From positions 2,087 to 66,086 of the forward strand of contig CAKZPI010000042.1 in NCBI GenBank assembly GCA_937139155.1: a DNA stretch of 64,000 bases, in the 5' to 3' direction. This stretch comes from an uncultured Flavobacteriales bacterium. GTDB taxonomy: Bacteria; Bacteroidota; Bacteroidia; Flavobacteriales; JBLHRE01. This document shows, one piece after another, positions 1 through 64,000 of this stretch (positions are counted from its first letter, which is position 1; each line of letters opens with the position of its first letter). Both the position numbers and the translations under genes were made by a program. The notes beneath the pieces were generated by a model. It saw only the letters and a list, made by a program, of their open reading frames with translations. It ran no database searches and was not told the DNA's origin.

Positions 1-78
1 CCTACTCATAATTGGCAAACCGTTGTAGCTAATGTGAAAAGGTCACTCTGAAAATCATTAACTTTGGTAAAGGTCAAC

Positions 79-381
79 ATGAACGCCTTGAACGAACATA
101 TCGAACTAATCAAAGAAGCCTGCTCGCTAAATCGGGTGAAACGATTATTTGCATTCGGGTCTGTTACTAGAAATGAGTTGAAGCCTGAAAGCGATATTGA
201 TCTGGTTGTTGAATTCGATGACAGCGACCCCATTTCATACACCGATCACTATTTTGACTTAAAGGAAAAGCTCGAGCAGCTATTAAAACGCCCAATTGAT
301 TTGCTTGAAGAAAAGGCCATTAGAAATCCATTTTTGAGAAGTGAGATTGACAAAACAAAGGTGATGATCTATGGAGAGTGA
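79..381 (+). CDS. Minimal nucleotidyltransferase (MNT-type antitoxin of a HEPN/MNT pair)
   Basis: The translation contains GSVTRNELKPESDIDLVVEF, the GS...DxD signature of minimal nucleotidyltransferases. The ORF is small (~100 aa) and overlaps the downstream HEPN ORF by 11 nt. The track starts at a TTG (64); the first ATG is at 79. Confidence 0.8.
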   Translation: MNALNEHIELIKEACSLNRVKRLFAFGSVTRNELKPESDIDLVVEFDDSDPISYTDHYFDLKEKLEQLLKRPIDLLEEKAIRNPFLRSEIDKTKVMIYGE

Positions 382-709
382 GATCAAAATCTGGTTGTCG
401 GATATCAGAGAAGCTATCCGGGAAATCAATCAATTTCTTCCAGAAAAAAGAGATTTCAAAGACTTTCAGAAGGACCTAAAGACAAAGCGAGCCATTGAGA
501 GAAACATCGAAATAATCGGTGAAGCTGTGAACAGAATCTTACAAGTCAATTTAGGGGTATCCATTTCCAGTGCACGAAAAATTGTAGACACAAGAAACAG
601 GATCATTCATGGCTATGACTCAGTCTCGGAAGAAATAATTTGGGCCATTGTAATTAGTGACCTTCCACTTCTTGAAAAAGAAGTTGACTCTTTATTAAAA
701 GAGGAATAA
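371..709 (+). CDS. HEPN / DUF86 family protein (HepT-like toxin partner of MNT)
   Basis: 112 aa with RNRIIHGY, which matches the Rx4-6H HEPN motif. It is translationally coupled to the upstream nucleotidyltransferase. Confidence 0.8.
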   Translation: MESEIKIWLSDIREAIREINQFLPEKRDFKDFQKDLKTKRAIERNIEIIGEAVNRILQVNLGVSISSARKIVDTRNRIIHGYDSVSEEIIWAIVISDLPLLEKEVDSLLKEE

Positions 710-1008
710 AAGCACTAGCCACAACAACGTCTAAGAAAACATAGGTCCGACTGCGTTAGCGAGACATTTCGTATTTTGGTTTAAACTTGCTACCGGCGGA
801 GACAGAAGCGGATATAAAGCCCCACGTTTCTTAACAGGGGCCGCTAGTGGCAATTCCCCACATTACCCCGTCCAAAAGTGCCAATGAAAGCTATCACTTT
901 TTACCAGGGCTAATTAATATCTCCTGCTAACGAATTGGTATATCCTCAGTACCTTAAAGGCGACCCATGAAACTGCCTGAAATACACCGACAAAACACCT
1001 CATCTGGG

Positions 1009-1030
1009 GTGACTAGTGACTAGTGACTGG
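1009..1030. repeat. Heptamer tandem repeat (GTGACTA)x2 followed by GTGACTGG
   Basis: Read directly as gtgactagtgactagtgactgg. The same motif recurs at 1150-1178. Confidence 0.9.
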
Positions 1031-1149
1031 AAAGCCTGATATTCAGCAGTTTTACACCTAAACCAGCCAATCGCCGTTTGAGGTACTTGGAACCAGGTAA
1101 TTGGAATTAGGTACCTTAAATTCAACGGCTCAACGCCTCAACAAAAGGA

Positions 1150-1178
1150 GTGACTAGTGACTAGTGACTAGTGACTGG
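1150..1178. repeat. Heptamer tandem repeat (GTGACTA)x3 followed by GTGACTGG
   Basis: Read directly as gtgactagtgactagtgactagtgactgg. It is a longer copy of the 1009-1030 block. Confidence 0.9.
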
Positions 1179-1262
1179 ATGTACTGAAATTGAGCGCTTT
1201 AACTCCTAAAACACTAAACTACTCAACAACTCAACAACTCAACGTCTCAACATCTCCATCAA

Positions 1263-1360
1263 CCATCAACTCTCAACCATCAACTCTCAACCATCAACTC
1301 TCGACCATCAACTCTCAACCATCAACTCTCAACCATCAACTCTCAACCATCAACTCTCAA
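1263..1360. repeat. 14-bp minisatellite CCATCAACTCTCAA x7 (one copy carries an A-to-G variant)
   Basis: Seven contiguous 14-bp units were counted (1263, 1277, 1291, 1305, 1319, 1333, 1347). They are preceded by degenerate CTCAAC-rich sequence from about 1120. Confidence 0.95.
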
Positions 1361-1400
1361 CTCCTCAACAATCGCTAAACTTTCCGATGTATTTCGGTTA

Positions 1401-2117
1401 TCATCTGGTTTGGCCAAAAAACAGGGCTTGCATTCTTAGGTATTTCAGCATTTCAATCTGATTTTCGAAACTTTGGGGTTTTTGGTTCCGAATCATGAGC
1501 CAATACCTGGGTTGCTCTTCAGGGTCTAAGCCAAAAAACACGGAAAGATCCTCCTGACTTAACCGTTCTTCCCAGTAACTTACCTTTTCGTCCCAGGCCT
1601 CAATTTTTTCCCATTCCCTTTTTTCCTTGGCCTTGTCTGAAAACATCTCGTATAGATATTCCACCGGGTTGTCTAGTCCGGGGGGTGGACCCTTGCCGGG
1701 GGGTGGGGGTGGACTTTCTTTTTCCTGGGTGATTTCCGGTCGTTTGGTTTCGGTGGGCTTCTTGTCTAAAATCTTTTCTTTGAATGCCCTTAATCTCTCC
1801 GCATCCGAGGCAATGACTTCGTCTAGCTCGTAAATGGCTGGTTTTAATAGGAAAAGGGAGATTTTGGCGGCAGAATCCGTGGTTAGCCTTAGGGTGTCAT
1901 AACCGAGGGCAGTAAAGATTACTTCGGTGTTTCCTTGGGCCTCTATTTCAAAGCTTCCTTCATCGTTGGTTACCGTTCCAATTGAGTACCCAGCAATGAC
2001 CACATGCACGTTTTCAATGGGTTTCTGAGATTCTTGATGAACCACCTTCCCCGAAAGGGTTAATTGCCCAAAAGCAAAGCTAGGTATGCAAACAACAAGA
2101 AAAAGGAATGATTTCAT
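1401..2117 (-). CDS. Secreted CarboxypepD_reg-like domain protein with a proline-rich linker
   Basis: It has an N-terminal signal-like peptide (MKSFLFLVVCIPSFAFG) and a GKVV...PIENVHV...GTVTNDEGSFEI beta-sandwich pattern typical of carboxypeptidase regulatory-like domains. A PPPPPGKGPPPG tract is also present. Confidence 0.55.
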   Translation of the reverse strand: MKSFLFLVVCIPSFAFGQLTLSGKVVHQESQKPIENVHVVIAGYSIGTVTNDEGSFEIEAQGNTEVIFTALGYDTLRLTTDSAAKISLFLLKPAIYELDEVIASDAERLRAFKEKILDKKPTETKRPEITQEKESPPPPPGKGPPPGLDNPVEYLYEMFSDKAKEKREWEKIEAWDEKVSYWEERLSQEDLSVFFGLDPEEQPRYWLMIRNQKPQSFENQIEMLKYLRMQALFFGQTR

Positions 2118-2163
2118 ACCCTAATACAACCCGAAAACAATCATTTTGGTATGAGTTAAAGTT

Positions 2164-2616
2164 CTAATCGCGTTTGAAATAAATATAATCCGTTGCAGGA
2201 ACTTTTAGTCCCTTTTTGGATAACTGCCCAGCAATCTGAGCCCGGTGATGGGTAGAATGATTGGCCATGTGAATTAGAATGTCTTTCAACAAAGAGGTAT
2301 GGGCCTTTTCAGAAGTAGAATTATACTTGATCTCCCGATAAAGATCGGCATCACTACTCTCGTGAATCAAGGTGGTTACCTGTTTGGTGTACGACTCGTT
2401 CAGCTCTTTCATTTCTTTAAGGGCATGGTCTTCCCAAATCTCATAATTGGGCTTATAATGCTCAATTCTCGACAGCCAAATTTCATAGGCATTGAATATA
2501 TGACTCATCCAAGAAATGGCTTTCTCATCGTCAACCTTATGCTCTAACATAAGGTCTATGTATTTCTTATTGGCCCAACGGGTATAAGCAAATAAGTCTA
2601 TAAGCGCGTACTTCAT
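2164..2616 (-). CDS. DinB-family (DinB_2-like) metal-dependent protein
   Basis: 150 aa helical-bundle protein with conserved His positions (HIFNAYEIW ... HMANHSTHHRAQI) typical of the DinB/YfiT superfamily. Confidence 0.7.
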   Translation of the reverse strand: MKYALIDLFAYTRWANKKYIDLMLEHKVDDEKAISWMSHIFNAYEIWLSRIEHYKPNYEIWEDHALKEMKELNESYTKQVTTLIHESSDADLYREIKYNSTSEKAHTSLLKDILIHMANHSTHHRAQIAGQLSKKGLKVPATDYIYFKRD

Positions 2617-2643
2617 ATTAAGAATCCTTAGAGGGTGAATGTA

Positions 2644-3402
2644 CTAATTAAGATTGGTCTCTGATTTTTGAGAGTACCAACCTAGCAATAAAAGAATGGC
2701 AAATGAAATTAAGGCCTTGCTGTAAATGGCTTTCTGGTAATCATTTATGATTGAGGCCGGGGTTTGCCATTGAATGAACTGAAGTTTTTGATCAGATTCT
2801 AAGGCCTGATTCAACCATTTTCGCTTTTCTGGGTTGGGAAGGATAATTACTTCCTCCTTATTTTTTTCAATGGCCTCTAAGGCATTAAGTCTTAGCTTTT
2901 CGCGATCTTTTCCTGGTCCGGCAAAAACCATGTAAACCTTATTTAAGCTGTCTTCATAAACCGGTTGGTAGGCAATGGTGAGTTGATCTGTACTGTCGTG
3001 GATGAACTCAAATTGGTCGGAAGTACGGAAAATCTTGTTGGGGTCTTTTACCCGACCCGAGTCAGAGTTCAGAATGAGTTCTTTGTCTGAAATTGGGTTG
3101 TACTCAGGAAGGTTTCCGAGGTATTTTTCTGTAAGCTTTGCTGAGCCCATCGGACCCGCAAGGAGGATTAAAATCATCATCAAGGCCACCGAGTGGATTA
3201 CGAAGAACAAAACTCCGAAGGGAGCCTTTTCCTGGGTCCATGGCCGCCATTGGTAGATGGCCGCGGCAATAATAGGACCAAAGATCATGCATGCAAAGGC
3301 TGCAAATCCAGCTTGGTTTACCAACAAAAGGTAGGCGGGAATGAAAAGTAGGAAGCTTATGCCCAAATGAATGAAGAAGGCTTTTAAGAAGCGATTAAGC
3401 AT
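2644..3402 (-). CDS. Hypothetical membrane protein
   Basis: Three or four hydrophobic helices at the N-terminus and one at the C-terminus. I chose the start at internal Met25 (3402) so that the ORF does not run over the ettA promoter region. No family was recognised. Confidence 0.45.
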   Translation of the reverse strand: MLNRFLKAFFIHLGISFLLFIPAYLLLVNQAGFAAFACMIFGPIIAAAIYQWRPWTQEKAPFGVLFFVIHSVALMMILILLAGPMGSAKLTEKYLGNLPEYNPISDKELILNSDSGRVKDPNKIFRTSDQFEFIHDSTDQLTIAYQPVYEDSLNKVYMVFAGPGKDREKLRLNALEAIEKNKEEVIILPNPEKRKWLNQALESDQKLQFIQWQTPASIINDYQKAIYSKALISFAILLLLGWYSQKSETNLN

Positions 3403-3432
3403 GGGTTCGAATTTTCGGCAAACTTCTGAATT

Positions 3433-3461
3433 TTTGCCCAAGGATGGGGCTTTTATTTTTG
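3433..3461 (+). promoter_or_regulatory. Candidate Bacteroidota sigma-A promoter for ettA (-33 TTTG, -7 TAnnTTTG)
   Basis: TTTG at 3433-3436 and TATTTTTG at 3454-3461 are 17 nt apart and sit 28 nt upstream of the ettA ATG. This matches the published Bacteroides/Flavobacterium -33/-7 consensus. Confidence 0.35.
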
Positions 3462-3488
3462 CGATATTCGCCACCTCAAAATTTAGTT

Positions 3489-5177
3489 ATGTCAGACGAT
3501 AAGCAGGTTATATTTTCAATGGTTGGTGTGAGCAAGTCTTACCCCAACGGTAAACAAGTTCTTAAAGACATTTACCTTTCTTTTTTCTACGGAGCCAAGA
3601 TTGGTATCATTGGTTTGAACGGATCGGGTAAATCAACCCTTCTTAGAATCATTGCCGGGGTAGAGAAGTCATACCAAGGGGATGTTCATTTTTCTCCAGG
3701 CTATTCTGTGGGAATGCTTGAGCAGGAACCCCAGCTTGACGAATCAAAAACCGTTATGGAGATTGTGAAGGAAGGGGTCCAGGAAACGGTTGACGTATTG
3801 AATGAATACAATGCCATTTCTGAGAAATTCATGGATGAAGAAGTCATGAATGACCCAGACAAAATGCAGAAGCTTATTGACCGCCAAGGTGAACTGCAAG
3901 ATAAAATTGATGCGGCCAATGCATGGGAACTAGATTCTATGCTAGAGCGCGCCATGGACGCCCTTCGTTGTCCGGATGGAGACGCCCCCATTGCTCAGCT
4001 ATCAGGAGGGGAGCGTAGGAGGGTTGCCCTTTGCAGACTGCTTTTAAAACAACCCGATATTTTGCTTTTGGATGAGCCTACCAACCACCTTGACGCAGAA
4101 TCTGTGCATTGGTTAGAGCAGCATCTTCAACAATATAAAGGAACCGTAATTGCCATTACCCACGATAGGTATTTCCTTGACAATGTAGCGGGGTGGATTT
4201 TGGAACTCGACCGAGGAGAAGGCATTCCCTGGAAAGGAAATTATTCAGGATGGCTGGACCAAAAAAGCAAGCGGTTGGCTCAGGAAGAAAAGCAAGAGTC
4301 TAAGCGTAGAAAAACCCTTGAACGAGAACTTGAATGGGTGCGAATGAGCCCGAAGGGCCGTCAAGCGAAAAGCAAAGCTCGTTTGAGCAATTACGATAAA
4401 CTGGTCAGCCAAGAAACCAAAGACCGCGAGGCCAAATTGGAATTATTCATTCCGCCTGGACCTAGGCTTGGATCCAACGTGATTGAAGCGAAAAACATTT
4501 CGAAAGGATTCGGAGATCGACTTTTAATTGAAGATTTGAGCTTCAATCTTCCCCCAGCAGGCATTGTAGGTGTTATCGGCCCAAATGGCGCGGGAAAAAC
4601 CACTTTGTTTAAAATGATCATGGGACAAGAAGAGCCAGATCAGGGTGAATTCAAGGTAGGAGATACCGTAGAGGTGTCTTATGTGGATCAAAGACATGAA
4701 GACTTGATTCCAGATAAGACCATCTATGAGGTTATCTCTCAAGGCGAGGAAACCATTATGCTTGGCAAGCAAGAAATCAACGCCAGGGCATACCTAAGCA
4801 AGTTTAATTTTGCCGGATCGGACCAAAGCAAAAAAGTTGGGGTGCTTTCAGGAGGAGAAAGAAACCGATTGCATCTTGCCATGGCCATGAAGCAAGGGGG
4901 GAACGTCTTGCTTTTGGATGAGCCTACCAACGACTTGGATGTGAATACCCTTCGTGCCCTTGAAGAAGCCCTTGAAAACTTTGGAGGCTGTGCTGTGGTG
5001 ATTTCCCATGATAGATGGTTCCTTGATCGGATTTGTACTCATATGCTAGCATTTGAGGGGAATAGTCAGGTTTATTATTTTGAAGGTGGCTATTCTGATT
5101 ACGAGGAAAACCGCAAGAAGAGAATGGGAGAAACCGAGCCCAAACGCATTCGGTACAAGCCTCTTGTGAAGAACTAG
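3489..5177 (+). CDS. ettA: Energy-dependent translational throttle protein EttA (ABC-F ATPase)
   Basis: Two ABC cassettes are present (GLNGSGKST ... LSGGERRRVAL ... LLLDEPTNHLD, then GPNGAGKTT ... LSGGERNRLHL ... LLLDEPTNDLD) with no TM domain. The ~560 aa length and inter-domain linker are typical of EttA. The start is placed at MSDDKQVIF (3489). Confidence 0.9.
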   Translation: MSDDKQVIFSMVGVSKSYPNGKQVLKDIYLSFFYGAKIGIIGLNGSGKSTLLRIIAGVEKSYQGDVHFSPGYSVGMLEQEPQLDESKTVMEIVKEGVQETVDVLNEYNAISEKFMDEEVMNDPDKMQKLIDRQGELQDKIDAANAWELDSMLERAMDALRCPDGDAPIAQLSGGERRRVALCRLLLKQPDILLLDEPTNHLDAESVHWLEQHLQQYKGTVIAITHDRYFLDNVAGWILELDRGEGIPWKGNYSGWLDQKSKRLAQEEKQESKRRKTLERELEWVRMSPKGRQAKSKARLSNYDKLVSQETKDREAKLELFIPPGPRLGSNVIEAKNISKGFGDRLLIEDLSFNLPPAGIVGVIGPNGAGKTTLFKMIMGQEEPDQGEFKVGDTVEVSYVDQRHEDLIPDKTIYEVISQGEETIMLGKQEINARAYLSKFNFAGSDQSKKVGVLSGGERNRLHLAMAMKQGGNVLLLDEPTNDLDVNTLRALEEALENFGGCAVVISHDRWFLDRICTHMLAFEGNSQVYYFEGGYSDYEENRKKRMGETEPKRIRYKPLVKN

Positions 5178-5232
5178 TTCAAGGTCTTATGGTGATGGTC
5201 TTATCTAGGTAATCATACCCTTTCGGGTTACC

Positions 5233-6187
5233 ATCAACCTTCTCGTTTTGATTTAGACGGCATACGCCAAGGGCGCATGCTGGCATCATAGGGTGGGGCT
5301 TTGGGTTAAAGAGACGTTATCCGCCTGAGGCGGATAAAATGTATGGGTGGAATTATTTGGATAGGACTTGGTGTCAATGCTTTGGATTTAACCTGAAAAG
5401 TTTCGTCCGTCCGGGGTGCGCTGTAGCAAAGTTCTACGTAAGTGATTGATCTGATTCAAGTTACTCAACCCTTTTTGGCTGAAATCAACCGTCCTGGCTT
5501 GATTTAGACGGCATACGCCCAGGGCGCATGCTGGCATTATGGGTTGGGTGTTTGGTTAAAGAGACGTTATCCGCCTTAGGCGGATCAGGGGTGAGGGTAG
5601 AATTATTTGGATAGGACTTGGTGTCAATGCTTTGGATTTAACCTGAAAAGTTTCGTCCGTCCGGGGTACGCAATAGGATAGTACCGACTTGATGATTAGA
5701 CAGGTTCAAGTTAATCACACCTTTTTGGCTGAAATCAACCTTCTCGTTTTGATTTAGACGGCATACGCCTAAGGCGCATGCTGGCATCTTGTGGGGTGGG
5801 GTTTTGGGTTAAAGAGACGTTATCCGCCTGAGGCGGATAAGAGGTGAGGGTAGAATTATTTGGATAGGGCTTTGTGTCAATGCTTTGGATTTAACCTGAA
5901 AAGTTTCGTCCGTCCGGGGTGCGCTGTAGCAAAGTACTACGTAAGTGATTGATCTGATTCAAGTTTACCATTTTCTTAAGGGTTGCAATCAACCTTCTCG
6001 TTTTGATTTAGACGGCATACGCCTAGGGCGCATGCTGGTATTATGGGGTGGGGTGTTGGGTTAAAGAGACGTTATCCGCCTGAGGCGGATAAAATGTATG
6101 GGTGGAATTATTTGGATAGGGCAGCGTACCGATATCGAGGGTTCAACTCCAAAGGTTTCGTCCGCCTCAGGCGGACGATGTCTTTTT
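5233..6187. repeat. Tandem array of four ~250-bp structured units (three full copies plus one variant/truncated copy)
   Basis: The anchor ATCAACC recurs at 5233, 5484, 5734 and 5988 (periods 251, 250, 254). Each unit carries hairpin A, GCATACGCC-NNN-GGCGCATGC (for example 5260-5280), and hairpin B, TTATCCGCC-TGAG-GGCGGATAA (for example 5317-5337). No ORF of 60 aa or more exists on either strand. Confidence 0.9.
6159..6187 (+). terminator. Intrinsic-terminator-like hairpin closing the repeat array on the plus strand
   Basis: An 8-bp GC-rich stem, CGTCCGCC-TCAG-GGCGGACG, is followed by ATGTCTTTTT. Confidence 0.55.
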
Positions 6188-6207
6188 AAGCCCCCACGGT
6201 AAACAAT

Positions 6208-6241
6208 AAAAAAAGGGACCACACTTTCGCAGGATCCCTTT
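6208..6241 (-). terminator. Terminator hairpin downstream of the kbl-like gene
   Basis: On the minus strand AAGGGATCC...GGTCCCTT is followed by a T7 run (the complement of A-run 6208-6214). It lies 23 nt after the stop codon. Confidence 0.6.
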
Positions 6242-6263
6242 TGAATGATTCTATATTTCAGAC

Positions 6264-7505
6264 CTAATGCATGGCAATGGTATCAGAAACATACTCACCA
6301 TTGGCAAGCTTGTCTTTGATTTTTGAGAAGGATTCAATGGTATATTTCACATCCTCTAAACTGTGCATGGCGGTGGGGATCAGTCGTAGCATGATCACAC
6401 CTTTAGGTACTACAGGGTAGGTTACAATGGAACAGAAGATTCCAAAATTCTCACGTAAATCCAGGGTTAAATTCGTGGCCTCACCAACACCTCCATTTAA
6501 AAACACAGGGGTTACTGGCGATTGGGTATTTCCTAAATTGAACCCTGCTTCCTTCAAACCACTTTGAAGAGCATTGGCGATTTCCCAAAGCTTATCCTTC
6601 AACTCAGGCTTGCTGCGTAGCAATTCAAGGCGTTTTAATGCTCCAATTACCAATGGGATGGGCAGAGACTTGGCGAAAATCTGAGAGCGCATGTTGTAGC
6701 GCAGGTATTCAATTACATTTTCATTACCGGAGATGAAGGCTCCAATAAGGGCCATACTCTTGGCAAAGGTTCCAAAGTAAACATCAATCCCGTCTTGACA
6801 GTTCAAATGCTCACCGGTTCCAACACCCGTTTTTCCCATGGTTCCAAACCCGTGGGCATCATCCACAAACAAACGGAACTCAAATTTTTCCTTCAGGGCG
6901 CAGATTTCATCCAACTTACCCATATCACCAGACATTCCGAAAACCCCCTCGGTGATCACCAGTACGGCGCCACCAGTTTTCTCTGTAATTTTCTCCGCTC
7001 GTTCAAGCTGCTTGGTTAGGTTCTCAATATCGTTGTGAGGAAATACAAAACGCTTTCCTTGGTGAAGACGAACTCCATCAACAATACAAGCGTGCGATTC
7101 TGCATCGTAAACTATTACGTCATTCCGGTCTACCAAGGCGTCAATCGCGCTAAGCATACCCTGATACCCGAAATTCAATAGGATGGTATCTTCCTTCTGC
7201 ATGAAATCCGAAAGCTCTTTCTCAAGCTTTTCGTGGTAATTGGTATTACCAGACATCATCCGAGACCCCATTGGGTATCCTAAGCCCCATTCGGCTGCAG
7301 CCTTAGCATCTGCCTCACGAACCTCCGGGTGATTGGCCAAACCTATGTAGTTGTTGATTGACCAACCCAGAACTTCCTTGCCTCGAAACTTCATATGAGC
7401 TGCTACCTCACCTTCTAATTTGGGGAAAGTGAAATACCCATGAGCATCTTTGGCGTGTTGGCCAAGAGGACCTCTATTATGCTTAATCTTCTCAAATAAA
7501 TCCAT
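6264..7505 (-). CDS. Alpha-oxoamine synthase family PLP enzyme (2-amino-3-ketobutyrate CoA ligase / AONS / Spt-like)
   Basis: About 413 aa with the class-II aminotransferase fold. It has DDAHGFG and the PLP-lysine motif GTFAKSMA, and an N-terminus (MDLFEKIK...LGQH) like Kbl-type enzymes. Substrate cannot be assigned from sequence; Bacteroidota paralogs make sphingolipid or sulfonolipid bases. Confidence 0.8.
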   Translation of the reverse strand: MDLFEKIKHNRGPLGQHAKDAHGYFTFPKLEGEVAAHMKFRGKEVLGWSINNYIGLANHPEVREADAKAAAEWGLGYPMGSRMMSGNTNYHEKLEKELSDFMQKEDTILLNFGYQGMLSAIDALVDRNDVIVYDAESHACIVDGVRLHQGKRFVFPHNDIENLTKQLERAEKITEKTGGAVLVITEGVFGMSGDMGKLDEICALKEKFEFRLFVDDAHGFGTMGKTGVGTGEHLNCQDGIDVYFGTFAKSMALIGAFISGNENVIEYLRYNMRSQIFAKSLPIPLVIGALKRLELLRSKPELKDKLWEIANALQSGLKEAGFNLGNTQSPVTPVFLNGGVGEATNLTLDLRENFGIFCSIVTYPVVPKGVIMLRLIPTAMHSLEDVKYTIESFSKIKDKLANGEYVSDTIAMH

Positions 7506-7624
7506 GCGTGAATACCTTTTTAAAATGGCGTACAAAAGTAGAAACTTAGACTAAGGTGGCAAATATTTCGTTTTCAACTTTATTTAGGCTTTACAAGCCA
7601 TATTAAAAAACCTATTTTTGCCGG

Positions 7625-8428
7625 ATGATTTCAAAGACCCTTCATACTCTTTTGATTTTTAGTATTTTATTCCTTTTAGGCTCTTGTGGTGAATACCAGA
7701 AGGTTTTGAAAAGTACGGATAATGACTATAAATTCGAAATGGCCAAGGAATATTATGAGGAAGAAAACTATGCTCGAGCCCTACCATTGCTTGAAGAGTT
7801 GATGAATATTTATCGAGGAACTCCAAAAGCTCCTCAGGTATATTACTATTACGCATACACTCATTTTGGAGAGGCAAACTACCTGCTAGCCTCCTTTCAT
7901 TTTAAGAATTTTGCCAAGACCTTTAAGAACGATGAGCACGCCGAGGAATGTGCTTTCATGGCCGCTAAATGTTATTACCTGAACTCTCCACGGTATAGTT
8001 TAGATCAAACCAATACATACAAAGCCCTTGAAGAACTGCAGCTTTTCATCAATACCCATCCAGGTTCTGAGCGTATTGAAGAATCGAATAAGCTTATGGC
8101 AGATCTTCGGCTTAAGCTTGAAAAAAAGTCTTTCGAAAAGGCTAAACTTTTCCTTCAAACCGAAAATTTCAAATCTGCCATCATTGCTTTTGAGTCTACC
8201 TTAAATGATTTCCCAGATACCAAACGGAAAGAGGAAATCTACTTTCATCAATTGGAAGCGCATTACCTTTTGGCCGAAGCTTCCGTAGTTTCTAAGCAGG
8301 TAGAAAGAATGAAAGACGCAGAAAAAGCCTATAAAAAGTATATATCTACCTTTCCCTCTGGTGAATTTAAATCAGAAGCAGAGGTTCTTGGAAAGAAAAT
8401 AAACTCTAGATTAGAACAAGTAAATTAA
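7625..8428 (+). CDS. bamD: Outer membrane protein assembly factor BamD (TPR lipoprotein)
   Basis: It has a lipoprotein signal (LLGSCG) and TPR-like repeats, and its position upstream of rpoZ-coaBC is the conserved one. A TATTTTTG motif lies at 7613-7620, immediately upstream of the ATG. Confidence 0.75.
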   Translation: MISKTLHTLLIFSILFLLGSCGEYQKVLKSTDNDYKFEMAKEYYEEENYARALPLLEELMNIYRGTPKAPQVYYYYAYTHFGEANYLLASFHFKNFAKTFKNDEHAEECAFMAAKCYYLNSPRYSLDQTNTYKALEELQLFINTHPGSERIEESNKLMADLRLKLEKKSFEKAKLFLQTENFKSAIIAFESTLNDFPDTKRKEEIYFHQLEAHYLLAEASVVSKQVERMKDAEKAYKKYISTFPSGEFKSEAEVLGKKINSRLEQVN

Positions 8429-8434
8429 TACAGC

Positions 8435-8773
8435 ATGGACTACAAGCGTTCAGAAGCACCTAGAAATACAATCACCCTGAACCGGGAAGGATTGACCAAA
8501 GATTCAGCAAGCGTTTACGAAGCCATTTCCATTATGGCGAAGCGTGCCAACCAAATTTCAGACGATATTCGGGAGGAATTGCAAGCGAAACTAGCTGAAT
8601 TTGCCACCAATACTGAATCTCTTGAGGAGGTATTTGAAAACAAAGAACAAATCGAGGTATCTCGTTTCTATGAAAGGCTTCCTAAACCTCATGCCATTGC
8701 CCTTAAAGAATGGTTAGAGGATAAGGTTTACCATCGTCGCCCAGAAGTAGAGGAAGGAGATTCTACCAAATAA
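8435..8773 (+). CDS. rpoZ: RNA polymerase omega subunit-like protein (Bacteroidota form)
   Basis: 112 aa and acidic. The call rests mainly on its position between bamD and coaBC, where rpoZ sits in Bacteroidota, so it is synteny-based. Confidence 0.5.
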   Translation: MDYKRSEAPRNTITLNREGLTKDSASVYEAISIMAKRANQISDDIREELQAKLAEFATNTESLEEVFENKEQIEVSRFYERLPKPHAIALKEWLEDKVYHRRPEVEEGDSTK

Positions 8774-8777
8774 TTCC

Positions 8778-9977
8778 ATGGTACTGACCGGACAACAAAT
8801 CTTGCTCGGCATTACCGGAAGTATAGCAGCCTACAAGGCTGCTTTTTTGGTTAGGCTGCTAAAGAAAGAAGGGGCAGAGGTTAAGGTGATTCTGAGTCCT
8901 GCCGCCAAAGATTTTGTAAGCCCTTTAACCTTGGCAACCCTTTCGGGGAACCCAGTGTTTTCTGAATTGGTAGATGAAGACGGAAGTGACCAATGGAACA
9001 ACCATGTTGAACTTGGGCTCTGGGCTGATCGTATGATCATTGCTCCGGCTACGGCCAATACTCTGGCCAAAATGGCCAATGGCCAATGCGATAATATGAT
9101 CCTGGCCGCTTACCTTTCAGCCAAATGCCCGGTTTATGTTTCTCCGGCCATGGACCTCGACATGTATAAGCATCCAGGTACCAAAGAAAACCTGAGCAAA
9201 CTCGAAAGCTTTGGAAATAAGGTGATTCCTGTTGGATTTGGAGAGCTTGCCTCAGGCCTGGTAGGCGAGGGCAGAATGGCTGAACCTCAAGAAATTATCG
9301 ATTTCCTCAAAAAAGACATTGAGGACCAATCTCCTTTATCCGGCAAAAAAGTACTTATTACTGCGGGTCCAACCTATGAGCCAATTGATCCGGTTCGGTT
9401 TATTGGCAATCGAAGCTCAGGGAAAATGGGCTTCGCATTGGCTCAAGAAGCTGCAAATCTTGGGGCAGAGGTAACCCTTATTCATGGTCCGGTTCACCTG
9501 AGCCTTAATCACGGTAGAATCAATAAGATTCCCATTGAAACCGCTGTAGAAATGCTAGAGGCCGTTCAAAAAGTACGGGATGATATGGACGTCTTGATCT
9601 TTTCCGCCGCCGTTGCTGATTTTCGTCCGGCTACTGCCGCCCAAGAAAAAATAAAAAAAGACAAAGCGGAAACGAAAATAGACCTGGAGATGAATCCAGA
9701 CATCCTTGCGGATACAGGTGCTAATAAGAAAACCGGACAGATTTTGGTTGGCTTTGCCCTGGAAACTGAAAATGCCCGAGAAAATGCCCTTTCTAAGCTG
9801 AAGCGTAAAAATTGTGATTTTCTGGTTCTGAATACCCTCAAGGATGAAGGAGCAGGCTTTGGACATGATACCAATAAGGTCAGCATTATTAATGCCAACA
9901 ATACTTGGGAAGATTTTGAGTTAAAGTCAAAACAAGAAGTTGCGAAAGATATCTGGAATGTTCTTCAAAATGCATAA
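8778..9977 (+). CDS. coaBC: Bifunctional phosphopantothenoylcysteine decarboxylase / phosphopantothenate-cysteine ligase
   Basis: An N-terminal flavoprotein domain (GITGSIAAYKA ... PATANTLAKMANG) is joined to a C-terminal CoaB domain (ITAGPTYEPIDPVRFIGNRSSGKMG). Length is 399 aa. Confidence 0.9.
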   Translation: MVLTGQQILLGITGSIAAYKAAFLVRLLKKEGAEVKVILSPAAKDFVSPLTLATLSGNPVFSELVDEDGSDQWNNHVELGLWADRMIIAPATANTLAKMANGQCDNMILAAYLSAKCPVYVSPAMDLDMYKHPGTKENLSKLESFGNKVIPVGFGELASGLVGEGRMAEPQEIIDFLKKDIEDQSPLSGKKVLITAGPTYEPIDPVRFIGNRSSGKMGFALAQEAANLGAEVTLIHGPVHLSLNHGRINKIPIETAVEMLEAVQKVRDDMDVLIFSAAVADFRPATAAQEKIKKDKAETKIDLEMNPDILADTGANKKTGQILVGFALETENARENALSKLKRKNCDFLVLNTLKDEGAGFGHDTNKVSIINANNTWEDFELKSKQEVAKDIWNVLQNA

Positions 9978-10872
9978 ATACCTACTTTTTACAATCCTTC
10001 TGTTGGTTTCCTTAACCGGGAAAGCTCAAGAGCTGAATTGCAGGGTTCAGGTTCTTACCCCATCCATTCAAGGAACCAATAAGCAGGTTTTCCAAACCTT
10101 GCAAACGGCCATTTATGAGTTCATGAACAATACCAAATGGACCAATGATCAATTTGCGGTTGAGGAGAGAATTGAATGTAGCATTACCATCAACATTACC
10201 GAGCAGTTGAGCACCGATGAATTTAAAGGAACCCTTCAGGTTCAATCCAGCCGTCCTGCTTTTAATTCTTCCTACAATTCAACCCTCCTCAACGTTTTCG
10301 ACGATCAATTCAGATTCCGATACCTAGAATTCCAGGCCATGGAGTTCAATGAGAATACCCATATTTCAAACCTTACTTCAGTACTTGCTTTTTATGCCTA
10401 TACCATCATTGGTATGGATTATGACAGTTTCGGAAAAAGAGCTGGTCAGCCGTATTTTTTAAAGGCCCAGAAGGTGGTTAACAATGCGCAAAATGACAAT
10501 GCCGCAACCGGTTGGAAGGCATTCGAGGGGAACCAAAACAGGTATTGGTTGAATGAGAACCTCTTGAATCCAAATTTCCGTCCTCTAAGAGACTGCACCT
10601 ATGCCTACCATAGAAAAGGCCTAGACCTAATGTCAAATCAGGTAGAAACAGGAAGAGCGGCCATTATGGAAGCGATTATAAACCTCCGTTCCGTGCACAA
10701 TAAGCAGCCAAATTCTTATTTGATGCAAATGTTCTTCGCAGCCAAAAGCGACGAAATAGTGAATATATTTAAGAAAGAATTGCCGGTGAACAAAACCTCA
10801 TTGCTGGAAGTCTTAAAAATCATTGATCCGGCCAATACCACCAAATATGAGGGTATGATGCGCGCTGAATAA
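9970..10872 (+). CDS. DUF4835-family secreted protein (family linked to type IX secretion in Bacteroidota)
   Basis: A signal peptide begins at MHKYLLFTILLL, and the gene sits in the conserved position between coaBC and recN. The family name is from memory and was not searched. Confidence 0.55.
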   Translation: MHKYLLFTILLLVSLTGKAQELNCRVQVLTPSIQGTNKQVFQTLQTAIYEFMNNTKWTNDQFAVEERIECSITINITEQLSTDEFKGTLQVQSSRPAFNSSYNSTLLNVFDDQFRFRYLEFQAMEFNENTHISNLTSVLAFYAYTIIGMDYDSFGKRAGQPYFLKAQKVVNNAQNDNAATGWKAFEGNQNRYWLNENLLNPNFRPLRDCTYAYHRKGLDLMSNQVETGRAAIMEAIINLRSVHNKQPNSYLMQMFFAAKSDEIVNIFKKELPVNKTSLLEVLKIIDPANTTKYEGMMRAE

Positions 10873-10873
10873 T

Positions 10874-12532
10874 ATGCTGAAACAACTAACCATCCGTAAT
10901 TACGCCCTGATTGAGTCTCTTGAAGTAGACTGGGATCATGGTTTTGTAACCATAACCGGTGAAACTGGAGCCGGGAAATCCATCATCCTCGGAGCCCTTC
11001 AAATGCTATTAGGGGGAAGGGCCGACTTGAAATCTCTTCGGAATCCAGATAAAAAGGCGGTGTTTGAAGCAGAGTTTACACTAGAGTCGGATCGCTTGAA
11101 GCCCCTTTTTGATCAGGCTGATCTTGATTTTGAAAAAGAAACCATCCTCCGAAGGGAGATTAGTCCCTCTGGAAAATCTAGGGCATTTATAAATGATACC
11201 CCCGTAGCTTTGGCCGACCTAAAGCCTATTGGTCAAGCGCTTGTGGATGTGCATTCTCAACATCAAAACCTTGGTTTAACCCAAGTCGATTTCCAGCTAG
11301 AGCTCCTCGATGCCTTTTGCAACCATCCAAATACCCTTGATCAATACTCAAAGGCTTATTCAGGCTGGATTCAGGCCCAGAAAAACCTTCAAAAAACCCA
11401 AGAGGCATGGGCTGATTGGAAAAAAGAGAGCGATTATCAAACCTTTCTTTTCAATGAATTGGAAGAAGCCAAGCTGAATGAGATTTCAGACTTGGAGGAA
11501 CTAGAGTCGGATTTGGCCAAGCTTGAAAACGCGGATTCCATTTTAAAAAACTTGGAAGAAGTTCGGAATCTGGCAGAAGCCGATGATCTTGGAGTACTTG
11601 AAAACTTGACCTCTTGGCAGAAAAACCTGGAGCAAATTTCTGGGTATTGGAAGGAAATCCAGCCCTTGCTTGACCGCACAGAGTCAGCCCGATTGGAATT
11701 GGAGGATATTGCCTCTGAACTGCATGCCCTGGCCGGTAAGGTAGAGGCCAATCCGGAAGAACTTGACCGGCTTACCGGGGTATTAAATCAAGTGAATGGC
11801 CTTATGGCAAAACACGGGGCCGGAAACCTAAATGAGTTGAAAGAAATTCATGCTGGCCTTGCTTCAAAAGTTTTAGATGCCAATGGCTTGGAAGAGGCAT
11901 TAGACCAGAATCGAGTAGAAGAGGAGAGGGCTAGGGTTTATCTCGAAGAAAAAGGAAAGGAGCTTAGAAAGTCAAGAGAGGCTAAATTGCCTGCCCTGAA
12001 AGAATCCCTTTTGTCCTTATTGAGAAAATTGGGCCTTGAACAAGCAGATATTCAAATCCTTCTTGAACCTCAAAACCCAGGTCCTTCAGGTTCTGATAAA
12101 ATTGAATTCCGCTTTAGCGCGAACAAAGGAATGCCTCCCGGGCTTCTAAAAGAAACGGCCTCAGGGGGAGAATTGTCTAGAATCATGCTTGCCTTTAAGT
12201 GGATTTTAGCCAAATCAAGGGAGTTGCCCACCTTGATATTTGACGAAATTGATACAGGAGTTTCCGGAGAAGTAGCCCTTCAAATGGCAGGAATGATGCA
12301 GGAGTTGGGTGTCAATACTCAGGTGATTTGCATTACCCACTTACCGGGTATTGCCGCCAAAGGAAAAACTCAATACAAGGTTGAGAAATCGCATGAAGGG
12401 GCTCAAACTCAGACCAATATATTTCAATTGAATCATGATCAGAGAATACGTGAGCTGGCGGAAATGATTGAAGGAAAGAAAGCCGGGGATCTTGCCCTTC
12501 AATCTGCAAGAGCCTTAATGCAGGAAGATTGA
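10874..12532 (+). CDS. recN: DNA repair protein RecN
   Basis: SMC-like architecture: Walker A GETGAGKS at the N-terminus, a long coiled coil, then the signature SGGELSRIMLA and Walker B LIFDEIDTG at the C-terminus. Confidence 0.9.
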   Translation: MLKQLTIRNYALIESLEVDWDHGFVTITGETGAGKSIILGALQMLLGGRADLKSLRNPDKKAVFEAEFTLESDRLKPLFDQADLDFEKETILRREISPSGKSRAFINDTPVALADLKPIGQALVDVHSQHQNLGLTQVDFQLELLDAFCNHPNTLDQYSKAYSGWIQAQKNLQKTQEAWADWKKESDYQTFLFNELEEAKLNEISDLEELESDLAKLENADSILKNLEEVRNLAEADDLGVLENLTSWQKNLEQISGYWKEIQPLLDRTESARLELEDIASELHALAGKVEANPEELDRLTGVLNQVNGLMAKHGAGNLNELKEIHAGLASKVLDANGLEEALDQNRVEEERARVYLEEKGKELRKSREAKLPALKESLLSLLRKLGLEQADIQILLEPQNPGPSGSDKIEFRFSANKGMPPGLLKETASGGELSRIMLAFKWILAKSRELPTLIFDEIDTGVSGEVALQMAGMMQELGVNTQVICITHLPGIAAKGKTQYKVEKSHEGAQTQTNIFQLNHDQRIRELAEMIEGKKAGDLALQSARALMQED

Positions 12533-12590
12533 GCTTTATGCCTTGACTGAAGCCGTTTTTTCTATATTTGGCCCACCAAAACTATCCTAA

Positions 12591-13424
12591 ATGGCAAACA
12601 ATATTCTAAAAGGAAAAAGGGGCATTATTTTCGGAGCCCTTGACGAGAGATCAATTGCTTGGAAAGTTGCCGAGGCAGCCAAGGCCGAAGGTGCCGAATT
12701 CACCCTTACCAATGCTCCCATAGCCATGCGAATGGGTGCGATCAAAGAATTGGCCGAAAAAACAGGTGCAGAAATCATCCCTGCCGATGCCACCAAGATG
12801 GAGGACCTAGAAAAGCTTTTCGATCAGTCTATGGAAGTGCTTGGGGGAAAAGTTGACTTCATTTTGCATTCAATTGGAATGTCAGTTAACGTTCGGAAAA
12901 ACATTCACTATACCCAAAGCAACTACGATTATACCATGAAAGGAATGGACGTTTCAGCCCTTTCTTTTCATAAGGTGATGCAAACCGCCATGAACAAAGA
13001 TGCCATGAATGAATGGGGGTCTATTGTTGGTTTGACCTACATCGCGGCTCAAAGAGTTTTCCCAGATTACAATGACATGGCAGACAATAAAGCTCTTTTG
13101 GAGTCGATTGCCCGTTCATTTGGTTACCACTTTGGAGTTAAGAAAAACGTTCGTGTGAATACCATTTCCCAATCGCCTACCATTACCACTGCTGGTTCTG
13201 GAGTTAAGGGCTTTGATGGGTTCTTCTCCTTTGCCGATAAAATGTCGCCTCTGGGCAACGCTTCAGCGGATGAATGTGCAAATTATGTAATCTCACTTTT
13301 CTCCGATTATACCCGTAAGGTAACCATGCAAAACCTTTTCCACGATGGAGGCTATAGCTTTACCGGTGTTAGCGAAGACATCATGGAAGAACTAATGAAA
13401 CAGAATAAAAAATCTGACGAATAG
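12591..13424 (+). CDS. fabI: Enoyl-[acyl-carrier-protein] reductase (NADH) FabI
   Basis: SDR fold with an FabI-type N-terminus (LKGKRGIIFGALDERSIAW) and a catalytic Y...K region. Length is 277 aa. Confidence 0.85.
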   Translation: MANNILKGKRGIIFGALDERSIAWKVAEAAKAEGAEFTLTNAPIAMRMGAIKELAEKTGAEIIPADATKMEDLEKLFDQSMEVLGGKVDFILHSIGMSVNVRKNIHYTQSNYDYTMKGMDVSALSFHKVMQTAMNKDAMNEWGSIVGLTYIAAQRVFPDYNDMADNKALLESIARSFGYHFGVKKNVRVNTISQSPTITTAGSGVKGFDGFFSFADKMSPLGNASADECANYVISLFSDYTRKVTMQNLFHDGGYSFTGVSEDIMEELMKQNKKSDE

Positions 13425-13451
13425 GTCGATTGATTTCTCATAAAGCATAAG

Positions 13452-13478
13452 GCGAGGAGAAATCCTCGCTTTTTTTTT
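13452..13478 (+). terminator. Intrinsic terminator after fabI
   Basis: GCGAGGA-GAAA-TCCTCGC is followed by a T9 run. Confidence 0.75.
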
Positions 13479-13607
13479 GTCCATTTTTTAAACCAATACA
13501 AATCAATATGAAAACTAAAATGAAAATCAAGATGAAAACCTCAGCCTTCAACCTGAGCTTAGAACAGAAAAATGAAAGAATAATGGCCACAAATCACAAC
13601 GAGACCG

Positions 13608-14735
13608 ATGGAATTTAACACACCCTTTTACCAATACCACCCTAACTGGCTTGAAGAAAGCATTACTCAAGCTGCAAACGGATCTAGACGAAATAGAATC
13701 CAAATTCGATACGCCTTAAAGGCGAATCATAACCCCCTTGTTTTAAGCCATATTCAAAAGGCTGGCTTTGGCATCGATGCGGTAAGCGGACCCGAGGTGG
13801 CACACGCCCTTGATCACGGATTTTCTCCAGATCAAATCAACCTGGCTGGGGCCGGAAAAACTCGGTCTGAAATTCGATTTGCCCTCGAAAAAAACATTCA
13901 CTACCTCAATGTTGAGAGCCTTCAAGAAATTCATAGAATTCAAGAAATTGCCTCTGAATTATACACAACAGCCCGAATTTGTCTACGGGTAAATCCTGAT
14001 ATTGACGCCCAAACCCATCCTCATATCTCAACGGGCCAAAAAGGCCATAAGTTTGGAATTGAGGAATCAGATCTTAAAAGAGCTTTTCAGCTGATTAAGG
14101 CTTCCTCTAGAGTTCATTGGTTGGGGTATCATTTCCACGTGGGTTCTCAAATCTTAAACATTAAAGTCTTTGAGGATTTATGCCATGTGGTCAATCAAAT
14201 CCAACAAAAATACACAGCTCTTGGCTGGACCCCCAGCATATTGAACTTAGGGGGCGGACTTGGTATTGATTATCACGTTCCTCATGCTCAGGCTGATTTC
14301 CAATCTTATTTTAACATCATCAACAAAAACCTTATTCGCCAAGGGGCCGAGGTGCATGTAGAACCTGGCCGATCTTTGGTGGCTGGTGCATGTTCTTTGG
14401 TTTCAGAGGTTCAATACACCAAGTTATCAGGGGGTAAAAACATTGCCATTCTAGATGCTGGAATGAACCATTTAATGCGCCCAGCTCTTTATGGAGCCTA
14501 CCATCACATAGAAAAACTGGGAAGGCAGAACCTCGAAATTCTTCCTTTCGACATCCATGGGCCAATTTGTGAATCTTCCGATTGCTTTGGCCGGGATAGG
14601 GATTTACCGAAACTTGAACCGGGTGACCTTTTGGAGATTCATCATGCTGGCGCTTATGGAGAGACCATGGCTTCGGCTTATAACCTTCGTGCAGGCATTC
14701 CCTTAAAAACTGTGGATAGGGTAGTGGTGGCTTAA
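13608..14735 (+). CDS. lysA: Diaminopimelate decarboxylase
   Basis: It carries the PLP-lysine motif YALKAN plus GGGLGI, EPGRSLV and CESSD, motifs of the group IV decarboxylases. Confidence 0.9.
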   Translation: MEFNTPFYQYHPNWLEESITQAANGSRRNRIQIRYALKANHNPLVLSHIQKAGFGIDAVSGPEVAHALDHGFSPDQINLAGAGKTRSEIRFALEKNIHYLNVESLQEIHRIQEIASELYTTARICLRVNPDIDAQTHPHISTGQKGHKFGIEESDLKRAFQLIKASSRVHWLGYHFHVGSQILNIKVFEDLCHVVNQIQQKYTALGWTPSILNLGGGLGIDYHVPHAQADFQSYFNIINKNLIRQGAEVHVEPGRSLVAGACSLVSEVQYTKLSGGKNIAILDAGMNHLMRPALYGAYHHIEKLGRQNLEILPFDIHGPICESSDCFGRDRDLPKLEPGDLLEIHHAGAYGETMASAYNLRAGIPLKTVDRVVVA

Positions 14736-14802
14736 TAAACAATAGCCTTGCGTTCCGTCGTTTTATGAATTTAATAGTTCACGCGGAGCAATTGCCCATT
14801 AC

Positions 14803-14836
14803 AAAAAAAGGCTGGATGAAAATCCAGCCTTTTTTA
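14803..14836. terminator. Bidirectional terminator between convergent lysA and clpC
   Basis: A7-GGCTGGAT-GAAA-ATCCAGCC-T6, a perfect 8-bp stem flanked by A and T runs. Confidence 0.75.
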
Positions 14837-14856
14837 ATGATTTAGCTTTTAAAGAA

Positions 14857-17421
14857 TCAAGAAGCATCGCTTTCTTCATCCTTGGTTTTGGTGCTTTTCT
14901 TTTTGGCCTTGACCTTTACCTTGATTTCGTCCTTTTTCTCATCGTAATCTAAGGTTATAGCATCGCCTTCCTTAAGATTATTATTGATGATTTCTTCCGC
15001 CAAGGGGTCTTCCAGGTATTTTTGAATGGCACGCTTCAAGGGGCGGGCACCAAATTGTTGGTCGTAGCCCTTTTCGGCAATGTAATTCTTGGCCTTATCG
15101 GTCAAAGAAAGCTTGTAACCAATGTCTTCAATTCGCTTAAATACCTTCTTCAATTCAATATCAATGATTTTGAAGATATGTTCTTTTTCAAGGGAATCGA
15201 ATAAGATTACATCATCAATCCGGTTTAAGAATTCAGGGGCAAAGGCCTTTTTCAAAGCATTTTGAATCACTGATTTCATATGACCTGATGCTCCAGTTTT
15301 CTTGGCCGTTGTACTGAATCCAACCCCTTGACCAAAGTCTTTCAATTGGCGAGTACCAATATTGGAGGTCATGATGATGATGGTATTCTTGAAGTCAATT
15401 TTCCGCCCGAGGGAATCGGTCATATGACCATCATCCAAGGCTTGAAGGAGTAAATTGAATACATCGGGATGAGCTTTTTCAATTTCATCCAATAGAATCA
15501 CCGCATAAGGTTTTCTCCGAACCTTTTCCGTCAATTGTCCACCCTCTTCATACCCAACATACCCGGGAGGTGCTCCCACCAAACGACTTACTGCAAACTT
15601 CTCCATGTATTCACTCATGTCTACCCGAATTAGGGCATCTGAGCTATCGAAGAGCAATTCGGATAAGTCTTTGGCCAATTGGGTTTTTCCCACACCAGTA
15701 GGACCCAAGAAAATGAATGAGCCAATGGGCTTGTTCGGATCTTTCAATCCGGCCCGGTTACGCTGAATGGCTCGAACCACTTTTTGAACGGCATCGTCTT
15801 GACCAATTACCCGGGCCTTCAGGTCACCCGTCATGCTTTGCAGTTTATTGGTTTCGCTTTCCGCAATTCTTTGTACCGGTACACCAGTCATCATAGCAAC
15901 CACTTCGGCAACATTGTCTTCCGAAACAGTTTCTCGATGGTTGGAAACCTCTTCCTCCCAAGCCTTTTTAGCTTCTTCAAGCTGGTTTTGTACCTGCTTT
16001 TCGGTATCGCGCAATTGGGCGGCTTCTTCGTAGCGTTGACGTTTTACAACATTGATTTTTTCCTGTTTGATTTCCTCTAGTCGTTTTTCCAACTTGATTA
16101 CACTTTCAGGAACCTTAATGTTGGTAATGTGAACACGTGATCCAGCCTCATCCAAGGCGTCAATGGCTTTATCAGGAAGATGTCGATCGCTCATATAGCG
16201 AGTGGTCAATTGAACACAGGCCAAAAGAGCTTCATCGGTATAATTCACATTGTGGTGTTCCTCGTACCGATCTTTGATATTGTTCAGGATTTCCAGGGTT
16301 TCCTCCATGGTAGTGGGTTCAACCATAACCTTTTGGAAACGTCGCTCAAGAGCCCCGTCTTTTTCAATGTATTGACGGTATTCATCAAGGGTAGTGGCCC
16401 CAATGGTTTGAATCTCACCTCTTGCAAGAGCCGGTTTGAACATGTTTGAGGCATCTAAGCTTCCTGCTGCGCCCCCAGCTCCAATAATTGTATGAATCTC
16501 GTCAATGAAAAGGATGATGTCTGGGTTTTTTTCCAATTCATTCATCAAAGCTTTCATCCGTTCTTCAAATTGACCCCGGTATTTGGTTCCGGCAACCAAT
16601 GAAGCAAGATCAAGGGTAACAATTCGTTTATCAAATAGAACCCTAGAAACCTGACGTTTTACAATGCGAATGGCAAGGCCTTCAGCAATGGCAGATTTAC
16701 CCACACCCGGTTCCCCAATAAGAAGGGGGTTGTTTTTCTTTCGTCGACTCAGGATTTGAGAAACCCTTTCAATCTCCTTGGCTCTCCCAACAACCGGGTC
16801 TAATCTTCCTTCTTCCGCCAAGGCGGTAAGATCTCTTCCGAAATTATCAAGAACAGGAGTTTTGGATTTAGGGGACCCACCACGTTTGGGTGAACCGCCA
16901 GAAAAGGCATCTCCTTTGTCGCCTTCGAATGGATCATCGTCCTCGTCAGAAAAACTCATTTCAGGTTGATTAGGTTGGTCATCTACATAATACGTTAAAT
17001 ACTCATTCTTAACCTTTTGGTAGTCAATATCTTCCTTGGCTAATAAACGAGTAATGGGATCGTCTTCATTTCTCAGAATGCAGAGCAATAAATGAGAGGT
17101 TCCAATCATGGAACTCTTGTAAAGTTTTGCCTCTAGAAATGTAGTTTTAAGAGCCTTCTCTGCTTGACGAGTGAGGGGTAAATTGGTTTTCTTTCCGCGA
17201 ATGGCAGAATTTCGTTTGACGCCAATATTTTCAACCCTTCCTCGGAAATTGTCTAGGTCAACTCCTAAAGAATTCAAAATTTTAACGGCAACTCCTTTGC
17301 CTTCACGAATCAAACCAAGCATTAAGTGCTCAGTTCCAATATGCTCATGTCCAAGCCTTAAAGCTTCTTCTTTGCTATAACCGATTACGTCTTTGACGCG
17401 CGGTGAAAAATTATCATCCAT
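14857..17421 (-). CDS. clpC: ATP-dependent Clp protease ATP-binding subunit ClpC (class I AAA+)
   Basis: Clp_N repeats are followed by two AAA+ modules ([18 protein letters not shown]). A UVR-like motif ([15 protein letters not shown]) lies between the modules. Confidence 0.9.
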
Positions 17422-17635
17422 AGTACCCTAAGTTACGATTCTTCTCAATACCTTAGTTTCACTCCAAAGGTAGTATACCAAACGGCAAATCAAACCCTTT
17501 TCTAGGTTTTCAATTATCAACAGGATTTTGTGTATAAATCGCCAATAAACACGGGCTGTTCAGAACGGCTACCCCTGTCATTTTGCCTATATTCGTCAGC
17601 GTGAAAACTGGATTTGCGCCTAATAAATAAAACCT

Positions 17636-20152
17636 ATGGCAGAAAACGAAAAAATCATACCGGTTAATATAGAAGAGGAGATGAAATCATCGTACATCGA
17701 CTATTCGATGTCAGTGATTGTGTCAAGAGCATTGCCGGATGTACGTGATGGATTCAAACCTGTACACCGCCGTATTCTTTACGGTATGTATGAGCTCGGA
17801 GTAATGGCCAACAGGCCCTATAAGAAATCAGCCCGTATTGTAGGGGAGGTTCTTGGTAAGTACCACCCCCATGGTGATACCGCGGTTTATGACTCAATGG
17901 TAAGGATGGCCCAAGAATGGAGCCTTAGATACATGCTCGTAGATGGGCAAGGTAACTTTGGTTCGGTTGATGGTGACTCTCCTGCAGCTATGCGTTATAC
18001 CGAGGCTCGTCTTCAGAAAATTGCAGAGGAAATGCTCAGCGATATCGACAAGAATACCGTTGATTACCAGTTGAACTTTGACGATTCCTTAAAGGAACCT
18101 ACCGTAATGCCAACCCGAATTCCTCAGCTTCTAGTGAATGGAGCAAGTGGTATTGCTGTGGGTATGGCAACCAATATGCCTCCGCATAACCTTACTGAAT
18201 GCATCAATGCCATTTCGGCTTATATTGATGATAAAGACATTGATATTGATGGGCTAATGGAGCACATCAAGGCTCCTGATTTTCCAACCGGAGGCACCAT
18301 CTATGGTATGGACGGGGTTCGTCAAGCTTTTGAAACTGGTAGAGGTAGGGTTGTAATGCGTGCCAAAACTCGTTTTGAGGAAGTAAATGGCCGCGATTGC
18401 ATCATCGTTGAGGAAATTCCTTACCAGGTGAATAAGGCGGATATGATCAAGAAAACCGCCGATCTGGTAAATGATAAAAAAATTGAGGGCATTGCAGATA
18501 TTCGTGATGAATCCGACCGGAATGGTATGCGGATTGTCTACGTTCTTAAAATGGACGCCATCCCGAATATTGTTCTAAACACCCTGTTTAAGTACACCTC
18601 ACTTCAAACTTCTTTTTCGGTAAACAACATTGCTCTGGTTAAGGGTAGACCCGAAAGTTTGAACCTGAAAGACCTAATCCAGTACTTCGTAGAACACCGT
18701 CATGATGTTGTGGTTCGTAGAACCCAATATGAGCTTGAGCAAGCTGAGAAAAGGGCCCATGTTCTGGAAGGTTTGTTGATTGCCCTTGACAATTTAGACG
18801 AGGTTATTGCCTTGATTCGAGGGTCAAGAACTCCTGATGAGGCTAGAACAGGCTTAATGACCACTTTTAGCTTGTCTGAAATTCAAGCCAAAGCAATTCT
18901 TGATATGCGTCTTCAAAAACTTACCGGACTAGAGTCTGATAAGATCAAGGAAGAGCATGCTGAATTGATGGAGAAAATTGAATGGTTCAAGAAAATCCTT
19001 GGAGATGAGTCCATTAGAATGGGAATCATTAAGGATGAATTGGCAGAAGTTAAAGAGAAATACGGGGATGAACGTCGCACTCAAATTGAGCTTAGCGATG
19101 CCGATGTGAACATCGAAGACCTTATTCCGAACGAAACGGTTGCCATTACCATTTCACATGCCGGGTACATTAAAAGAACCCCACTTACCGAATATAGAAA
19201 GCAGGCTAGGGGAGGTACCGGCCATAAAGGGGCAACCACCCGTGATTCCGATTTCTTGGAGGATCTTTTCATTGCTACCAACCACAACTACATGCTCTTC
19301 TTTACGGAGCATGGAAAATGTTTCTGGATGAAGGTTTACGAGATTCCAGAAGGGTCTAAAACCTCCAAAGGAAGAGCTATCCAGAATCTAATAAACATTG
19401 CCCCTGACGATAAGGTAAGGGCCTTTATCAATGTAGATAACCTTAAGGATGAGGATTATATCAATAATCACTTCATCGTAATGTGTACCAAAAAGGGTAT
19501 TGTAAAGAAAACAACCCTAGAAGCATATTCCCGTCCACGTCAGAACGGTATCAATGCAATTACCATCCGAGAAGATGATTTGCTTTTAGAAGCAAAACTT
19601 ACCAATGGTGAAAATAACATCGTAATGGCTGCCACAAACGGAAAAGCCATTCGATTCCCAGAATCTGCCGTAAGACCAATGGGTAGAAATGCCTCAGGTG
19701 TACGGGGTATTAGCCTTGGTGATAAAGAAGACGTGATTGGTATGATTACCGTTGAATCCGATGAAGATCATGTATTGGTGGTTTCTGAAAAAGGATATGG
19801 AAAACGCTCTGAAGTAGGCGATTACCGAATCACCAATAGGGGAGGTAAAGGTGTGAAAACCATGAGCATTACCGATAAAACCGGAGGATTGATTGCCATC
19901 AAAAACGTGAACGATGAAAACGATTTGATGATCATCAATAAATCAGGTGTAATGATCCGTATGGGTGTGGCTGACCTTCGTGTTATGGGTCGGGCAACTC
20001 AAGGTGTACGTCTAATTAACCTCAAAAAGAACGACGAAATTGCGGCCGTGGCCAAGGTTGAAGTTGAGGAAGATGAGGAAGGTTTAGACGGTCTTGAAAA
20101 CGGAGAAGGCTTAGCTCCTGAAGGCGAAAATCCTGAGGAAAACCAGGATTAA
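17636..20152 (+). CDS. gyrA: DNA gyrase subunit A
   Basis: It has the canonical N-terminus ([28 protein letters not shown]), the active-site region [10 protein letters not shown], and C-terminal beta-pinwheel repeats with an acidic tail. Confidence 0.95.
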
Positions 20153-20207
20153 ATGAATTCTGGCACTGAAATTGAATAGATTTGCACGAAATAAGAAAAC
20201 TATAACC

Positions 20208-21446
20208 ATGAGAAAACTTAGCATCCTTTTTGCCCTTACCATATTTCTGGGCTTAGGAGCACAGGCACAACAGGCTGACGTGACTTCAGCCATCCTGTCT
20301 TTTCAAAAGGCCAGTTCTGGTAATGCTGAAAGAGACTGGGTAAACGCGAAAACCTATATCGACCGGGCTTGGGAAACCTACTCGGAAAAGAATGGGGCAG
20401 GGGTGAAAGAAAAAATCGCCTCTAAACTTTTCTATTATAGAGGAGAAATCTACTACTTCATGTATATAAGTAGAGATTCCGTTGTTTCAGCTTTAGCCCC
20501 TGAAAATGCTCTAGACCTAGCTTATGAATCGTATTCAGGACTTTTTGATGTAGACGTGAAAGATCGATACACCAAAGATGCCACCAAGAAATTGGCATAT
20601 GTGGCAACCGCCCATGTGAATGAGGCTTACGATCATATTGATAAGGAGAAACTAGGACGTGAACCAGGAGTTGAAGATTATGCCCAAGCTTTAACCGAAG
20701 CCGAAATGGCCTTGGAAATTCGCTCTAAAGAGCCGTTGGCAGGAAGAATTAAGGATACTTTAACTACCTACCTAGCTGCTGTACTTGCTGCAAATGCTCA
20801 AAATCCGGAAAAATCTAAGATGTACCTTAGAAAATTGATCGAAATGGATCATAAAACGGAATATGCTTATGCCGCCTTAGCGAAAACCTTGAAAGCGGAA
20901 GGAAGTACCGATGAAGCCATTTCTGTCTTGCAAGAAGGGCAAGCCAAACATCCTGATAACTTAGACCTTATCATTGAAGAGGTGAACATCTATATCCAAA
21001 ATAAGGAAAATGATAAGGCCCTTAAACCTTTGCAATCTGCAATAGCCGCTGATCCGTCAAATGCTATTTTGCATAATACCATTGGTACCATCCAGCTTCA
21101 GCTTGGAAACGAGGAAGAGGCAAGGGTTTCTTTCCTGAAGGCCGCTGAACTTGATTCTACCTTGAATGACCCTTGGTATCAATTAGGGTTTATTGAGGTT
21201 GCTAAGGCCAATGAAATCATCAAGAAGATGAATGATTTGCCTTTCGGCGATAAGCGCTACGATGCCTTGAACAAAAAGAAGGTCCAGCACTTCAAAGATG
21301 CTTTGCCGTATTTTGAAAAGGCTCTTGAGGCAGATCCGGAAAATAAAGACACCTTGGTTGCCTTGAAAGAAGTTTACTATGCTTTAGACATGCGTGACAA
21401 AATGCTAGAAGTGGTTAAAACCATGAAGGCCCTAGGTTACCAATAA
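20208..21446 (+). CDS. Secreted TPR-repeat protein
   Basis: A signal peptide (MRKLSILFALTIFLGLGAQAQ) is followed by multiple TPR-like helical repeats. The track start at 20172 is a TTG; the ATG at 20208 fits the signal peptide. Confidence 0.6.
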   Translation: MRKLSILFALTIFLGLGAQAQQADVTSAILSFQKASSGNAERDWVNAKTYIDRAWETYSEKNGAGVKEKIASKLFYYRGEIYYFMYISRDSVVSALAPENALDLAYESYSGLFDVDVKDRYTKDATKKLAYVATAHVNEAYDHIDKEKLGREPGVEDYAQALTEAEMALEIRSKEPLAGRIKDTLTTYLAAVLAANAQNPEKSKMYLRKLIEMDHKTEYAYAALAKTLKAEGSTDEAISVLQEGQAKHPDNLDLIIEEVNIYIQNKENDKALKPLQSAIAADPSNAILHNTIGTIQLQLGNEEEARVSFLKAAELDSTLNDPWYQLGFIEVAKANEIIKKMNDLPFGDKRYDALNKKKVQHFKDALPYFEKALEADPENKDTLVALKEVYYALDMRDKMLEVVKTMKALGYQ

Positions 21447-21456
21447 GATAAGAATG

Positions 21457-21486
21457 AAAGGAGCCAAGTGCTCCTTTCTTTTTAAA
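21457..21486 (+). terminator. Intrinsic terminator after the TPR gene
   Basis: AAAGGAGC-CAAGT-GCTCCTTT is followed by CTTTTT. Confidence 0.7.
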
Positions 21487-21996
21487 AGTCTTATTTGACA
21501 TAAGATTAATTATCGGACAAATGCGGAGAATCGTATCTATACCATAATTAATGCATATCTATTCAATGCATTAAGAATCCTTACAAAGAGTTCCATCCCA
21601 CTAGAATTGAATTCCTACATCCATGGATTATGGTTCAAGCTTTAATCGCCTAGCCCAATTCCATACCGGTTTGTAATAATGAATCTTCAATTCCAATTCT
21701 TTCCGGTTAAGGGAATTTAGTTATGAGAATCAGGTTTATTAATTGCCAAGCGCCTTAAGCAGGCTCAAACGGAAACAAACCTACTTACATTCCATTCTTA
21801 TCATCCAGGATAAAAAATGTCCCCGCATCACTACTACTGCAAATGCATATTCTTTACGTAGAATAAATCGCATTAATTATGTCAAGTAGAAATATGACTC
21901 ATTAAAGGGCTGAAGGAAACATCATTCTTAGTAAGGTATGTGATTTGAGATTTAGGTGAACAATACAGAGTCTTAAAAGATCCTCCCAAAAAATAA

Positions 21997-22027
21997 ATCC
22001 CGCCCAAAGGCAGGATTCAATTTTTTT
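21997..22027. terminator. Bidirectional terminator hairpin downstream of the DEAD-box helicase gene
   Basis: AATCCCGCC-CAAA-GGCAGGATT is followed by T7 on the plus strand and preceded by an A-rich run (T-rich on the minus strand). Confidence 0.6.
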
Positions 22028-22038
22028 AGATGTAGGTT

Positions 22039-23784
22039 TTAATACCTCCTTTTAGAAGAAGTACGTTTTCTTGGCGAAGACTTCCCTCTGGGTCCGCCTG
22101 AGCCACCTTGTCCTTCACGGCGTGGCTTTCTTCCACCACCTGAACGAGAACGAGATTTTGATTTAAACCCGTCTTTTGATTTCCGGCTTCCAGCATTATC
22201 ATCATTGTCGCGGTTAACCCTAAGGTCGCGGCCACCAATTTGAACACCGTCAAACTTTTGTCCGAATCCATTAGCGTACTTATCCTCAACATTGAAGAAT
22301 GTGCAGTTTTTCAAGAATTTAAGGTCTTGAATAGACTTAGCTGGACATTGAGATACTTCAGCAAGAATGTCTACCACATCAGGAGCATCAATTCCATCAA
22401 TTTTCCCAAGATTCACGAAGAAACGGGTATATCCTTTTCTTGATTCATCCCTTTTTGCTCCGGTATCGTTTAGGTTACCTTCTTTTGATTTGGATTGAAC
22501 GTCACCGAATTTCATTTGAACCATACGCTCAATAAGATCCTCTTTCGAAAGCTCTTTGAACTCTTCTAAAGCCTGATGAAAAAGTTCAGCATTATGGCCT
22601 TGAGGATCGGTTGAAATCACCTCTTGGGTCCAAAGTTTAAGGCGATTGCCTACAACTTCGTCAAATTCAGGAATCATGGCTTGTTTGAAAGTAACCTGAA
22701 GGTCTTTTTCAATGGCCTTGATTTGGCGCATTTCCTTTGAGTTCACAAAAACCAAGGAAATTCCTTTTTTACCAGCCCTTCCTGTTCTACCAGATCTATG
22801 GGTATAAATCTCCGTTTGGGTAGGAAGTTTATGGTGAATTACATGACTTAGGTTATCCACATCAATACCCCTTGCAGCTACATCCGTAGCAATCAAGAGT
22901 TGCATGTTTCTAGCTTTAAATCTAGACATAGCTTGCTCCCTAGCAGATTGGCTTAAGTCTCCGTGAAGAGGCTCAACTCCATATCCTTCGTTGGTAAGGG
23001 TATCGGCAATTTCTTGGGTTTCTCTTTTGGTTCTACAGAACATTACCCCTCTCATACTGGGGTCAAGATCTAAGAACCTTCTTAAAGCAGGAAGCTTATT
23101 GGAAGAAGTTACTTGAACATAAAGGTGTTCAATGTCTTGATTGGTCTTATTGATCTTATTCACCTGAACATCAACCGGGTCATGCATATACCTTTTGATG
23201 ATGGTGCGGATCTCTTTGGGCATGGTAGCTGAGAACAACCAGGTGTTTTTCTCGTCCGGACTTTCTTGGAATATATAATCTATATCGTCCAAAAATCCCA
23301 TGCTTAGCATTTCGTCGGCCTCGTCAAGAATCAAATACTTTAATTCGTTCAAATTAACGGCCCTTCTACGCATGAGGTCCATCAGTCTACCCGGGGTAGC
23401 AACAATGATAGACGGCTTCGACTTAAGGTCGCGCATTTGTTTGGTAATGGGAGCACCCCCATATACCACTTGAATTTCTTTTTCAAGCCTTTTGCCTGAA
23501 AGTAGTTTTAATTGTTCGGCAATCTGCAAGCCTAGTTCTCGGGTGGGAGAAAGTATTAGGGCTTGAGGATTTCGGCCTTGATTTACTTCAATTAGATCTA
23601 ATAAGGGCAAGCCAAATGCGGCCGTTTTACCAGTTCCGGTTTGAGCTTGAGCAATAAGGTCACAAGAGTTTTCTAAAAGTACAGGAATCGTTTTTTCTTG
23701 TACGGGGGTTGGCGTTTCAAAGCCAATGGATTTTAGGTTTTCCAGAATGTTTTCCGATAAACCTAAGGATTGAAAAGTTTTCAA
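22039..23784 (-). CDS. DEAD-box ATP-dependent RNA helicase (DeaD/CsdA-like) with DbpA-type RNA-binding domain and an RG-rich tail
   Basis: It has a Q motif, AQTGTGKT, DEAD, SAT and HRSGRTGRAG motifs. The C-terminal extension ends in an RSRSGGGRKPRREGQGGSGGPRGK low-complexity tail. Confidence 0.9.
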   Translation of the reverse strand: MKTFQSLGLSENILENLKSIGFETPTPVQEKTIPVLLENSCDLIAQAQTGTGKTAAFGLPLLDLIEVNQGRNPQALILSPTRELGLQIAEQLKLLSGKRLEKEIQVVYGGAPITKQMRDLKSKPSIIVATPGRLMDLMRRRAVNLNELKYLILDEADEMLSMGFLDDIDYIFQESPDEKNTWLFSATMPKEIRTIIKRYMHDPVDVQVNKINKTNQDIEHLYVQVTSSNKLPALRRFLDLDPSMRGVMFCRTKRETQEIADTLTNEGYGVEPLHGDLSQSAREQAMSRFKARNMQLLIATDVAARGIDVDNLSHVIHHKLPTQTEIYTHRSGRTGRAGKKGISLVFVNSKEMRQIKAIEKDLQVTFKQAMIPEFDEVVGNRLKLWTQEVISTDPQGHNAELFHQALEEFKELSKEDLIERMVQMKFGDVQSKSKEGNLNDTGAKRDESRKGYTRFFVNLGKIDGIDAPDVVDILAEVSQCPAKSIQDLKFLKNCTFFNVEDKYANGFGQKFDGVQIGGRDLRVNRDNDDNAGSRKSKDGFKSKSRSRSGGGRKPRREGQGGSGGPRGKSSPRKRTSSKRRY

Positions 23785-23887
23785 AGAATATGTCTTAAAT
23801 TGGGGTGCAAAGGTACGGTATTTAAATCCACTTTACACCCCAACGATTTATTTTATGCCATATGGGCGGTTTAGCTTTTCCAAACCC

Positions 23888-24304
23888 CTACTCTAGTCTG
23901 GCATTCAGCACGATATCTGATTTGAATAATTTGGAGATCGGACAATTATCTTTGGCTTCATTGGCCATGGATTGAAATTTATCCTCTGAAACTCCGTCGA
24001 TTTTGGCTCTTAGGTTAAGTTCAACCTGATTGATTTTACCTTCGTTCAAATGCACGGTTGATTCCGTGTGAATTTCATCGGCTACCAAGTCGTTCTCTTG
24101 AAGTACAAAGGCCAGTTTCATGGAAAAGCAGCCTGCATGAGCGGCCCCGATCAATTCTTCAGGATTGGTGCCTTTTTCGTCTTCAAAACGGGTAGAAAAG
24201 GAATAAGGTGTGTTTTCCAAAACCTTTGATTCGAGGCTTAAATGCCCCTTTCCAGATTTTCCGTTTCCACTCCATTTGGCTTCCGCCTTTCGTTTAATTG
24301 ACAT
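23888..24304 (-). CDS. osmC: OsmC family peroxiredoxin
   Basis: 138 aa with the two conserved Cys contexts, AHAGCFSM and KDNCPISK. Confidence 0.85.
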   Translation of the reverse strand: MSIKRKAEAKWSGNGKSGKGHLSLESKVLENTPYSFSTRFEDEKGTNPEELIGAAHAGCFSMKLAFVLQENDLVADEIHTESTVHLNEGKINQVELNLRAKIDGVSEDKFQSMANEAKDNCPISKLFKSDIVLNARLE

Positions 24305-24323
24305 GTGTTTTGTTGATTTTTAA

Positions 24324-24782
24324 TTACCAAGTTTCGTTTTTCAAATTCTGAATGGCTCGCATTACATCTCTTTGCGACAACTGCCCTAGGAGCTTTCCGT
24401 CTTTTACCACCGGAAACCTTCGAACCCTTCGTTTCAAAAAGGTGTCAGCCGCTTCAAAAATATCTATTTCAGGATCCATGGTTTCCACAACCGTAGTCAT
24501 GAAATCCCTTACCTGACCTGATTTAGAAAGCGAATTGGTATACTTTCCAGAAACAAATTCTTTCAGGCAATCTCCTTCTGAAATCACTCCACATAGCTGA
24601 CCCGCTTGGTTTACCACGGGAGCCCCAGAAATGTTTCTCTTAACCAAGGTTTGCACCACCTCATCAACGGTTTGATCCTCCTTAAAGGTTATCACGTTTT
24701 TTGACATAAAGTGCTTAATTTGAAGGTTTTGATTCTCAACCTTAGGGGGAGTTTCTTGAACTCCTCGATAACTTTTCACCAT
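24324..24782 (-). CDS. CBS-domain pair protein
   Basis: Two CBS repeats are visible (FMSKNVITF...ISGAPVV and FMTTVVETM...RRFPVV). Confidence 0.8.
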   Translation of the reverse strand: MVKSYRGVQETPPKVENQNLQIKHFMSKNVITFKEDQTVDEVVQTLVKRNISGAPVVNQAGQLCGVISEGDCLKEFVSGKYTNSLSKSGQVRDFMTTVVETMDPEIDIFEAADTFLKRRVRRFPVVKDGKLLGQLSQRDVMRAIQNLKNETW

Positions 24783-24882
24783 GGATTCTTGATTTTTTAT
24801 TGTCGAGAAAATATACGGAATCTAAAGGATAAAGTCAATTCTGCTTTTCATTCTACTTCTTATCTTATGCAAAATTAACCTC

Positions 24883-25761
24883 ATGAAAACCCATATACAT
24901 AAACCTGGAAAGCCCCTTAGTCTTAAGGAGGTACCAACCAAGTATCAAGGGGAAGTCCTTGACGAAGAAGCAGCAAAGAAGTTGCTGAAGGAAGACCGGA
25001 AGGCATTGAGAAAACTTCAGGAGAAGCTGTATGCCCATAAAAGGTATTCCTACTTACTCATCTTTCAAGCCATGGATGCCGCTGGCAAAGATTCTACCAT
25101 TAAGCACGTGATGCGTGGGGTTAATCCTCAGGGATGCATGGTTCATTCTTTTAAAGCCCCTTCTACTGAGGAAAAAGCTCATGACTTCCTTTGGCGCTGC
25201 CAGGTACGCCTTCCCCGTAAGGGAATGATAGGGATTTTCAATAGGTCTTATTATGAGGAAGTATTGGTAACTCGGGTGCATCCGGAATTTATCCTAGGCC
25301 AAAGCATTCCTGGAATTAAGTCTGTTGATGATATTAAGCCTGAATTTTGGGAAAACCGGTTTCATGCCATCAATGCCTTTGAAAAGAAATTGGTGAATTC
25401 AGGAACGATTATTCTAAAATTCTTCCTCCATGTTTCAAAAGATGAACAAGCCAAACGGTTTTTAGACCGAATCAATAGGCCCGAAAAAAACTGGAAGTTC
25501 TCAAGTCGCGACCTGGTTGAACGTGGCCATTGGGAAGATTACCAATATTCCTATCAAGAAGCCATTCAGAAAACCAGTACTGACTGGGCTCCTTGGCATA
25601 TAATTCCGGCAGATGAGAAATGGTATATGCAACATGCCGTGGCAGATATATTCAGCGATAGCTTGAAGGCATTACCCATTGATTTCCCAAAACTTAGTCC
25701 GGAGGAAATTGACCGTTTAACCGCTGCCAAAATTCAATTGATGAAAGAATTGAACAATTAG
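24883..25761 (+). CDS. ppk2: Polyphosphate kinase 2 family (polyphosphate:nucleotide phosphotransferase)
   Basis: It has a PPK2 P-loop-like motif (FQAMDAAGKDSTIKHV) and a lid region (RSYYEEVLVTRVH). The 292 aa length is typical of single-domain PPK2. Confidence 0.85.
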   Translation: MKTHIHKPGKPLSLKEVPTKYQGEVLDEEAAKKLLKEDRKALRKLQEKLYAHKRYSYLLIFQAMDAAGKDSTIKHVMRGVNPQGCMVHSFKAPSTEEKAHDFLWRCQVRLPRKGMIGIFNRSYYEEVLVTRVHPEFILGQSIPGIKSVDDIKPEFWENRFHAINAFEKKLVNSGTIILKFFLHVSKDEQAKRFLDRINRPEKNWKFSSRDLVERGHWEDYQYSYQEAIQKTSTDWAPWHIIPADEKWYMQHAVADIFSDSLKALPIDFPKLSPEEIDRLTAAKIQLMKELNN

Positions 25762-25825
25762 TCAATTTTTATTTTACCTTTGGATTGTCTTCCAATTGTA
25801 AAACAATAAACCAAAACTAATTTTC

Positions 25826-26887
25826 ATGAAAAAACATGTACTCTTTACAGGAGCCTTGGCTTTTGGCCTGATGGGAATCTCCGAAGCTCAAATTTCCATC
25901 GGACAATATGGAATGGTTTCTGGAGGAAATGAAGTAACCATTTCAACCGATACCATTGCTCCTGCCGGCTTGAAAATCACAGAATCAGGACCGGCTCAAA
26001 CCTGGGACTACTCTAATTTTCAGGCAGATGTTGATAACGATTTGTATTTTAAGCCAGCCCAATGGACCCCCTACGCTGCAAATTTCCCCAATGCCACTAC
26101 GGCGGAAGTTTTAGGTTCTGATCAGTACCTTTATTACCAACAGGATGCCGATGGAATGAATATCTTAGGGGTAACCCAAGATGCCGATGGCGATGGGAAT
26201 GTTGATATGATCCGGTTTGTGGATGAATTGGAGGCCTTGAAATTCATCCTTGAATACGGAGATCAACATCAAGATACAGGGCTTATTAGACTTGTGATTC
26301 CAGGTGATGGAATTCAATTTGATTCTGCGGTTTATACCCAATTAATTGACTATTCTTATGTAGTAGATGCCTATGGTATGATGACCACTCCTTATGGTTC
26401 TTTTAATTCTTTGCGGTTAAAAATTGAACAAGCAACCGTAGATAGCCTTTGGGTTTATCCTGTTCTTGGCGACCCCATTCTACAGGATGCTTCCGTTTCA
26501 GCTTCTAGAGAGTATGAATGGTATTCAAATGACCCCGGTTCAAGGTACTTGGTTTTTGAAGCCTATGTAGATGAACAAGATTCCATCATTGCTGGCTCTT
26601 ATTTAAAAGAAGCCCCAAGGGTTGGATTGGAAGAATTGACCAAATCTAAAATTACCACCTACCCTAACCCAGCTGCCGATCAATTGGTAATGGAGTTTAG
26701 CTCAGAGGAGGCAGAAGGTAGTATAGAGATTTATGACCTTACGGGAAGACTGGTTCATACTGAAAATGTACAAGGAAACCGAATTCAACTGGATGTATCA
26801 TCTTTTGAACAAGGATTCTACACCTACAGGTTTGTAGATGAGATTGAAAATGTAAACTCAATGGGTAAGTTTTTAATCCAGCGCTAA
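25826..26887 (+). CDS. Secreted protein with a type IX secretion C-terminal sorting domain
   Basis: An N-terminal signal peptide is present, and the C-terminal ~80 aa (TTYPNPAADQLVMEF ... IYDLTGRLV ... GFYTYRF) match the Por_Secre_tail pattern. Confidence 0.7.
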   Translation: MKKHVLFTGALAFGLMGISEAQISIGQYGMVSGGNEVTISTDTIAPAGLKITESGPAQTWDYSNFQADVDNDLYFKPAQWTPYAANFPNATTAEVLGSDQYLYYQQDADGMNILGVTQDADGDGNVDMIRFVDELEALKFILEYGDQHQDTGLIRLVIPGDGIQFDSAVYTQLIDYSYVVDAYGMMTTPYGSFNSLRLKIEQATVDSLWVYPVLGDPILQDASVSASREYEWYSNDPGSRYLVFEAYVDEQDSIIAGSYLKEAPRVGLEELTKSKITTYPNPAADQLVMEFSSEEAEGSIEIYDLTGRLVHTENVQGNRIQLDVSSFEQGFYTYRFVDEIENVNSMGKFLIQR

Positions 26888-26904
26888 ACACGTATTCCAA
26901 AATG

Positions 26905-26940
26905 AAAAAGGGGTGGATCTTTCGATTCACCCCTTTTTTG
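26905..26940. terminator. Bidirectional terminator between the T9SS substrate gene and the usp gene
   Basis: A5-GGGGTGGATC-TTTC-GATTCACCCC-T6. Confidence 0.75.
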
Positions 26941-26983
26941 TTTCATCTTAAATGATTTAACCATTTAAGGACGCCCTATCAAT

Positions 26984-27856
26984 TTACGGAAGGTCGTAAA
27001 CTACATCTTTGGATTTGGGTCTAATAGACATTACTGGCATCCTGGAATGGTAGATTATGCTTTGCGCTGCAGATCCTAAGAAAAACTCAGTGATTTGATT
27101 TTCCTCTTGGGTCATAATCATGATTAGATCGGCGTCAATTTCCTTCCCGTATTGAATTACGGCTCTTGAAAGGTCTTGGCCTTTTTCTGGGCTTACCAGT
27201 TTGGCTACACATTTTACCGATTTCCCTTTAATAAAAGTCTCTACCGAACGAATATTCCTTTTCAAGGTGTTTCTTAGGAATTCGTCATCAGAGGTAAGAA
27301 CTGAGATAATATGAACCTCTGCATTAAATAATTTAGCCAAGGCAATGCAGTGGTTTACCTTTTGCTTGGTTTCTTTTTCCAAATCAAGCGGAAGCACAAT
27401 TCGCTCTAAACCTTCCCTATGCTCTGATCCTTTGATGGTGATTACCGGACATGGGGCTGATGTAACCGTACGATAGGCGTTTGAACCAATGAAGCGCTTG
27501 GATATATTCCCTGGGCGTCCGTCGGTTCCCATGACAATGAACTTGGCGTCGATGTTGGTTGCGGCTCTTGAAATCTCTTCATAAACCACTCCTGAGGCCG
27601 TTAATACGTCAAATTCAACCCCAGATTTGCTGTATTCTTCAGCAAGTCCTTCTAAATTCTTTCGAATCTTTTGGGTATGTTCTTTTAGGGCATCTTTATC
27701 CTCTCCAAACAAACCAAAGAGGGTATTGCTTTCCTCTACCACTGCCAGAAGGGTAATCTTGGCATTCATCTTTTTGGCAAGGTTAACCGCTTGGCCAAGA
27801 GCAATTAAAGATTGATCTGAGAATCCTACCGGAACTAAAATGTTTTTATTAGGCAT
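26984..27856 (-). CDS. Universal stress protein with tandem UspA domains
   Basis: Two Usp halves each end in a G-x2-G-x9-GS-type motif (MGTDGRPGNISKRFIGSNAYRT and EFFLGSAAQSII). Confidence 0.8.
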   Translation of the reverse strand: MPNKNILVPVGFSDQSLIALGQAVNLAKKMNAKITLLAVVEESNTLFGLFGEDKDALKEHTQKIRKNLEGLAEEYSKSGVEFDVLTASGVVYEEISRAATNIDAKFIVMGTDGRPGNISKRFIGSNAYRTVTSAPCPVITIKGSEHREGLERIVLPLDLEKETKQKVNHCIALAKLFNAEVHIISVLTSDDEFLRNTLKRNIRSVETFIKGKSVKCVAKLVSPEKGQDLSRAVIQYGKEIDADLIMIMTQEENQITEFFLGSAAQSIIYHSRMPVMSIRPKSKDVVYDLP

Positions 27857-27934
27857 GCGTGTAAAAATTTCGGTGCAAAATTAAAATTTCCAATCATCAT
27901 GAAATTGCGAAAAGTCATGATTTAACAAGAGCTT

Positions 27935-29479
27935 TTACTTGGCGTAATTTACGGCTCTTGTTTCTCGAATTACAGTTACCTTAACTTGACCAGGATAGGT
28001 CATTTCGTTTTGAATTTTCTGGGAGATGTCAAAGGACAGGGCAGCTGCATTCTCGTCACCCACCTTTTCACTTTCTACAATCACCCTCAACTCACGACCA
28101 GCTTGAATGGCGTAAGACTTCATCACTCCAGGATAACCCAAAGCTAGGTCTTCCAGTTCTTTAATCCGCTTGAGGTATGAGTCTACAATTTCTCTACGGG
28201 CACCCGGACGAGCTCCTGAGATGGCGTCACAAACCTGAACTATTGGCGAAATAAGGCTGGTCATTTCAATCTCATCATGGTGGGCACCAATGGCATTAAG
28301 CACATCTGGTTTTTCACCATATTTTTCAGCCATTTGCATACCAAGGATGGCATGTGGGGTTTCCGGAGCCTCTTCTGCAACCTTACCGATGTCATGAAGA
28401 AGTCCGGCACGCTTTGCAACTTTCGGGTTGATTCCAAGTTCTGAGCCCATCGTAGCACAAAGCTTAGCCACTTCCCTACTATGTTGTAGAAGGTTTTGTC
28501 CGTAAGATGAGCGGTATTTCATTCTGCCTACCATTCGGGTTAATTCAGGGTGTAGACCATGAATTCCTAAATCAATGGTTGTTCTCTTCCCGATTTCAAT
28601 GATTTCCTCTTCAATTTGCTTCCGCGTTTTGGAAACCACCTCTTCAATTCTGGCTGGGTGAATTCTTCCGTCGGTCACAAGTTTATGAAGGGCAAGGCGA
28701 GCGATCTCTCTTCGGACGGGGTCAAAACAAGAAAGAATGATGGCCTCAGGAGTATCATCCACAATAATTTCTACCCCTGTAGCGGCTTCCAAAGCACGAA
28801 TGTTACGTCCCTCTCTACCAATGATTCGCCCTTTGATGTCGTCACTTTCAATATTGAATACAGACACAGCATTTTCAACGGCCTGCTCAGTTCCGATTCT
28901 TTGAATGCTTTGTATGATGATTTTTTTGGCTTCTTTCCCGGCGGTCATTTGAGCCTCATCCATTACCTCTTGAATATAGGCTTGGGCTTCCGTTTTGGCT
29001 TCGCCGCGCAGGGCCTCGTTTAGTTGAGCTTTGGCTTCTTCGGCAGTTAAACCAGAAATAACTTCCAGTTGTTCAACCTGTTTGCGATGGTTTTTCTCGA
29101 GCTCTTTTTGCTTCTTTTCAACAATTTCACTTTGGCGGCCAAGGTTTTCACGAAGCTTATTCAGCTCCTTTTCCTTGCGCTTAACTTCATCAAAACGTTG
29201 GTTAAGCTTAGACTCTTTGTCTTTTATTCTGTTTTCAGCTGATTCAATTTTGCTAGACTTAGACTGAATCATTTTTTCATGCTCAGACTTGAGTTCTAGA
29301 AACTTTTCTTTGGCTTGAAGGATTTTCTCCTTTTTGATACGCTCACCCTCTTTTTCGGCTTCTGAGAGAATTCCTTCTTTTTTGGCGGTCAAAGCCTTTT
29401 TGATCACAATCTGAGCAATAAGGTAACCTAGGATGATGCCCCCTAAGGCGGCAATTAATATGAGTATGGTTTGGTTCAT
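27935..29479 (-). CDS. rny: Ribonuclease Y
   Basis: An N-terminal TM helix and coiled coil are followed by a KH domain ([15 protein letters not shown]) and an HD domain (LLHDIGK). Length is 514 aa. Confidence 0.95.
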
Positions 29480-29499
29480 TATTAAATTGTTTTGGTCAT

Positions 29500-29689
29500 A
29501 AAAAAACCCACATTGGTTCGTTTTGAATAAACCCCAAAAAATCAGGATCGAGATCTACCACAGCTGCTCAAACTTCCACTGACACCCTTGCGGGTCCACC
29601 AAAGGCGGATGAGGCTTGTTTTTACAGTTGCAAAGAAGACCTCTATGGTAAAAACTGTTGAGTTTAACAAAATCAGGAACCAATGCGGG
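29500..29689 (-). ncRNA. Candidate ~190-nt structured RNA (6S-like) between zapA and rny; it could instead be a structured rny leader
   Basis: On the minus strand a 13-bp closing helix forms: CCCGCATTGGTTC (29677-29689) pairs with GAACCAATGTGGG (29507-29519), with one G-U pair, followed by a T7 run (29500-29506). Internal hairpins include GACCC-GCAA-GGGTGTC (GNRA loop), CCGCC-TTT-GGTGG, and an 8-bp GTTTTTAC/GTAAAAAC helix. Confidence 0.4.
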
Positions 29690-29720
29690 AATGCATTTAT
29701 AGGTTTTATTTTAAAGAACG

Positions 29721-30002
29721 TTATCTACTTGAAACCAAGTCCTCCAATCGTCTTAGACGATCTTCAAGGGCTTCATCCACCACTAAATTTTTATGGTGAA
29801 TATTTTCAAGTTCTGTGGCAAACTGAAGGGCCGCCATGGCCAGAAGGTCTTGCTTGTCTCGAACCGCATAATTGGCTTCAAAATCCCGAAGCACCTTCTC
29901 AATCCGCCTTGCCGCTGCTCGGATACCTTCCTCTTCTTCACGAAGAATGGTCAAGGGATATACCCGGTTGGCAATGCTGATCTTTATCTTGAGTTCACTC
30001 AC
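29721..30002 (-). CDS. zapA: Cell division protein ZapA
   Basis: 93 aa. The N-terminal I-x-I-x-x-R-x-Y-x-L pattern (ISIANRVYPLTI) and C-terminal coiled coil are typical of ZapA. Confidence 0.7.
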   Translation of the reverse strand: MSELKIKISIANRVYPLTILREEEEGIRAAARRIEKVLRDFEANYAVRDKQDLLAMAALQFATELENIHHKNLVVDEALEDRLRRLEDLVSSR

Positions 30003-30017
30003 GTATTTCCAACAATA

Positions 30018-30308
30018 TCAGCCATTTAACATGGCTATGCATTTGTCAATTTCCCGCACTAATTCATTCATCCTCCTACGCGCCTCTACATCACTTCCGC
30101 TAGATTTGCCAATGGCCTTTGCCAGTCGTAATTTAGAGTACGCTTCCTCCAATTCCGAGTTGGTTTTCCGCAAATCAGAATTTTCTTTCCTCAATGCATC
30201 CAATTCCTCGTTTTTCACGTTTAATTCAGAACGGTATCTATCCAGTTCGGATTGAAGGCTTTTGACGCCCTCTTCAATTCGTAAAACCAAACCGTTAAGG
30301 TGATCCAT
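30018..30308 (-). CDS. Small coiled-coil protein upstream of zapA
   Basis: 96 aa and almost entirely heptad-like (LQSELDRYRSELNVKNEELDALRKENSDLRK). It is co-oriented with zapA and 15 nt upstream of it. Confidence 0.5.
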   Translation of the reverse strand: MDHLNGLVLRIEEGVKSLQSELDRYRSELNVKNEELDALRKENSDLRKTNSELEEAYSKLRLAKAIGKSSGSDVEARRRMNELVREIDKCIAMLNG

Positions 30309-30418
30309 ATTCCGATTTCAACGTACAACAAATGTAGGGTTTGTAGGCAGAACTTACAAGGCATGCCAAGGTTTTTCTTTGATTTTTTAAGGCCGTTGAA
30401 ACTCCTAAATTGCGACCC

Positions 30419-32086
30419 ATGAAATTGAAAAATATCCTTTTGATTGCTAGCTCCATTTTTCTGATGAAAGGGGCTTTTGCTCAAGACTTTACTCCCCCAC
30501 TTGACATTCCACTGGTGCTTTCTGGTACCTTCGGGGAATTGCGTTCCTCTCATTTTCACGCAGGAATTGACATTAAAACCCAAGGTCGTACCGGACTGGA
30601 AGTGAAATCAATTGCCGACGGATACGTTAGCCGGATAAAAGTCTCAACCCGGGGCTATGGAAAGGCTTTATATATAAGTCACCCAAGCGGACATACCTCG
30701 GTTTACGCTCATTTGAAATCCTTTTCTCCAGAAATTGAAGCCTATGTGAAGAAAATGCAATATGCCAGAGAGTCTTTCGAAATTGAGCTTTTCCCTGATT
30801 CGAAAAGGTTGCCGGTTAAACAGGGTGGTTTAATTGCCTTTTCAGGAAATACAGGAGGATCCTTCGGGCCTCATTTGCATTTCGAAATCCGAAATACCCA
30901 ATCGGAAGTTCCTGTAAATCCACTGGATTTTGGCTTCAAGGTTCAAGACACTAGTCCCCCGGTAATTTGGGCTTGGTATTTCTATGCATTGGATAATCGT
31001 GGACAGGTCATTGAGCAAATCGGGAAATTCGAACCTTCTGCCAAGGAGCAAATCATTCGCCTGAAATTACCAGCGGAAAACCTAGGGGTTGGAGCCGTTT
31101 GCTTTGATCGACAGGATGGCGCCAATAATTTGAATGGTAATTATGCCCTTGACCTATATGTAAACGGGAAAAGGCATTTCGGTTATGCCATGGACGCCAT
31201 TTCTTTTTCCGAAACCCGGTACCTGAATTCTTTCATTGATTATCCTGAAAAAAACTGTTGCAAAACCCGCGTTCAAAGGTTATACAAGCTTCCAAATAAC
31301 CCCCTTAATATCCTTGAAAATGAAGGGTCCGGACTGATTCCTATAGATTCCTTCACCAAATTAAACCTTGAATTGGTAGCTAGAGATAAGGCTGGAAATG
31401 CACATAAAACCAAACTCAACCTTCAAGTTATTCCCGCAAAAGCGGAAAGAAATGCTAAAGGAGTGCTTTTTAAATGGGATGAAATCAACAATTATGTGAC
31501 CGACTCACTAAAGGTTTATATGCCCGCAAAGGCCCTGTATCAAGATGAATACCTGAGCTTTTCAAAAACGGAAACTCAAGACCTTGGTCCCCTTTACCAT
31601 GTGCATGACCTTTCCGTTCCGGTTCATAAGCGGTACCGTTTAGTTCTAAGACCCTATGACACCCTTAAGTCTTATGCAGACAAAGCCTACATTGTTTCCC
31701 TTGATCGGGATGGGGATGATGTTTTTGAAGGGGGTGAATGGGAAGGTGATTTCATGTCCTTGGGCACCCGTAGCCTCGGAACCTATGCCTTTCGGGTAGA
31801 TAGCATCCCTCCTACTGTTTCTTTCCCTTACCTCAAAGAAGGGAGCAATTATTCTGGAACTCGGATTTCCATTTTAATGGATGATAAGGAATCAGGAATA
31901 GAAGAGTATCGGGTAGAAGTCAATGGTAAGTTCATTTTATTTGAGTACGAGCCTAAGAAAAACCTCCTCTTTTACGAAATTGATGAAAACCTCAAGGCAG
32001 GAAACAATACCTTGGTGGTTAAAGTAATGGATAAGCTGGGAAACACCACCCGCCTGAGCCGATCCTTTAATTATGTAAAGCCATGA
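30419..32086 (+). CDS. Peptidase M23 family protein
   Basis: It has a signal peptide and the LytM-type metal ligands HFHAGIDIK and GPHLHFEI. The ATG at 30419 was preferred over the TTG at 30410. Confidence 0.85.
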   Translation: MKLKNILLIASSIFLMKGAFAQDFTPPLDIPLVLSGTFGELRSSHFHAGIDIKTQGRTGLEVKSIADGYVSRIKVSTRGYGKALYISHPSGHTSVYAHLKSFSPEIEAYVKKMQYARESFEIELFPDSKRLPVKQGGLIAFSGNTGGSFGPHLHFEIRNTQSEVPVNPLDFGFKVQDTSPPVIWAWYFYALDNRGQVIEQIGKFEPSAKEQIIRLKLPAENLGVGAVCFDRQDGANNLNGNYALDLYVNGKRHFGYAMDAISFSETRYLNSFIDYPEKNCCKTRVQRLYKLPNNPLNILENEGSGLIPIDSFTKLNLELVARDKAGNAHKTKLNLQVIPAKAERNAKGVLFKWDEINNYVTDSLKVYMPAKALYQDEYLSFSKTETQDLGPLYHVHDLSVPVHKRYRLVLRPYDTLKSYADKAYIVSLDRDGDDVFEGGEWEGDFMSLGTRSLGTYAFRVDSIPPTVSFPYLKEGSNYSGTRISILMDDKESGIEEYRVEVNGKFILFEYEPKKNLLFYEIDENLKAGNNTLVVKVMDKLGNTTRLSRSFNYVKP

Positions 32087-32847
32087 ACACCTTAAAAATT
32101 AATCTGGTTGATCAAATAGCCCAGGTTGAATTAAATCGTCCGAAAGCAAACGCCATCAACCTTGAAATGGCAACTGACCTTCTGGAGGCTTTCAAGTCTT
32201 TTAAACTTGATGAAGAAGTGAAAGCCGTCTGGCTTCATGGTTCCTCTCCGTTTTTTTCAGCGGGATTGGATGTTCCGGAGCTTTATGGATACGATAAGGA
32301 TGAAATTCGAAACTTTTGGAGGAAGTTTCACGAGCTATTACTCAGCTTGAATTCATTTTCAAAACCCTTGCTAGCATCCATTACTGGGCACTCTCCGGCT
32401 GGAGGTTGTGTTCTTGCCCTCTGTGCTGACTACCGGATTATGGAGTCAGGGAGCTTTAAAATTGGCTTGAATGAGGTTCCGGTGGGCATCGTGGTGCCAG
32501 AGCCTATTTTTCACCTCTACGCCTGGACCCTTGGAAAAAGATTGGCTTATGCCTCTCTCATGACTGGTAAACTATACAATCCTAAAGAAGCTTTAGAAGC
32601 AGGATTGGTTGATCAGGTTGTGGAAGGAAAGGAAATGAAGGAAGCTTCACAGGAGGTTTTGAAATCAATGATGGCCTTGCCCCCCTCTACCTTTTCAAAA
32701 ACCAAATCCAACCTAAAAAATGACCTTTTAAGGAAATTAGATCAAGATTTTGAGGAGGCTTATTCCAGCTCTATGGAGGCGTGGTGGTCAGAAGAATCGC
32801 AAGAAATTTTAAAGAATTTGATCAAATCTCTTGGGAAAAAGCAATAA
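32083..32847 (+). CDS. Enoyl-CoA hydratase/isomerase (crotonase) family protein
   Basis: Crotonase fold: ELNRPKANAIN, an FSAGLD oxyanion region, and GHSPAGGCVLAL. Confidence 0.85.
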   Translation: MNTLKINLVDQIAQVELNRPKANAINLEMATDLLEAFKSFKLDEEVKAVWLHGSSPFFSAGLDVPELYGYDKDEIRNFWRKFHELLLSLNSFSKPLLASITGHSPAGGCVLALCADYRIMESGSFKIGLNEVPVGIVVPEPIFHLYAWTLGKRLAYASLMTGKLYNPKEALEAGLVDQVVEGKEMKEASQEVLKSMMALPPSTFSKTKSNLKNDLLRKLDQDFEEAYSSSMEAWWSEESQEILKNLIKSLGKKQ

Positions 32848-32880
32848 AGGATAGTTTGTCCTGTTACCTTTGCAAGATTC

Positions 32881-33531
32881 ATGAAGTACTTTTTTATCGC
32901 ATTCGGTTTTTTCGTGTTAAGCTTTTCGGCCATGGCCCAGGAGCAGGGTGAAGACGACCCTCTTTTGCAGTTATCGGGCGCAGTATTAACGGGCGATTCA
33001 TTACGCCCTGTACCCTATACCCATGTTGTAAATATTACTCAAGGAACCGGTACCATTTCAAATTTTCAAGGCTATTTCAGCATTGTGGTTGAAGCCAATG
33101 ACACCATTCTCTTTTCAAACATTGGTTACCGAAACTCTGTTTACATTCTTCCTGACTCTTTGCCGGACACCTATTATACCTTGATTCAAATGCTTGAGCC
33201 AGACACCATTTTCTTACCAGAAGTAGTGGTTTTACCCTGGAGAACCGTTGAGCAATTCAAGCAGGCTGTTATCAATGTTCAGCTTCCTGAAGACGACCTT
33301 CAGAGGGCCCGTAGAAATTTAGCCCTTTTGACCTTGAAAGAAATGGCCATGAACATAGAAGATGACCCTGGTTTATCCTCAGACCTTGCCATTCGAAACC
33401 AACAATCTTATTTATACAATGCCGGAATGTACACGGGTTCCGGACAGCAAGCCGTGGTTGGAGCCTTGAGCAACCCCTTTGCTTGGGCAAAGTTTATTCA
33501 AGCTTGGAAAAACGGAGAATTGGGGAAATGA
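32881..33531 (+). CDS. CarboxypepD_reg-like domain protein (secreted)
   Basis: It has a signal peptide and the LSGAVL...PVPYTHVVN...GTISNFQGYFSI pattern. Its ATGA stop/start overlap couples it to the downstream TonB-dependent receptor. Confidence 0.55.
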   Translation: MKYFFIAFGFFVLSFSAMAQEQGEDDPLLQLSGAVLTGDSLRPVPYTHVVNITQGTGTISNFQGYFSIVVEANDTILFSNIGYRNSVYILPDSLPDTYYTLIQMLEPDTIFLPEVVVLPWRTVEQFKQAVINVQLPEDDLQRARRNLALLTLKEMAMNIEDDPGLSSDLAIRNQQSYLYNAGMYTGSGQQAVVGALSNPFAWAKFIQAWKNGELGK

Positions 33532-35954
33532 GATTAAGCTTTTTACTCGCTTTCATGCTTTCCCTTTCGGGGATGATTCAAGCTCAAACCACCCAAGTTC
33601 GCGGAACGGTTTTAGACTCCGAAACAAAAACACCCATTTCCGACGCCAATATTACTTCTCAAGGATTCGGAGCCACTACAGACTCTACCGGTCAGTTTTC
33701 CATTGACCTACCGAGTGGAAATGTGAAATTAATTATAAGCCATATAGCTTATTTCCCAGATACTCTTAACCTAGTCCTTTCCGGCGAAAGGCAAGAGATT
33801 CAGGTGGAACTAGACTTTGCGGTCAACCTAATTGACGATGTAACGGTTACCGATGAGCGAGATCGTTTTCAAGGAATAACCGCCCTTGACCCCAAAATGA
33901 TTGGGCAAATTGCCATGGTGAATGATGGCGTTGAATCCTTGATCAAAACCCTTCCGGGGGTTAGTTCAAACAACGAGCTAAGTTCACAATACTCCGTTCG
34001 GGGTGGAAATTTTGATGAGAACTTGGTTTATGTGAACGGAATTCAAATTCGAAGACCTTTTTTGGTGCGTTCGGGCCAGCAAGAAGGCTTGAGTTTCATC
34101 AATGCCGATATGGTGGCCAATGTTCAATTTAGCGCCGGAGGATTTCAAGCACGGTACGGCGATAAAATGTCTTCAGTTCTTGATGTAACCTATAAACAGC
34201 CCCGCAAAAACCTAAGAACCCTTCGATTTTCTCTTCTTGGTCAATCTGCAACCGTTGAAGGAATCACCAAAGACTATCGGCTTTCCTACATCATGTCTTT
34301 CCGTCAAAGGTCGAATAGAAACCTCCTCTCTACCCTTGATACAGATGCGGATTACAATGCGAATTTCGCTGATTTTCAATCGTATATCACCTATTACATC
34401 AACGATGACTGGGACATTTCCTTTCTGGGTAATTTTGCCCGAAATCGGTACAATGTAATTCCTCAAACCCGGCAAACTGACTTCGGAACCATTTCAGCAG
34501 CCCTCAGATTAACCGTTTTCTTTGAAGGCCAAGAAGTGGACGCATTTGATGCTTATACAGGAGCTATTTCTTCAACCTACCGTCCGCATAAAGACCTTTC
34601 GCTTCAGTTCATTGGTAGCGCTTACGCGGGAAATGAAAAGGAAACCTTTGATATTCTTGGACAATACTTATTAGGAGACTTAGACAATAATTTAGGTTCT
34701 GAATCATTCGGAGAAGTGGTTTCAAACCGTGGTATAGGTGGTTTTTTAAATCATGCTCGAAACCGATTGAACTCTAGAAACTACACCTTTAGTCATAGAG
34801 GATTGTACACCAGCGACCAAGGCGATTGGAGGTGGGGAGCCTCGGTGGAAAGGGAGGAAATTGAAGATCAATTATGGGAATGGACCCTAATTGACTCTGC
34901 CTTCTACTCTACCCCACAATCATCCGCTGGAAACCCATTTGAACTTTACGAACTGATTCGTGGCAATGCATCTCTTGAATCTTACCGGTTTAAGGCCTAT
35001 GCAGAATGGGAAAACGAAGTAGAATGGTTGGAAAAAGAGTTTTTCCTTAACCTAGGACTTAGATCACACACCTGGTCGCTCAACTCACAAACGGTAATCT
35101 CCCCAAGAATTTCAATCGGACATAAACCCGATTGGGAGAAAGACGTGGTTTTTCGGTTTGCCACGGGTTTGTATTATCAAATGCCTATTTACCGCGAACT
35201 AAGAGCTCTGGACGGAAGCTTAAACAAAGACATAAGGGCTCAAAGAAGCTTGCATCTTGTTGGAGGAATGGACTATGAGTTCAAAGCTTGGAATAGGCCC
35301 TTTAAGTTCACCGGAGAAGCCTATTACAAAGACCTTGACAACCTGATTCCCTACGAAATTCAAAATGTCCGAATTCGGTACTATGCCGAAAACATGGCCA
35401 AGGGTTTCGCAACGGGCTTAGACTTTAAAGTAAATGGTGAATTTGTAAAAGGTATTGAATCTTGGGCTTCCCTTTCGGTAATGACCATTCAGGAGGATCT
35501 GGAAGGGGATCAGAAATTAGATCAAGACTCAAATATGGTGGCTGTGGGCTATATTCCCCGTCCAACCGATCAACGGGTGAACTTTTCAATTTTCTTCCAG
35601 GATTATCTACCCAACAATCCAAGTACTCAGGTTAACCTCACCCTTGTTTTCGGAACGGGCCTACCCTTTGGTCCGCCTCAAACCCAAAGGCATCAACAAA
35701 CCCTCCGCATGCCCCCCTATCGAAGGGTAGATATCGGGTTTATAAAAATACTTCGGTCTGAAGAAATTGAGTCAAAGTTTAAGCCTTTGAACCATTTTGA
35801 ATCGGCATTTTTGAGTTTGGAAGTATTCAATCTACTTCAAATTCGAAACACCATTTCATATTTATGGGTTCAGGATGTGAACGGCGCACAATTCGCCGTT
35901 CCCAATTTCCTGACCTCTAGATTGGTTAACCTAAAATTAGCCTTGAAGTTTTAG
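33528..35954 (+). CDS. TonB-dependent outer membrane receptor with an N-terminal CarboxypepD_reg domain
   Basis: A signal peptide ([19 protein letters not shown]) is followed by a regulatory-like domain, a plug region ([29 protein letters not shown]), a long beta-barrel and a terminal F. Confidence 0.8.
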
Positions 35955-37183
35955 GCTACAGGTTCGTATTCCCTCAATGCCATTTTAATGATTTCACAAG
36001 CGTCTAAGAGCTGTTCTTTGGTGATCACCAATGGAGGAGCAAAACGGATAATGTTGCCATGGGTTGGCTTGGCTAATAAACCATTCTCGGCCAATTTCAT
36101 GCAAATGTCCCAAGCAGTGCTGCTATCCTCTGAATCGTTAATAACCACAGCATTTAATAGCCCTTTACCTCGTACCAACTTAGCAATGTTTGACTGTTTG
36201 ATGTACCGTCCAATTTCCTTTCTAAAAATATCGCCTAGGTCTTTCGCCCTTTCGGCTAAGTTTTCGTCTTGGATTACTTGAATGGCCTCCATAGCTACTG
36301 CACAGGCCAGTGGATTTCCTCCAAAGGTTGAGCCGTGTTGTCCAGGCTGAATTACATTCATGATTTCATCGTCAGCCATTACCGCAGAAACGGGGTAAAC
36401 ACCACCCGACAAAGCCTTTCCTAAAATAATCATATCCGGACGAACTCCTTCGTGATCGCAGCAAAGCATTTCCCCAGTTCTGGCAATTCCGGTTTGAACT
36501 TCATCGGCAATGAAAAGAACTCCTTTTTGCTTACAAAGCTGTGAAGCCTCCTTGAGGTACCCTTCATCTGGAACAAAAACTCCTGCCTCCCCTTGTATAG
36601 GTTCAACTAGGAATCCTGCAACATTAGGGTCTTGAAGCGCCTTTTCAAGGGCATTGATGTCATTGTAAGGAATCACTTCGAATCCTGGGGTATAAGGACC
36701 AAACTCGTCTTTTGCGTCAGGGTCAACCGAAAAAGAAATAATGGTGGTGGTTCTTCCATGGAAATTACCATTGGCCACAATGATTTTGGCATCCCCTTCC
36801 CGGATTCCTTTTTTATTATACGCCCATTTACGAGCAATTTTAATGGCGGTTTCAACAGCCTCCGCCCCTGAATTCATTGGCAAAACCTTATCGTAACCAA
36901 AGACCTTGTGCATGAACTCTTCGTACTTTCCGAGCTTGGAATTATAGAAGGCCCTTGAAGTAAGGGTCAATTGGTCTGCTTGCTCTTTTAAGGCATTGAT
37001 TATTCTGGGGTGGGAATGCCCTTGGTTTACGGCTGAATAGGCTGAAAGGAAATCGTAGTATTTTTTCCCTTCAAGATCCCAAACAAAAACCCCCTTTCCG
37101 CGATCTAAAACCACGGGAAGTGGATGGTAATTATGGGCTCCGTATTTGTCTTCTAAGTGTATGGCTTGTTTAGAACTCAACAT
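35951..37183 (-). CDS. rocD: Ornithine aminotransferase
   Basis: Class III aminotransferase with the N-terminus [13 protein letters not shown] typical of OAT. It also has DEVQTG and the PLP-lysine context ILGKALSGG. The start is placed at MLSSKQ (37183). Confidence 0.85.
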
Positions 37184-37263
37184 ATCTCTGTATTTTCGAG
37201 CGAAATTAGAATTTTTAACCCTGAATTCCGTTGATTTTCGTCGGTTTTTCACCTTAAAGAATT

Positions 37264-39564
37264 ATGAAGTTACCAAAGCTTACCAAGAAACAATGGTTGA
37301 TTCGTCTTGCCCTAGTTGTTCTAACTGGGATTATGGGGTTTCTTGCCCTCGTTCTACTCGTTTATTTTGAGGCTTTTGGAGAGGTGCCTGACGTTGCAGA
37401 CTTAAAAGAAATAAAACAAGCGGAGGCTACCGAGGTATATACCAAGGATGGGAAACTTATCGGAAAATACTTCATTGAAAACAGAGACATTGCCAATGCT
37501 GAGGACATTCCACAACATTTAGTTGACGCCCTGATTGCCACGGAAGATGTTCGGTTTATGAACCATAATGGAATTGATTACCGAGCCTTGGGTCGGGTTA
37601 TTTTTAAAACCATCCTCCTTGGTGATGAAGGCTCAGGAGGGGGGTCTACCATTAGTCAGCAATTGATAAAAAACTTGTTCCCAAGGCAGTATAGAGGCTT
37701 CCTATCGGTTCCTGTAGCTAAAATTAAGGAAAGCATTGCGGCCACAAGACTTGAGGAAACCTATACAAAACGAGAAATAATTTGGTTGTATTTAAATACG
37801 GTGCCTTTCGGCGAAGACGTGTATGGTATTGAAACTGCGGCGGAAAGATACTTTTCAAAACCCATTCAAGATTTAAACCTTCAAGAGTCAGCAACCTTGG
37901 TGGGCATGCTGAAAGGGCCAAATGGTTACCATCCCATTAGGTATCCAGAAAAATCAAAACAACGAAGAAATACTGTTTTGGCACAAATGGTGCGGTATGA
38001 ATTCTTGTCTGATACTTTGGCAGACTCGGTGCAAACCCTTCCCCTTGAGGTGAAATACCAAAAGGTTGATCGGTTTACAGGGATGGCACCTTATTTAAGA
38101 GAAAGGGCAAGACTGTGGTTGGGGAAATGGTGCGATGAACATTTTAAAGAGAACGGTCAGAAATACAATCCTTATACGGACGGACTTAAGCTGTACTTGA
38201 GCATAGATTCCAGAGCTCAGGCTGCCTTAGAGGCCTCGGTGAATGCTCACATCCCCAAATTACAAGAACGATTTGAAAAGGAATGGGGAAACCGGGGTCC
38301 ATGGCTCAGGGAAAGTTTTGTTGAGAAGGAAATTCAAAAAGGCAGACGGTACCAAGTAATGTCGAATAAAGGACTTAGTCATGCGGAAATCCTGGAAGCC
38401 TTGAAAGAGCCAGTTTCTATGACCCTAATGTTGGAAGGAAATTATGTTGACACCCTCCTTTCCCCTTTAGATTCTTTGGCCTGGAGATGGAGACAAATCC
38501 ACCCGGCATCCATTTCCTTGAATCCACATACCGGAGCAGTTTTGGCCTGGGTTGGAGGAAAAGATTTTTCCGCATATCCTTACGACCACGTTCTGGCAGA
38601 GAGGCAGGTGGGATCATTATTTAAACCATTTGTTTATCTAAACGCCCTTGAGCAAGATGCCCAACCATGCGATTTTTATGAAATCGAGGAGCAGGTTTAT
38701 GAAGACTATGATGGATGGACTCCTTCCAATTCTGGAGGACCCGATACTGGGTATTATTCATTGGCTGGAGCCTTGGCCAATTCCTCCAACACAGTAACCG
38801 CAAAAATTGCCGTTGAATTTGGACTTCCTTCCTTGGTAAACTTGGCAAAGTCTCGAGGATTTTCTGGAAGTCTTCCTTTGAATCCTAGTATCTCATTGGG
38901 TTCTGCATCAGCCTCACCCCTGCAAATGGCCGTAGTTTATAGCAGTTTTGTGAACGAGGGTAAAATTGTAAGTCCGTGGTACATTGACAGGCTTGAGTCG
39001 GTGGATGGTAAGCTGCTTCATCAGGAAAAGCCTGAGATAAAACCTGTACCAAATTATGATACAACGGCCCAGTCCATCCTAAATCAAATGCTAAAAGGGG
39101 TTGTGGATTCAGGAACCGCCAGGTCATTGCGCGGAACCTTTGGTTACTCCCTGCCCATTGGAGGGAAAACAGGAACCACCCAAAACAATGCTGATGCCTG
39201 GTTTGCGGCGCTACAAGAAAACTTGGTAACCATTACTTGGGTTGGAGCGAGTTCACCGCTTATTCACTTTAGGTATACGCAAACGGGTCAAGGGGCCAGC
39301 GCGGCTTTACCCATTGCAGGAAGGTATTTGCAAGGCCTTTCTAGGTCAAAGGAATACAGGGCCCAATTTTCTCAAGAAATCAGTCCTCTATCCCCTACTA
39401 TTGAATGTCCACATTACCTATCAGAAGCTCCTAAGCGAGAATTATTCAAGTCTTGGTTTTCTTGGTTTTACGGAAAAGAAGACACGCTTAGAGACAGCCT
39501 TTCTGAGGATACAGGAGGCCGGTTTCTGGAAAAGGTTAAGGGTTGGTTTAGGAAAGAAGATTAA
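37264..39564 (+). CDS. mrcA: Class A penicillin-binding protein (PBP1A-type transglycosylase/transpeptidase)
   Basis: Glycosyltransferase-51 motifs (ATEDVRFMNHNGID, GGSTISQQL) are joined to transpeptidase motifs SLFKP (SxxK), SSN and KTGT. Confidence 0.9.
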   Translation: MKLPKLTKKQWLIRLALVVLTGIMGFLALVLLVYFEAFGEVPDVADLKEIKQAEATEVYTKDGKLIGKYFIENRDIANAEDIPQHLVDALIATEDVRFMNHNGIDYRALGRVIFKTILLGDEGSGGGSTISQQLIKNLFPRQYRGFLSVPVAKIKESIAATRLEETYTKREIIWLYLNTVPFGEDVYGIETAAERYFSKPIQDLNLQESATLVGMLKGPNGYHPIRYPEKSKQRRNTVLAQMVRYEFLSDTLADSVQTLPLEVKYQKVDRFTGMAPYLRERARLWLGKWCDEHFKENGQKYNPYTDGLKLYLSIDSRAQAALEASVNAHIPKLQERFEKEWGNRGPWLRESFVEKEIQKGRRYQVMSNKGLSHAEILEALKEPVSMTLMLEGNYVDTLLSPLDSLAWRWRQIHPASISLNPHTGAVLAWVGGKDFSAYPYDHVLAERQVGSLFKPFVYLNALEQDAQPCDFYEIEEQVYEDYDGWTPSNSGGPDTGYYSLAGALANSSNTVTAKIAVEFGLPSLVNLAKSRGFSGSLPLNPSISLGSASASPLQMAVVYSSFVNEGKIVSPWYIDRLESVDGKLLHQEKPEIKPVPNYDTTAQSILNQMLKGVVDSGTARSLRGTFGYSLPIGGKTGTTQNNADAWFAALQENLVTITWVGASSPLIHFRYTQTGQGASAALPIAGRYLQGLSRSKEYRAQFSQEISPLSPTIECPHYLSEAPKRELFKSWFSWFYGKEDTLRDSLSEDTGGRFLEKVKGWFRKED

Positions 39565-40010
39565 TACTTCAGGCCTTTCACGAATTGAATGAGGTGATTT
39601 TGATCTTCTTTGGTTAACCGAGCTTCCGCATGCACAAGGGTATAATCTTTTAGAGGCATTTCGCCTTCTTCCATTACCTCTACAATTTCATGAATGGCAT
39701 GCTTTTTTTCTGATTTAGGAAGCATTCCCCAGTCTGAGAAATTCAAATGCTCCCTTCCGTGCTCAATATGCTCGGCAACCCTCCAGGCTATGGGTTGAAC
39801 CGATGTATACCAAGGATAAACCGTTTCATTGGAGTGGCAGTCGTAACATGCCTCTTTTAAAATCAATTGGGTGCGTTCATCAACCTCCTCTACAGCAAGA
39901 AAGTCGTTTTCTGGTTTAAAGGAGGGAGCCGATTTATCAATTTGAAAGAATTGGATAATCACGAAACCCAGGGCTATGCCCATTAAAATGTATTGGAAGA
40001 GTCTTTTCAT
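39561..40010 (-). CDS. Heme-binding domain protein (Haem_bd-like, single CxxCH)
   Basis: It has an N-terminal TM helix and the motif CYDCHSNETVYPWY. Confidence 0.6.
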   Translation of the reverse strand: MKRLFQYILMGIALGFVIIQFFQIDKSAPSFKPENDFLAVEEVDERTQLILKEACYDCHSNETVYPWYTSVQPIAWRVAEHIEHGREHLNFSDWGMLPKSEKKHAIHEIVEVMEEGEMPLKDYTLVHAEARLTKEDQNHLIQFVKGLKY

Positions 40011-40037
40011 GCTTCAGTAGTTTGAAGCGAAGATATT

Positions 40038-40682
40038 CTACTCCTTTAATTTATCCGAGAAGGCCTCCCTAAATTTTTTCAACTTAGGCTTAATTACGTA
40101 TTGGCAATAGGGTTGATCTGAATTGTATTTGAAGTAATTTTGATGGTAGTTGTCTGCTTCATAAAAGGCCTCAAAAGCCTTGATTTCAGTGACAATTGGG
40201 TTTTCGAAGGCCTGTGATTCATCTAGTTTCTTAAGGTAAAACTCAGCCAATTCTTTTTGTTCGTTATTGTGGTATAAAATAATGGACCTATACTGAGTGC
40301 CCACGTCATTCCCCTGCCGATTAAGGGTGGTTGGGTCATGGGTTTGCCAAAAAACCTCAAGAAGTTCTTTGAAGCTTATTTCTTTCGGGTTAAAATAGAT
40401 CTGAGCTACTTCCGCATGACCTGTACGACCCGAGATCACTTCACGGTAGGCAGGATTCTTTACATGCCCACCGCTGAAGCCAGAAACCACCTTTTCTACC
40501 CCCTTCAATTCTTCAAAAACGGCTTCAATGCACCAAAAACAACCCGCTCCGAAGGTGGCTATTTCAATACTATCAGATGATTCCATGGAAGGTGAATTTT
40601 GGGTTGATTGATTTATTTTAGGTTCAGAGGCGCAAGAAATAAAGGCCGCAAAGGTTCCTAAAATTATGGATACTGTTTTCAT
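40038..40682 (-). CDS. msrA: Peptide methionine (S)-sulfoxide reductase MsrA (exported/lipoprotein form)
   Basis: It has the active-site GCFWC motif and a signal peptide with Cys (FISCAS). Confidence 0.9.
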
Positions 40683-40841
40683 GGTAAAATGAACGGAAAA
40701 CCAAGGGAATTAGTTTTGCGGTCCTCTGTAAATCTCATCCCTCCTTCTGATTATAATCATAGGTCCTGCTGATTTGAATCAAGTGGAAATATGCAAAGGT
40801 TTGGGGTGTTGCTTCGTAAATTTGTGGAAATACCAGCGCTC

Positions 40842-41231
40842 ATGCAAAACAAGATTCTATTGGTGGATGATGACCAGGTCATGGCCCACTTAATTAAGTA
40901 CCGATTAGAGAAAGAAGGTTATACCGTTGTCTTGGCCCATGACGGTAAAAAAGCCTTGGATATGGTTAAAGCCGAGAGTTTTGACCTATTGCTAACCGAT
41001 TTGATGTTGCCAAAGTTAAACGGCTTTGAGGTAATATCTATTATCCGATCTAAGGAAAAACTGAATTTGCCCATTCTTGCAATTTCCATCCTTCCAGGGG
41101 AAGAAATGGTAAAACGGGTATATGAGGTAGGAGCGGATGATATTGTACGTAAGCCTATTGACTTTGATTTATTCTTGTTAAAGGTACGTCGATTGGTAAG
41201 TTTTCCGAAGATATCCGCACACACGGGTTAA
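40842..41231 (+). CDS. Single-domain response regulator (REC only)
   Basis: LLVDDD, the phospho-acceptor context LLLTDLMLP, and the conserved K (VRKP) are present, with no output domain. The ATG at 40842 was preferred over the upstream start. Confidence 0.8.
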   Translation: MQNKILLVDDDQVMAHLIKYRLEKEGYTVVLAHDGKKALDMVKAESFDLLLTDLMLPKLNGFEVISIIRSKEKLNLPILAISILPGEEMVKRVYEVGADDIVRKPIDFDLFLLKVRRLVSFPKISAHTG

Positions 41232-41317
41232 TAAAATAATCTAAATTTCTTTCGGTCTTCCCAATTTTTGCTGAATTTGTCCGCAAATTACTTACATCGA
41301 CTACCAATACTAACTAA

Positions 41318-41683
41318 ATGAGCAAAACAATACTTATCGCGGAAGACGATCAAATGATGCTATCCCTTCTTGAATTTAAACTTAAAAAGGAAGGTTTCGT
41401 CACCATTCTTGCCGAGAATGGGAAACAAGCCATGGAAATCATAAAGAAGGAGTCTCCTGATTTATTCTTGATAGACATTATGATGCCCTTTATCAATGGT
41501 CTAGAATTGACTAGTTTCATCCGAAACGAGTTAAATTCAAAGGTCCCTATTGTGGTTTTGTCCTCTGCCGGTCAGGAAGAAATGGTTATGAAGGCGTTCA
41601 ATTTAGGAGCCAATGATTTCATTCCCAAACCTTTCAGTCCGAATGAACTCATTATACGGATAAAACGTATATTGAAGCTATAA
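41318..41683 (+). CDS. Single-domain response regulator (REC only)
   Basis: IAEDD, LFLIDIMMP and IPKPF are present. It is 121 aa and a paralog of the preceding gene. Confidence 0.85.
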   Translation: MSKTILIAEDDQMMLSLLEFKLKKEGFVTILAENGKQAMEIIKKESPDLFLIDIMMPFINGLELTSFIRNELNSKVPIVVLSSAGQEEMVMKAFNLGANDFIPKPFSPNELIIRIKRILKL

Positions 41684-41720
41684 TTTTTTCATCGAATAGC
41701 CTAAGCCTAGTACCCTTACA

Positions 41721-42833
41721 GTGAGTATATATTGGTTAGTTGACAGTTACCAAGCCTTCCCCCTTTTAGTAAAGGTTTTAATCAGCCTTTGCCTACTTTT
41801 TACTGTGCTAGGAATTACCTTTTTTGCCCTCAGTGGTTATAGCCGGATACTTGCATCCATAAACAACCGTAGACGGGAAAAGATAAAGCATAGATACATT
41901 GAACTTATCATTCCCCTAATCTTTGAAGAATCAGGCACGAAAGAGGCATACGATAAAGCTCTTCATTCTTTCCGTAAAGAGTTTTTAGGAAAACGTGGAC
42001 GAAGACAACTTCTGTTAAATGTACTTGTAGAGCAGCACGATGACCTCTCAGGTGAGGCAGCTCAAAGGGTTCGTCAGGTTTATATTGACCTTGAACTTTT
42101 TAAAGACTCCTTTGCCAAATTAAAAGATTATCAATGGCATATTAAGGTCAAAGGAATTCGAGAGCTGGCTCAAATGCAGGTTTCCGAAGCCTCTAAGAAT
42201 ATTGAAGGATTCATAGACTCCAAAAACACCATATTAGCCAAAGAAGCCTTGCTTGGCTTGGTGCAATTGAGAGAATTTAAAGCCCTGGCCTATATCAATA
42301 GGTATCGGTATGAGTTAAGTGATTGGCAAATGCTTTCCATTCTCGAAGTACTTTCAAGTTTCGATCGTGAAAACATCCCCTCTTTTGCCCGTTGGTTAGA
42401 CTCTGAGAAAAACAGCATGGTAATTTTCTGTTTGCGCTTGATAGCGGTTTTTCATCAAAGAGAAGCAGAATATCAAGTGGTTAAGCTCCTAGAAAATAAA
42501 GAAAGGTCCATTCGGAAAGAGGCTGTTCGAACCATGAGAGCACTTCAGTTAAATAACCATGTAGACTTGATCGTGGGAATCTATCAAACGGAAACCAAAG
42601 ATGTTCGTTTGGAAATTTTAGGAGCCGTTGGTGATTTATCCATGGGCGAGCAAAAGCAGTTTTTAGAAGGGGAGTTCTTGCAGCCGGATTTTGAAATTTC
42701 TTTTGCGGCTGCTGAGGCGCTTATGAAAACTAGTTATAATTCTAAAAACGATTTCAAGCAGTTAAGCGCAAGCTTTGATGAAACCCATACTAGGATTATC
42801 GACCATGTAACCCACGAAATGCTGAAATCATGA
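41721..42833 (+). CDS. Membrane-anchored HEAT-like repeat protein
   Basis: An N-terminal TM segment (LLVKVLISLCLLFTVLGITFFAL) is followed by repeated helical units with HEAT-like signatures (VKGIRELAQM, SIRKEAVRTMRAL, VRLEILGAVGDL). It uses a GTG start, and its ATGA overlap couples it to the GT2 gene. Confidence 0.5.
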   Translation: MSIYWLVDSYQAFPLLVKVLISLCLLFTVLGITFFALSGYSRILASINNRRREKIKHRYIELIIPLIFEESGTKEAYDKALHSFRKEFLGKRGRRQLLLNVLVEQHDDLSGEAAQRVRQVYIDLELFKDSFAKLKDYQWHIKVKGIRELAQMQVSEASKNIEGFIDSKNTILAKEALLGLVQLREFKALAYINRYRYELSDWQMLSILEVLSSFDRENIPSFARWLDSEKNSMVIFCLRLIAVFHQREAEYQVVKLLENKERSIRKEAVRTMRALQLNNHVDLIVGIYQTETKDVRLEILGAVGDLSMGEQKQFLEGEFLQPDFEISFAAAEALMKTSYNSKNDFKQLSASFDETHTRIIDHVTHEMLKS

Positions 42834-44254
42834 GTTCTGGAGGCTGGATATTCGACTTTTTCAATTTCCTGATAATATTCTATTCAATATTTATTGTCAG
42901 CTCCTACATCATATTGACCATTTTCTCAATTTATGAGACCAACCATTACCTAAGAAAGAATTCCTTCATCAATTACGAAGACATTCTTTCCTCTCCCCTA
43001 GCCCCCTCTGTATCAATTATTGCCCCAGCTTATAATGAAGGGGCAACGATTATTGAAAACATTAAATCCCTTCTCACTATTTACTATGTGAAATATGAGG
43101 TGATTGTGGTGAATGATGGCTCAAAGGATGATACTCTGGATAAGATTATTGATGCTTACGAATTGGTAAAGGTCCCCTATGCCTATGAACGAAGGCTTGA
43201 AACTCAGCCTGTAAGAGGTATTTATAAGTCCGTGATTCCAGAGTATAAAAACTTGGTGGTTGTAGATAAAGAAAATGGTGGGAAATCGGATGCTTTGAAT
43301 GTGGGATTAAACGTGAGTAGGTCGAGCTACATTTCTTGCATTGACGTTGACTGCATTCTTGAAGAGGACAGCATGTTGCGAATGGTAAAACCCTTTATGG
43401 AGCGTACGGATAAGCACGTAATTGCTACAGGAGGGGTTGTTCGTATTGCCAACTCTTGTTCGGTTGAATCTGGAAGGATTTCAAACATAAAACTTCCGGA
43501 TAAGTTTTTACCAAGGGTTCAGGTAATGGAATACATCCGTGCCTTTTTGCTTGCGCGGATGGCTTGGTCGAGGTTGGATGGTCTGTTGATTATTTCAGGA
43601 GCCTTTGGAATGTTTCAACGAGAAATTGCCATGAATGCTGGTGGTTACGACCATAATACGGTGGGTGAAGATATGGAGCTGGTAGTGCGCATGAGAAAGT
43701 TCATGCAAAGACGAAATGAGCCCTACCGCGTTGTGTATATTCCAGATCCACTTTGCTGGACGGAAGCTCCGGAGGACTTAAATATTCTGTTCAAACAGAG
43801 AAATCGTTGGACCCGTGGTAATTTTGAAACCCTTTGGAAGCATAAAGACATTGCCCTAAATCCTAGGTTTGGCATCATGGGAATGATCTCATACCCCTAT
43901 TGGTTTGTCTTTGAGTGGTTGGCTCCTTTAATTGAGTTTTTGGGCATTAGCTATTTTGCCATTCTTGCTATTTTGGGAAAGATTAACTGGTTTACCTTCC
44001 TATTATTCCTAGTATCTCTTTACTCCTTTTCCTTATGCTTTTCGTCCTTTGCAATCTATTTTGAGGAACGAACCTATCATCAATACAAAAAGAAACGCGA
44101 GCTCTTTATTTTGCTGGCAACGGCCTTCTTTGAATTGTTCTTCTTTCACCCCATTGTAACCTTTGCTGCGGTAATGGGCAATATTGATTTAATTAGAGGA
44201 AAGAAAAGCTGGGGCAAGATGACTCGGAAAGGGTTTGATACAGAACCCACTTAG
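42830..44254 (+). CDS. Processive family-2 glycosyltransferase (PgaC/IcaA/cellulose-synthase-like)
   Basis: GT2 motifs are present in order: IIAPAYNE, VVNDGSKDDT, GGKSDALN, IDVDC, GEDMEL and QRNRWTRG (the Q-x-x-RW motif). TM helices flank the catalytic domain. Confidence 0.85.
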   Translation: MSSGGWIFDFFNFLIIFYSIFIVSSYIILTIFSIYETNHYLRKNSFINYEDILSSPLAPSVSIIAPAYNEGATIIENIKSLLTIYYVKYEVIVVNDGSKDDTLDKIIDAYELVKVPYAYERRLETQPVRGIYKSVIPEYKNLVVVDKENGGKSDALNVGLNVSRSSYISCIDVDCILEEDSMLRMVKPFMERTDKHVIATGGVVRIANSCSVESGRISNIKLPDKFLPRVQVMEYIRAFLLARMAWSRLDGLLIISGAFGMFQREIAMNAGGYDHNTVGEDMELVVRMRKFMQRRNEPYRVVYIPDPLCWTEAPEDLNILFKQRNRWTRGNFETLWKHKDIALNPRFGIMGMISYPYWFVFEWLAPLIEFLGISYFAILAILGKINWFTFLLFLVSLYSFSLCFSSFAIYFEERTYHQYKKKRELFILLATAFFELFFFHPIVTFAAVMGNIDLIRGKKSWGKMTRKGFDTEPT

Positions 44255-44438
44255 ATTCCTATCTTGGTTTTAAAATTCTCATTCTTGGAAAAAACCATAA
44301 AAACCCCGATTCTCTAAATGGTTGAGTCAATGAAGAAACGCTTTAGTATTCAGAGGTTTATAGCCGATTCCTCGAAAACAAAGAACCAAGTTCAGGCTAT
44401 GGTATAAAACTTGAACTTCAACTGGAAATCACATCGTC

Positions 44439-46412
44439 ATGGATCAAGATCAAAACAAGGCAATCCGTATTCTCTTAATAGAGGATAATGAAGTGGATCA
44501 GTTTGCTTTTCAGAGGTATGCAGAAAAGAACGAATTGAACTACGAAGTCACCGTTGCTGCCTCAATGGAAGAAACCTTCCTCCTCCTGAAAACAAATAAA
44601 CAGTTCGACGTTGCCATTGTTGACTATATGCTCAAGGATGGATCCTCTTCTGAATTGGTGCCTCACTTGGTAAATAAGATGCAGGTGATTTTTGTGACTG
44701 GGCAAGAAAAACTTGAAATTGCCTTATCATTGATGAAAATGGGGGTTTATGAGTATCTGGTCAAGGATTTTGAAAAGTCATACCTAAAGGTTCTTCCTAA
44801 AATCATTGATAGTGCCTTTAAGCATAAAATCGCCAATGAGAAGCTGAAAAAGGCTGAACGGCAGGTAAGTAGGTTAAGTCTGGCCCTGGCAAATATGGAT
44901 AAGGCCGTAATCATTGCCAAAAAAGACGGAACCATTGAGTGGGTGAATTCGGCATTCACAAAATTAACCGGCTTTGGATCCAGTGAGGTAATTGGTACCC
45001 GCGGAGAATTATTGGTTGATTCTGGAATCACCTCCCTCCACCCTACTTCCAACCATTACAAAAGGGTATTTGAAGACCTAGAATCTGTAACCTACGAGGC
45101 AAATAACCTGAAGAAAGACGGATCAAGCTTTCATGCCATTACTACCATGTCGCCCGTTCTCAACGAAAATGGAGAGCTTGATGAAGTGGTTGTAATTGAA
45201 ACCGACATTACCGAACAGAAAAAGATTGAGGCCGAGCTAAGAGAAGCAAAGCTTAAAGCGGAAAGGTCGGATAAGGCCAAAGAGCAGTTCTTGGCAAATA
45301 TGAGCCATGAACTTAGAACTCCCCTGAACGCAGTTTTAGGAATGGCTCAAATGTTAGAACATACTAACCTTGACAAGGACCAATCGGAGTATTTGAATAT
45401 AATCCATGTTTCGGCACATAACCTAATCACCTTAATCAATGACATCCTTGACTTCTCAAAAATCAATGTGGGCGAGTTGAGCTTAAAAGAGCGTGACTTT
45501 GATCTGCATGGGATGATAGAAAGGGTTTATAAGAGTTTTGACCTTCGAATTGACAAGAAAAAGGTGAACTTCACCCTTGAACTGGATGAAAACCTTCCTG
45601 GGCATATTAAAGGAGACCCAGTCCGTCTTGAACAAATCTTGGCCAACTTATTATCGAATGCCATAAAGTTCACTCGAAAAGGGCATATCGTGCTATCCAT
45701 TCAAAACTCTAGAAGGGGTAAAAAAGAAATCGAATTCCGTGTAACGGATAGTGGAATAGGAATTCCGGCTGATAAAATGAATCGGATTTTTGACATGTTC
45801 CAACAGGAAGATATGTCGCATACCCGAAAATTCGAAGGTGTAGGAATAGGCCTTACCATTGTAAAAAGCCTTTCTGAAATGATGGATGGACAGGTTGAAA
45901 TTTCTTCCAAACCTGGTGAAGGAACTGCCGTATCTTTCTACTTTCCAACCGAAGCCTCTAATAAGTCTTCTATTGAGGAAGCTGTAAAACAGGAAAACGC
46001 TGGTTCTAACCTGAGTTTTGATGAGGATTTCAGCAATGTCTCAGTGCTTCTAGTTGAGGATAATAAAATGAACCAATTGTTGGCTCAAAAATTCCTTTCC
46101 AAACTGGGCGTAAACGTAACCATTGCCAATGATGGCAAGGAAGCCTTACAGTTTTTCAAAGATCAGTCGTACGACTTGATTATGATGGATCTTCAGATGC
46201 CTGTAATGGATGGGTTTGAGGCCACAAAAATCATCCGCGAAAGCTTTCCAGAAGAAAAGAAAAACATCCCTATTTTGGCCATGACCGCCCATGCCATAAA
46301 AGGGGTTGAAGAAAAATGTTCTGAAATTGGCTTAACCGATTTTATTTCCAAACCCATTATGCTTGATCATTTAAAAGAAAAAATGGTAGCATCCTTGCAT
46401 AACAACGCCTAA
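44439..46412 (+). CDS. Hybrid sensor histidine kinase (REC-PAS-HisKA-HATPase-REC)
   Basis: An N-terminal REC (LLIEDNEVD, VAIVDYMLKDG) is followed by PAS, the H-box FLANMSHELRTPLN, HATPase N/G boxes, and a C-terminal REC (LLVEDNKMN, LIMMDLQMP). Confidence 0.9.
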   Translation: MDQDQNKAIRILLIEDNEVDQFAFQRYAEKNELNYEVTVAASMEETFLLLKTNKQFDVAIVDYMLKDGSSSELVPHLVNKMQVIFVTGQEKLEIALSLMKMGVYEYLVKDFEKSYLKVLPKIIDSAFKHKIANEKLKKAERQVSRLSLALANMDKAVIIAKKDGTIEWVNSAFTKLTGFGSSEVIGTRGELLVDSGITSLHPTSNHYKRVFEDLESVTYEANNLKKDGSSFHAITTMSPVLNENGELDEVVVIETDITEQKKIEAELREAKLKAERSDKAKEQFLANMSHELRTPLNAVLGMAQMLEHTNLDKDQSEYLNIIHVSAHNLITLINDILDFSKINVGELSLKERDFDLHGMIERVYKSFDLRIDKKKVNFTLELDENLPGHIKGDPVRLEQILANLLSNAIKFTRKGHIVLSIQNSRRGKKEIEFRVTDSGIGIPADKMNRIFDMFQQEDMSHTRKFEGVGIGLTIVKSLSEMMDGQVEISSKPGEGTAVSFYFPTEASNKSSIEEAVKQENAGSNLSFDEDFSNVSVLLVEDNKMNQLLAQKFLSKLGVNVTIANDGKEALQFFKDQSYDLIMMDLQMPVMDGFEATKIIRESFPEEKKNIPILAMTAHAIKGVEEKCSEIGLTDFISKPIMLDHLKEKMVASLHNNA

Positions 46413-46424
46413 GGCCAGCTTCAA

Positions 46425-47786
46425 ATGCCATTAAGAAATTCATATTTTTTTTTGACAGACCCACTTGGCGATGAAGTCGCGAAAAACCTAGAGACGGAAG
46501 AAAGCTTGGATTCGCTATTAAACCAAACTTCTAAAGTACAGGTCGGAAAAGAGTTCCTTAAAAAGCTGAAGGTTTCAATTGGCACCAACGAATTTACCAG
46601 TTCAAAGTCAACCTATACCCTATCCGTTTATGGATTGAAAGGGTCTAATGATCATTTGCTTTGGATTTTTATTTCCAATGGACAATTGCAAGAAAATGCT
46701 AGCCTTTCATTATTTCAAGACTCTACCTTCCAAAAAATCTTAGAATCAGCACCTGATGCAACCATCATTGTTGACCAAAAAGGAAAAATCCGAATCGCAA
46801 ATTACCAAACCTCCCAAGTTTTTGGCTATTCAAATGATGAACTAATTGGTATGGGAGTTGAAACCTTAATGCCCGAAAAGTTTAGAGGGAATCACGGCGA
46901 CCATAGAAATGCTTACTCGAAAAAACCCAGGTTTAGAAGCATGGGTGAAGGCTTGGAACTTCTTGGTTTAAGGAAAACAGGAAATACCTTTCCAGTAGAA
47001 ATTAGCTTAAGTCCAATTCTTTTGGAAGGAAAAAACATGATTGCTGCTAGCATCAGGGATATAAGCTCTAGAAAGGAACTTGAAAACAAGGAAAAGGAGC
47101 TTAAAAAGAACCTGGAAGCCGTAAATGATGAATTGGAAAACTTCGCCTACATCGTTTCACATGACCTAAAAGCCCCTTTGAGATCTATTGGAAGCTTGGT
47201 TGAGTTTATTGAAGAGGATGAAGAAGGAAAGCTTGCCAAAGACTCTGTGAAGCATTTCGGAATGCTGAAGGATCAACTAGAGAAAATGCACGGGCTTATT
47301 GAAGGCATTTTACAGTATTCAAGGGTTGGGAGAAAAAACAGTGAGAAACAAGAGATTGATTCAGGGAAAATAATCCAAGACATACTCAATTATTACCTGA
47401 ACGAGCAAGAACTAGACTTCGAGTTAAACGGGGATTTTCCCAAGTTAAACGTAAACCCTACCCTCTTCCATCAGCTTTTCCAAAACCTTATATCAAATGC
47501 CGTAAAGGCAATTCAAAATAAAACCGGACGAATTGCAGTTTCTTACCAGAGCATTGAGGATACCCATATTTTTAAGGTCTCTGATAATGGCAAGGGTATT
47601 GATCCCAAGCATCATAATCGTATTTTTAAAATATTTCAAACCCTCGGTGACAATGATGATGGTACCGGGGTTGGGCTAACCATAGTAAAGAAGATTGTAG
47701 ATCATCATGAGGGTGATATTCAATTGGAGTCTATGGTTGGTTTAGGCACTACATTTACCATATCCTTACCTAAAAAAACAACCTAA
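46425..47786 (+). CDS. PAS-domain sensor histidine kinase
   Basis: It has a PAS domain, the H-box FAYIVSHDLKAPLRSI, and an HATPase domain (NLISNAVKA, DNGKGI, GTGVGLTIV). Confidence 0.85.
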   Translation: MPLRNSYFFLTDPLGDEVAKNLETEESLDSLLNQTSKVQVGKEFLKKLKVSIGTNEFTSSKSTYTLSVYGLKGSNDHLLWIFISNGQLQENASLSLFQDSTFQKILESAPDATIIVDQKGKIRIANYQTSQVFGYSNDELIGMGVETLMPEKFRGNHGDHRNAYSKKPRFRSMGEGLELLGLRKTGNTFPVEISLSPILLEGKNMIAASIRDISSRKELENKEKELKKNLEAVNDELENFAYIVSHDLKAPLRSIGSLVEFIEEDEEGKLAKDSVKHFGMLKDQLEKMHGLIEGILQYSRVGRKNSEKQEIDSGKIIQDILNYYLNEQELDFELNGDFPKLNVNPTLFHQLFQNLISNAVKAIQNKTGRIAVSYQSIEDTHIFKVSDNGKGIDPKHHNRIFKIFQTLGDNDDGTGVGLTIVKKIVDHHEGDIQLESMVGLGTTFTISLPKKTT

Positions 47787-47789
47787 ACC

Positions 47790-48134
47790 ATGCATGTTAA
47801 CTTAGATTACTTATCTGATCAGGTAGATCACGACCCAGATATGATGAAAATGATGCTCGACACCTTCCTAGAGACTGGTCCGGAATACATACGAAGAGTA
47901 AATCATGATTTTCAAGCGAAAGACTATGTCGCACTTCGAGCCTCAGCTCACGCTTTTTTATCCTCTTTACGAATTTTAGGGGCTAAGGATACGGCAGATA
48001 CCATTGTTGAAGTTGAAAATTGCTGTGTAGATGAAGACCGGAGGCATGAATTAAACAAGCTGGTTCCAGAGGCAATGTCTCTGGCGGTTCAAGCCTTAGC
48101 CGAAGCCGAAACTGCTCGTAAAAAAATTGTCTAA
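47790..48134 (+). CDS. Hpt (histidine phosphotransfer) domain protein
   Basis: 114 aa helical protein with an SAHAFLSSLRILGA His context typical of Hpt domains. It lies directly after two kinases. Confidence 0.65.
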   Translation: MHVNLDYLSDQVDHDPDMMKMMLDTFLETGPEYIRRVNHDFQAKDYVALRASAHAFLSSLRILGAKDTADTIVEVENCCVDEDRRHELNKLVPEAMSLAVQALAEAETARKKIV

Positions 48135-48161
48135 ATCATTCACAGCCGGTATGTTTGTCTA

Positions 48162-48725
48162 ATGAAAATTAGGCATTGGCTTTTCGGAGCGGTTTCAGTT
48201 TTTCTTTTCTCTTGCAATTCAGGATATGATCGAGGTATTTTGGAGGGTTTAGAGCCCGTTTCCGAAGAGAGCCATGAGGGTTTTTCAAAGGACCTCAATG
48301 CGGAATACTTTTTTTTCTTTGCCCCTGACTGCCCGGTCTCTATAAATTACACCTTGTTTTTACGAGAGTTTAGCAAAAACTTGTCCGCCGATGAAAAAGC
48401 CTATCTCATCGTTCCCTCTCCGTTCTACTCAAAAAAAGAGGTCGTTGATTTTCAAGAAGAATACTTTTTGAATATACCCAGTTTCCTCGACCCCGAAAAT
48501 GAATTGGTGAAGGCTTTCGACGCAAGTGTGACCCCAGAAGTTGTTGCCGTAGATAGTGTTGGAAAGGTTTTTTACCAAGGAAGAATTGATGACTGGATTG
48601 AGTCATTGGGAGTTAAAAGGCGTTCAGCTCAAAACAATTATTTGTTGAAAGCCATTGAAAATTACCATTCAGGTAAACCTGTCGATCCTAATTATGTTGA
48701 ACCCGTTGGATGTCTCATCGAATGA
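48162..48725 (+). CDS. Thioredoxin-fold (redoxin-like) lipoprotein with a CxxS motif
   Basis: It has a lipobox (LFSCNSG). FFFFAPDCPVS sits where the redoxin CxxC would be but has Ser in place of the second Cys. Its ATGA overlap couples it to the next gene. Confidence 0.5.
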   Translation: MKIRHWLFGAVSVFLFSCNSGYDRGILEGLEPVSEESHEGFSKDLNAEYFFFFAPDCPVSINYTLFLREFSKNLSADEKAYLIVPSPFYSKKEVVDFQEEYFLNIPSFLDPENELVKAFDASVTPEVVAVDSVGKVFYQGRIDDWIESLGVKRRSAQNNYLLKAIENYHSGKPVDPNYVEPVGCLIE

Positions 48726-50101
48726 AAAAGCCCACTCCCCTAATAATCCTTACCCTTTTTTGGGCTTGTTCGAACCCTGAGCCAGTTAGTTTTAACAAAG
48801 ACATTGCTCCTATTCTGCATAAAGAATGCGTTGGTTGTCACCGAGCAGAAGGTGGAGCCCCCTTTCCGCTAATCACTTACGACCAAGCTCGTAGAAAGGC
48901 CAAGATGATTGGGGAAGTTACAGGGTCAGGTTATATGCCTCCTTGGCCAGCCGATCCTGAGTATTCTAGTTTTATTGGGGAAATGACCTTATCGGAATCT
49001 GAAATTCAGTTGATACAAGAATGGATTGATCAAGGTGCTGTTGAAGGAAAGGAGCACCCTTTTCCCACCCCTCCGAAGTTTCCGGATGGCTCTTTGCTTG
49101 GGAAGCCTGATTTGGTGCTTGAAATGCCCGATTCAATTCCCTTGCCCGGAACAAATACCGATGAGTTTTTAGCGGTTAAAATTCCTTTTGAAGTACCTAA
49201 GGATACCTTTATCCGGGCCATTGAATTTGTGCCTGGAAATCGAGACCTGGTGCATCATGTAAATGGGCATATGATTGCTTTTAATCCGGAAAAAAAGCAA
49301 AATGTTGAGGAAGGAAGGTTTTGGGTAGACCCCGAAGCCATACATGGAATGAGTTCTCCAGAAATTGCGGATTCTGTGAACCGGGCTTTAGGTCTTTTAC
49401 ACGATGATGGTTCTTACCCTACCCTAATTCCCTCGGTGACCAATTATTTGCCTGGGGTGTTACCTACGGTATATCCCGAGGGCATTGGAGGCTATATTTT
49501 ACCCCAAAAAGGAGCCTTTTACCTTCGGAATTTACATTATGGTCCAAGTCCGGTGCCATCCAGCGATCGGTCAAAGATTCACGTATTTTATGCTGAAAAT
49601 CCGCCAAAGCGAAAAATCTTAGAAACCCAACTAGGAACCTTAGGTGTTTCTCCGATTGAGCCTGAATTCGTGATTCCTCCTGAGTCTATTATGACCTTTA
49701 CCTCCAACCTTTATTGTCCGGTACCCATTTCAATACTAACGGTTAACCCCCATATGCATTTACTAGGCACAAAATTCTTGGCTTATGCTACTGCGCCCGG
49801 AAAGGACACCATTCCCTTAATAAAAATTGATGACTGGGATTTTAGGTGGCAATACTTTTATACCTATCCGAAAATGAAGAAAATCCCTGCGGGGTATACC
49901 ATTCACTGTTACGGAACTTTTGACAATACCTCAGAGAATCCTCACAATCCTTACAACCCACCAAGAACGGTTCGTCCGCCAAGTTCTACTACCAACATGA
50001 AAACCACGGATGAAATGTTCCAGTTCATCATTACTTATTTGCCCTATCAAAACGGCGATGAGAACCAAAGACTGGATGCGGAGGGCTATTTTACAGAATA
50101 A
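48722..50101 (+). CDS. Cytochrome c domain fused to a copper type II (PHM/DBH-like) monooxygenase-like domain
   Basis: A CVGCH heme-c motif lies near the N-terminus. It is followed by HHVNGH, HMHLLG and TTDEMF, which are arranged like the CuH (HH..H) and CuM (HxH..M) ligand sets of peptidylglycine/dopamine monooxygenases. Confidence 0.55.
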   Translation: MKKPTPLIILTLFWACSNPEPVSFNKDIAPILHKECVGCHRAEGGAPFPLITYDQARRKAKMIGEVTGSGYMPPWPADPEYSSFIGEMTLSESEIQLIQEWIDQGAVEGKEHPFPTPPKFPDGSLLGKPDLVLEMPDSIPLPGTNTDEFLAVKIPFEVPKDTFIRAIEFVPGNRDLVHHVNGHMIAFNPEKKQNVEEGRFWVDPEAIHGMSSPEIADSVNRALGLLHDDGSYPTLIPSVTNYLPGVLPTVYPEGIGGYILPQKGAFYLRNLHYGPSPVPSSDRSKIHVFYAENPPKRKILETQLGTLGVSPIEPEFVIPPESIMTFTSNLYCPVPISILTVNPHMHLLGTKFLAYATAPGKDTIPLIKIDDWDFRWQYFYTYPKMKKIPAGYTIHCYGTFDNTSENPHNPYNPPRTVRPPSSTTNMKTTDEMFQFIITYLPYQNGDENQRLDAEGYFTE

Positions 50102-50535
50102 GATTCAACACTTCCATCTGTATACAAAAGTAAAACTTGCTTCAAGGTCCTATTGTTACTTTTGTAAACTTTTGATTTGGTGTTTTGTTCTAAGGTTTCA
50201 GGCTTTTGATCAAGACTCGGTTCAGCCGGCGTTTCTTTCTCTTCTTCCTTTGATTTAGGAGGGAATCTGAGGTCTAACCCAGGGCTTTCCGGTAGCTTGG
50301 GGGTAGATTCGGAGGTTTGGTTTATCAATGGCTCTCCTAGGCCGTTTATTATATAAGCTGGATTTAATTCAGGAAATGCCTCAAGCATCTTTTGTAGCAT
50401 GCCCAAGGAGGGCTTGTTTCTACCAGAAAGTATATGTGAAAGATTTGATCGTTGAATATTGATCCGCTCCGAAAACTCGGCTGGACTCATATTCAGCTGG
50501 TTAAGGATGTGTTGAAAGCGTTCTTTGAATTCCAT
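50086..50535 (-). CDS. XRE-family helix-turn-helix protein with a Pro/Glu-rich tail
   Basis: The HTH is N-terminal (MSPAEFSERINIQRSNLSHILSGRNKPS). Confidence 0.7.
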   Translation of the reverse strand: MEFKERFQHILNQLNMSPAEFSERINIQRSNLSHILSGRNKPSLGMLQKMLEAFPELNPAYIINGLGEPLINQTSESTPKLPESPGLDLRFPPKSKEEEKETPAEPSLDQKPETLEQNTKSKVYKSNNRTLKQVLLLYTDGSVESYSVK

Positions 50536-50787
50536 GGACCAAATATCCGAAATGATTATTTACAAAACACAACAACTATGAACCTCATTTCTTGAAAATC
50601 CTCGAGTATATAGCTAGAATACCTTGATCTTTTAATTTAGTTAAGACTCATATTAACTTGGAATACAATATTTTGAACATATTAACCAGGCTAAACATTA
50701 TGACTGTTTAATAATCTAACTCAATTATGTGAAGATGTAAAACAAACACCCCGATTTTGGTTTTACATTTGTAATGCAACCATGGAC

Positions 50788-51468
50788 TCACCAGTTTACA
50801 GTTGTAAAATGATGGTCATGAAGGAATTTGTTTACAGATGAAAAAGGTTTGGACCCAAAGAATCCTCGGTAGGCACTCAAAGGAGATGGATGAGGAGATT
50901 GGAGTATAAAATGGGAAGGATGTATGATCTTTGATTTTTCTTGGGCGGGTTTTCCCCAGAGTATGAAGGCTTTTTTTCTTTGGTCCTCTTCCCCAAGTTT
51001 CATAATCACCAAGTCGGTGAATTGGGTCCAGCCTAAATTTTTATGGGACCCCGGTCTCCCCTCCTCTACGGATAAGGAAGTATTGAGAAGAAGAACCCCT
51101 TGTTTGGCCCATGCCTCAAGATTTCCATGATTGGAAGGCAGTTTCCCAAGGTCATTCATCCTTTCGGTAAAGATATTCCTCAAGGAAGGCGGTATTTTGG
51201 TTCCTTCCTTTACAGAGAATGACAATCCATGGGCTTGACCTTTCTGATGATATGGGTCTTGCCCAAGGATTACCACTTTGGTTTCATTAGGGCTGAAAAA
51301 CTCAAAGGCCCTGAAGAGATTTGAAGAATCTGGATAAACCTGGGAGGTTTTATAGGCCTCCTCAAGTTTATTCATCAATTCTAAAAACCATTCAGGCTTT
51401 TGATGTCCAAATAGAAAATGAATCCAGGGCTCTGGCAATTCAGGAAGACATTCTTTGCTCATCTTCAA
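50788..51468 (-). CDS. ung: Uracil-DNA glycosylase (family 1)
   Basis: It has the GQDPYH water-activating loop, PPSL and HPSPLS motifs. The start may be Met1 or Met3. Confidence 0.9.
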   Translation of the reverse strand: MKMSKECLPELPEPWIHFLFGHQKPEWFLELMNKLEEAYKTSQVYPDSSNLFRAFEFFSPNETKVVILGQDPYHQKGQAHGLSFSVKEGTKIPPSLRNIFTERMNDLGKLPSNHGNLEAWAKQGVLLLNTSLSVEEGRPGSHKNLGWTQFTDLVIMKLGEEDQRKKAFILWGKPAQEKSKIIHPSHFILQSPHPSPLSAYRGFFGSKPFSSVNKFLHDHHFTTVNW

Positions 51469-51799
51469 GGTATAATTCGTATTCCTGGTCGTTAATGCTC
51501 AGGAATCCGCAATCATACACAAAAAATATAAACCCTCTTTGGGTTTCTAGGGTATGAGTAAAGTGGTTAAAGACAAATCCGGAATAGGTAAGCTCCTTTT
51601 TGTGAATTTTATTCCCATTGTTTAAATAGGCATTCAAAAGGATGTTCCGGTTTCTTCTGAGGATGGAATTGGTTTTCCGCACCTTGGCGTATTCCAACTG
51701 TTTCTTTTTGTTGTGGTGGGCGGTTCTGCAAATTGTAGAACAGTAGATTTTATCTACTCTTCCAAAGAATTTCCCTCCACACTCCGGGCAAGTTTTCAT
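51440..51799 (-). CDS. Zinc-ribbon hypothetical protein
   Basis: It has CPECGGKF...YCSTIC (CxxC...CxxxC) at the N-terminus followed by a basic region. It overlaps the ung start by 29 nt. Confidence 0.45.
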   Translation of the reverse strand: MKTCPECGGKFFGRVDKIYCSTICRTAHHNKKKQLEYAKVRKTNSILRRNRNILLNAYLNNGNKIHKKELTYSGFVFNHFTHTLETQRGFIFFVYDCGFLSINDQEYELYLEDEQRMSS

Positions 51800-51816
51800 G
51801 GTTCTGAGTGTTTGGG

Positions 51817-51848
51817 TTAGACGTATATAAACGTTTATACACGTCTAA
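51817..51848. promoter_or_regulatory. Near-perfect 32-bp palindrome (candidate operator) in a divergent promoter region
   Basis: TTAGACGTATATAAACGTTTATACACGTCTAA has 30 of 32 positions symmetric. ACGT cores occur at 51821, 51831, 51841 and 51852, about one helical turn apart. It lies 18 nt upstream of the zinc-ribbon gene ATG and 86 nt upstream of ssb. Confidence 0.6.
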
Positions 51849-51933
51849 TATACGTTTTTTCCAAAAATGGATTTGGATGTTTGTCTCGTTCATAATTGTT
51901 CAACTGCCGAAAGGCAAATAAATCCTTATCGTT

Positions 51934-52263
51934 ATGCGAAGTATTAACAATCAAGTTCATTTAATTGGAAACGTAGGGAACGAACTCGAGTTGAAGGAGG
52001 TCGGATCCGGTAAAAAAGTAATGACCGTGAGTCTTGCAACGAATCAATCGTACAAGAATAAATCCGGCGAAAAAGTAGAACAAACCGAATGGCATACCGT
52101 AAAAGTGTGGGGCAAACAGGCAGAACTGTTGGCGCAGTACGGTAAAAAAGGCAAACGTCTTGCTATTTCAGGCAGCTTAAGACACCGGAATTACGAAGAT
52201 AAAGAAGGTGTGAAAAAGTACGTTACTGAGGTAGTTGCCGATGAAGTAATGTTCTTGTCCTGA
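51934..52263 (+). CDS. ssb: Single-stranded DNA-binding protein (short, OB-fold only)
   Basis: MRSINNQVHLIGNVGNELE ... TEWHTVKVWGKQAE is the classic SSB OB-fold pattern. It is 109 aa with no acidic C-terminal tip. Confidence 0.85.
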   Translation: MRSINNQVHLIGNVGNELELKEVGSGKKVMTVSLATNQSYKNKSGEKVEQTEWHTVKVWGKQAELLAQYGKKGKRLAISGSLRHRNYEDKEGVKKYVTEVVADEVMFLS

Positions 52264-52286
52264 AACTCAGAACATTTCATTGTAGG

Positions 52287-52320
52287 AAGCCGCTAATAAA
52301 ATATTGGCGGCTTCTTTTTT
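52287..52320 (+). terminator. Intrinsic terminator after ssb
   Basis: GAAGCCGC-(12 nt loop)-GGCGGCTTC is followed by T7. Confidence 0.75.
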
Positions 52321-52391
52321 GCACAATAAATTTTTCCTTTCTTAAATCCCTTGAATTGAAATCGTAAATTTGTTACTGTTTAGAATATATT

Positions 52392-54998
52392 TTGCCAGAT
52401 AGACAAGGAAATACGCAAGAGATTAGCAGCGAAGGAAGGTCCAGTTTCTTATCTTCAAAGGATGGTTCGAAAGAGCCAGGATTTGAAATTAAGTCTATCG
52501 TTGGTAAAGGCCTAGGTTTCCTGAAGGCCTTCAATCAAAGAAATTATTTAGAAAACCCTGAATTCGACCGGTACATTCCGGAACGGTCTATTTTTCTAAT
52601 TGCATCCATTGCTGAACCCATGGATGCTATTTTTTCAGGTGCATACCGCATTGATTCTCCTGAGAACATTTGGCCAAGAATTATTATGTCGCTTTTAGGA
52701 ACCTTGCTTTTTGCAGGCTCCTTTGTGTTTGACTTCATTAAAAAGCACATTCAGCTTTTGGCGCAGATTTTCTGCTACTTGTTCTTAGTTCAGATTGCCT
52801 ACCTGAACGTGGTTTATAGCTTCACCTATGATTACGCCCTATTCTATACAGGGGCACTAATTGTATTATCGGTTTACTTTAGGTCATCCTCTTCCCTCAT
52901 TTTATATTTAATCTCGGCTTATGGAATTGCCATATTCTCAAGCTATATAAGCCAAGATCATATCATTGGTCGAGAGGTATTTGTATCTAGGTTATTGTTG
53001 GCGGTTTTCGCATCTTATGGAATGGCCAAGATGAATCAGGTGCTTCAAGAGCGACTCAGGAAAACCAATAAGGCCTTGGTGAAAACCATTGGAGAAATAG
53101 AAACTCTTTCGGCGGTGGCTGAGCATACAGATAATGCCGTTCTGGTTCTAGACGCTTCTGCTCGGATTGAATTTGCCAATACTGGGTTTGAAAGGAATAC
53201 CGGGCTCAGCTCTAAAAAGATTTTGGGTAAGCACATCCTGAATTTCATCGAAGACAAAGAGCTGCATGTAAACCTAATGGAAAAGCTCAAGGAGGAAAAC
53301 AATTTTACCCTTGAAATAAAAAGGCAGTCAAATGACCAAGAACCAAAATGGTACTCCGTTACCGTTAGTCCCGTTCTTGATTCCACCGGAGCCCTTGATA
53401 GGTACATTTGGGTAGAGCTTGAAATTACCGAACGGATACATTCTGAACGAAAGCTGATGAAAACCACCAGGCTTGCACAGGAAGCAGTTCAGCTAAAACA
53501 AGAGTTCCTTGCCAATATGAGTCATGAGATTCGTACTCCCATGAATGCCATTGTAGGTTTTTCCCAGCTTTTGAATAAAACATCGCTTGACAAAGAACAG
53601 AACCAATATTTATTGGCCATTCAGTCTTCAGCCAATAACCTTTTGGTCATCATAAATGACATCCTCGATTTCTCAAAAATAGAAGCGGGTAAGCTGGAAA
53701 TTGAGTCGGTTCCTTTCAGTCTTCCAGACATGGTTACAGGGCTTCACAGGCTATTTAAGCCCTCGGCTGATGATAAAGGCCTCATGCTCAATTTCAAAGT
53801 GGAAGATTCCGTGCCGAAGTACCTAATCGGTGATCCGGTTCGGTTGAATCAAATTTTCACAAACCTTTTGGGCAATGCCTTGAAATTCACCCTTCAAGGA
53901 ACCGTCTCCTTAAATGTTTCTTTGGTCAAAGAAGATAAGGATTCGGTTGGATTGAATTTTGAAGTAAAGGATACGGGAATTGGGATTTCAGAGGACAAGC
54001 AAAAAATCATCTTCCAAACCTTCACCCAAGCAGAGGGTGAAACCACCCGGAAATATGGGGGCACAGGCTTGGGATTATCCATAGTTAAATCCTTGGTTGA
54101 ACTAATGAAGGGTAAAGTGTCCGTTGATTCAAGCCCTGGGGAAGGCTCCAATTTCTCAGTTGAAATAGAGCTTGAAAAAGATCCTAAAAAAGGAGCCTCC
54201 TTCAAGGCCAAAGACCGGGTAAGTAAATTGAAAAAAGTAAAAGGACTAAAGCTTTTACTTGCTGAAGACAACCGGGCCAATCAAATTCTTGGTAAAAAGC
54301 TTCTCACCGATTTAGGCTACGAAATTATCATTGCTAATAATGGTTTAGAGGTTCTGGAAGTTTTGAAAAGGGAAATGATTGATTTGATTTTAATGGACAT
54401 TCAAATGCCAGAAATGGATGGATTGGAAGCCACCCAACACATCCGGAAACTGCCCAAACCCTTTTGCGATTTACCCATTATTGCCCTTACTGCACATGCC
54501 CTTAAAGAGGAAAAAGAACGATACCTAAGGGAGGGGATGAATGATTATGAAACCAAACCCTTTAATATAAAAGACCTACATTCTAAAATTCTTAAGTGGA
54601 TCAACCAGTCTAATGAAACCCAGATAAAAGAAACCAAAGACAAAAACTCAGAGATTATGATAAACTTGACCAACCTTGAAGAACTGGGGAATGGTGATGA
54701 GGAGTTCATTAAACAAATGGTGGTGATTTTCTTAGAGGATGTACCCAAGTATGTTGAGGAAATGGAATCCTTGATTCAAGAAGAAAATTGGGAAGATGCT
54801 GGTAAAATGGCTCATAAAATGAAATCTTCCGTAAAGGTTCTGGGTGCAGATGAATTGGTAGAAGAGCTCATTAAAGTGGAAAAGCTAAAAGATGAGCAGA
54901 ACCCAAAAGAGAAATCTGAGGCCTATATGGGAAAGATTAAGCCCCTTGCTGAGGAATTACTGGGAGAGCTGAGAAAGGCCTATCCACATGTGGTCTGA
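52392..54998 (+). CDS. Membrane hybrid sensor histidine kinase (TM-PAS-HisKA-HATPase-REC-Hpt)
   Basis: Several TM helices are followed by PAS, the H-box FLANMSHEIRTPMN, HATPase, REC (LLAEDNRAN, LILMDIQMP) and a C-terminal Hpt (AHKMKSSVKVLGA). The track start is a TTG and the true start is uncertain. Confidence 0.85.
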   Translation: MPDRQGNTQEISSEGRSSFLSSKDGSKEPGFEIKSIVGKGLGFLKAFNQRNYLENPEFDRYIPERSIFLIASIAEPMDAIFSGAYRIDSPENIWPRIIMSLLGTLLFAGSFVFDFIKKHIQLLAQIFCYLFLVQIAYLNVVYSFTYDYALFYTGALIVLSVYFRSSSSLILYLISAYGIAIFSSYISQDHIIGREVFVSRLLLAVFASYGMAKMNQVLQERLRKTNKALVKTIGEIETLSAVAEHTDNAVLVLDASARIEFANTGFERNTGLSSKKILGKHILNFIEDKELHVNLMEKLKEENNFTLEIKRQSNDQEPKWYSVTVSPVLDSTGALDRYIWVELEITERIHSERKLMKTTRLAQEAVQLKQEFLANMSHEIRTPMNAIVGFSQLLNKTSLDKEQNQYLLAIQSSANNLLVIINDILDFSKIEAGKLEIESVPFSLPDMVTGLHRLFKPSADDKGLMLNFKVEDSVPKYLIGDPVRLNQIFTNLLGNALKFTLQGTVSLNVSLVKEDKDSVGLNFEVKDTGIGISEDKQKIIFQTFTQAEGETTRKYGGTGLGLSIVKSLVELMKGKVSVDSSPGEGSNFSVEIELEKDPKKGASFKAKDRVSKLKKVKGLKLLLAEDNRANQILGKKLLTDLGYEIIIANNGLEVLEVLKREMIDLILMDIQMPEMDGLEATQHIRKLPKPFCDLPIIALTAHALKEEKERYLREGMNDYETKPFNIKDLHSKILKWINQSNETQIKETKDKNSEIMINLTNLEELGNGDEEFIKQMVVIFLEDVPKYVEEMESLIQEENWEDAGKMAHKMKSSVKVLGADELVEELIKVEKLKDEQNPKEKSEAYMGKIKPLAEELLGELRKAYPHVV

Positions 54999-55088
54999 TT
55001 TGACTTTGTGTACAATTTGTTGAATTCTTTTCCCCTACGGCCTCCGTTTCCTAAATCATGGTTTTACCTTTAGGGAAACCTGTTTACC

Positions 55089-56435
55089 ATGGCAAAAAGC
55101 ACTTCTACACCTAAAAAGCAGTCCAAAGTATTTGTACTTGATACCTCAGTAATTCTCCACGACCACAACTCCATTTTTAATTTTGACGAGCATGACATTG
55201 TACTTCCAATCTATGTATTGGAAGAGCTTGACAATTTCAAAAGGGGAAATGATACCAAGAATTTTGAAGCCCGTGAATTCATTCGTTCTTTGGATGCCCT
55301 TTCAGAAGGTCATACCCTTCAAGATTGGATTCCTATAACTGGTAAGAAAAAAGGCCGGTTCAGAATTGCTATGAATTCAGAAACCGTTTCTGAGGCAGAA
55401 CAAGCCTATGGATTTTCAAAAACGGATCATAAGATTTTAAACGTGGCCCTGGCTATGCAGGCCAAGGAAAAACGGAGAAAGGTAATTCTGGTTACCAAAG
55501 ACATTAATTTGAGGCTGAAGGCAAAGGCTTTAAAACTTCAATCTGAAGATTACGAAACCGGAAAGATAAAGGATGTTCAAAACCTTTATTCTGGAAAGTC
55601 TTTGATCGAGGACGCTCCTTCTGAAGCCATCCGGAAGCTTTTTCAAACAGGTTATTACGACGATCCTTCTTTTCTGGGCGATCTAAAGCAGCCCAACCAT
55701 TTCTACATTCTAAAAGACGGGAAGTCCTCTACCCTAGCCTATTACAACCCCTTTACCGATAAGGTAGAAAGGGTAGAAAAACAATACACCTATGGGGTAA
55801 AGCCCCGGAATGCTGAGCAGGCTTTCGCGGTTCACGCTCTAATGAACCCAGAGGTGAAACTTGTTACTCTTCAAGGGGTTGCTGGAACCGGAAAAACCCT
55901 TTTGGCCTTAGCCGGATCTCTTGAGCAGCGAAACCGATACAACCAAATTATTTTGGCCCGCCCCATTGTACCCCTAAGCAATCGAGATATTGGGTATTTG
56001 CCTGGGGAAGCCAAGGATAAAATTGGTCCTTATATGGAGCCTTTATGGGACAATCTAAAATTCATTAAAAACCAATTTAATGAAGGCGAAAAGCGGCATA
56101 AGCAGATTGTGGAAATGGAAAGGGATGAAAGAATTGTGATTACTGCTTTGGCCTATATCCGAGGCAGGTCGCTTTCCGACGTTATTTTCATTGTAGACGA
56201 GGCTCAGAATCTCACTCCGCATGAGGTTAAAACCATCATTACCCGAGCGGGCGACAATACCAAAATCATTTTCACCGGAGATGTTCGCCAAATAGATACT
56301 CCTTACCTAGATGAACAGTCAAATGGTTTGTCTTATTTAATAGATCGGTTAAAAGGGTCACCCCTATTTGCTCATGTAACCCTTGAAAAAGGAGAGCGAA
56401 GTGAATTGGCCAATTTAGCCAATGAAAAGCTCTAG
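55089..56435 (+). CDS. PhoH-like ATPase with an N-terminal PIN domain (PhoH2/YlaK type)
   Basis: A PIN-like N-terminus (VFVLDTSVILHD) is joined to a PhoH P-loop (GVAGTGKT) and Walker B (IFIVDEAQN). Confidence 0.85.
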   Translation: MAKSTSTPKKQSKVFVLDTSVILHDHNSIFNFDEHDIVLPIYVLEELDNFKRGNDTKNFEAREFIRSLDALSEGHTLQDWIPITGKKKGRFRIAMNSETVSEAEQAYGFSKTDHKILNVALAMQAKEKRRKVILVTKDINLRLKAKALKLQSEDYETGKIKDVQNLYSGKSLIEDAPSEAIRKLFQTGYYDDPSFLGDLKQPNHFYILKDGKSSTLAYYNPFTDKVERVEKQYTYGVKPRNAEQAFAVHALMNPEVKLVTLQGVAGTGKTLLALAGSLEQRNRYNQIILARPIVPLSNRDIGYLPGEAKDKIGPYMEPLWDNLKFIKNQFNEGEKRHKQIVEMERDERIVITALAYIRGRSLSDVIFIVDEAQNLTPHEVKTIITRAGDNTKIIFTGDVRQIDTPYLDEQSNGLSYLIDRLKGSPLFAHVTLEKGERSELANLANEKL

Positions 56436-57307
56436 GCCATAATCTTGTCGTCTTCCGCTCTAAGCTTAGCGGTTAATTCATCACTAGCGGCTACCAATGG
56501 CAGTCGTACGGCATCGGATTCAATCACTCCCTTAATTTTCAATAAGGCCTTGATTCCTGCCGGATTTCCTTCAGCAAAAAGGTTGTTGGTTTGCTGGTAT
56601 AAGGCGTAGTGAATTTCATTGGCTTTCGCCGGATTTCCATTTTTGAAAGCCTGCATTACTTGTTTAAACAATTGTGGGTAAGCTTGGGCAGAAACGGAAA
56701 TCACCCCTTCAGCACCCATGTGCATCATAGGAATGGTTAAATTATCCTCTCCTGATAAAACTGTAAACTCAGAAGGCTTATCCATAAGAACTTCCATGCA
56801 TTGTCCTAGGTCACCACTAGCTTCCTTAACGGCTACAATGTTCTTTGACGATTTTGCAATTTCAATGCAAGTTTCAGCCAAAACGTTTGAGCCAGTTCTT
56901 GAGGGCACATTGTAAAGGATGATTGGCTTAGGACTGGCAGCGTCAATGGCCATAAAATGCTCACGAATGCCTTTTTGACTGGGTTTATTGTAATATGGTG
57001 AAACGGAAAGAATTCCGTCAATTCCATCCCAGTTTTGCTCTTTCAATTCATTAAGAACCGCTTGGGTATTGTTTCCGCCCAGACCTTGAACCAAAGGAAC
57101 CCTTCCTTGATTGACCCGTTTAATGGTGTCAACCACCTGAATTTGTTCTGCTTTGGTGAGCGTAGTTGTTTCCGCAGTAGTGCCTAGGGCCACAATGAAA
57201 TCAACCCCACCCGAAATGGTGTATTCAACTAGTTTTTCAAGGCTTGTAAAATCAACACTTAGGTCTGAACTAAAGGGGGTAATAATGGCGATTCCAGTTC
57301 CTTTCAT
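56432..57307 (-). CDS. dapA: 4-hydroxy-tetrahydrodipicolinate synthase
   Basis: It has the GTTAE motif, YNVPSRTG, and the Schiff-base lysine context VAVKEASG. Confidence 0.9.
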   Translation of the reverse strand: MKGTGIAIITPFSSDLSVDFTSLEKLVEYTISGGVDFIVALGTTAETTTLTKAEQIQVVDTIKRVNQGRVPLVQGLGGNNTQAVLNELKEQNWDGIDGILSVSPYYNKPSQKGIREHFMAIDAASPKPIILYNVPSRTGSNVLAETCIEIAKSSKNIVAVKEASGDLGQCMEVLMDKPSEFTVLSGEDNLTIPMMHMGAEGVISVSAQAYPQLFKQVMQAFKNGNPAKANEIHYALYQQTNNLFAEGNPAGIKALLKIKGVIESDAVRLPLVAASDELTAKLRAEDDKIMA

Positions 57308-57312
57308 GGGTA

Positions 57313-57839
57313 TTATTTTTTGGACGGTGATAAAATGCCTACGTATTTTTGAATCTCAATGATGAGTTGGTCTACATCGCCTTTTTCTTCCATGGCAATC
57401 ATAAGATCAACCATTGAATTGGCAGATGAACCTACTTTAAAATGGGCTTGTGATCTACCGGTTATGTATTTAGTGGTAAGGCGTTCCTGCAAATTTAAGT
57501 CAATTAGAATTGAGAACTCTCTTGCAATAAACTTGTTGACTGAGAAGTCTTTGGGTCTGCCGTACCAAGTAACCGTTTTGTTGGAAAAAAACTTGATACC
57601 TTCAAATTTTCGGTGAAAATCTAAAAGCTCCTTTCGGTTTACATACCCGCAAATTTCAGTTGAAATCCCTTGGTCGTTTAAGTCTCTGGCAAATTGATTT
57701 ACCCGGTGAATCACGGGTTCTGAATCTGCATAGAACAGAATTCCTACCAATTTCGCCTGATTCCAGTTCACCACCTGTCGATGCCTTTTGTCTTTAGACG
57801 TTAGGTTTTTAATGATGAACTGCGCGATCCTCTTCTTCA

Positions 57840-57840
<1 letters not shown>
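57313..57840 (-). CDS. Conserved hypothetical protein between ligA and dapA
   Basis: 175-aa ORF tightly packed in the ligA-dapA operon (stop/start overlap with ligA). No family was recognised. Confidence 0.45.
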
Positions 57841-60703
<2,863 letters not shown>

Positions 60704-60738
60704 AACTAGGTGAAAAAAGGTATTTTCGGCCTGTGGAA

Positions 60739-61764
60739 ATGGAGAAATCTTATATGTTGAGAGCCATTGAGTTGGCTAAAAATGGCCGGTATTCTGCAAG
60801 GCCTAATCCCATGGTAGGAGCTGTTTTGGTGGCAAATGGTGAAATTATAGGTGAAGGGTACCATGGTGAATATGGCGGACCCCACGCGGAAGTGATGGCC
60901 ATTAATTCAGTGAGAGACAAGTCTTTGCTAAAATCCGCATGCCTTTATGTAAGCCTTGAGCCCTGCGCTCACCACGGAAAGACCCCTCCCTGCTCTGACT
61001 TGGTTATAGAGTCTGAAATTCCTCGGGTCGTAATTGCCAATCGAGATCCTTTTGAGTCTGTAAATGGAAAGGGAATCGAGAAGATGGAAAGGGCTGGAAT
61101 AAAGGTAGAAATAGGCCTTTGCGAGAGGGAAGCGGAAGAGATGAATCGGGTTTTTCTACACTTCCAAAAAATGAAAAGGCCCTGGATTTGCTTGAAATGG
61201 GCCGAAAGTCAGGATGGTTTTATTGCTCCATTTCAATCAGAAAAGGGTCGTGTGCACTGGATTAGCCATCCTGAAACCCAGGTCCTCACCCACTCTTGGC
61301 GGGCAGAGTTTCAAGGCATTCTCATTGGGTATAAAACCTTTATTGAAGATGATCCTAGTTTAGATACAAGGGCCATTCACGGACCTTCCCCCCGCCCTAT
61401 TTTATGGGCTTCCAAAGGTTTAGGCCAGGAAAAGGGGAAAATCTTAGCCCCTGAAAGAAAGGCGATTATTTTATCGGAAGAGGAGTTTAATTTAGGGAAT
61501 GGAATTTCATATGAATCTGAGGGATTCTTTCACAAACTCTTTGAAATCTGCCGGAAGGAGGGGATTCAAAGCATTCTAATAGAAGGCGGAGCCAAGGTAC
61601 ACCAGGCTTTTATTGAGGCTGGTTACTATGATGAAATCCGACGTATAAAAGGAAAAGGAAAATTGCACAAAGGAGTCAAGGCCACAGAAATCCCAAACAA
61701 TGTGGGCCTTGTAAAACAAAAGCATTTTGGAGGAGATCAAATTGAAACCTTTAGAAGGCAATGA
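60739..61764 (+). CDS. ribD: Bifunctional riboflavin biosynthesis deaminase/reductase RibD
   Basis: It has the deaminase zinc motifs HAEV and PCAHHGKTPPC plus a C-terminal reductase domain. The track start at 60733 is GTG; the first ATG is at 60739. Confidence 0.9.
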   Translation: MEKSYMLRAIELAKNGRYSARPNPMVGAVLVANGEIIGEGYHGEYGGPHAEVMAINSVRDKSLLKSACLYVSLEPCAHHGKTPPCSDLVIESEIPRVVIANRDPFESVNGKGIEKMERAGIKVEIGLCEREAEEMNRVFLHFQKMKRPWICLKWAESQDGFIAPFQSEKGRVHWISHPETQVLTHSWRAEFQGILIGYKTFIEDDPSLDTRAIHGPSPRPILWASKGLGQEKGKILAPERKAIILSEEEFNLGNGISYESEGFFHKLFEICRKEGIQSILIEGGAKVHQAFIEAGYYDEIRRIKGKGKLHKGVKATEIPNNVGLVKQKHFGGDQIETFRRQ

Positions 61765-62624
61765 TTTACATTCTTCTCAGCATTCTTAGTTCAACGGGAA
61801 TCCTAATCCTTTTCAGGTATTTTAAAAAGTTTGAAATCCCCCTATACCCTGCCATTGTTGCAAATTACTTAGTTGCTGGCTCCCTAGGATTCATTATCGA
61901 CTCTGACCAAATTATTTCAGTGTTGAAGGGGTATTCCAATTGGCTTCCTTATTCATTAAGCATTGGCTTTCTCTTCATTACCCTCTTCAATTTAATGGGC
62001 TTAAGCAGTCAAAAAGCGGGGGTTGGTATCACCTCTGTGGCCGTAAAGTTATCTATGGTTATACCGGTTTTAGGAGCCATTTATCTCTTAAATGAACCGG
62101 TAGGTCTGGTAAAAATCATGGCTTTGGTTTTAGCGGTAGCCTCCGTTTGGCTCATTCAACCCAAAAGGTCCGGACTAAAAGATAAGCGAGCAATTTTTTT
62201 GCCCCTTATATTGTTTTTAGGTTCAGGTCTTCTTGATCTACTTTTGAATCAAGTAGAAAGCAGGTATTTAGGCACGGAAGACCTATTGGTATTTACTTCC
62301 GTACTCTTTGGTACAGCCGGTATATTTGGCTTGATTAGTCTACCTGTATTCCTAAAGAAAAACCCAGTAAAGATTGGTTCTAAGGTAGGATTGGCAGGAC
62401 TTGGTTTAGGACTTGTAAACTTTGGCTCCATTTACTTTTTGTTAGGGGCCCTTTCGGGGAAAGGAGTGCCAGGTTCCGTTTTGTTTCCCTTGAATAATTT
62501 GGGCATTGTGCTACTTTCCGGCCTATTGGGCTGGGTGATTTTCGGCGAAAGCCTAAGTTTGCGACAGAAAATAGGTTTTGCTCTGGCCATAATTGCTTTG
62601 AGCTTATTGATTGGGAAGGTATGA
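61761..62624 (+). CDS. Polytopic membrane protein (DMT/EamA-like)
   Basis: About 10 predicted TM helices in two similar halves. It is overlap-coupled to ribD and to the yigZ-like gene. Confidence 0.5.
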   Translation: MIYILLSILSSTGILILFRYFKKFEIPLYPAIVANYLVAGSLGFIIDSDQIISVLKGYSNWLPYSLSIGFLFITLFNLMGLSSQKAGVGITSVAVKLSMVIPVLGAIYLLNEPVGLVKIMALVLAVASVWLIQPKRSGLKDKRAIFLPLILFLGSGLLDLLLNQVESRYLGTEDLLVFTSVLFGTAGIFGLISLPVFLKKNPVKIGSKVGLAGLGLGLVNFGSIYFLLGALSGKGVPGSVLFPLNNLGIVLLSGLLGWVIFGESLSLRQKIGFALAIIALSLLIGKV

Positions 62625-63217
62625 CGGACGGTTATTACAGCCTTAAACGAGAGGGAGAGTTTTTGTACAAGGAAAAAGGTTCAAAATTTATTGGATATGC
62701 CTTTCCATGTGAGGATAAAAACGAATTTGAGGAAAGCTTAAAGGGAATCCAGGCCAAACACCCAAATGCTCGTCATGCCTGCTATGCTTATCGATTCAAT
62801 CCTGAAAACGAAGAGTATAGGGTGAATGATGATGGTGAACCAAGCGGTACAGCTGGTCTCCCTATTTATAATCAAATGAAATCCAATGAATTGTTTCAAT
62901 CTGGGCTGGTTGTTATTCGATATTTCGGGGGCACCAAATTAGGTGCGGCCGGATTGGTACAAGCCTATAAACTTGCAGCCCAAGGAAGCATTTCTGAAGC
63001 CCAAGTAGAATGGAAGCGAAATTTGATTTCCTTGATTTTAGACTTTGCCTACGACCAAACGGGTCCTGTAATGCGAAAGATCAACGAGCTCCCCGTTGAG
63101 ATATTAGAGCAGAGCCATGAAAAAACTACCCGAATAAAACTTGGATTTCTACCCTCTGATCGGGAGCGGGTGATTGAAAATTTTAAACTAATCCATCCAA
63201 TAAAAATTGAAGAATGA
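62621..63217 (+). CDS. YigZ / IMPACT-family protein (UPF0029)
   Basis: The N-terminal domain pattern KGSKFIGYAFP...ARHACYAYRF...DDGEPSGTAG is typical of the YigZ family. Confidence 0.8.
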   Translation: MTDGYYSLKREGEFLYKEKGSKFIGYAFPCEDKNEFEESLKGIQAKHPNARHACYAYRFNPENEEYRVNDDGEPSGTAGLPIYNQMKSNELFQSGLVVIRYFGGTKLGAAGLVQAYKLAAQGSISEAQVEWKRNLISLILDFAYDQTGPVMRKINELPVEILEQSHEKTTRIKLGFLPSDRERVIENFKLIHPIKIEE

Positions 63218-64000
63218 AATTTGATTTGCTAAAAAAACTGGTTGAAGTACATGCTCCGTCTGGTGACGAGTATAAGATGCGTGATTTTCTTGAATCCTAC
63301 CGTAAATCGAACCAAGATGATTGGAAGGTGAAGCCCACCCTTTTGGAAGGAGAATTCATGCAAGACTGTTTAATCTGGGTTTTCGGCGAACAGCCTAAAC
63401 TGGCTGCCTTTGCGCATATGGACAGCATTGGATATACTGTTCGATACCAAAATCAATTGGTGAAAATTGGCGGACCAAAAGGGCTTACTGGAACCCATTT
63501 GGTGGGTGAAGACTCGAATGGAAAAATTGAGGGTGAATTGATCTTAGACAAGGAGAGTAAAACACACCTAAAAACAGACCGAATCATTGATCGGGGAACA
63601 TCCTTAACCTATAAGCCCAATTTTAGAGAAACAGATGAGTACATTCAAAGTCCGTATCTAGACAATAGACTGGGTGTATGGAATTTGCTTCAAGTGGCTG
63701 AAACCTTAGAAAACGGAATTCTCGTCTTTTCCTGTTGGGAAGAGCATGGAGGAGGCTCCGTGGCATATTTGGGTAAGATTATTCAAGAGAAATTTGGGGT
63801 TCACCAAGCCCTTATCTCAGACATCACCTGGGTAACCGAAGGGGTTCGTCATGGGAATGGGGTGGCCATATCCATGCGAGATCGAGGAATTCCACGGCAG
63901 TCGTATGTTCGGAAAATCATTCAAAACGCAAAGGATGCCGGGATAGATTTTCAACTGGAAGTGGAAGATGCTGGAGGCTCTGATGGGAATGTACTAATGG
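63214..64000 (+). CDS. M42 family peptidase (FrvX/glutamyl aminopeptidase-like), 3' end outside the window
   Basis: The frame is open from ATG 63214 to the window end. MKFDLLKKLVEVHAPSGDE, AHMDSIGY, DNRLG and EEHGG are M42 metal-ligand contexts. It is absent from the ORF track because no stop codon falls inside the window. Confidence 0.7.
   Translation, partial: MKFDLLKKLVEVHAPSGDEYKMRDFLESYRKSNQDDWKVKPTLLEGEFMQDCLIWVFGEQPKLAAFAHMDSIGYTVRYQNQLVKIGGPKGLTGTHLVGEDSNGKIEGELILDKESKTHLKTDRIIDRGTSLTYKPNFRETDEYIQSPYLDNRLGVWNLLQVAETLENGILVFSCWEEHGGGSVAYLGKIIQEKFGVHQALISDITWVTEGVRHGNGVAISMRDRGIPRQSYVRKIIQNAKDAGIDFQLEVEDAGGSDGNVLM

Follow-up and report, generated by a model that had tools for sequence, protein, structure and literature searches.

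VNTRs are intergenic minisatellites of bacterial genomes, exemplified by VNTR-105 and VNTR-141 of Wolbachia and by the mycobacterial MIRUs. Tandem arrays can also consist of sRNA genes, as LhrC1–5 do in Listeria. NsiR1 in Nostoc is likewise a tandem array of sRNA genes (PMC9045159). In Flavobacteria, the gRNAs of dCas12f–sigmaE systems are 85–105 nt long and end in a 14–16-nt 3′ guide, and most are encoded directly downstream of dcas12f (PMC13472631). Finally, CGTC-tagged REPs occur in Bacteroidetes, with G. forsetii among the CGTC-positive species, and clusters that arose by tandem reiteration are reported as well (Di Nocera et al. 2013, PMC3733652).

Here we analyze an array found in a 64,000-nucleotide stretch of DNA from an uncultured Flavobacteriales bacterium (the window). 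It lies in the gap between ettA and a kbl-like gene and consists of four ~250-bp units arranged head to tail, each with two related 9-bp GC-rich palindromes. As far as we have found, the unit is restricted to one uncultured Flavobacteriales species.

Results

Layout of the array

On one side the gap is bounded by ettA (3489–5177, plus strand), an ORF for an energy-dependent translational throttle ABC-F protein with homologues named EttA/ChvD, and on the other by the kbl-like gene (6264–7505, minus strand), whose 413-aa product belongs to the glycine C-acetyltransferase/8-amino-7-oxononanoate synthase family. The neighbors of the array are housekeeping or toxin-antitoxin genes. TRF reports one tandem array at 5233–6120, with a period of 250, 3.5 copies, 85% matches and a score of 1316. 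Together, TRF, direct-repeat families, nhmmer and alignments place the whole array at about 5190–6200, with the four units proper at 5205–6200. From alignments and a unit-profile nhmmer search (nhmmer boundaries in parentheses), unit W1 spans 5205–5455 (5204–5454), W2 5456–5705 (5456–5703), W3 5706–5958 (5706–5957) and W4 5959–6200 (5959–6212). The initial annotation, made from the sequence alone, had proposed four tandem ~250-bp hairpin-bearing units, which TRF and the unit profile confirm; the start that it gave for the first copy, 5233, is that of the TRF array, but unit similarity in the alignments reaches back to ~5190, nearly to the ettA stop codon. Neither nhmmer nor pattern scans found a further copy in the rest of the window, and no tRNA or tmRNA was found in its 64 kb.

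Palindrome A (GGCATACGCC-NNN-GGCGCATGC) matches at exactly four places, 5259, 5510, 5760 and 6014, where shuffles lead one to expect none. The pattern scan places it in W1 at 5260–5280, as GCATACGCC-AAG-GGCGCATGC with AGACG just before it, and in the other units at 5511–5531, 5761–5781 and 6015–6035. The loops by copy are AAG, CAG, TAA and TAG, and the stems are the same in six of six aligned unit types; in all, 18 stem bases and ~20 flanking bases are invariant, and the loop has four variants. Palindrome B, which in W1 reads TTATCCGCC-TGA-GGCGGATAA and is also directly preceded by AGACG (5317–5337), recurs at 5567–5587, 5820–5840 and 6072–6092, and its site is 57 bp from that of palindrome A in every unit. 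Its stem is 9 bp and its loop 3 nt, as in the hairpin that ends the array; in W2 the loop is TTA and one pair is broken. The initial annotation had palindrome A right in copy number, invariant stems and loops. It was also right that hairpin B occurs in every unit and that a related hairpin closes the array, but it wrote one G too many into each loop (TGAG for TGA and TCAG for TCA), and its description of B does not hold for W2. The A·C mismatch that it assigned to hairpin A on the plus strand is, as it said, a G·U pair on the minus strand. The two palindromes and the inverted terminal hairpin all represent a single hairpin module, flanked in each case by (A)GAC(G/A). Alignments and folding add a weak A/T hairpin, H0, made of AAATCAA, a 10-nt variable loop and TTGATTT (5482–5505; other copies at 5231–5254, 5732–5755 and 5986–6009). 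We judged coincidental the resemblance, at seven of nine positions, between TTATCCGCC and the DnaA box TTATCCACA.

Each unit combines a conserved ~160-nt core with a variable ~90-nt linker. In the alignments the cores are 90–93% identical between units, whereas the linkers (5409–5497, 5659–5747 and 5912–6001) are only 49–82% identical, with almost no indels. The mosaic pattern noticed earlier is borne out throughout: past palindrome B, units 1 and 4 share one allele and units 2 and 3 a second; units 1 and 3 are 82% identical in the 3′ variable part, as against 62–71% for either of them with the divergent allele of W2, with 0–1 gaps; and W4 departs from the others past ~6120 and ends in an inverted, hairpin B-derived terminator. 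The claim that length varies only within a G/T-rich tract (GGGTGGGGCTTTGGG and variants; 5291–5305, plus strand) needs a small correction, as the tract is the chief site of length variation in the alignments but one 1-nt difference falls outside it.

Promoters and terminators

Both flanking genes have a −7 box, TATTTTTG at 3454 for ettA and TACTTTTG at 7540 for the kbl-like gene. A scan for the canonical Bacteroidetes −7 box, TAnnTTTG, returned none on either strand of 5100–6300, and a sigma-70-type scan returned no site within the array, its single match (6277–6248, minus strand) lying near the kbl 3′ end. By these two scans, then, the units have no promoter each, and a terminator per unit is found on the minus strand only, where palindrome B is terminator-like, is followed by CGTCTCTTTA and was flagged in three of four units.

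Between 5178 and 6157, the terminator scan found nothing for ettA except a weak site at 5979–5996; the ettA orthologues of relatives have a terminator directly after the stop codon. The only good plus-strand terminator, TCGTCCGCC-TCA-GGCGGACGA with a T-run (6158–6187), is that of the last unit, where 6149–6197 repeats part of the palindrome B region (6053–6101) in inverted orientation (nhmmer reverse match 6192–6149, E = 9e-5). The kbl-like gene has its own intrinsic terminator, GGGATCC...GGTCCC with a T-run (6207–6243, minus strand), which was identified in the sequence, is stable in the minus-strand fold and has a stem matching the BjrC68 terminator stem in a sub-threshold cmscan hit; it keeps kbl transcription apart from the array. 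Read-through from ettA fits this layout, because no terminator precedes the array, kbl has its own, the sole good one on the plus strand belongs to the last unit, and the array has no promoter box. It had been noted before that ettA lacks a T-run terminator of its own and that the first plus-strand one belongs to the last unit, with the suggestion that the array is an ettA 3′ extension; bar the weak site at 5979–5996, the scan agrees, and the suggestion fits both the terminator layout and the missing internal promoter box.

Occurrence

The window is identical to ENA ERZ650162 NODE_147, and the unit was otherwise found only in a second metagenome sample, ERZ928089 (contigs L002 and L032). The flanks are 100% identical between the two samples, over 7.47 kb on the kbl side (L002) and, on the ettA side, over 461 bp of L032 that comprise the ettA 3′ end and the first 1.5 units. 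The interior units are ~84% identical and bring new variable-region alleles, and the core of unit S3 resembles a W4/W3 chimera. Because both ERZ928089 contigs end inside the array, these interior differences, which concern unit content rather than copy number, could partly reflect mixed-strain assembly. Head-to-tail units at one locus, with an interior that differs in content while the flanks stay the same, are what a VNTR or minisatellite presents.

Relatives whose kbl is 91, 90, 89 or 87% identical have no array and no unit fragment; there, kbl is followed by dnaE or another gene after a gap of 50–490 bp. Relatives whose ettA is 86% identical also have neither, and carry a canonical terminator and other neighbors. 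A candidate parallel array in one of the latter (L033), a ~1-kb gene-less tail, proved to be a 50-nt two-copy repeat of 76% identity without homology to the unit. The hairpin A pattern gave single chance matches only, without other unit motifs, in 185,579 species-representative genomes and JGI metagenomes, and no match in three viral-contig scans, all as exact matches to one 19-base pattern, so that diverged relatives would be missed. A distant-mode blastn search of phages and plasmids returned nothing. Within the window and the relatives' loci the palindromes have no dispersed copies of the kind expected of REPs, and the array, at its single locus, shows neither the flanking direct repeats of a MITE nor phage, plasmid or viral matches.

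Coding potential

The gap was said to contain no ORF of at least 60 aa, and the longest that we found inside 5178–6263 is 53 aa. Gene callers call no gene in the array, and each unit has stops in all six frames. A 49-aa minus-strand ORF (MPACALGVCRLNQ...RTPDGRNFSG) remains open in W2 and W3 and at the S3 junction, with exactly 49 codons in each case. Its ATG is replaced by ATA in W4, S3 and S4, i.e. in three of six unit types, and the W4 and S4 junctions cut the frame short or shift it. Of the codon differences between the variable parts of W2 and S3, about 14 of 14 are non-synonymous by inspection. The product is not hydrophobic and has no match among 1.84 billion representative proteins (phmmer); a six-frame pseudo-protein of one unit has none at E ≤ 10 among 5.8 billion proteins. 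The idea of a small-gene cassette array, raised in the initial annotation, is not supported, given the lost start codons, the two truncated junctions, the mostly non-synonymous differences and the missing homologues, and the broken, non-hydrophobic frame equally does not resemble a small-protein family or a type I toxin.

Tests for a structured RNA

Against Rfam 15, cmscan gave no match at gathering score in the whole window, and the best sub-threshold hits in 4900–6500 at E ≤ 10 (E = 0.49–9) are terminator or noise, which agrees with the earlier statement that no known RNA family could be recognized. In the within-array alignment, one pair changes on both sides on the minus strand and none on the plus strand. 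Covariation does not rise above that of shuffles, as the scores are reached by 104 of 500 shuffles (minus) and 206 of 500 (plus), and RNAalifold scores covariation as a penalty. The fraction of paired cells is 92.8% on the minus strand versus 87.2% on the plus strand, with mismatches that favor the minus strand. Single-unit folds have modest z-scores (−0.9 to −2.9), among them −2.5 and −2.9 on the minus strand. Fold energy is −388 kcal/mol for the plus strand versus −305 kcal/mol for the minus strand, but we rejected it as a guide to the transcribed strand: the plus strand is G+T-rich, and its advantage is a G+U composition effect because its z-scores against shuffles are no better than those of the minus strand. 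A new family of conserved structured RNA would have homologues elsewhere and compensatory changes beyond shuffles, and neither was found. The proposal of a tandem sRNA or structured RNA array made at the outset is accordingly not sustained, there being no conservation beyond the species and no covariation on either strand.

Several other classes were considered and set aside. A guide-RNA array would be expected beside its effector; none of 10 candidate ORFs encodes a Cas12f/TnpB-like protein, no ECF sigma factor lies at the locus, and no array k-mer of at least 14 nt matches elsewhere in the window. A CRISPR array, in which identical repeats of 24–48 nt alternate with unrelated spacers, does not fit a 250-bp unit, variable parts that are 48–82% identical and a neighborhood without cas genes. 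An origin, terminus or dif site was dismissed for want of a skew inflection.

Discussion

The reading toward which we lean is that the locus is a tandem DNA repeat, restricted to one lineage and sited at a synteny breakpoint, in which terminator-like palindromes have been reiterated together with flanking DNA and which probably serves as a passive 3′ tail of ettA. With its occurrence in one species only and no covariation, promoter, conserved ORF or known family, it looks like a local tandem repeat rather than a new class of RNA. It would be a locus-specific array of VNTR/macrosatellite or REP-cluster type, and the data can be explained without a dedicated RNA or protein product. Its history may have begun when a ~250-bp segment with two GACG-flanked 9-bp GC-rich palindromes was reiterated head to tail at the breakpoint that joins the ettA neighborhood to the kbl neighborhood in this species. 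Units would since have changed through unequal crossing-over and gene conversion between the conserved cores, and template switching during replication could have kept the palindrome arms complementary; together, these processes could yield both the mosaic units and the strain differences. The promoter and terminator anatomy suggests that the array, without a promoter of its own, is most likely transcribed passively as part of the ettA mRNA, to which it would add ~1 kb at the 3′ end up to the last-unit terminator, and that on the minus strand palindrome B and its T-rich tail would stop antisense transcription.

Some features run against the tandem-repeat reading. The disparity between cores and linkers and the fixed stem and variable loop of palindrome A could reflect selection on a product instead of the dynamics of conversion. 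The linkers keep their length although they diverge by 30–50%, a hint of some constraint on spacing or structure. Moreover, mismatches that favor the minus strand conflict with a purely plus-strand transcript.

The main alternative, in which the array works as a modular non-coding RNA, is in our judgment unlikely, and it takes two forms. In the first, the plus strand would form a structured ettA 3′UTR that is processed to unit-length RNAs or acts as a stabilizer or decoy; the missing terminator between ettA and the array, the single plus-strand terminator in the last unit and the G+T-richness expected of a sense strand are consistent with this. In the second, each unit would be a gene for an sRNA that is read from the minus strand and stops at palindrome B, and the paralogues would owe their different specificities to the variable linker; here the terminator-like minus-strand hairpin of each unit, the G·U placement and the minus-strand z-scores of −2.5 and −2.9 point the same way. 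The division of each unit into core and linker, and invariant stems with variable loops, would suit either form. Against both stand the empty Rfam search and the lack of a homologue beyond the species, covariation within the shuffle range with its RNAalifold penalty, and the absence of a canonical promoter box from both strands. Furthermore, the kbl terminator blocks read-in on the minus strand, no array k-mer of at least 14 nt recurs elsewhere in the window, and the linker alleles, being mutually related (48–82%), are not spacer-like. A bolder version, quite improbable in our estimation, posits a lineage-specific modular RNA family in which a ~160-nt scaffold with two invariant 9-bp hairpins presents a fast-diversifying, fixed-length ~90-nt segment, the strain differences reflecting diversifying selection on a guide-, decoy- or sponge-like specificity rather than neutral turnover.

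We consider it improbable that the array is a locally amplified cluster of a dispersed mobile palindromic element, either REP/BIME-like, e.g. the CGTC-tagged REPs, or a REPIN or MITE. The 21-bp palindromes resemble such elements in their 8–9-bp stems and their GACG/CGTC or GACA/TGTC flanks; set beside the REP definition, a palindrome of 20–40 bp with an 8–9-bp stem and a conserved unpaired tetranucleotide at one end, the stem counts 9 bp, or 8 bp if the loop is taken as 5 nt, the flank is GACG on the plus strand and CGTC on the minus strand, and the terminal copy has TGTC. The array also lies between convergent genes, and palindrome B with its inverted terminal copy (6053–6101 and 6149–6197) forms a REPIN-like pair. 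However, neither tagged hairpins nor fragments of the unit turned up in the remaining 63 kb of the window or in ~68 kb from relatives, a search that covered 64 kb of the genome of this species; the array ends lack target-site duplications, and no transposase is nearby. Going by the neisserial dRS3 consensus, the tag of published CGTC REPs may be on the opposite side of the stem, which would also count against a REP. In favor of this alternative, CGTC-tagged REPs are reported for Bacteroidetes, and so are clusters formed by tandem reiteration of REPs (PMC3733652).

It is very improbable that the palindromes are DNA sites for a dimeric regulator, a partition protein or a recombinase, with the array as a binding platform. 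Such a platform could account for perfect 9-3-9 dyads whose arms never change while the 3-bp spacer varies freely, and for two related sites 57 bp apart in each unit, but no candidate gene for a binding protein is adjacent, no such sites occur elsewhere in the window, no inflection of GC skew suggests an origin or terminus, and a hairpin with a T-run is more simply a terminator. That each unit encodes the 49-aa minus-strand protein is scarcely credible: on the minus strand the palindrome A loops read CTT, CTG, TTA and CTA, each a leucine codon in a frame that stays open in W2, W3 and the S3 junction, but the loss of ATG and of the frame elsewhere, the non-synonymous differences between W2 and S3, the empty protein searches, the silence of the gene callers and the missing promoter box all count against it.

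If the tandem-repeat reading is true, the locus is an ordinary but well-formed case of palindrome-bearing repeats at rearrangement junctions in compact bacterial genomes, and it illustrates that selection at the RNA level is not needed for stems to stay invariant while loops vary. The array can serve to tell strains of this uncultured Flavobacteriales lineage apart. It also carries a warning that such arrays break metagenome assemblies, as both ERZ928089 contigs show by ending inside it. If discrete unit RNAs did exist, the hypervariable segment of fixed length would gain interest as a specificity module.

How, then, does the array compare with described systems? With the dCas12f–sigmaE guide arrays it shares a Bacteroidetes host and tandem units built from a conserved scaffold and a variable part; unlike the guides, the variable parts here are 90 nt long and mutually related, within a 250-bp unit. 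The NsiR1 and LhrC arrays are likewise direct repeats within one intergenic region, with a terminator hairpin for each repeat (here on the minus strand), but they have a recognizable promoter, are 60–110 nt long and are kept across species, in contrast to the 250-bp units here, which have no such box and no conservation. The likeness to GTAG- and CGTC-tagged REPs and BIMEs (PMC3733652) extends to short GC-rich palindromes with 8–9-bp stems and a conserved flanking tetranucleotide, to a position 3′ of ORFs between convergent genes, to clusters of REPs reiterated with flanking DNA, and to presumed transcription as mRNA 3′ ends. The array differs in having no dispersed copies in 64 kb and a loop of 3 nt (5 nt if the stem is taken as 8 bp); its tag orientation may be mirrored, and its A and B palindromes stand head to tail, which is rare for REPs. 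Compared with VNTRs, finally, the array has long, 250-bp units that are sharply partitioned, the core being conserved and the linker highly divergent, and the strain differences observed are in content. Nevertheless, like VNTRs, it consists of intergenic head-to-tail units on the order of 100–250 bp with palindromic stretches, differs between strains within identical flanks and, on the reading favored here, has no product of its own.

Organization of the array

The gap of 1.08 kb between ettA (3489-5177, plus strand) and the convergent kbl-like gene (6264-7505, minus strand) is filled by one tandem array. TRF places it at 5233-6120 (period 250, 3.5 copies, 85% matches, score 1316), and a profile of the units resolves four, at 5204-5454, 5456-5703, 5706-5957 and 5959-6212. 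Both analyses bear out the tandem arrangement reported in the initial annotation, and its statement that the gap lacks any ORF of 60 aa or more also holds, the longest being 53 aa. As a minor correction, unit-like similarity begins at ~5190, directly past the ettA stop codon. The initial observation is confirmed and was described well, and every mosaic feature it named was found again when the units were compared.

Each unit consists of a core of ~160 nt, 90-93% identical among units, and a nearly indel-free linker of ~90 nt, 49-82% identical. The core opens with the 3' arm of a weak A/T hairpin, H0; palindrome A, a G/T tract and palindrome B follow in that order, and a conserved unpaired block, GAATTATTTGGATAGG...GTTTCGTCCG, closes it. 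Palindrome A, GCATACGCC-NNN-GGCGCATGC, occurs four times in the array with the loops AAG, CAG, TAA and TAG, and palindrome B, TTATCCGCC-TGA-GGCGGATAA, also four times, with one pair broken in unit 2 (again a minor correction). The hairpins themselves stand as initially described, but the 4-nt loops assigned to hairpin B and to the terminal hairpin are both of 3 nt. An inverted-repeat search shows that the two palindromes are variants of a single module, which consists of (A)GACG, a 9-bp stem with a CGCC end, 3 nt, and then GGCG. Neither occurs outside the array in the 64 kb, even with three mismatches allowed, and shuffled sequence yields none.

At its end (6158-6187) the array has a plus-strand terminator, which inverted-repeat search and a reverse nhmmer match show to be part of the B region copied in inverted orientation. 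On the minus strand, CGTCTCTTTA comes after palindrome B, with a terminator-like score in three units, and a separate strong terminator at ~6207-6243 serves kbl. Each unit also carries three close plus-strand G-runs, GGG(G)-T-GGGG-N3-4-GGG (5290-5306, 5540-5556, 5792-5809 and 6044-6060), with a fourth GGG ~39 nt off, past hairpin B. The plus strand of this stretch, which is also where length varies, may be able to fold as a non-canonical G-quadruplex; alternatively, its minus-strand counterpart would be unpaired and C-rich.

Synteny and distribution

The sequence of the window is the same as that of ENA ERZ650162 NODE_147, and its source is judged from the names of homologues to be an uncultured Flavobacteriales bacterium. 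In the nearest relatives, dnaE or another gene lies 50-490 bp beyond kbl (87-91% identical), and a canonical terminator and then unrelated genes come after ettA (86% identical); the ettA of the window is the only one compared that has no terminator right at the stop codon. Because ettA and kbl are not neighbors in these relatives, the array lies exactly at a species-specific synteny breakpoint. When window 3444-7535 is set against four loci from relatives (L003, L009, L033 and L034), their kbl is convergent with dnaE and their ettA lies beside Por_Secre_tail/FG-GAP genes; among the loci compared, ettA is joined to kbl only in the species of the window, with the array precisely at the junction.

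Neither nhmmer nor blastn found a unit or unit fragment in the relatives. The hairpin A pattern gave isolated chance matches only in 185,579 species-representative genomes and JGI metagenomes and no match in viral contigs, and the array matched nothing in phage and plasmid collections. Within the reach of these tools and of the genome, metagenome, viral, phage and plasmid sets searched, the element thus appears to be restricted to one species.

Several features of the surroundings may be recorded here. The relative with the 86% identical ettA (L033) has a gene-free tail of ~1 kb past that gene (6687-7726), with a perfect 24-nt tandem duplication at 6735-6782, a weak two-copy repeat spaced ~300 bp and a terminal poly-G run resembling a sequencing artifact; the tail has no homology to the array. 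Toxin-antitoxin pairs, MNT/HepT (NTP_transf_2 plus HepT-like) and Gp49/HTH, upstream of the ettA neighborhood (window 64-709; 178-811 in contig L032 of a second sample) suggest that this region is somewhat plastic. A second tandem repeat (1259-1361; 7.4 copies of the 14-nt unit TCAACCATCAACTC, 97% matches) occupies the intergenic stretch between the HepT/MNT pair and a CarboxypepD_reg-like gene. Divergent from ettA is a 276-aa ORF (2644-3474, minus strand) that has no Pfam match and is called at 177-276 aa across assemblies.

Variation between samples

The second metagenome sample, ERZ928089, also has this locus, split between contig L002, which enters the array from the kbl side, and contig L032, which enters it from the ettA side; both stop inside the array (L002 7471-7879, L032 7309-7709). 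Their flanks match the window at 100% identity, and the interior units differ. Over 7.47 kb L002 is identical to the window, as far in as the 3' arm of the palindrome A nearest kbl; from the loop of that palindrome onward identity falls to 83-90%, with new linker alleles, differing H0 loops and one unit core resembling a chimera of segments typical of units 4 and 3. L032 equals the window for 401 nt beyond ettA, a stretch that takes in the whole first unit and half of the second. The array breaks up metagenome assemblies, and its units are either polymorphic or a mixture from several strains. The differences are most simply explained by unequal crossing-over or gene conversion in an array that once had, or still has, more than four units, as is normal for tandem repeats, perhaps with a contribution from mixed-strain assembly.

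On balance, we lean toward the view that the array is a lineage-restricted tandem DNA repeat, in which terminator-like palindromes at a rearrangement junction would have given rise to the repeat, recombination between units would turn it over, and transcription would occur only as the tail of ettA.

Alternative explanations

That the array is instead a functional modular RNA seems unlikely to us, although the steep drop in identity from core to linker and the constant length of the linker are not fully accounted for. Consistent with the initial statement that no known RNA family could be recognized, Rfam gave no match that reached gathering score, and relaxing the cut-off to E <= 10 added nothing meaningful. 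In RNAalifold, five linker-spanning segments formed local hairpins only, with a covariation term that was a penalty on both strands. With a fixed structure of palindrome A, H0 and the helix flanking the linker, 92.8% of cells were paired on the minus strand and 87.2% on the plus strand, pairs altered on both sides numbered one and zero, and the covariation scores were equaled in 104/500 and 206/500 shuffles, respectively. Neither covariation nor conservation outside the strain was found, nor any other positive support, which, by the standard set in the initial annotation itself, tells against the structured RNA array proposed there.

The strand evidence, described from the outset as conflicting, still conflicts, because G.U placement mildly favors the minus strand, and the promoter and terminator layout together with G+T richness favor passive read-through from ettA along the plus strand. 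Upstream of ettA (3454) and kbl (7540), the Bacteroidetes -7 box TAnnTTTG stands at the expected place; 5100-6300 has none on either strand. Raw folding energy is far lower on the plus strand, but this is an effect of G+U composition, given single-unit z-scores of -0.9 and -2.2 (plus) and -2.5 and -2.9 (minus).

The other initial suggestion, a small-gene cassette, fares worse. A minus-strand ORF of 49 codons covers palindrome A, H0 and the linker, and all four palindrome A loop variants are leucine codons in its frame, a coincidence we treat as chance. Three of six unit types have ATA in place of its start ATG, two junctions cut the frame short, and essentially every codon difference in the variable part is, by inspection, non-synonymous. 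Neither the ORF (phmmer, 1.84 billion representative proteins) nor a six-frame pseudo-protein of one unit (5.8 billion proteins) found a match.

Relation to known systems

The dCas12f-sigmaE guide-RNA arrays of Flavobacteria, with units of 85-105 nt mostly beside the effector gene (PMC13472631), are an unfit model because no effector gene lies nearby, the variable parts are mutually related, and no array k-mer of at least 14 has a match elsewhere in the window. The closest described kind is the REP cluster, although we do not claim that the array belongs to that family. Di Nocera et al. describe GTAG-/CGTC-tagged palindromes with 8-9-bp stems, downstream of ORFs between convergent genes (PMC3733652). 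The palindromes of the array are flanked by GACG/CGTC, but they have no dispersed copy in the window or in relatives.
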